Origin: an uncultured archaeon
GTDB lineage: Archaea > Asgardarchaeota > Lokiarchaeia > Sigyniarchaeales > SOKP01
Direction: 5' to 3'
DNA: 28,793 bases
NCBI GenBank assembly: GCA_964447495.1
Contig: CAYUTF010000036.1
Coordinates: forward strand, 1 to 28,793
Shown: piece after piece, positions 1 to 28,793 of the stretch
Layout: every line of letters starts with the position of its first letter
Position numbering within the stretch: position 1 is the stretch's first letter
The notes under the pieces: model-generated
Told to the model about the DNA's origin: nothing
Databases searched by the model: none
What the model saw: the letters and a program-made list of their open reading frames with translations, nothing else
Position numbers and translations under genes: made by a program

Positions 1-377
1 AAGAAAAAGATTATATCCTTATCGAAGATATGTATAACTCCGTTGATTGGAAAGAGAATTACGTCATTTACTTAAATGCTGAGCCTACTACTATTTTAAG
101 AAGGATTCATCAAAGAGGGGCTTTAGATCACAGAAGAAAAGAGTGGAATGAATATGAAAGAGAATATATGCAAACAATTCTTTCTTATTATAATCAGTTA
201 TTACTATCTAAAAATCAAGAAGAACGAGTTTTCATAATAAACACTGAAGGTTTAAATGAAGAACAGGTTTTGGAAAAAATCATGGAGTTGATTACAGAAT
301 TATCCAGTTACTCGTTTAAAAAGATTCTTGAATCTCCCTCTACTCAAATGAATTTAATTAAATTTTTAAAAAAGTAG
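1..377 (+). CDS. C-terminal part of a P-loop deoxynucleoside/thymidylate kinase-like protein (5'-truncated by window edge)
   Basis: Frame is open from base 3 (EKDYILIEDM...), so the true start is probably upstream. VIYLNAEPTTILRRIHQRG resembles the LID region and VFIINTEGLNEEQVLEKI the last strand/helix of dNK/TMK-family kinases. The P-loop is not visible in the window. Confidence 0.65.
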   Translation, partial: EKDYILIEDMYNSVDWKENYVIYLNAEPTTILRRIHQRGALDHRRKEWNEYEREYMQTILSYYNQLLLSKNQEERVFIINTEGLNEEQVLEKIMELITELSSYSFKKILESPSTQMNLIKFLKK

Positions 378-469
378 ACAGAAAAAAATATATTAGTATA
401 AATTCTATGATTATATTTAAGATAGAGTAAATATTAAAAATGTTAAATTTAGTATTTTATTGATGAAAA

Positions 470-1465
470 ATGTCCTCGCTCCCTCAAGATATCCGTGATA
501 ATATGCTTCATATTTTAAAGAATGAAGAAGAAAATACAGATTTAGAAAATCTTGCTGTTTTATCTAGGGTTGGCATGAAAGTAGCCTCTTCTACTTCATC
601 CGAATTAGATGCAGATGCTACTTCAGCTTCAAGTACTGCATTAATCGATTTAGGATTAAGGTTAAGTGAGGCAACAGCTCACGGTGCATTAACAGAAATA
701 ATTCTTCACAACTCATCGGGATATAGCATACTCCTGGCAATCAATGATGAGTATATTGTTTTTGGAGGTTTAAAGAATGTCTATAGAATAGGGTACTATT
801 TAGGGTATCTTCGTGAATTAACTAAGAAATTAAATAAATTAATCTCTGGAGATGAGGTAACTGAGATGACATTATCATTAGAAGATTCAGAGAAAGCAAA
901 ATTGAACTTACCTATCGATATTGGTGAAGAGAAACCAATTGTAGTTCCTACCGCAGAACAAGATAAAGAAGCATTAGATGGTTTACTCGGATTTCTTGAT
1001 GATTGGGAAAAGGAAGGTGAAGATAGTGAAGAAATTGGAACTATTCCTCAAAATAATATCGTATCCATACCAAAAACATTAGGACTTCAATATGAAAAAG
1101 AATTGGAACATCCTACTCTGAAAACTATGGATTCCAAAATTGTGGATGAGCAATTTAAGGTTTATGATGATGAAATCCCGCCTATTCCCTTAGATGATTA
1201 TACTCCCATGGAAATTGAGGAAGATAATTCTATTCAAGAACCACAAATTGTTCAAGAACCCCCTGTAATCCAAGATATAACACACACAGCAGAACCACAA
1301 TCTCCCCAACTACTACCCTCTCTTGAGGAACTAAAACCCCCTGATTTCGAAACTCAATTTACCGATACGGCAACTGAATATGAAACGGAATTTGTCTTAG
1401 ATAAAGAATCTAAAACCTTTGAGTCTGTCCTTAAAGACTTAGGATGGGATGAAGAAGAGGACTAG
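470..1465 (+). CDS. Roadblock/LC7-domain protein with long acidic, probably disordered C-terminal tail
   Basis: N-terminal ~125 aa fit the Roadblock pattern (LAVLSRVGMKVASS..., SASSTALIDLGLRLSE, HGALTEIILHNSSGYSILLAINDEYIV, RIGYYLGYLRELTKKL). The remainder is E/D/P/Q-rich. Confidence 0.75.
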   Translation: MSSLPQDIRDNMLHILKNEEENTDLENLAVLSRVGMKVASSTSSELDADATSASSTALIDLGLRLSEATAHGALTEIILHNSSGYSILLAINDEYIVFGGLKNVYRIGYYLGYLRELTKKLNKLISGDEVTEMTLSLEDSEKAKLNLPIDIGEEKPIVVPTAEQDKEALDGLLGFLDDWEKEGEDSEEIGTIPQNNIVSIPKTLGLQYEKELEHPTLKTMDSKIVDEQFKVYDDEIPPIPLDDYTPMEIEEDNSIQEPQIVQEPPVIQDITHTAEPQSPQLLPSLEELKPPDFETQFTDTATEYETEFVLDKESKTFESVLKDLGWDEEED

Positions 1466-1604
1466 TTTTTATTTCAATTTTTTATTGTTTAATTATTATT
1501 AAAATTAGATTCAGAAAATAAAATCCTTAAATAATAAAGAATCCAAAATATAATTATTAACTTTATCCAATAATAATTAAATTTTGAGAAAGAAGGTTAA
1601 ATTA

Positions 1605-2975
1605 ATGAACGAATCAAAAGAATTAATTCGTACGGACACTTCTACTGGAAAGAAATTAACTTTTGCTGCTCCAAGAATTGGGACATCTATTGTGCTTGGT
1701 ATTGAGAGTTGGGCATTATTGACACTCTATACATCTGGGTTTGGTATGCCCCCTCTATTAGTTGGCTTCGCGCTGGCAATGGGATATCTTACTATTGCAC
1801 TTGCTCAATTCTTATTTGGATGGTTCAGTGACATGAAATATACAAAATTGGGAAGACGAAAACCTTATATGATAATTTTTGCTCCTTTGTTAGGATTATC
1901 CATAATTTTCTTATTGTTACCCGACTTTTTTTTACCCAATCTGAATGATACATTTACTTTATTCCTTTGGCTTTTAATTTGGGATATAGTTTTTAGAGCA
2001 AGTTATGCCTGTACAACACCTTATCAAGCATGGATGGCTGAATTGTTTAAAATTGAAGATCGACCAAAGACATCACAATATCAGAATACGTTTAATTTCG
2101 TCGGAAATGGGATAATGGCTTTGTTTACCTTACTTATCTTAACTAAATATGTAGGTTCATTAAAAGCAGCACGTGAAGCTTTCTTACCCTATCCCACATC
2201 TCCTTTAACCTATTACTTACCGATAATAATCTTTGGACTTCTCGTATTTGCTCTATTTTACCTACTCATCTTTTTAATGCCAACTGAACCTAACTATAAA
2301 TTTGAATCCAAACTATGGGAAAGTTTGAAAGTAACTGTACGAAACAAAAATTTCATGAAAATTGTGTTCATGGTAGGAATATCTGGATTTGGATGGACTA
2401 TGGTTTCAACGGGAATGCTAAAATACGCAGAAGATGCATTACATTTAGAAGATACTGATTATATCATCGTCGCTGTAAGCTTGCTTCTAAGCGTTTTTGT
2501 CTTTTTATATATATGGAGAAAATTGATAGAAAAAAAGGGAAAGAAACCTATTCTCGGTTATGTATTTTTATTAGGTGTAGTTTTTCTACCAATCACACTA
2601 CTCGGGCTGGTTCCAATGGGTAGCTTCTTGATTCTTGGAATAATTTTCATTTTAGGCATTGGAGCCATATTAGGAGGATGGTTTTTATTTCCATATATCA
2701 TTTATGCTGATGTTGCTGAGGATGATGAGAAATCGACCAGCAATTTAAAAGCCGGAACTTATGCAGGCTTTCCTTCTATAATTCTTAATATTTTTCAAGC
2801 AGCTGCGGTATTTTTAAATGGTTTACTCTTTGAATTACCTTTGATTTCTAATGGAACTGGAGATTCTTTTACACTAGGATTAATAATATTTGGACCGATT
2901 GCTTCTGTAATACTATTAGTTTCCTATTTCTTTACAAAAAAGTATGTAAATCTCGATTTCAAATGGGAAAGATAA
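1605..2975 (+). CDS. MFS transporter, GPH/MelB-like (glycoside-pentoside-hexuronide) family
   Basis: About 12 hydrophobic segments; motifs GWFSDMKYTKLGRRKPY, PYQAWMAEL..EDR and YADVAEDDE...AGTYAG are typical of GPH symporters. ATG at 1605 preferred to TTG at 1584. Confidence 0.85.
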   Translation: MNESKELIRTDTSTGKKLTFAAPRIGTSIVLGIESWALLTLYTSGFGMPPLLVGFALAMGYLTIALAQFLFGWFSDMKYTKLGRRKPYMIIFAPLLGLSIIFLLLPDFFLPNLNDTFTLFLWLLIWDIVFRASYACTTPYQAWMAELFKIEDRPKTSQYQNTFNFVGNGIMALFTLLILTKYVGSLKAAREAFLPYPTSPLTYYLPIIIFGLLVFALFYLLIFLMPTEPNYKFESKLWESLKVTVRNKNFMKIVFMVGISGFGWTMVSTGMLKYAEDALHLEDTDYIIVAVSLLLSVFVFLYIWRKLIEKKGKKPILGYVFLLGVVFLPITLLGLVPMGSFLILGIIFILGIGAILGGWFLFPYIIYADVAEDDEKSTSNLKAGTYAGFPSIILNIFQAAAVFLNGLLFELPLISNGTGDSFTLGLIIFGPIASVILLVSYFFTKKYVNLDFKWER

Positions 2976-3052
2976 AATTCTAAATTTTTTTTTTCATTTT
3001 AATTTTTTATGGAATAACGCATAAAATGCAGATAAAATCTCATTTTGAAGGT

Positions 3053-3286
3053 TTAATAACGTCTATCTTTAGCAAATAATTTAACATTAATCGCTTCTGG
3101 ACCTTTTCCATCTTCAGGCTCTTTTAATTCAAATTCAACTTGATCTCCTATATCTAATTTCTTAAACCCTTCCATTAAGATATTTGAAAAATGTACAAAA
3201 ACATCCTCCTCACTATCGGTAGCAATAAATCCAAAACCCTTTTTATAATCAAACCACTTTACGAACCCAGTTTTCTTTTCACTCAT
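3053..3286 (-). CDS. csp: Cold-shock domain protein (CspA family)
   Basis: GFVKWFDYKKGFGFI (RNP1), DVFVHFS (RNP2), GFKKL..GDQVEF, GKGPEAINV. Confidence 0.95.
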   Translation of the reverse strand: MSEKKTGFVKWFDYKKGFGFIATDSEEDVFVHFSNILMEGFKKLDIGDQVEFELKEPEDGKGPEAINVKLFAKDRRY

Positions 3287-3428
3287 ATCTAATCTACTAA
3301 TTAAGTTATTAATATCAAAAATAAAATTAGATAGAAAAATAAAAATTTGTTTTAAAATTTTTTTAATCCTCTCCTCCCACTTTGAGATTAATCATTAAAA
3401 ACTAATATGATCTCTTATTATTGTTATT

Positions 3429-4784
3429 GTGTCTATATTCGAGAAAGTTTTAGATATTTATCGAAAATATCACATATGCATTCATTGTTTAGGTAGGATG
3501 TTTTCTTTACTCGGAACATTTACTACAAATTATGATCGAGGAAATTCTTTACTTTTAACCCTCACAATGGAACAACACAGTCTTATATTATCATCAGGAA
3601 AAAACCAAGAAGAATCTGTCAAAAATTTAAAATTACTTGCTGAAAACGCCTATTTCATGCCTGCTTATAAGGTTTTGGAAAATGAAGGCCTAAATGGCCC
3701 CACAAAGCACAAGTCAGAAAAATGTTATTTATGCAATGATATTTTTTCTAATCTGGAACCCTATGCCCTTGATGCAATAAATAAATTAAAAAATATAGAA
3801 TTTGAAAATTTTTTAATTGGAACGGCGATTGATTCGCAATTAATTAACACTGAAGATAATTTTAAATCAGAATTCAATTTACTTGAATCAGAATCTATTA
3901 AAAATCATTTTAATCGAGAAGTAGGGAAATTAGTATCAAGCTATTTAAATAAACCTTCTGAATTTGCGAATCCTGATATAACAATTGTTTTTAATTTGAC
4001 CCCAAAATCATATTCTATCGATCTTATAATAAGAGCTATATTCATCTCCGGAAGATATAATAAATATTTGCGAAATATACCTCAAACTCACTGGAATTGC
4101 CGGAGTTGCATGGGAAAGGGATGTAAACTTTGTAATTTTACTGGGAAGCAATATATTACTAGTGTAGAAGAGTTAATTTCTCCACTTTTTGTATCTGAAT
4201 CATTAGCTTCGGATTCAAAGTTTCATGGTGGGGGTAGGGAAGATATTGATGTGAGAATGCTAGGGGAGGGACGCCCTTTTATATTAGAGTTAAGAAATCC
4301 AAAAAGAAGGACTTTGAATCTTACTCTTATTCAAAAAAAAGTAAATAAAAGAAATAAAAAAAAAGTGAAAATTTCTAATTTAACATATAGTTCGAAAACT
4401 CAAGTTAAATCACTGAAGAAAAGCGCAGAGAGCACTAAAAAGATCTATAAAGCCTTAGTCTCTTCAGAACAAAAAATTTCCAAAGAAATCTTTGCCCAAA
4501 ACCTGGATGAGCTAAATAACACATTTATAAATAAGAAAATAAAGCAGAGAACTCCAAATCGTGTGTCTCATCGCCGAGCTGATAAGGTTCGGGAAAAAGT
4601 TATCTACAATATTAACGGAAAATATCTGAAATCAACATTGTTTGAATTTATAATTGAGACGCAAGGTGGTGTTTATATTAAGGAACTTATTAGTGGAGAT
4701 GATGGACGAACAAAGCCATCCTTTTCAGAAATTTTTAATACTTCACTTCTATGTAAGGAGTTAGATGTTTTAAAAATCTATTAA
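3429..4784 (+). CDS. pus10: tRNA pseudouridine(54/55) synthase Pus10
   Basis: N-terminal CIHCLGR Zn site, GRYNKYLRNIPQTHW, catalytic FHGGGREDIDVRMLGEGRPF, QRTPNRVSHRRAD, GGVYIKELISGDDGRTKPS; GTG start. Confidence 0.96.
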   Translation: MSIFEKVLDIYRKYHICIHCLGRMFSLLGTFTTNYDRGNSLLLTLTMEQHSLILSSGKNQEESVKNLKLLAENAYFMPAYKVLENEGLNGPTKHKSEKCYLCNDIFSNLEPYALDAINKLKNIEFENFLIGTAIDSQLINTEDNFKSEFNLLESESIKNHFNREVGKLVSSYLNKPSEFANPDITIVFNLTPKSYSIDLIIRAIFISGRYNKYLRNIPQTHWNCRSCMGKGCKLCNFTGKQYITSVEELISPLFVSESLASDSKFHGGGREDIDVRMLGEGRPFILELRNPKRRTLNLTLIQKKVNKRNKKKVKISNLTYSSKTQVKSLKKSAESTKKIYKALVSSEQKISKEIFAQNLDELNNTFINKKIKQRTPNRVSHRRADKVREKVIYNINGKYLKSTLFEFIIETQGGVYIKELISGDDGRTKPSFSEIFNTSLLCKELDVLKIY

Positions 4785-4885
4785 TTGTCTTTTTAAGGTA
4801 ATAAAATCAAAAAATAAATAAATTATCCCGTATAAAATAACTTACTCTAATTAATTTTAAATTGAATTGTTGTTTAGTGGAAAAA

Positions 4886-5191
4886 ATGACACTTCATAAA
4901 GGCTATAGAAATAAGACCCGGAAACGTCATAGAAAGCGAGTGAGAGAAAAAGGACTCCTTTCAATAGATAAATATTTATTCGAATATGAGATTGGTCATA
5001 AAGTAGATATTATCACAGATCCATCACAGCAAAAGAGAGGAATGCCACATAGACGGTATCATGGACTAACAGGAACAATTATAGGAACAAGAGGTCGTTG
5101 CTATGAAGTTGAGGTTAAACTGGGTAATTCAAGAAAAAAGTTATTTATAGGGAAAGAACATCTGAGATTAAATAAAGGTTCAATAATTTAA
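4886..5191 (+). CDS. rpl21e: 50S ribosomal protein L21e
   Basis: KGYRNKTR, GMPHRRYHGLTG, EHLR motifs; conserved position after pus10. ATG at 4886 preferred to TTG at 4862. Confidence 0.95.
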   Translation: MTLHKGYRNKTRKRHRKRVREKGLLSIDKYLFEYEIGHKVDIITDPSQQKRGMPHRRYHGLTGTIIGTRGRCYEVEVKLGNSRKKLFIGKEHLRLNKGSII

Positions 5192-5219
5192 ACCCAAAAT
5201 TCAAAAAATTGCGATTTAT

Positions 5220-5585
5220 ATGTCTGGACGTAAAGTTAGTGAAAAATCCGTTTCGATTCCTGAAGTAAAACAAATAATGGAAAATGTGAAAAGGAAAATT
5301 GAAGAAATTGATAAAGAAGAAGGATTATCTCATTTTCAAGAAATAACATATAATTACGTTAATAAATTTGCTAAGATTGATGAAAAATCAGCACAAAAGA
5401 TTAAAAAATTCTTAATCGATAAATATGAAATAGAAGATGTGTATGCCATTAATATAGTAAACATAGATCCAAAGACAGTTCCGGAAATAAGAATGATCTT
5501 AGAGAAAAGCTTTATAGGAAAAACATTAAATGATGATCAATTACAGGATCTTCTATATCAAATTGAAGAGTTAAAATCAATTTAA
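5220..5585 (+). CDS. rpoF: RNA polymerase subunit F (Rpo4)
   Basis: VSIPEVK, LSHFQEITYNYVNKFAK, AINIVNIDPKTVPEIRMIL; syntenic between rpl21e and DUF655. Confidence 0.88.
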   Translation: MSGRKVSEKSVSIPEVKQIMENVKRKIEEIDKEEGLSHFQEITYNYVNKFAKIDEKSAQKIKKFLIDKYEIEDVYAINIVNIDPKTVPEIRMILEKSFIGKTLNDDQLQDLLYQIEELKSI

Positions 5586-5748
5586 TTTTAATCTGATCTA
5601 AAGATACTAAATTTTACTAATAACATCGAAGAATTTATAAATTCTTGTTGTTTTAAATTTTAATGAATAATCCTTAATAAAAAAGAGATTTTAAAAATTA
5701 AATTTATTATGGATATCACGAAAATAATTACGAAGAAAATTGGTGTTT

Positions 5749-6399
5749 ATGGAAAGACATCGGGATCGATACAGAAGACCTCCGTACAAATCGGATTATC
5801 AAAGGAGAGGTCCGAAAAAAAAGAAACAGTTTATCAAAAAGTTTCGAGAAGTAATAATTTTAGATTTATTACTCCGTGGTCATCCTGAAGAAGATAAACC
5901 TAGCTGGTCGAAGACTCCAATTGCCCAAGTAATTACCTTACCCGACTTTGTTCTCTATGAAGTAAAAATAAATAAAGATTCTAATATTCAAGTTCAAGAA
6001 AAAAATACATATGAAGAATTCGTTAATCAAAATAAATTAAGAGAAGTACTTAAAAAAATAGATTATGATGATTTAACCAACACTTCTAAAGCCCTTATAC
6101 AGTCAATTCTTGAAAAAGAAGTGCTAAATTATGAGGAAGAATTTATAAAATTTTTTAATAATTCTACCTCAATTACTCCACGAATGCACGCATTAAAACT
6201 TCTTCCTGGAATAGGTCAAAAACATATGTGGGATATTCTTAATGCCAGAGAGAGACAAAAATTTATCACTTTCCAAGATATTGCTGATCGAACGAGTTTA
6301 TCTAATCCTGCAAAACTTATTGCTCAAAGAATAGTTAAAGAATTACAACGAGAAGGAGTGAAATATTACTTATTCTCTAAGACTCAGAAGTATGAATAA
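5749..6399 (+). CDS. DUF655 family predicted nucleic-acid-binding protein (HhH-containing)
   Basis: ILDLLLRGHP, PIAQ, IDYDDLT, FFNNSTSITPRMHALKLLPGIGQKHMWDIL..R, KYYLF; canonical position between rpoF and ksgA. Confidence 0.9.
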   Translation: MERHRDRYRRPPYKSDYQRRGPKKKKQFIKKFREVIILDLLLRGHPEEDKPSWSKTPIAQVITLPDFVLYEVKINKDSNIQVQEKNTYEEFVNQNKLREVLKKIDYDDLTNTSKALIQSILEKEVLNYEEEFIKFFNNSTSITPRMHALKLLPGIGQKHMWDILNARERQKFITFQDIADRTSLSNPAKLIAQRIVKELQREGVKYYLFSKTQKYE

Positions 6400-6401
6400 A
6401 A

Positions 6402-7268
6402 ATGAACCGAAATGAAACGATTCATATTCTTAAGAAATTAAATATCACGCCTAAAAAAAATTTAGGTCAGAATTTTTTAATAGATGAGCACATTTTACAC
6501 AAAATTATCTCTGTTTCAGAGATCACTAAGAATGACATCATACTAGAAATCGGAGCAGGCTTAGGAATATTAACAACAGAACTAAGTATAAGAGCAAAAG
6601 AAGTTTATTCTTATGAAATTGATACAATCCTCTTTCAATACCTTCAAACTAAATTCTCTAACACTCCAAATGTTAAATTATTCAATGAAAATATTTTAAA
6701 CGCTACACTAGCTCCTCATAACAAGGTGGTATCAAACATTCCTTACTCAATAACGGGACCTATTTTGGAAAAAGTCTTTTTTACTGATCATCCCCCTTCT
6801 GGAATAATGATTATTGAAAAAAATCTCGCAGAAAGAATTTTTACAAAAAACACTTATAAAACTTTCTCGAGAATATCAGTAAATTTTAATGCATTTATGA
6901 AACCTTCTATAAAAGAATCAATTTCACCCCATTCATTTTACCCCGTCCCGAAGATTGAACTATCTATGATTAAAGCATTTCCAAAGGAGAAAATCGATTC
7001 ATTTTTGAAATTAAAAGAAGGAAGAAGCTTTTTTTTAAAATTCATTGCTGGTATTATGCCATATAAGAATAAAAATTTATCAAATGCAATTAATTCATAT
7101 TTACACACCATAAAATCGATAACAATATCAAAAAACGAATTAATCCATTACTTAAAGATAAATAATATTCAGGATCTCAAACTCTCTAATTATACTTATG
7201 ATGATTTTATCAAACTTAGTAAAAAAATATATGATTTACTTGAAAACAACGATAGAGGATGGGATTAA
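6402..7268 (+). CDS. ksgA: 16S rRNA adenine dimethyltransferase KsgA/RsmA/Dim1
   Basis: KNLGQNFL, ILEIGAGLGILT, YEID, VVSNIPYSIT, SFYPVPKI. Confidence 0.95.
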   Translation: MNRNETIHILKKLNITPKKNLGQNFLIDEHILHKIISVSEITKNDIILEIGAGLGILTTELSIRAKEVYSYEIDTILFQYLQTKFSNTPNVKLFNENILNATLAPHNKVVSNIPYSITGPILEKVFFTDHPPSGIMIIEKNLAERIFTKNTYKTFSRISVNFNAFMKPSIKESISPHSFYPVPKIELSMIKAFPKEKIDSFLKLKEGRSFFLKFIAGIMPYKNKNLSNAINSYLHTIKSITISKNELIHYLKINNIQDLKLSNYTYDDFIKLSKKIYDLLENNDRGWD

Positions 7269-7954
7269 AAATAAATAATACTGTAGATCCGATTATACAA
7301 TGCGAAAGTGACAAAGTGTATTCACCTTCGGATGACACATTTCTTTTAATTGATTATTTCAAAAAAAATGTTAATAATTTATATTTTGATGGAAAGGATT
7401 TAAAAAGCATAAGATATATATTGGATATGGGAACAGGAACGGGCATAATAGCTATTTTCATCAAACTTCTCGCTAACAAGTTTGTGAATTTTAATCCTGA
7501 AATTTATGCTTCTGATATTTTAGAAGAAGCAATTATTTGTGCAAAAAACAATGAAAAATTAAATTCTTCTGAAAATAGTATCCAATATATCCATTCAGAT
7601 TTATTCAAATCTTTTCCCGATAAATTGAAACAAAAATTTGATATAATTATATTCAATCCTCCGTATTTGCCCTCCTTAGAAATTGAAATTAAAGAAACAC
7701 CAAATAGTGTCGATTATAGCTGGGATGGTGGAAAAAGGGGTTGTGAGCTAATTATTGAATTTTTTAATCAAGTTCATAATTTTCTTAATACTAATCATTC
7801 ATACTTGCTTTATTATATTTCTTCCAGTAGGATGGATTTAAATCATATTATAAAAATATTAGAAACATCAGGATTTCAAAATACTATTTTAGTAAAGAAA
7901 CATATCTTTTTTGAAGACATTATGCTTAATAGAGTTATATTTAGGGAATTTTAG
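7259..7954 (+). CDS. HemK2/PrmC-like SAM-dependent protein methyltransferase
   Basis: VYSPSDDTFLL, LDMGTGTGII, SDLF, IIFNPPYLP, WDGGKRG, HIFFE; overlaps the ksgA end. Confidence 0.9.
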   Translation: MGLKINNTVDPIIQCESDKVYSPSDDTFLLIDYFKKNVNNLYFDGKDLKSIRYILDMGTGTGIIAIFIKLLANKFVNFNPEIYASDILEEAIICAKNNEKLNSSENSIQYIHSDLFKSFPDKLKQKFDIIIFNPPYLPSLEIEIKETPNSVDYSWDGGKRGCELIIEFFNQVHNFLNTNHSYLLYYISSSRMDLNHIIKILETSGFQNTILVKKHIFFEDIMLNRVIFREF

Positions 7955-9222
7955 AAAGGTCTTCTCGATCGACGCTTTTCTAATAAATTAATTCCGTAAG
8001 CATTGATTTTTCTAGAAAGAGTATTGAATAGGAGATTAATTTCTGATGGTTTAAATACTGCTCTTTTATGAGCTTCAATTTGAGGGATTGGAAGGCCGTA
8101 ATATTCATTAAAGCTTGATATAGGCAATAAAATAGATGATATTAAATCTGCCTTTTTTGCGGCATCCTTAAATGATTGGTTCTCATCCATAAAAAATTCA
8201 ATTCGGCAGGGAGTGTCATAGAAGGCAGTTTTAAGATAAAAGGCATAAAAATTCAATGGAAAATAATATGGTATTTCTTTCTTAATTCCTGTATCTCTTA
8301 TCTTATCAATATCTTTCTTGCAAGTAAATATGCAACTTCTTTCCGATTTGTGTAATATTCTCTGGAAAAGATCCATATCTGAAAAATATTCAATAACTCT
8401 AAGATAATTAATATCTATAAATTCTTTTAAATGATTATAACTTGGTTTAAGCATTAAAATCGAATTTCCAATAATATGAGTCAACGCGGAGGTTTTAGTA
8501 TCTTTTATTGACCCGATTAAAATTATTCCCTTTTCAATACAATTCTTATATAATTTTTTATATTCCCTCAATAATCGATCATATTTTTTTGCGATTTCAA
8601 TATCTTGGGTAAATAATAAATTAATAGGCATAATAACTATAGATCCATCAATAATTATCAAATCTATATTTTGTTTGTTCTCAATTAATCTATTTAATAA
8701 ATTTATTTCCATGAAAGTCATATCCATCGAAATTTTTGCTTCCACTGCATTCTCTTCTCTGTTAAAATAATTACCTTGCACAAGATAATTATTAAAGCCA
8801 CTTAAATCTGGAAAAAAATCAATCTTAGAAGAATGATTTTTATAAAAATAATATTTCACTGCGATGGCTTTTAAAAATGAAAAGTCGACATTCATAAACT
8901 TTTTGATTACCGAGCTTCCATCAACGCATACAACATTTAATCCACGAATGTTGGATTTTTGTATCTTTTTTTTTATTAGATTTTCTTTAATATCATAATT
9001 TGGATATTTGATAAACTCAGTAAAATCCAACTTATCAAAATTATCTGTAATACAAGTTACAAACTTCTTTTTTAAAACTTCAATTTCTTGAAATTCTTCT
9101 GCGATATTATTAATATCCTTTAGCAAAATTTGCTCTTTAGTTAAGCCAATCTCATTTGATAAAACATCTTTAATTGATCCTAAATTATCGAAATTGATAT
9201 TTTTCTCTTGAGTTGTCATCAA
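7951..9222 (-). CDS. nurA: NurA family 5'-3' nuclease (RNase H-like fold)
   Basis: Two DGS motifs (VCVDGSS, IIIDGSI), conserved E in MTFMEI, IGSIKD, PCRIEF, and YGLPIPQIEAHKRAV near the C-terminus. Confidence 0.85.
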   Translation of the reverse strand: MMTTQEKNINFDNLGSIKDVLSNEIGLTKEQILLKDINNIAEEFQEIEVLKKKFVTCITDNFDKLDFTEFIKYPNYDIKENLIKKKIQKSNIRGLNVVCVDGSSVIKKFMNVDFSFLKAIAVKYYFYKNHSSKIDFFPDLSGFNNYLVQGNYFNREENAVEAKISMDMTFMEINLLNRLIENKQNIDLIIIDGSIVIMPINLLFTQDIEIAKKYDRLLREYKKLYKNCIEKGIILIGSIKDTKTSALTHIIGNSILMLKPSYNHLKEFIDINYLRVIEYFSDMDLFQRILHKSERSCIFTCKKDIDKIRDTGIKKEIPYYFPLNFYAFYLKTAFYDTPCRIEFFMDENQSFKDAAKKADLISSILLPISSFNEYYGLPIPQIEAHKRAVFKPSEINLLFNTLSRKINAYGINLLEKRRSRRPF

Positions 9223-9319
9223 GAATATTGGATTAATGTTTGAATATTAAAATTAATGAGATATGAGATTTTATGATTTCTAAGATATATTTAAAACCAT
9301 AATAAAATTATTTTCATTC

Positions 9320-9970
9320 ATGATTCAACTTGGAGAGAATCCATGGGTATTAATTTCTTTATCCACCCTTGAAATATTATTTATTATAATACCTATTTTA
9401 ATATCTTCGAGAATAGCAAAAACAAGTATCAAACAAGAATTAAATCAAATAGGAATTAAAGTTAATTTCTCAAACTTTACTATTAAATTAATGAAAGTAG
9501 TAATAGGAGTAGATATCGGCATTGGATTAGTGATGATAAGTGATTTTATTCTGATCTTTTTCCAAGATATAATTTTAGCTAATCTGTTTAATTCAGAATT
9601 TATAATTGAGGGGATAGAGAATGCAATAAGCATCCAGATTATAAATCCTTCCCTAATACAATTTTTGGTTTTTGTTGTAATTCAATTTCTAATTATTGGA
9701 CCTTGTGAAGAAAGCTTTTTTCGTGGATTTATAATCACCAAATTAAAGAACAAAATTCATATTTCCATTATAATCGTAATTTCTTCAATTGCCTTTGCTA
9801 TTTATCATGTTCCTCCTTTTCTTGTTCCATTTTCAACAATTTTATCATATTTCGGGTATTATTTTACAATAGGTTTTATATTAGCTCTGGTTTTTATTTT
9901 GTCAGATTTTTCTTTAATACCTGTCTCATTGGCTCATTCTGTATTTAATTTCTTAATTCTAATACTATGA
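9320..9970 (+). CDS. CPBP (Rce1/Abi, CAAX protease-like) intramembrane glutamic endopeptidase
   Basis: GPCEESFFRGF (EExxxR), FAIYH (FxxxH), SLAHSVFN (HxxxN); multiple TM helices. Confidence 0.92.
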   Translation: MIQLGENPWVLISLSTLEILFIIIPILISSRIAKTSIKQELNQIGIKVNFSNFTIKLMKVVIGVDIGIGLVMISDFILIFFQDIILANLFNSEFIIEGIENAISIQIINPSLIQFLVFVVIQFLIIGPCEESFFRGFIITKLKNKIHISIIIVISSIAFAIYHVPPFLVPFSTILSYFGYYFTIGFILALVFILSDFSLIPVSLAHSVFNFLILIL

Positions 9971-10145
9971 ACTTCTTCTGATGTAGGAAACCTTTTTAGA
10001 AAGAAATATTAAATAATAATAATAATAATTGTTATTAATAGAGAATTGTAAAGGTATAAAATTAAGAAAATTAACACACTTATCATTGATGTGTTTATCA
10101 TAAAAATATAACAGAATAACCTAAATTATTGGTATATCAAATAAT

Positions 10146-10679
10146 ATGACAGATTATGACTTTACGTTTAAAATTATGATGTTAGGGGACGCAAGTGTCG
10201 GAAAAACCTCGCTTACAATTAGGTATATCTCAGGATTCTTTCTTGAGGATTTGAAACTGACTATTGGGGTTGATTTTTATTCTAAGACTACTAATTTTAA
10301 AGGAAAGAAGGTAAAGTTACAGATCTGGGATTTTGGGGGAGAGGAACGTTTTAGATTTTTACTATCTCAGTATTGTAAAGGAGCTAATGCTGCATTTTTC
10401 TTATATGATATTACTAACTCAATATCTATTGATCATCTGCCCGATTGGACGCAAATTATTCGAGAACATGCTGGAGATATACCAATAATGTTAATTGGCT
10501 CAAAAATCGATTTAGAAGAGTTTAGGGCGGTTCCCAGGAATGAAGGAATACTCGCTGCGAAAAAATATAATTTATCCTCATTTGTAGAATTATCTTCCAA
10601 AACAGGTCAAAATGTTGAAGAAGCTTTTAATTTAATGACAGAATCACTATTTGAAAAATATTCAAAATTTCCGACCTAA
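10146..10679 (+). CDS. Rab-like small GTPase (Ras superfamily)
   Basis: G1 GDASVGKTS, G2/RabF1 TIGVDF, G3 KLQIWDFGGEERF, G4 GSKID, G5 ELSSKTGQNVEEAF. Confidence 0.95.
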   Translation: MTDYDFTFKIMMLGDASVGKTSLTIRYISGFFLEDLKLTIGVDFYSKTTNFKGKKVKLQIWDFGGEERFRFLLSQYCKGANAAFFLYDITNSISIDHLPDWTQIIREHAGDIPIMLIGSKIDLEEFRAVPRNEGILAAKKYNLSSFVELSSKTGQNVEEAFNLMTESLFEKYSKFPT

Positions 10680-10729
10680 ATTAATCTTCTCATTATAAGA
10701 ACAAATATTAATCAAGATGGAATCCAATT

Positions 10730-11599
10730 TTGCGATATAACGATCTAGGAAATACTGGTATTAAAGTAAGCGAAATAGGATTAGGAACAGAATATTTATT
10801 ACGTCAACCAAAAGAAATAGTCATTGAGGTATTTCGGAAAGCGATTAAAGCAGGTATAAATTATATTGATATACTTTTTTCAGTTCAGAAATATCTAGAA
10901 AACCTATCAACCGCGATCATAGGGCATCGGGAGGATATCGTAATAACTGGACATTTAGGGACGAGGGAACTTGAAGGAAGCCCCAGAAAGACTAGAGATG
11001 TATTAGAATCTAAAGATTCATTCTTAAAACTACTCTCAATATTACAAATAGAGCATGTTGATATTCTTATAATCCAGTTTGTGACCTTAACGGAATATGA
11101 TAACATCATAAGTCCTAATAATTTGCTTGATTTAGCTCTTTCATTTCAAAAAGAAGGAAAAGCTAATTATATCGGAATCAGCACTCATGATATCTCTGTT
11201 GCAATGAAAGCAATCGAAAGTCAAAAGTTCGATGTATTAATGTTCCCCATTAATATCGCAAATCATCAACTTAAGGAAAGAGAATCTTTGCTGAAAAAAT
11301 GCTTAACAAGTAAAATTGGATTGATTGCTATTAAACCATTTGCTGGAGGTAAATTATTGCAGAAAAATCAAACAGTTTATTTTGCTAAATATCAAACTGC
11401 TGGTTTAAATTTTAAAAAGAAAGTCCCATCTGATATCAATTCGATAAAGTGTTTAAATTATGTTACCTCATTAGCGGGTGTGAATTTAAGCCTTATGGGA
11501 GTAAAAAATAATGCTGAGCTCCAAGAAAACCTGCTATATTTAAATACTTCTATAATTGAAAAAGATTTTAAATCTCTTATTCAAACCTTTTTAAATTAA
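10730..11599 (+). CDS. Aldo/keto reductase
   Basis: LGNTGIKVSEIGLG, AIKAGINYID, GKANYIGISTH, IAIKPFAGG; TTG start. Confidence 0.88.
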   Translation: MRYNDLGNTGIKVSEIGLGTEYLLRQPKEIVIEVFRKAIKAGINYIDILFSVQKYLENLSTAIIGHREDIVITGHLGTRELEGSPRKTRDVLESKDSFLKLLSILQIEHVDILIIQFVTLTEYDNIISPNNLLDLALSFQKEGKANYIGISTHDISVAMKAIESQKFDVLMFPINIANHQLKERESLLKKCLTSKIGLIAIKPFAGGKLLQKNQTVYFAKYQTAGLNFKKKVPSDINSIKCLNYVTSLAGVNLSLMGVKNNAELQENLLYLNTSIIEKDFKSLIQTFLN

Positions 11600-13530
11600 A
11601 CTTTTTTATGCCAGACTTGCATTTTATCGGGACCACGATTATTCCATGCATAATAAGGTATTGCGAGAAACTTTTTATCTGGGAAAATAATACCTTCAAT
11701 TGTATTGACCCCGCCTAAAATCTTTGATTGAAAAATAACTTTAAGCGATATATCCTTCTGAATTTTTGCGGAAAAGATATCAAAATCTGTGTTATCTTTT
11801 TGCTCTAAACAATACACTATAGGACCATTGGATATACATACTTTATTCCTAATATCTTTGACTAGGGGATCACCAAATATCAAAGTAGGCTTCATTTCGA
11901 ATACTATTATAATCTCGTCCTTATCACACCAGTTCCGAAAAATTTCTAAATATTTACCCGGACTAGGATTTTCATTATATAATTCGCCATTAATTTCAAT
12001 TTGTGTATCTTTAGACCATTCCGGAATTCTAAGATATATATTAAATGATTGGTTTGTATCTAATACTATTTTTAGTTTAACTTTTCCTTTCCAAGGGAAG
12101 TTGCTTTCTTGAATAATTTGGATATCTTTGTTATGCATTTTACAATTTAGTGTGCTTCCTATATATTGATTAATTAATATTCCATTTTCTGATTTACTAT
12201 AGATATACTTCCCTAAAGATGCAATTGTCCTTGCGATATTTGGGGGGCAACAAGGACATAGAAACCAATCTTTTCTCTCGTCTTTGCCTTCAGAGATTAA
12301 AGGGTTATCATAAGAGTACTTTTCTCCATTAAGAGATTGTCCCACTAGCATTGAATTATATAAAATTTTTTCAATTAAATCTGAATATTTGGCATGTCCT
12401 GTAATATGGAGCATTCTCCAATTCCATATCAGATATCCTATGGCTGCACAAGTTTCAGAATATGATCTTTTGATTCTTAATTTGAAATCTTTTTCAAAAC
12501 CCTCTATTCCTTTAATAGAACCAATACTCCCCGTTATATACATCTTTCCTCTATTGATCTTTAACCAAGATCTTTTAAGTACTTTAACGAGAGACTCATC
12601 ACCCGTTTCAGAGAATATATCTGCCATTGCACAATATAAATACATAGCTCTTACGGCATGTCCTACTGGATCTACTATATTTCGTACGGGAGTGCGAAGT
12701 TGATAACATTTTCCACTCAGGATAGAATTATAAAATTTAATCCGCTCTATTATTGAAAGATTCGCATAAAAATCTTCAATTTCATCTGCTTCATCCAAAT
12801 TCGTCTTCTTTTTTGCCATAATTAACGTTGAATTCATATTTAGAAATTGCGAAATGATATATCTTCTTGAATTAGCATCCTTTCCTCTGCGATTAATAAA
12901 ATCTTTTGCCAATATGAAGTATTTATTTTGGTTTGTAAGATAAAATAATTCCATCAAAGCCAATTCTATTTCTGGATGGCCAGGAGGATTTTCTTTTTTG
13001 ATTTTCATAAATTTTTCATAAATTAAATAAACAAACCTTTCAGCAGCTTTTAGTAAACATTCTGAACTTGTTGCATTATAATGAGCAATGGCTGCTTGGA
13101 TAAGATGACCAGCACAATAAAGTTCATGCATAAATGTTGTATTAGTGAATCGCCTCTCGATAAAGTTAGTAGAATAAAAAGTATTGATATATCCATCTTC
13201 TAGTTGAGAATTTAGAATTAAATCTATAATCTCATCTACTTTTCTTTTCAAATTGTTATCTTCATTTTGGTGCAAAATGTAACAAGCAGCTTCTAGCCAT
13301 TTGTACAAGTCGGAATCATAATAGAACTGCCCTCGATGAGTTCCTTTTTTTTCATGTGCAGCAACTCTAAAGTTATCAATATGATGATCTTTCTCTAATT
13401 GGTTATATTGATGATAAATAGCAGTCATTCGATTAATATTTTGTCGTTTAGCCCAAAATGAATCGTTTATAACGACCTGATAAAAGGGAATTGAGATGAG
13501 TTTGTTATAAGGTCTCCTTTCTTGCATCAT
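11596..13530 (-). CDS. Glycoside hydrolase family 127 (HypBA1-like beta-L-arabinofuranosidase)
   Basis: DSDLYKWLEA, HELYCAGHL, GHPEIELAL, GHAVRAMYL, YSETCAAIG, WFLCPCCPPN, AIPYYAWNNRG. Confidence 0.93.
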   Translation of the reverse strand: MMQERRPYNKLISIPFYQVVINDSFWAKRQNINRMTAIYHQYNQLEKDHHIDNFRVAAHEKKGTHRGQFYYDSDLYKWLEAACYILHQNEDNNLKRKVDEIIDLILNSQLEDGYINTFYSTNFIERRFTNTTFMHELYCAGHLIQAAIAHYNATSSECLLKAAERFVYLIYEKFMKIKKENPPGHPEIELALMELFYLTNQNKYFILAKDFINRRGKDANSRRYIISQFLNMNSTLIMAKKKTNLDEADEIEDFYANLSIIERIKFYNSILSGKCYQLRTPVRNIVDPVGHAVRAMYLYCAMADIFSETGDESLVKVLKRSWLKINRGKMYITGSIGSIKGIEGFEKDFKLRIKRSYSETCAAIGYLIWNWRMLHITGHAKYSDLIEKILYNSMLVGQSLNGEKYSYDNPLISEGKDERKDWFLCPCCPPNIARTIASLGKYIYSKSENGILINQYIGSTLNCKMHNKDIQIIQESNFPWKGKVKLKIVLDTNQSFNIYLRIPEWSKDTQIEINGELYNENPSPGKYLEIFRNWCDKDEIIIVFEMKPTLIFGDPLVKDIRNKVCISNGPIVYCLEQKDNTDFDIFSAKIQKDISLKVIFQSKILGGVNTIEGIIFPDKKFLAIPYYAWNNRGPDKMQVWHKKV

Positions 13531-13746
13531 ATACAGTAAAATAAAGTATCTATTTTTTATTTATTGAAATCACAATCATTCTAAATTAAAAAATAGAAAA
13601 TAAAAGAGGGCATTGGACCTTCTTTTCTTATATCCCTTTTAGTTATAGGGATTTTAGTTAGTATTATATTATATCTTACTAAGCTGAAGATTATTAGAAT
13701 AAGAAAAAAAAATAAAAAATTTAAGCTAATTAACCGAATTGACAAT

Positions 13747-13953
13747 CTAAATCATGTTGATTGCGATTTTCATGTCCTCGTTAGTGACCTTCTTTCTTCC
13801 GGAATGCTTAGCAATGTCTAACGCGCAGCCAGTTAATTCTTTGGCATATTCTTCCAAATAATCCATTAATTTATCAACTGCGGCTCGACTTACTATTTCA
13901 GCTCCGGCTTTTTTCATTAAAGCCCGTAAAGGACTCCATGCGAATGCAGCCAT
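13747..13953 (-). CDS. Archaeal histone (HMf-type fold, no N-terminal tail)
   Basis: 68 aa; PLRALMKKAGAEIVS, IAKHSGRKKVTNEDM histone-fold motifs; good Shine-Dalgarno. Confidence 0.95.
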   Translation of the reverse strand: MAAFAWSPLRALMKKAGAEIVSRAAVDKLMDYLEEYAKELTGCALDIAKHSGRKKVTNEDMKIAINMI

Positions 13954-13959
13954 TTTTAT

Positions 13960-13965
13960 TCCTCC
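13960..13965 (-). promoter_or_regulatory. Shine-Dalgarno of histone gene
   Basis: GGAGGA on the minus strand 6 nt before the ATG. Confidence 0.7.
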
Positions 13966-14046
13966 ACAATTATTTTTTTAAATTACTAATACGTTAAATT
14001 TTATGTTAAAATTTTAATGTATTTAATTTTTAATTAGTATTACTTC

Positions 14047-14054
14047 TATATAAA
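14047..14054 (-). promoter_or_regulatory. Candidate TATA box for histone gene
   Basis: TTTATATA on the minus strand about 95 bp upstream of the ATG; weak because the background is very AT-rich. Confidence 0.3.
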
Positions 14055-14559
14055 TGTGTTGGTTGATGATGGATATTCGATGGTTCAAATTATCCAAATC
14101 AAGTCGACAAAAAAAAATACTACAGAAATAATTTTTTTTTTTAACTTCTGAAATCCAACTACTAAAAATGATCAATATATGGACTCGAATAAATAGGTTT
14201 ACTTAGAAGATAGACTTAATGTAATAGCATCTGGTCGAAATTCTCAACCAAAAATCCTAAAATTACTCTCAAGTTAAAAGGACTATATATTTTTAGGTCA
14301 TTTATATTAAACTAGTACAGCAAAGTCCCGTTTTACTATTCAAAACCTCTAATTATAAAACTTAAGCGGATATTATATATCATTTGATTAACATGGAAGG
14401 ATTTAACTTTTTCCAATGAACTTACATCATCCGAATATTTTTTGATTCAATTTGAACTTCGGATTTAAAATTTATATGCATAAAGAATTAAAATGAGATA
14501 AAATGATTATAGTATTAACCATTTATTACTTTTCTTGAAATATATTAAGTGTTAATGAT

Positions 14560-15141
14560 ATGGAAGTAGAACAAGAAGAAAAACCGGCCTATGTGTTTAA
14601 AATTTGCTTAATTGGCAATGGTGGAGTAGGTAAAACGTGTATTGCTCGGAGGTTATGCTTCGACACGTTCGATTCCAATACAAGATTAACGATTGGTATC
14701 GATTTCTATACCTATGATCTTCCCATTATCATTGGTGGGGAAAAAACTTTCGTACGCCTTAGTATCTGGGATTTCGGAGGCCAAGAACAGTTCAAGAAGA
14801 TGTTCAGTTATTACATTAATGGCGCGAATGGAATATTTCTTGTTTTTAGTTTATACAATCTTAATAACACCTTACTTGGGTTAGATTGGTGGAATGAGCA
14901 TCTTGATAAGCTTATTCATGATACAACACCGAAGATTTTAGTTGGATGTAAATACGATTTAGTAAAAGAAAAAGAGAAAAAAATGAATGAGGTAATTATT
15001 GAAAATTTTCGGAATAAGCAAGGGACCATTCCTTATTATAAGACCTCCTCGAAAGAAAATTGTAATATTCGGGAAATCTTCATAGATATGACAAAAATAA
15101 TCCTCGATATTAATCATTTCGAGTATGACAAGATACTTTAG
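14560..15141 (+). CDS. Rab-like small GTPase (Ras superfamily)
   Basis: G1 GNGGVGKTC, TIGIDF, G3 WDFGGQEQF, YYINGANG, G4 GCKYD, G5 TSSKEN. Confidence 0.93.
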   Translation: MEVEQEEKPAYVFKICLIGNGGVGKTCIARRLCFDTFDSNTRLTIGIDFYTYDLPIIIGGEKTFVRLSIWDFGGQEQFKKMFSYYINGANGIFLVFSLYNLNNTLLGLDWWNEHLDKLIHDTTPKILVGCKYDLVKEKEKKMNEVIIENFRNKQGTIPYYKTSSKENCNIREIFIDMTKIILDINHFEYDKIL

Positions 15142-15218
15142 ATATAAATTACATTCCTTATTGTAGGTGCCCCTTTAATAGTTATGTAATCTACTATGAT
15201 TATAGGTTTTGAATGTTC

Positions 15219-16199
15219 TTAAATGAGAATAATAATAACGCCAATAATTGTCAATATCACACCAAGAAATCCTATTTTGTTTATCGTTTCTTTATTAATC
15301 AGATATGTTAAAGGAAGTGAGAATAGAGGGCTAGCACTCGCTATAAGAGACATCACAGTGGAACCTGCGACACGTGCAGCTTCAGTATATACATAAGCCC
15401 CCAATGAGGTTCCAATTAACGCGGCAATAACTAAATATAACCAGGTCATAGGTGATTTTTTGAAGGAACTTTTATTGGTTCGTTTCTTATTGGAGTAATT
15501 CTCTTTGCCTACCATTAATGTTAGAATAGCAGCGGCAAAGGGAAATCGAATAACATTTCCTAGAACTGAACTTAAACCTGGTTGAAGAACTAATAGGGTG
15601 TCAATTTCATTAGTAGCAAATTCAATTATGATTAATGCAATTGCCCAACCCAGGGACGCAATCAATCCAAAACTTAAAGCTCTAAACGATTTGAAATGTA
15701 ATCTTTTTCTCCAATTTCGGGTTTCTAGTTTATCTCCTGCATCTGAAAGCATGTGATTACTTGATTTCACATTAGACTTGCTCTTCCCAATGATAATTAC
15801 GCCCAAACTGATAAATATTAATGAGAATAATAGTGACACATCAAATGCTTTATTCAAAAAAACTAAAGATAAGATAAAAGTGAATACGGGAAAGGTCATT
15901 GATACGCCCATGGCTAATGTTGCACCCAAATCTTTTTGAGCGTTGAAGTAAGCAGTATCGCCAAAAACTTGACCAAATAGAAAACTAATGAATAAAATGA
16001 TCCACAATTCAAATGGTAGAAGGAAAATCTTATCAAACACATTAAGAAGAATCGCAAAAATAATAAAAGTGAACGTTCCAATGGTGGTTCTAAAAAAATT
16101 GATAAATATTGGGCTTGCTTCGTGTTCAGTTTTTCGAAAAATTACATTTGATAAAACAAATGTCAGGACCGCAAAAATCGCAATTAACTCTCCAATCAT
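15219..16199 (-). CDS. DMT/EamA family transporter
   Basis: About 10 TM in two EamA-like repeats; GQVFGDTAYF, SASPLFSLPLTYLINKETI...LGVILTIIGVII. Confidence 0.88.
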   Translation of the reverse strand: MIGELIAIFAVLTFVLSNVIFRKTEHEASPIFINFFRTTIGTFTFIIFAILLNVFDKIFLLPFELWIILFISFLFGQVFGDTAYFNAQKDLGATLAMGVSMTFPVFTFILSLVFLNKAFDVSLLFSLIFISLGVIIIGKSKSNVKSSNHMLSDAGDKLETRNWRKRLHFKSFRALSFGLIASLGWAIALIIIEFATNEIDTLLVLQPGLSSVLGNVIRFPFAAAILTLMVGKENYSNKKRTNKSSFKKSPMTWLYLVIAALIGTSLGAYVYTEAARVAGSTVMSLIASASPLFSLPLTYLINKETINKIGFLGVILTIIGVIIILI

Positions 16200-16222
16200 T
16201 CTATCATAATCGCTCTCAGTTT

Positions 16223-16828
16223 CTATGAATTTTTCAAGGGGTTCTCACCCTCATCAATTAACCTTGCATTACAGTTGTAACAAAATTCTGGACGGGACTC
16301 AAAGTGTGTTCCGCATTTTGGACAATCAAAGACCACCTTTTTTTCTATTTCTTGGAGTTCAAAGCTATCTTCTTTTCGAGTAATTTTCTGAATATAACTC
16401 AAGACTAAGGAAAAACCTATTGAATATGTAATTAGGATAATTCCTAAAATAATGGTTCTGAAAAGAAATTGCCCTAAATTCTCATTGAAATAATTGGGGG
16501 AATATCGTGAAAGAAATACATAAAAGAAGAAATTAGGGAAAAAAAATGAAATTAAATTCATCGAATAAGCTTTCTTAGCTTTCATATAAAGTAAAATTGG
16601 GATTGTCGAAACCACCAACCATATTCCGTATATGAAAACTGTCTCATAAAAGCTTTCAAACATAATAAAATTTGCGAGCACTTGGATGACCCATTTTCGC
16701 TCTTCAGAAATAGTACTATCAAACTCGATGTTAAAAGAGTATTTGAAGATGATCAGAAGTAAGCTTAGAATAACGAATTGTATGAGAAATATCACTATCT
16801 TACTTCGTATAATTTTGGCAATATGCAT
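16223..16828 (-). CDS. Hypothetical 4-TM membrane protein with C-terminal zinc ribbon
   Basis: Four hydrophobic segments followed by CPKCG-x8-CYNC. Confidence 0.7.
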   Translation of the reverse strand: MHIAKIIRSKIVIFLIQFVILSLLLIIFKYSFNIEFDSTISEERKWVIQVLANFIMFESFYETVFIYGIWLVVSTIPILLYMKAKKAYSMNLISFFFPNFFFYVFLSRYSPNYFNENLGQFLFRTIILGIILITYSIGFSLVLSYIQKITRKEDSFELQEIEKKVVFDCPKCGTHFESRPEFCYNCNARLIDEGENPLKNS

Positions 16829-17068
16829 TATAAAGTAATAAATTTCGTAAAGTAAAAAAATTATTTTAAATAACTATTGTTGGAAAAAGATAAAAATGAT
16901 GTCTAATCCGTAAAATTTTTAATATTTGCATGCTTTAATAACTTACAGTGTTAAACCGATTAACTTATTCTTTAAGGTTATTAAATTTTAAACTAAAAAC
17001 AAAGGATGTTTTAGTTTTATGATCTGTATGCAATCTAATATTAAACTAATATTTACCTATGTCAAAAT

Positions 17069-17074
17069 GGAGGA
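17069..17074 (+). promoter_or_regulatory. Shine-Dalgarno of rpoA1
   Basis: GGAGGA 9 nt before ATG 17084. Confidence 0.65.
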
Positions 17075-17083
17075 ATTCATATT

Positions 17084-20005
17084 ATGAGTTATACATTTAG
17101 TCGTACAAAAATGATAGAGAAGATTAAGTTTGGCTTATTATCTCCTGACGAGATTCGGAAGATGAGTGCGGCTCGAATTATTACTGCAGATACTTATGAT
17201 GAAGATGGTCTTCCAATCCCTTCTGGGTTGATGGATCAGCGTTTAGGCACGATTGAGCCGGGACAGAGATGTCAGACCTGTGGAAATCTTGTTAGCAACT
17301 GTATGGGACACTTTGGGCATATAGAATTAGCGAGACCCGTCATTCATGTAGGATACGCTAAAAAAGTATTAAAAGTATTACGTTCAATTTGTCCTGAATG
17401 CTCTCGCTTAATGCTTACTGATGAAGAGAAGGAGAAATTTAGAAAAGAACAAGTTTCGCATCGAAAACTCTTTTTTGAGGGTGATGAAGATGCATCGAAA
17501 CTTGTTTTTAAAAGAGCAAGAAAAAGCAAGTTATGTCCGTATTGTGGTGCGAAAAAGAAAAAAATCATTATTGAAAAGCCTACTACCTTTTATGAAGAAG
17601 AAGAGAATAAAGGCTCACGCAGAATCACACCCATCGAAATTCTTGAGCGTTTAAAGAAAATGAATGACAATGATCTGCGTATTTTAGGAATCTCTCCTGA
17701 AAATGCTCGACTTGAATGGGTGGTTTTTACTGTACTCCCTATTCCTCCAGTATGCGCACGACCATCAATTACATTAGATAGTGGTATCCGATCAGAAGAT
17801 GATTTAACCCATAAATTGGTTGACGTTATTCGAATAAACCAGAGATTAAGAGAAAATATCGATGCTGGGGCACCTCATTTAATTGTAGAAGACTTATGGG
17901 AGTTATTACAATATCATATTACTACGTATTTTGATAATCAAGTTTCTGGAATCCCTCCCGCAAGACACCGTTCAGGGAGAGCCTTGCGAACCTTGACTCA
18001 AAGATTGAAAGGAAAAGAAGGGCGATTCCGTAGCAATTTAAGTGGAAAACGAGTTGACTTTTCCGCACGAAGTGTTATATCACCTAATCCTTACATTAGT
18101 ATTAATGAAGTCGGCGTTCCAATTGAAATAGCTAAAATACTCACCATTCCTACAAATGTAAATGATTGGAACATCGAAGAAATGAAACAAATGGTATTAA
18201 ATGGTCCAAATCACCATCCTGGAGCAAATTATATCATTCGTAATGATCGCAGACGAATTGACCTTCGCTATGTGAAAAATCGAAAGATGATTGCTGAAAT
18301 GCTAGCTCCCGGCTTTACTGTAGAACGACACTTGAGTAATGGTGATTTGGTATTATTTAATCGGCAACCATCTCTTCATAGAATGTCCATAATGGCACAT
18401 GAAGTAAAAATAATGGATGGAAGAACCTTTAGATTAAATCTGACCGTATGTCCACCTTATAATGCTGATTTTGATGGCGATGAGATGAATCTCCATGTCC
18501 CGCAAAGCGAGGAAGCTCGTACCGAAGCAGAATTACTTTTAAAGGTGCAAGAACATATTCTATCACCTCGGTTTGGTGGTCCTATTCTTGGAGGAATTCA
18601 AGATTTTATCTCTTCAGTGTTTCAATTTACCAGTAAAGAATCATTATACAATAAAAAAGATACCTTAAATCTACTATTTATGGGAGGAATTTTTGATACT
18701 AGACCTAATTTCAGCTTAGATAAACTTATACCTGTAAAAACAGAACCAGAACCAATGTATTCCGGAAAACAAATTTTTAGTACCTTATTTCCTGATGATT
18801 TAAATATTCGTGTAAAATCAAAGTTTTGTAAAAAATGCGAAGTTTGTACTGAACAAGACTGTGAATATGATGCTTACGTGGTAATCAAGAATGGAGAATT
18901 GATTACAGGAACTATTGATGAAAATTCATTTGGTGCTATGCAATCTAATAGCATCTTACAAAGAATTATAAAGGATCACGGTAATGCTCGAGGCCGTCAA
19001 TTTTTAGACAATGCAACCAAAATGTTATTATATGTAATTCGTCAAAATGGCATGACTATGGGACTGGATGAGGTTTATGTTTATGGAAAGGCGTACCAAA
19101 ATATTAGAAACATTTTAGAAGATGCTGATAATGAATCGTCAAAGTTAATTAAAGCATTTTATGAAAATGATACTAAAGTACTTAAAAGAGCTCCTGGTCG
19201 TTCCATGAGGGAGACTCTTGAATTAAGAATTCGCCAAGTTCTCGCTGAAGCTCGTAAAAAATCAGAAGAATCCGCTGCAGAATTTATCGGCGATGAGGCT
19301 CATTCAGTAATAATGACAAAATCGGGAGCAAGGGGGAATATATTAAATTTAGGTCAAATGTCTGCTGTTGTAGGACAACAAGCAATTAGAGGGGAAAGGA
19401 TAAATAGAGGGTATAGTTTGAGAACACTCCCTCATTTCAAAATTAACGATCTTACCCCTAAATCAAGAGGATTCGTAGAATCATCTTATAGAAATGGATT
19501 ACGGCCGGTAGAATTCTTTTTCCATGCGATGGGAGGTAGAGAAGGGTTGGTTGATACTGCCGTCAGAACATCAACAAGTGGGTATATGCAAAGGAGATTG
19601 GTTAATGCTTTACAAGATATGGTTGTTGAAAATGATGGAACCGTTAGAAATAGTGATAAAAACGTCATTCAATTTTGCTATGGTGATGATGGGATCGATC
19701 CTATGCACACCGACCATTCTGATGCCGTTAATCTTGATGTGTTATTGTTAAAAGCAAAATCATTAGATATTGATGAAGTACGCGATGAGATGAAAAAGTT
19801 ACCGCCTAGTGTAGTTTCTAAACCAGAAAAGAAACCAGCACAAAAAGAGTTAAAGAAAGAAAAAATTAAACCAACAAAAGAAACAAAGAAACTAGATGAA
19901 AATCAATTGGTAAAATTATTTGAAGATGAAACGGGAAAGAATGCGGTATGGCGCGGAAAGAAAACAAAAGCTTTTACCGACTGGAAAGAAGAGAAATTAA
20001 AATAA
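17084..20005 (+). CDS. rpoA1: DNA-directed RNA polymerase subunit A' (Rpo1N)
   Basis: CQTCG..CMGHFGHIEL, GKRVDFSARSVI, FNRQPSLH, catalytic YNADFDGDEMN, GGREGLVDTAVRTSTSGYMQRRL. Confidence 0.99.
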   Translation: MSYTFSRTKMIEKIKFGLLSPDEIRKMSAARIITADTYDEDGLPIPSGLMDQRLGTIEPGQRCQTCGNLVSNCMGHFGHIELARPVIHVGYAKKVLKVLRSICPECSRLMLTDEEKEKFRKEQVSHRKLFFEGDEDASKLVFKRARKSKLCPYCGAKKKKIIIEKPTTFYEEEENKGSRRITPIEILERLKKMNDNDLRILGISPENARLEWVVFTVLPIPPVCARPSITLDSGIRSEDDLTHKLVDVIRINQRLRENIDAGAPHLIVEDLWELLQYHITTYFDNQVSGIPPARHRSGRALRTLTQRLKGKEGRFRSNLSGKRVDFSARSVISPNPYISINEVGVPIEIAKILTIPTNVNDWNIEEMKQMVLNGPNHHPGANYIIRNDRRRIDLRYVKNRKMIAEMLAPGFTVERHLSNGDLVLFNRQPSLHRMSIMAHEVKIMDGRTFRLNLTVCPPYNADFDGDEMNLHVPQSEEARTEAELLLKVQEHILSPRFGGPILGGIQDFISSVFQFTSKESLYNKKDTLNLLFMGGIFDTRPNFSLDKLIPVKTEPEPMYSGKQIFSTLFPDDLNIRVKSKFCKKCEVCTEQDCEYDAYVVIKNGELITGTIDENSFGAMQSNSILQRIIKDHGNARGRQFLDNATKMLLYVIRQNGMTMGLDEVYVYGKAYQNIRNILEDADNESSKLIKAFYENDTKVLKRAPGRSMRETLELRIRQVLAEARKKSEESAAEFIGDEAHSVIMTKSGARGNILNLGQMSAVVGQQAIRGERINRGYSLRTLPHFKINDLTPKSRGFVESSYRNGLRPVEFFFHAMGGREGLVDTAVRTSTSGYMQRRLVNALQDMVVENDGTVRNSDKNVIQFCYGDDGIDPMHTDHSDAVNLDVLLLKAKSLDIDEVRDEMKKLPPSVVSKPEKKPAQKELKKEKIKPTKETKKLDENQLVKLFEDETGKNAVWRGKKTKAFTDWKEEKLK

Positions 20006-20034
20006 AATCTGTAATATAAATAAGGTTATTATAA

Positions 20035-21228
20035 ATGGTTGAATTGTCTAAAAAAATTTTAGAGGAAAAATTGAAGGAATTACATGATGATGGGATTCCT
20101 GAAGATTTAATTGAAAAAATAAGGTTGCGTATTAAAGATGAAAAATTAGAATCAGAGCAATTAGAATACCTACTTAATAAAATATATATTAATTTTAATA
20201 ATGCAATTGTTGAAACTTCAGAGCCCGTGGGTACAGTTGCAGCCCAATCGATAGGCGAGCCTGGAACTCAAATGACTTTGAGAACATTTCATTATGCAGG
20301 AGTGGAAGAGTTCAGCGTAACTCAAGGATTGCCACGTCTTATAGAAATTGTTGACGCGCGAAGATTTCCTAGCACACCGCAAATGGAAATTTATTTAGAA
20401 AAAGGTTACCGTGAAAGTGAGGGAACGGCAATTAAAGTTCATAATCGTATTGAACAGATTAGAATAGAACAAATTACTCATGATATCGATCTTGATTTTA
20501 TCAATTGGCAATTATCAATTAATCTCATTCCAGAGATATGTGAAAAGAAAGGAATAGAAATCGATGAAATTCCGGAAATTTTAAAGAGATATAAGAAAAA
20601 GGGAACAATAAAGCGTGAAGGTAATTCTATTATTATTAATCCTGGTATCGAAGATCTTCAGAGTCTACAAAAATTAAGAGAGAAGATTTTAAAGAAAGTA
20701 GTTAAGGGAATACGGGGTGTTAAGAGGGGGTTATTAACTCCTTCCGATGACACTAAGGAATGGGTCATTAAAACTGAAGGTACTAATATGCAAAGTGTGG
20801 TTCAAATTGAAGGGGTCGATACGACAAGAACCGTTTCGAATCATATTCATGAAATAGAGAAATTATACGGGATTGAAGCCGCTCGAAATATGATAATTTT
20901 TGAGGCACAAAAAGTACTTGAACAGCAAGGATTAGACGTAGACCAACGTCATCTTCTTATATTATCTGATTTAATGTGTGTAGATGGTTCAATCCAATCA
21001 ATTGGAAGACATGGAATTTCTGGTTCTAAATCAAGCGTATTTGCGAGAGCTGCTTTTGAAGTGACTGTGAATCAGCTTCTGGATGCAGGTCTCTATGGAG
21101 AAGAAGAACGATTACTTGGTATCCCAGAAAACGTAATCATCGGTCAAGTTACTCCAATAGGAACTGGGAGAGTATCCATCATGTTTGATCTTGATGCTAA
21201 TTTAGAAATCTTAAAAAGTAGGAAATAA
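20035..21228 (+). CDS. rpoA2: DNA-directed RNA polymerase subunit A'' (Rpo1C)
   Basis: [25 protein letters not shown] (trigger loop), [24 protein letters not shown]. Confidence 0.99.
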
Positions 21229-21314
21229 GTTAATTAGCGTTAAAAATTTAAACTATTATGAATTTATTTTATTACTTTATTATTGATATTAAAAAGATAG
21301 TGAACTGTTAGATT

Positions 21315-21689
21315 ATGGCTCGAAAAAACAAGAAGATTAATGAATCAATTGATCTCTCTCGTAAAAAAACGAAAGAATTTGATATCGATACAAACATCAA
21401 AGTCGCATATAAGACAGGTAAAGTTGTTTATGGGGCAGATCAAGTGCTTCGACAATTAAGACGCAACCCCTTTAAGATGTTAATAACGAGTAATAATTGT
21501 CCTGCTGCTTTAGAATCAGAATTGAATTATTATAATAAATTGATTAAAGAAAGCATATTTATTCATAAATATAAAGGGTCTTCTTGGGATTTAGGGCTTA
21601 CTGTGGGAAAGCCTTATATGATTTCTGTGCTTGGAGTTAATGATTTCGGAGACTCAAACTTAATCGCATTAAAAACTAAGAGAAATTAA
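21315..21689 (+). CDS. rpl30e: 50S ribosomal protein L30e
   Basis: KTGKVVYG, SNNCP, YKGSSWDLGLTVGKPYMIS..V.DFGDS; syntenic after rpoA2. Confidence 0.93.
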   Translation: MARKNKKINESIDLSRKKTKEFDIDTNIKVAYKTGKVVYGADQVLRQLRRNPFKMLITSNNCPAALESELNYYNKLIKESIFIHKYKGSSWDLGLTVGKPYMISVLGVNDFGDSNLIALKTKRN

Positions 21690-21711
21690 GAATAAAGGGA
21701 ACAATTAAATT

Positions 21712-22191
21712 ATGCTAAAGAAAAATATAAAGCTTGATCGACAATCAATGGAGTTAATCTCCTTATTTAATAATATATCGGGTGCAATCATCAAAGATTG
21801 TATTATTTTTGAATCTCCAGAAAACCAATCTGAGATAGTCATTTTTTTGGTTAAAAAAGAAGATGTTGGTAAAGCAATCGGGAAGGCAGGTGAACATGTG
21901 AAAGATCTTATGGAGAAACTCCAAAAAAAGATAGATGTTATCCCCTGGTCCGAAAATCTCGAACTTTTCATCCAATACATATTAAATACTTCAAAAAATT
22001 CTATAAAAGTTCAAAATATAGAAATAAAAGAAAGTAAAAACCAAAAAAAGACGGTTATTATCTCCGTTCGTCCTCAAGACAGAGGAAAAGCAATCGGGAA
22101 AGAAGGCTCAATGATTCGCAAAATTAAAGACTTAGTATTACGACACTGGGAAGTGGATAATGTAATTATTAATACTAAAGACAATATCTAA
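21712..22191 (+). CDS. nusA: Archaeal NusA (two KH domains)
   Basis: Two GKAIGKxG KH motifs; position between rpl30e and rps12. Confidence 0.95.
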   Translation: MLKKNIKLDRQSMELISLFNNISGAIIKDCIIFESPENQSEIVIFLVKKEDVGKAIGKAGEHVKDLMEKLQKKIDVIPWSENLELFIQYILNTSKNSIKVQNIEIKESKNQKKTVIISVRPQDRGKAIGKEGSMIRKIKDLVLRHWEVDNVIINTKDNI

Positions 22192-22300
22192 CTGAAACTC
22201 ATAAAATCTATTGATTTTTACTTATTCATAAATTTTAAGTTTAAGGAAATATTATCATTGCTTACAATATTTATAAAATTAAATCCTCAAGTGTGTATTC

Positions 22301-22735
22301 ATGGGAAAACCCAAAGGTCTATATGCCGCCAGACAACTAAAAAAAAACAGAAAGAAATTCCGTTGGTCTAAAACAAAATACAAAAGAAAGAAGTTAGGAC
22401 TAAAGAAAAGAGTCGATCCATTAGGAGGCAGTTGTCAAGCATTAGGTATAGTGCTTCAAAAAGTAGGACGAGAAAGTAAACAACCTAACTCTGCAATCAG
22501 AAAATGTGTGAGAGTTCAACTAAAGAAGAATGGTAAGGGTGTAACGGCATTTCTACCGGGAGACGGTGCGCTGAACTTCATAGAAGAGCATGATCGTGTG
22601 ATAGTTGAGGGAATTGGTGGTGCTAAGGGACGTGCTATTGGTGATCTTCCTGGTGTAAGGTATAAAGTCGTTATGGTGAATGGTGTATCTTTAGATGCCT
22701 TACTCGCCGGAAAGAAAGAGAAACCTTTGAGATAA
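22301..22735 (+). CDS. rps12: 30S ribosomal protein S12 (uS12)
   Basis: [41 protein letters not shown]. Confidence 0.99.
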
Positions 22736-22742
22736 TGAGGTA

Positions 22743-23369
22743 TTGATGATGAGTAGTAAAAATAAACTAGACGTTAAACTCTTCAATAAATGGTCCTATG
22801 AAGGACTTTCTGTGAATGACTGGACCTTAGAACGATATATCAACTTAAGACCAATTATCGTCCCCCATAGTCATGGTCGACATGAACACAGAAGATTTTG
22901 GAAAAGCTCCAGAGTTTCGATCATTGAAAGATTTGTGAATCGATTATTATCACCAGGATTTATTGGAAGTAAAATTAAAGGCCATAAAAGTTCATATAAC
23001 TCTGGCAAGAAAGCTAAATTATTACGAAGTATTGAAAATGCTTTTACATTAATCGAATTAAATACTGGAAGCAATCCAATTCAGGTATTAGTTGATGCTA
23101 TCTGCAACTGCGCCCCAAGAGAAGAAACAACGAGAATTGCGATGGGAGGAATATCCTATGCATCAGCTGTAGATATTTCACCTCAAAGACGTGTTGATCT
23201 TGCTCTTAAGTATTTAGTTCAAGCAATTGGTGGAAGATCACATTCAAATGAACGCCCATTTGATGTTAACCTAGCTCAGGAACTTATTTCAGCTGCGAAT
23301 AATGATCAAGAATCGAGAGCAGTTAAGAGAAAAGATGAGGTAGAAAGAATCGCAGTTTCTGCGAGATAA
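22743..23369 (+). CDS. rps7: 30S ribosomal protein S7 (uS7)
   Basis: LFNKWS, PHSHGRH, NPIQVLVDAI.NCAPREETTRI, AVDISPQRRVD, ERIAVSAR; real start may be ATG 22746 or 22749. Confidence 0.98.
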   Translation: MMMSSKNKLDVKLFNKWSYEGLSVNDWTLERYINLRPIIVPHSHGRHEHRRFWKSSRVSIIERFVNRLLSPGFIGSKIKGHKSSYNSGKKAKLLRSIENAFTLIELNTGSNPIQVLVDAICNCAPREETTRIAMGGISYASAVDISPQRRVDLALKYLVQAIGGRSHSNERPFDVNLAQELISAANNDQESRAVKRKDEVERIAVSAR

Positions 23370-23394
23370 TTCTAATTTTCTTAAAATTAAATTA

Positions 23395-23402
23395 TTTTTT
23401 TT
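23395..23402 (+). terminator. Possible oligo-T terminator after rps7
   Basis: T8 run 25 bp after the rps7 stop; archaeal terminators are oligo-T, but such runs are common here. Confidence 0.3.
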
Positions 23403-23528
23403 CTGATATATCACGTAGATATTATCAGAATTGTCCATAATACCCATAATTTCCTAAATTTTTATATATCGATGATCCTATAAATAATGTAATTAGTCTT
23501 TTTCAATTAGAGTAATTAGGATATTGAA

Positions 23529-25478
23529 TTGGTCTCCGACAAAAATAAGAATATCTTAGAGAAACAATTAAAGACGTTAGGTCAGAAAATTAGGATTGAT
23601 ATTTTAAAGAAATTGAGCACTAGTCAAGTTCCATTATCTTATTCAGTCCTTCAAAAAGAAATTTTAGTTTCTCATTCTAATTCAACCAATTTATCATTTC
23701 ACCTTAAAACGTTAAAGAATAGCGATTTAATTAATAGTGTGGAGGAAGGCTATTCTCTTACAGTCTTAGGAAGACAAATTTTAAAAAATATTTTGTCTAT
23801 TGAACAAATCCTTAATATACAAAATAAATCAATAATGATTCGAACCTCTAAATATTCAAAAGAGCCATTCAATCTAAGCAAAGTTGAAGATTACTTAGTT
23901 AATGAAGGGAAAATGGAGATCTTCCAAGCAAGACAGATAGCTCAAGAAGTTGAAGAGAGATTATCAAAAACCAATATAGAATATCTTACTGCTCCCCTTA
24001 TGAGAGAATATATCAATGGGATTCTATTAGAAAATGGTTTAGAAAAATTAAGACACAATCTTACACGATTAGGTACTCCTCCTTTTGAAGTATCAAAATA
24101 CTTTGGAAACTCAAGTTTAAATCCCGAATCATATATAAAAACACTGGGTTCAGAGATATCTGAGCAGTATTTATTATTAAATCTTCTCCCTAATAATTTA
24201 GCAGATTTGTACTTATCTGGTGAAATTTTCCTATTACATCTAGATTATTGGAGCTTAAGACCCTTAAGCATTTATCTTAATACTTCCGATCTACTTAAAT
24301 ATATTACTTCTAATACAAATTATAATAAAACGATACCAGATTCCTTAGATTTCAGGAAATCCATTTTAGAATTCTCTAATGCTCTTAGAGAATTTAAACC
24401 TTATTTTTCTGAAGACCTCTTATTAGGTGATTTTAATTGTTTAATAGATATTTACAATGAAGATTCTGGAACATCTCAACAGTTTTTTGACATCCTTTTT
24501 TCGGAATTACTGAGATTTAACTCTACTTATTATGATGAAAAATCCCATTTAACTATTAATCTTAAATCTTTGAATAATGACTTATTTAAAAAGCTGATAT
24601 GCTATATGAATTTAGAAAAGAGTCACTATTTCCCAAATTTGATGATAGCCTACTCGAATTACAAAAAAAGTAATGAATATGATATATTGCCCTTTTTTAA
24701 TTCTTGTATTCAGGAAAATATTAAATTTTATAACGAAAAAGAATCTAAAATGATGAATTCAACGCTTAATCTTGTGAATTATAAGCCTAATTCTAATAAC
24801 ATAACAAATAAAATCATTTTAGATAAGATATTGATAAATCTTCACACGATTGCTTTAGAATCAAATCAGAATGATGATATATTTTTCAATTTAGTTCAAG
24901 AGAGGGTAAATGATGTGTTTGAACTATTCGCGTTCAAAAAAGAGTTTGTAAATAAAAAGTTACATAATTCAAAAAATTGGAATCATCTAATAACTACTTT
25001 TTTTAATAAGGAGAATAAAGACTGGGTAGAGACTAGTTCAAAAGCAATTAGTTTTTTTGGGTTAAATAAAGCTATAAAACAGCATTGCGGTATTGAAATT
25101 GATAGGATCGAAAAGAGTGAGAAATTTGCTTTAAAAGTGTTATCTCTGATCAATGCCATTATAAAGGAGAGAAATAGCGAAGAAAATGACTTTTACACCT
25201 TAAATCAGCCACATAATGGCGCTTATTTACATGAAACATGGATTAATGATAGCTCAAACTTAAACAAAAATACCCCAAGTTATTCTATGGACTTAATCCG
25301 GAAATATACTAAATTATCTATAGACAAACAACTCATACTATATAAAAAATTTGAAAATCTTCTCAATGGTGGCAGTATTTTTAATTTTTACGTTAAAATA
25401 AATGGTGTAAATTTGATAGACGTAATAGAAAAAGTAGTAAATTCTAATGTAGCGGCTTTCTCAATAACTCATACATAA
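23529..25478 (+). CDS. ArsR-like wHTH + ATP-cone + degenerate class III ribonucleotide reductase (NrdD-like) fusion protein
   Basis: N-terminal LKTLGQKIRIDILKKL...LSYSVL...NLSFHLKTLKNSDLI..YSLTVLGR (wHTH). IRTSKYSKEPFNLSKV..YLTAPLMREYINGILLENG...LTRLG (ATP cone of archaeal NrdD). Relic barrel motifs ADLYLSGEIFLLHLDYW, INLHTIALES, ISFFGLNKA, GGSIF. No CxxC/CxxC or RxxGY at the C-terminus. Confidence 0.8.
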   Translation: MVSDKNKNILEKQLKTLGQKIRIDILKKLSTSQVPLSYSVLQKEILVSHSNSTNLSFHLKTLKNSDLINSVEEGYSLTVLGRQILKNILSIEQILNIQNKSIMIRTSKYSKEPFNLSKVEDYLVNEGKMEIFQARQIAQEVEERLSKTNIEYLTAPLMREYINGILLENGLEKLRHNLTRLGTPPFEVSKYFGNSSLNPESYIKTLGSEISEQYLLLNLLPNNLADLYLSGEIFLLHLDYWSLRPLSIYLNTSDLLKYITSNTNYNKTIPDSLDFRKSILEFSNALREFKPYFSEDLLLGDFNCLIDIYNEDSGTSQQFFDILFSELLRFNSTYYDEKSHLTINLKSLNNDLFKKLICYMNLEKSHYFPNLMIAYSNYKKSNEYDILPFFNSCIQENIKFYNEKESKMMNSTLNLVNYKPNSNNITNKIILDKILINLHTIALESNQNDDIFFNLVQERVNDVFELFAFKKEFVNKKLHNSKNWNHLITTFFNKENKDWVETSSKAISFFGLNKAIKQHCGIEIDRIEKSEKFALKVLSLINAIIKERNSEENDFYTLNQPHNGAYLHETWINDSSNLNKNTPSYSMDLIRKYTKLSIDKQLILYKKFENLLNGGSIFNFYVKINGVNLIDVIEKVVNSNVAAFSITHT

Positions 25479-25479
25479 G

Positions 25480-26400
25480 TTAATCAGCTAATAATTCTGC
25501 TAATAATGCTTTTCTCATCGGAATTCCATAGTAAGTCTGTTTAAAGTATATTGCTTTATTAGAGGAGTCAACTTCTGGAGAGATTTCATTGATTCTTGGG
25601 AGGGGATGCATGATCCTGAACTTTTCTTTTGTTTGGGCTAAATCATCTACATTAAATACATAAAAATTCTTAACTCTTTCATATTCTTCTATATCTGCAA
25701 ATCTTTCTTTTTGAATTCTCGTGACATACAAAACATCTAAAATATTCAATATATTTCGGTATTGTGCGACTTCTTTAAATTTAATTTGACTATGGCGAAG
25801 ATACTCCTTATCTCTATTTCTGAGCATTAAATCTTTAGGACTGATGAAATAGATGTTAGCATCATAATTTGAAAGTAAAACAGCAAGAGAATGAACGGTT
25901 CTTCCATATTTTAAATCTCCCATAATTCCAATATTTAAACCATCTAACTTTATGCCTTCTTCAGTAATAGTGAGTAAATCTAATAAAGCTTGAGTTGGAT
26001 GTTCACCACTACCTGATCCTGCGTTAATGACTGGAATCCTTGAGAATCTTGAAGCCATTTTAGCTGCTCCTTCTAATGGATGCCTCATTACGATACAATC
26101 ACTATAATTTTCTACTGTTCTGATGGTATCTGCTATACTCTCCCCTTTTTTTATAGAAGATACATCTCCTGATGAAAACCCGATAACATCACCGCCGAGA
26201 CGATGCATTGCGGATTCAAAACTTAAACGTGTTCTTGTAGATGGCTCAAAGAATAATGTCGCTAGTATTTTTCCCTTTAAGAGTTCGGAATTTTGTTTAT
26301 TGCTAATCATATCTCGTGCTTTTGATAAGATATATTCAATGTCTTCTCGAGAAAAATCTCTAGCAGATATAATACCTTCTTTAAACTTCTCTTTAAACAT
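25480..26400 (-). CDS. pyrB: Aspartate carbamoyltransferase catalytic subunit
   Basis: FFEPSTRTRLSF, KGESIADT, INAGSGSGEHPTQALLD, GDLKYGRTVHSL, YVTRIQKER, MHPLPR. Confidence 0.98.
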   Translation of the reverse strand: MFKEKFKEGIISARDFSREDIEYILSKARDMISNKQNSELLKGKILATLFFEPSTRTRLSFESAMHRLGGDVIGFSSGDVSSIKKGESIADTIRTVENYSDCIVMRHPLEGAAKMASRFSRIPVINAGSGSGEHPTQALLDLLTITEEGIKLDGLNIGIMGDLKYGRTVHSLAVLLSNYDANIYFISPKDLMLRNRDKEYLRHSQIKFKEVAQYRNILNILDVLYVTRIQKERFADIEEYERVKNFYVFNVDDLAQTKEKFRIMHPLPRINEISPEVDSSNKAIYFKQTYYGIPMRKALLAELLAD

Positions 26401-26560
26401 TTTTATTCGTCTTTTTAGTTTTATTAAAAAAATGTAGGTAAGATATAAATTATTTTTTATTAAAAATTACAAATTAGAAAACATCGATTACAGAACTAAT
26501 AAAATTTAAAATTTATGAATAATTAATTACACTATTCTATAAGAATTTGGTGTATTCATA

Positions 26561-26842
26561 TTGAAGTACCCTCGAACAATTAATAGATATTGTCCTACAT
26601 GCAAAACACATACAAAACATACAGTCTCTATCTATAAAAAAGGAAAAGAAAGAGCGATGAATCACGGCCGTAGAAGGCTCGAAAGAAAAAAAAGGGGCTA
26701 CGGCTCTTTCCCAAAGGAGATCTTTCACAAGAACGCTAAGATTAACAAGAGAACTCTTCCTGTGTTAGAATGTTCTGAATGCAAGAAAAAATATTATGCC
26801 AAATCTTATCGTGTCAAAAAATTTGAAATACAAGAAGTTTAA
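26561..26842 (+). CDS. rpl44e: 50S ribosomal protein L44e
   Basis: YCPTCKTHTKHTV, GYG, LECSECKK; TTG start; followed by rps27e. Confidence 0.95.
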   Translation: MKYPRTINRYCPTCKTHTKHTVSIYKKGKERAMNHGRRRLERKKRGYGSFPKEIFHKNAKINKRTLPVLECSECKKKYYAKSYRVKKFEIQEV

Positions 26843-26856
26843 GCGTGTGAATAGTA

Positions 26857-27063
26857 ATGACTCATAAAACTAAAGCTAAAGATTTGATACCCCAACCAAA
26901 AAGTCGATTTCTACGAGTAAAATGTTTAAATTGCGGAAACCAACAAATAGTTTTTGGGTGTTCTGCAACAGATGTGGACTGCTTAGTATGTGGAAAAACC
27001 CTTCTTCAGTCAACTGGGGGTAAAGCAAGAATTCTTACCAAGATTTTAGAAGTTCTTACTTAA
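26857..27063 (+). CDS. rps27e: 30S ribosomal protein S27e
   Basis: [20 protein letters not shown]...[17 protein letters not shown]. Confidence 0.97.
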
Positions 27064-27126
27064 GTACTATTTTTCCCAACATTGCTATTTTGATTGTTTT
27101 TTGATATATGGATTTATAGCTCCAAT

Positions 27127-27187
27127 TTCCTTAAGGAATAAAATGCATATTTTATGCTTTAAGATCGTGAAACCCCTCTTTCACGAT
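27127..27187. repeat. Cluster of short inverted repeats/palindromes
   Basis: TTCCTTAAGGAA (27127-27138), ATAAAAT-gcat-ATTTTAT (27138-27155), ATCGTGAAA-cccctc-TTTCACGAT (27164-27187). Confidence 0.6.
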
Positions 27188-27267
27188 GATCTATATAGTT
27201 TCTAGTAATATGAAGATAATATCCATGTAGTTTTGTTGAATAATAAAAATAGAATTAATATTCACGC
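27177..27267 (+). repeat. Direct repeat copy 1 (91 bp)
   Basis: Ungapped match to 28679-28769 (offset 1502); 17 mismatches by hand count; last 31 bp identical (TGAATAATAAAAATAGAATTAATATTCACGC). Confidence 0.9.
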
Positions 27268-27471
27268 TAATTTCTATAAAGATAATTTATGTGTAAATAA
27301 TCGAATTTCAACAATTAATATAATACTTTTTTAATACTTTTTTATTATTTAGAAATTCTTAACTTCTTAATATTTTGAAGGTTTGAACTAAAAATCCCTT
27401 AGAAAAATTTATATCATGTTTCGTAATTATCTAAATCAATTATTCAAATTAATATGAGGAGTTTGAAATAA

Positions 27472-28464
27472 ATGTCAGAGATAAATTCAAGGTGCTTTGT
27501 AATCATGCCATTTTCGAAATCTAGCGAAGAACACACTGAGAAATACTGGACAAAACATTTCAATGAGCTATTAAAACCAACCATAGAAGAACTTGGTGTA
27601 AAAGCCTATCGTGTGGAAGCAATACGTGAAGATATTATAAATAAAATAATAACTAATCTTATCACATCACCGATTGTGCTCGCAGACCTCACAGATCACA
27701 ATCCAAATGTTTTTTGGGAGCTTGGGGTACGGCAGAGTTTTAAACATAATACAATTACGATTGCAGAAAAAGGTACACCAATACCCTTTGATATTAGTGC
27801 GAAAGCTACAATTTTTTATAATGTAAACAATAAAGAAGAACTAACGCAATTTAATGTCAAATTGAAAGCAGCTATAGAAGATTGTAGAAATAATCCAGAA
27901 AAAACTGATAGTCATGTTTTAGAATCCATTTCAGGAAGGGGTTCACTCTATGAAGTAATGAAGCTGGAGGAGACAAGGAGACATGTAGAAAGTTTAATTT
28001 TAGAAGCGCAATTGAATTTACAAGAATATGAAATTGATAAAACATTACTCTCGGATTTAGAAGATTTCTCGAATATCCCCTTCAATGTAAGATTTTCAGT
28101 GTGGAATACAAAATCCTTGGAATTTCTTTTATTGCATCGATATCTTGATGAACCCGATAGCTTTTATAAAACTGCTGAGTTTATTATGCAAAACCTTAAT
28201 GGAATGAAAGTACGCTGTCCTTGGCTAAATTCTCTGACTGAAGATGATAAAAAAAGGGCTCTTATTTACTTTATAGGAATATCAGGTAAGAACTTATATA
28301 AAGCATTCCAAATTTGGCTCGCCAAATTAGAACGGATATATCAAACCATTATTAATAAACTCCAGACAATGATAAATGAAGCAAGCTTAAAACCATTGGA
28401 AGAACTTAGATCTGTTTTCCATAAAGTTGATCCCGATTATTATCGATTTGATTGGGCGCTATAG
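27472..28464 (+). CDS. Nucleoside 2-deoxyribosyltransferase-like (NDT/TIR-like) domain protein with uncharacterised helical C-terminal region
   Basis: CFVIMPF...IVLADLTDHNPNVFWELG...PFDI...IFY is the signature of NDT-like/TIR-like domains, including the conserved Glu; SD GAGGAG upstream. Confidence 0.8.
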   Translation: MSEINSRCFVIMPFSKSSEEHTEKYWTKHFNELLKPTIEELGVKAYRVEAIREDIINKIITNLITSPIVLADLTDHNPNVFWELGVRQSFKHNTITIAEKGTPIPFDISAKATIFYNVNNKEELTQFNVKLKAAIEDCRNNPEKTDSHVLESISGRGSLYEVMKLEETRRHVESLILEAQLNLQEYEIDKTLLSDLEDFSNIPFNVRFSVWNTKSLEFLLLHRYLDEPDSFYKTAEFIMQNLNGMKVRCPWLNSLTEDDKKRALIYFIGISGKNLYKAFQIWLAKLERIYQTIINKLQTMINEASLKPLEELRSVFHKVDPDYYRFDWAL

Positions 28465-28532
28465 GAATTATAAATATACCGAAATCTATACAGGGATAAT
28501 AATCTTTAAGATGGAAATTTTAATATTTTTAG

Positions 28533-28715
28533 CTTGTTTGCTATTATCATCCTGATCGAGAAGCTACTGCAAAACGTGAAATTTGCGAAAAATTCGTCTG
28601 TTTAGAATGCAAAATGTTTTTAAAAAGAATGCAAGAAACTGGAAATTCAAGAATTGTTATTGGTTATGAAGTATGGTATCTTTCACGATCATTTATATAT
28701 CACTTAAAAATATGA
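28533..28715 (+). pseudogene. Start-less remnant of a B-box-type zinc-finger gene
   Basis: Frame reads LVCYYHPDREATAKREICEKFVCLECKM...; C-x2-H-x7-(C>R)-x2-C-x4-C-x2-C is B-box spacing. No in-frame start (TAG at 28530) and one ligand codon is CGT rather than TGT. Confidence 0.6.
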
Positions 28716-28769
28716 AGATATTACCTAAGTGATATTGCTGAATAATAAAAATAGAATTAATATTCACGC
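28679..28769 (+). repeat. Direct repeat copy 2 (91 bp)
   Basis: Ungapped ~81% match to 27177-27267. Confidence 0.9.
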
Positions 28770-28793
28770 CATGTGTGTTTACAACTTAAACAA

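Follow-up and report, generated by a model that had tools for sequence, protein, structure and literature searches.

The gene at positions 23529..25478 (+) of the window, i.e. the whole 28,793-nucleotide stretch of DNA that was analysed, raises the question of what role is left for a class III ribonucleotide reductase (RNR, NrdD) which has lost its catalytic parts and carries a winged helix-turn-helix (wHTH) at its N-terminus. The gene, whose coordinates include the stop codon, has a TTG start and encodes a protein of 649 amino acids, and the ORF call bears out the intact, uninterrupted frame that had been described in a sequence-only reading of the locus. Its product is composed of an HTH, an ATP-cone and a catalytically dead, C-terminally shortened NrdD, an architecture which is fully supported and which is conserved rather than decaying. 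The 649-aa protein probably senses nucleotides and helps to control DNA-precursor synthesis. It therefore bears on the way in which dNTP synthesis is fitted to need in archaea, among them the Asgard relatives of eukaryotes.

Domain architecture and fold

The wHTH (aa 14-88; 23568..23792, +) is recognised by Pfam as DUF7347 (PF24038) with 41.9 bits against a cut-off of 27.6, and HTH_20 (19.9 against 27) and HTH_5 (12 against 22) stay under their cut-offs. In the structure model this part of the protein consists of helices at residues 7-16, 20-31, 38-46 and 55-64, strands at 68-71 and 74-77 and a final helix at 79-99, which corresponds to the alpha-alpha-alpha-alpha-beta-beta-alpha topology of ArsR/SmtB proteins; the ArsR-like winged helix that had been proposed for the N-terminus is thus found by profile and by model. 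The recognition helix NLSFHLKTLK is near-invariant across the family, as judged from invariant alignment columns, and is of the S-x-H-L-x-x-L type, which we take to be an ArsR/SmtB-like signature. What sets the protein apart from ArsR/SmtB proteins is the 550-aa putative sensor and scaffold to which its winged helix is joined.

The ATP-cone (aa 102-185; 23832..24083, +) scores 20.0 bits with PF03477 over aa 102-171 and is below the Pfam cut-off of 25.8, which is exceeded in 7 of the 15 relatives tried. In the AlphaFold2 model it has the cone-like topology of a beta-hairpin plus helices, and an R-T pair takes the place of the canonical K-R, a feature which it has in common with the true NrdD of the source genome. 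The cone had been called well-preserved, and this holds in so far as it is the best-conserved domain among orthologues but is overstated as far as the Pfam score is concerned.

The helical region that follows, together with the first barrel strand (aa 186-262; 24084..24314, +), is conserved and is the counterpart of the dimer-interface region of NrdD. It leads into a drifted NrdD alpha/beta barrel (aa 263-649; 24315..25475, +). The NrdD-type barrel fold is identified by Foldseek and by the Pfam NRDD profile, the latter aligning aa 367-647 to profile positions 201-505 only (of 562) with 59.5 bits against a cut-off of 26.2, and the protein fails at the equivalog level of TIGR02487 (47.7 bits against a cut-off of 326.35). 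The AlphaFold2 model of the 649-aa protein (pLDDT 83.9, pTM 0.74) has top Foldseek matches which are all class III RNRs, namely 8p28 (E 2e-17), 9dca, 8p2c, 4con and 1h78, with E values from 2e-17 to 1e-10. Searches of PDB sequences by phmmer with the whole protein and with the ATP-cone alone yielded nothing useful.

Residues 186-649 are predicted to form a homodimer with a score of 0.78, the best control reaching 0.00; the mark applied is attained by 20 out of 30 proteins whose solved structures are one-chain pairs and by 1 out of 23 whose solved structures are single chains. At least 93% of contacts are common to the three runs, with a partner pLDDT of at least 78, and the predicted symmetric contacts are located at residues 188-218, in the conserved helices, and at 239-244. 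Since NrdD dimers have already been solved, the dimer prediction may only reflect likeness to them.

Loss of the catalytic apparatus

The functional residues of P. copri NrdD are described as HxHD, Cys171, Cys416 and Gly711, where HxHD is the motif that binds the substrate triphosphate and the Cys at the tip of the finger loop acts as radical initiator (PMC11226230). As a reference for these catalytic positions the source genome's own true NrdD was aligned to TmNrdD and PcNrdD, and in this alignment its Cys, Zn site and RITGY are all intact. In the 649-aa protein the beta1 Cys, i.e. the second catalytic Cys on the first barrel strand, is replaced by Ser (SLRPLSIYL), and the same column holds S in 40, G in 33 and A in one of 74 orthologues; the counterpart of HxHD reads FLLH, and the corresponding columns of the 74 orthologues read [A/V/I]-L-L-[N/H]. 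Both replacements are located within aa 186-262. The finger-loop CC segment has no counterpart in the alignment of the 649-aa protein with true NrdDs. Cys393, the sole Cys of the finger-loop region, is not conserved, and the only conserved Cys is Cys520 (74 of 74 orthologues), which lies away from the catalytic positions in an invariant HCGIExDR (H-C-G-I-E-x-D-R) motif that is missing from true NrdD. Loss of the finger-loop Cys was judged from a smaller alignment, from Cys conservation and from the structure model, a 352-row MAFFT alignment having been dropped for this purpose because even true NrdDs are gapped in those columns.

At its C-terminus the protein stops at ...AAFSITHT, just ahead of the point where the Zn CxxC of true NrdD starts, and therefore ends before both the Zn ribbon (CxxC..CxxC) and the glycyl-radical loop (RxxGY); a CxxC within the last 60 aa is found in none of the 74 orthologues. 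The sequence-only reading had listed the absence of Cys from the HIHDL..C segment, the absence of a finger-loop Cys motif and an end ahead of the Zn site and radical loop, and had proposed profile and structure comparison as a check on these losses. All three hold, and the comparison finds Cys, HxHD, Zn ribbon and glycyl loop missing.

Conservation and genomic setting

The same short form, which had been suggested as something to look for among orthologues, is present in 124 of the 134 genomes of the source organism's family. Homologues at E<=1e-3 number 481, of which the best 120 are all 635-677 aa long, and ORFs of 634-672 aa occupy 78 of 80 loci. The short-form clade is monophyletic with an SH-aLRT of 99 in a quick unrooted tree, and HTH-fused dead forms of greater length occur across Asgard, Bathyarchaeota and Nitrososphaerales. 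Per-domain dN/dS, likewise proposed earlier as a check, was determined for 108 pairs and amounts to 0.127 for the wHTH, 0.086 for the ATP-cone, 0.086 for the helical region and 0.258 for the barrel, which indicates purifying selection in every domain (0.09-0.26). Conservation is highest in the wHTH, ATP-cone and helical interface and lower in the barrel, mean identity to the 649-aa protein among orthologues being 76% for the cone and 36% for the barrel. As a whole the HTH-NrdD-like protein evolves much faster (45-66% identity) than the true NrdD which those genomes encode (80-86%).

In the family the gene sits between rpsG and pyrB, and the convergent pyrB is kept at 77 of 80 loci. In the window pyrB (aspartate carbamoyltransferase catalytic chain; 25480..26400, -) is located 1 bp away, as had been stated, with the stop of the gene ending at 25478. 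A role as a replacement of PyrI was considered and rejected, as a PyrI-like ORF of 127 aa (partly masked) is present on contig C57.

Public records name the gene 'anaerobic ribonucleoside-triphosphate reductase' or 'hypothetical protein', which might be taken to mean that a true nrdD has recently become a pseudogene here or has been distorted by assembly or annotation. This explanation is ruled out by the equal-length intact ORFs, the occurrence of the gene throughout the family, the dN/dS values far below 1 in every domain, the conserved synteny and the presence of a separate true NrdD in the source genome, and also by other samples which contain 0.94 and 0.77 of the window's sampled words.

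RNR genes in the same genomes

The source genome encodes its own true NrdD and an NrdG, together with a class II RNR; a search for a separate intact nrdD or nrdJ had been advised in the earlier reading. NrdG is located on contig C11, in agreement with the earlier statement that no NrdG activase lies in the window. The class II RNR was recognised through its ATP-cone and confirmed by Pfam, a whole-genome PF02867 scan having returned no match for it. A second dead paralogue in the same genome is truncated and of the C46 type. NrdR (TIGR00244) has no match in this genome, which is 98.4% complete, and a PF03477 scan of the genome returns only the 649-aa protein and three RNR-type proteins.

Given the true NrdD and the other dead paralogue encoded elsewhere in the genome, the protein might act as an inactive subunit which pairs with one of them and tunes class III RNR, the HTH being secondary; the strong conservation of the NrdD-type dimer-interface region and the dimer predicted through it, which may only show likeness, would be in keeping with such a role. 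It is nevertheless very improbable, as the HTH form is kept without any true NrdD in six genomes. The HTH-NrdD-like gene is the sole NRDD-family match in G158 (99% complete), G159 (98%) and G278 (95%) of the source family and in G135, G138 and G143 of a sister family, and these last three are closed, single-contig genomes with the dead form and no other NRDD-family gene. This argues against an obligate NrdD-partner role and disfavours the inactive partner of a true NrdD that the earlier reading had offered as an option. Such a role would also leave the strong purifying selection on the wHTH unexplained.

A nine-base box shared with RNR genes

The 9-mer CCGACAAAA (23536..23544, +) overlaps codons 3-5 of the gene and is a candidate operator which also occurs in the upstream regions of nrdD and class II RNR genes. 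Of 81 orthologues 79 have an exact copy at +8 (the count made beside the controls gives 76 of 78 own-gene regions), and at the gene start the box is conserved at synonymous positions, such that codon 3 reads NCC (S, A, T, P or V) and codon 4 invariably GAC in a genome whose GC content is 31%. It is also kept at five loci where it sits upstream of the real start. Flanking DNA amounting to 1.18 Mb contains 84 copies, where about 6.3 would be expected, and all but 6 of them (78) lie at the gene start. Upstream of true nrdD the sense box is located at approximately 85 nt in 26 of 28 loci, and relaxed boxes of the CGACA type precede class II RNR genes at 18 of 30 loci, frequently in tandem pairs with a spacing of 11-12 nt; the nrdJ boxes lie at -48 and about -270. 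The sister family also has the box, in both orientations, and the inverted form TTTTGTCGG is located upstream of its class II RNR gene in G138 (at -183) and G143 (at -198).

Control gene sets for the box, nine in all, were examined by hand. The exact sense 9-mer is found upstream of pyrB in 0/73 regions, of S12 in 0/66, of L30e in 0/61, of NusA in 0/61, of L44e in 0/73 and of S7 in 0/66, and the convergent pyrB of the window is outside the box set. Upstream of nrdG it is found in 0/27 regions and upstream of the truncated C46-type paralogue in 0/17 readable regions (of 20 fetched). The gyrB gene was rejected as a member of the set, its site not being conserved (exact 9-mer in 1/28). The shared 9-mer is a conserved candidate signal of an RNR regulon and is new in this analysis, and its occurrence at this gene, nrdD and class II RNR genes, and not at the controls, provides independent comparative support for an NrdR-like reading. 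In the source genome as a whole CCGACAAAA is not enriched (25 observed, about 22 expected). Among its further exact sites in that genome are some near genes for a histone and an RHH protein, near an AlkZ-like fragment and near two ORFs without an assignment.

Further upstream a BRE/TATA-like block, TTCCTAAATTTTTATATA (23451..23468, +), forms a putative core promoter and is conserved, being present at approximately -80, with no more than 4 mismatches, in 65 of the 81 regions upstream of the gene. The pyrB promoter is equally well conserved in the genomes of the family, so that conservation of the promoter block alone is not special. A distal conserved element, ATATCACGTAGATATTATC (23408..23426, +), lies at about -121 and contains a TATCAC which is invariant in 78 of 78 matched regions. 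A PWM scan for this element in the 3.8-Mb genome gives two matches only, its own site with 23.8 bits and a second one at window position 28717 (-) with 18.9 bits; the latter scores under the weakest training sequence and fronts no gene, and the element was rejected as a regulon marker.

In the source family all copies of the box are on the sense strand and downstream of putative promoters, at the positions given above for the gene itself, nrdD and nrdJ. This would also be expected if the 9-mer acted in RNA, as a 5'-mRNA element of RNR-related transcripts which is read by an RNA-binding factor or a small RNA, with the protein either having an unrelated role or itself binding RNA. An action in RNA appears improbable in view of the inverted box upstream of the sister family's class II RNR gene and of the tandem boxes, whose spacing of about one helical turn fits DNA recognition; moreover, an Rfam search of the window gave no family match.

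A putative transcription factor derived from RNR

The explanation that is favoured, with moderate confidence, is that the gene encodes a transcription factor which senses nucleotides, regulates its own gene and, in a manner analogous to NrdR, acts on RNR genes. The NrdD body would have lost radical chemistry and substrate binding and survived as a dimerisation scaffold, the ATP-cone, and possibly also the former specificity-site region at the dimer interface, would sense ATP/dATP or dNTPs, and the N-terminal ArsR-like winged helix would bind DNA. The protein may then read the CCGACAAAA-type boxes that precede true nrdD and class II RNR genes, and the one at its own 5' end, and so couple RNR transcription, plus its own, to the nucleotide pool, following the logic of bacterial NrdR within an NrdR-less lineage. 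In such a scheme the ATP-cone presumably still binds nucleotides, the winged helix would be the binder of the CCGACAAAA box and the direction of regulation may, as in the NrdR analogy, be repression at high dATP. The sequence-only reading had already proposed, as one of two options, a (d)NTP-responsive DNA-binding regulator; this proposal is strengthened by the shared box and by the lack of NrdR in the genome, and the nucleotide and DNA binding that it includes are activities which we infer.

Some observations count against a regulator. The box is a single asymmetric 9-mer, and symmetric dimers with ArsR-type winged helices usually read inverted repeats. The box of the gene itself lies within coding sequence, some 70 nt past the putative TATA, which is an unusual position for an operator, and the box set includes neither nrdG nor the truncated paralogue. 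The sub-threshold Pfam score of the ATP-cone with its R-T pair and the near-chance number of CCGACAAAA copies in the genome weigh in the same direction. The gene could thus be a co-regulated target of the box, a member and not the master of the RNR regulon, with another factor reading CCGACAAAA. Its product might then, for example, bind DNA at other sites, buffer nucleotides or have a new, non-radical activity of the barrel as a bifunctional enzyme and regulator. The box indeed shows co-regulation and not the identity of its binder, and in five distant relatives of the long form the start of the gene is devoid of a sense box. In addition, the barrel is under selection and carries the invariant HCGIExDR motif, which hints at a function beyond scaffolding. 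Membership without mastery is nevertheless considered rather unlikely, as the wHTH, ATP-cone and helical interface are conserved above the barrel, every known substrate-binding or radical-carrying residue is gone, and the genome has no other ATP-cone regulator according to the PF03477 scan and no NrdR. Furthermore, an operator at the own gene is common among regulators, and often so for NrdR (PMC9110341).

The favoured regulator can tentatively be taken further, to a whole ribonucleotide reductase which would have been exapted as the master dNTP-pool sensor of Asgard archaea. [quoted passage not shown]

Relation to known systems

The 649-aa protein is homologous in fold to class III NrdD (PF13597, TIGR02487; 8p28, 9dca, 4con, 1h78), with its ATP-cone, helical dimer interface and alpha/beta barrel and in the predicted dimer via the same region, but adds the N-terminal winged helix and lacks the beta1 Cys, HxHD, finger-loop Cys, Zn ribbon and glycyl-radical loop. 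With NrdR, which consists of a Zn ribbon and an ATP-cone, it shares the pairing of a predicted DNA-binding domain and a cone-like domain that scores below the Pfam cut-off, and likewise a short box common to RNR genes and the regulator's gene, and a genome with several RNR classes. It differs from NrdR in having an ArsR-like wHTH instead of the Zn ribbon and a whole dead RNR body, there being no homology outside the cone, and CCGACAAAA is asymmetric whereas the NrdR box is paired and palindromic. NrdR is described as rare in archaea and as often controlling its own gene (PMC9110341).

The longer archaeal HTH-ATP-cone-NrdD-like proteins, with Jordarchaeia/Freyarchaeota, Thorarchaeota, Bathyarchaeota and Nitrososphaerales among their source labels, are likewise composed of DUF7347, ATP-cone and NRDD domains and also lack the beta1 and finger-loop Cys. 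Of these, for example, P0152, P0155 and P0156 are 766-769 aa long, and P0205 and P0269 have the Zn ribbon only. The longer forms keep the CxxC..CxxC Zn ribbon and some a degenerate 'GPY' tail, both of which have been lost in the clade of the window. The riboflavin kinase/regulator RbkR similarly combines an enzyme fold with an HTH which regulates its own pathway (PMC5397151), but in the 649-aa protein the enzyme part is catalytically dead and derived from a radical enzyme.

Significance

No published description of this HTH-ATP-cone-NrdD-like family was found in a literature search of main articles, and the main text of a paper on RNR insertions and extensions (PMC9669993) has no mention of helix-turn-helix, winged, DNA-binding or Asgard. 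A preprint on Asgard Tn7 mentions nrdD solely as an attachment site. Many members of the family are named 'anaerobic ribonucleoside-triphosphate reductase' in public records, so that genomes would be wrongly credited with a class III RNR; in three closed genomes the dead form is the only one. The family represents a testable candidate with a defined protein, a 9-bp box and the targets nrdD, class II RNR and the gene itself. If true, it would be a clear case of a radical enzyme which has become a pseudo-enzyme transcription factor with its allosteric sensor kept. Should the master-sensor reading hold, an analogue of NrdR would have been invented independently, from the very enzyme that it regulates, and would be ancient, the longer forms spanning Asgard and TACK lineages.

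Architecture and predicted fold

The HTH-NrdD-like gene (window 23529-25478, +) is an uninterrupted open reading frame of 649 aa with a TTG start, and its stop codon lies 1 bp from that of the convergent pyrB gene (25480-26400, -). Pfam profiles identify a DUF7347 winged helix at aa 14-88 (41.9 bits, cut-off 27.6), an ATP-cone at aa 102-171 which at 20.0 bits scores under the cut-off of 25.8, and an NRDD domain at aa 367-647 corresponding to positions 201-505 of the 562-position profile (59.5 bits, cut-off 26.2). The score with the NrdD equivalog model is 47.7 bits, the cut-off being 326. An AlphaFold2 model built from 49 aligned family sequences is confident (pLDDT 83.9, pTM 0.74) and comprises an ArsR-like helix-helix-helix-helix-strand-strand-helix unit, a cone-like unit of a hairpin plus helices, and a barrel. 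The top Foldseek matches of this model are class III ribonucleotide reductases (RNRs) only, the best being P. copri 8p28 (E 2e-17), followed by S. thermophilus 9dca, T. maritima 4con and T4 1h78. Residues 186-649 are predicted to form a symmetric homodimer via helices 188-218 and neighbouring segments, scoring 0.78 against 0.00 for the best control, which may reflect mere likeness because NrdD dimers have already been solved. At least 93% of the predicted contacts agree between runs with a partner pLDDT of at least 78; among proteins of solved structure, 20 of 30 one-chain pairs and 1 of 23 single chains reach the dimer-score mark.

Loss of the catalytic residues

The sequence-only reading described the protein as a catalytically dead, C-terminally truncated NrdD and proposed a search for a separate intact nrdD. 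The latter is found on contig C15 of the same genome; it encodes a 707 aa true NrdD (NRDD 470.8 bits, profile positions 1-560) in which alignment with the structures from T. maritima and P. copri shows RPFC, the CC finger-loop motif, CPHC..CPQC and RITGY, and this protein served as the anchor for residue mapping. The P. copri study assigns function to Cys171 in the first strand, Cys416 in the finger loop and Gly711 in the glycyl loop, and has the substrate triphosphate held by the HxHD motif (PMC11226230). The description as a dead enzyme is correct, since alignment to the true NrdD and then inspection of 74 orthologous coding sequences show that the catalytic features are gone. The first-strand Cys is Ser in the window protein (S in 40, G in 33 and A in 1 of the orthologues), HxHD reads FLLH ([A/V/I]-L-L-[N/H] among the 74), and the finger-loop CC has no counterpart in the alignment to the true NrdD. 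The protein stops immediately before the Zn ribbon, and CxxC occurs in the last 60 residues of none of the 74 orthologues. The only conserved Cys, Cys520 (74/74), belongs to an invariant HCGIExDR motif in the drifted barrel (window 25071-25094, aa 515-522 region) that is absent from the true NrdD and may serve to bind a ligand or a metal.

Conservation and evolutionary history

Of 8000 candidates scored in a word-indexed search with the protein, 481 match at E<=1e-3, and the best 120 of these are all 635-677 aa long with 49-66% identity and identical Pfam architecture; an exhaustive search of representatives gives 657 matches at E<=1e-3, of which 320 reach E<=1e-10 and 136 reach E<=1e-30. A relative is encoded on 128 stretches from species-representative genomes, and 78 of the 80 loci examined among these contain ORFs of 634-672 aa, the exceptions being one cut at a contig end and one of 556 aa. 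A survey of 400 genomes of the phylum finds a match at E<=1e-20 in 167, and orthologues with the same truncation, which the sequence-only reading had proposed seeking, are full-length short forms in 124 of the 134 genomes of the window's own family; relatives in other families measure 710-780 aa.

In the per-domain dN/dS analysis proposed at the same time (Nei-Gojobori, 108 pairs), the ATP-cone and the helical region 186-262 have the lowest values, 0.086 each, with mean identities to the window protein of 76% and 61%, respectively; the winged helix has 0.127 (mean identity 66%) and the barrel 0.258 (36%). Constraint is therefore strongest over the first 260 residues. The barrel is relaxed, with selection persisting. 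The gene is being maintained rather than decaying. Identity of 80-86% across the same family is a feature of the true NrdD.

Distant matches share the winged helix and ATP-cone and have a longer body. Protein clusters P0152, P0155 and P0156 (766-769 aa) cover the NRDD profile nearly end to end and retain a CxxC..CxxC ribbon and a 'GPY/GPM' tail, and they are devoid of the first-strand Cys and of Cys in the finger-loop segment; clusters P0205 and P0269 retain the ribbon alone. The source labels of these long forms include Jordarchaeia/Freyarchaeota, Thorarchaeota, Bathyarchaeota and Nitrososphaerales, and many members carry the public name 'anaerobic ribonucleoside-triphosphate reductase'. A quick, unrooted phylogeny (IQ-TREE, 42 rows) recovers the short clade as monophyletic (SH-aLRT 99) with the sister-family type as its sister (100), and true NrdDs adjoin the long Zn-plus-G forms (98). 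Loss in steps, chemistry before the C-terminal domain, is a parsimonious reading of tree and distribution. One locus labelled 'Candidatus Nanopelagicaceae bacterium' (L051, DATKTW010000033.1) carries the full Asgard syntenic block including the HTH-NrdD-like gene and is probably a mis-binned contig.

Genomic context and RNR complement

The genome (3.81 Mb, 98.4% complete) also encodes an NrdG activase on C11 (158.6 bits, cut-off 131) and, on C43 (L013:1-1749, -), a class II RNR with ATP-cone, RNR_Alpha, B12 insertion domain and NPCGEQ, which a whole-genome PF02867 scan missed and which was recovered only via its ATP-cone. No NrdR was found in this genome. A second dead NrdD of 597 aa, with an ATP-cone and without the HTH, is located on C46 (L002:1186-2979, +); Glu replaces its first-strand Cys, its finger loop is deleted and it ends before the Zn ribbon. 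Its identity to the true NrdD is 48%, and the two cluster together on the unrooted tree (SH-aLRT 100). ORFs of this type (596-645 aa) occur in many family genomes and have a conserved promoter block of their own.

The HTH-NrdD-like protein had also been proposed to be an inactive partner of the true NrdD, which is disfavoured since six genomes keep it without any other NRDD-family match: G158, G159 and G278, which are near-complete members of the window's family, and the closed sister-family genomes G135, G138 and G143, in which class II RNR is present.

The gene order is near-fixed, with rpoA2-L30e-NusA-S12-S7 followed by the HTH-NrdD-like gene, convergent pyrB and L44e; pyrB lies downstream in 77 and S7 upstream in 72 of 80 loci. 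In G138 (L157) and G143 (L159) pyrB is immediately upstream on the same strand and occupies the usual pyrI position, so that the adjacency is kept between families and the orientation differs. A role of the HTH-NrdD-like protein as a PyrI replacement is unlikely because a separate PyrI exists on C57.

Elsewhere in the window, two Ras-family small GTPase genes typical for Asgard archaea (10146-10679 and 14560-15141, +) lie near Pus10, NurA, a GH127 glycosidase and RNA polymerase A'/A''. In several genomes (e.g. G154, G155, G157, G159, G161 and G273) matches to true NrdD and class II RNR lie in two parts within open frames of 1048-1687 aa, suggesting that some relatives carry inteins in their RNR genes.

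A sequence box common to RNR genes

The true nrdD genes of 30 related genomes have a conserved upstream block whose 3' end, about 85 nt before the start, is CCGACAAAA. The same 9-mer is found at window 23536-23544, spanning codons 3-5 of the HTH-NrdD-like gene, and is exact in 79 of 81 orthologues. Codon 3 is TCC, GCC, ACC, CCC or GTC, the residue varying and the third-position C remaining constant, and codon 4 is invariably GAC in a 31%-GC genome; at five loci a stop codon follows the 9-mer and the true start lies downstream, and CCGACAAAA is nonetheless retained. This fixed codon pattern, together with retention upstream of real starts, marks a nucleic-acid element and not a conserved peptide. 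The 1.18 Mb of flanking DNA contain 84 copies (78 at the gene start, 6 elsewhere) against an expectation of about 6.3, and genome-wide there is no enrichment (25 seen, about 22 expected); the signal is conserved placement rather than frequency.

Under a uniform criterion (exact sense 9-mer at -300..+30 of the start) the box is present at 76/78 HTH-NrdD-like and 26/28 nrdD loci. For the class II gene nrdJ it is exact at 4/30, with an 8-mer core at 14/30 and a relaxed core at 18/30. It is found at none of the pyrB (0/73), S12 (0/66), L30e (0/61), NusA (0/61), L44e (0/73) and S7 (0/66) loci. Separate counts also gave no box at nrdG (0/27), no exact sense copy in 17 regions of the C46-type paralogue and a box at 1/28 gyrB loci. 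In front of class II RNR genes the boxes frequently occur near -270 as tandem pairs with a spacing of 11-12 nt, and a single CCGATAAAA or CCGACAAAA occurs at -48. In the sister family an exact box precedes the class II gene at -65, and inverted copies lie at about -180 to -230, which favours action at the DNA level.

Other upstream elements are conserved as well. A distal element, ATATCAC..ATATTATC (window 23408-23426), holds a fixed position near -121 in 78 of 81 orthologues; the genome has just one other strong match to it, a weaker copy at window 28717-28735 (-) that precedes no gene. At the nrdJ loci (L127-L146) about 300 nt upstream are conserved in blocks beyond the boxes, for example CCATAGATTTATCAA and TAATCAATnnCTTAATA, and may represent a long leader or complex promoter. 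The nrdD loci (L097-L126) have a second block, AAAATATTAACGATAATAA, at about -140, which precedes the nrdD box by some 48 nt and holds CGATAATA, a sequence that resembles the CCGATAAAA variant at -48 of nrdJ.

Proposed function

No description of the HTH-NrdD-like family was found in the literature searched, and the main text of PMC9669993 does not mention an HTH extension. According to PMC9110341, NrdR is rare in archaea. The cis-element common to the HTH-NrdD-like gene and RNR genes is new here. The idea of an NrdR-analogous regulator draws support from architecture, selection and the box common to RNR genes, whereas the sign of regulation, ligand binding and DNA binding by the protein are inferred. 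As the main rival explanation, the gene may be only a co-regulated member of the RNR set, in which case another factor would read the box. The best-supported reading, based on anatomy, selection, distribution and the common box, is that a dead NrdD has become a transcription factor of RNR genes which senses nucleotides and probably regulates its own gene. In this proposed role it would work like NrdR but is related to it no further than the cone.
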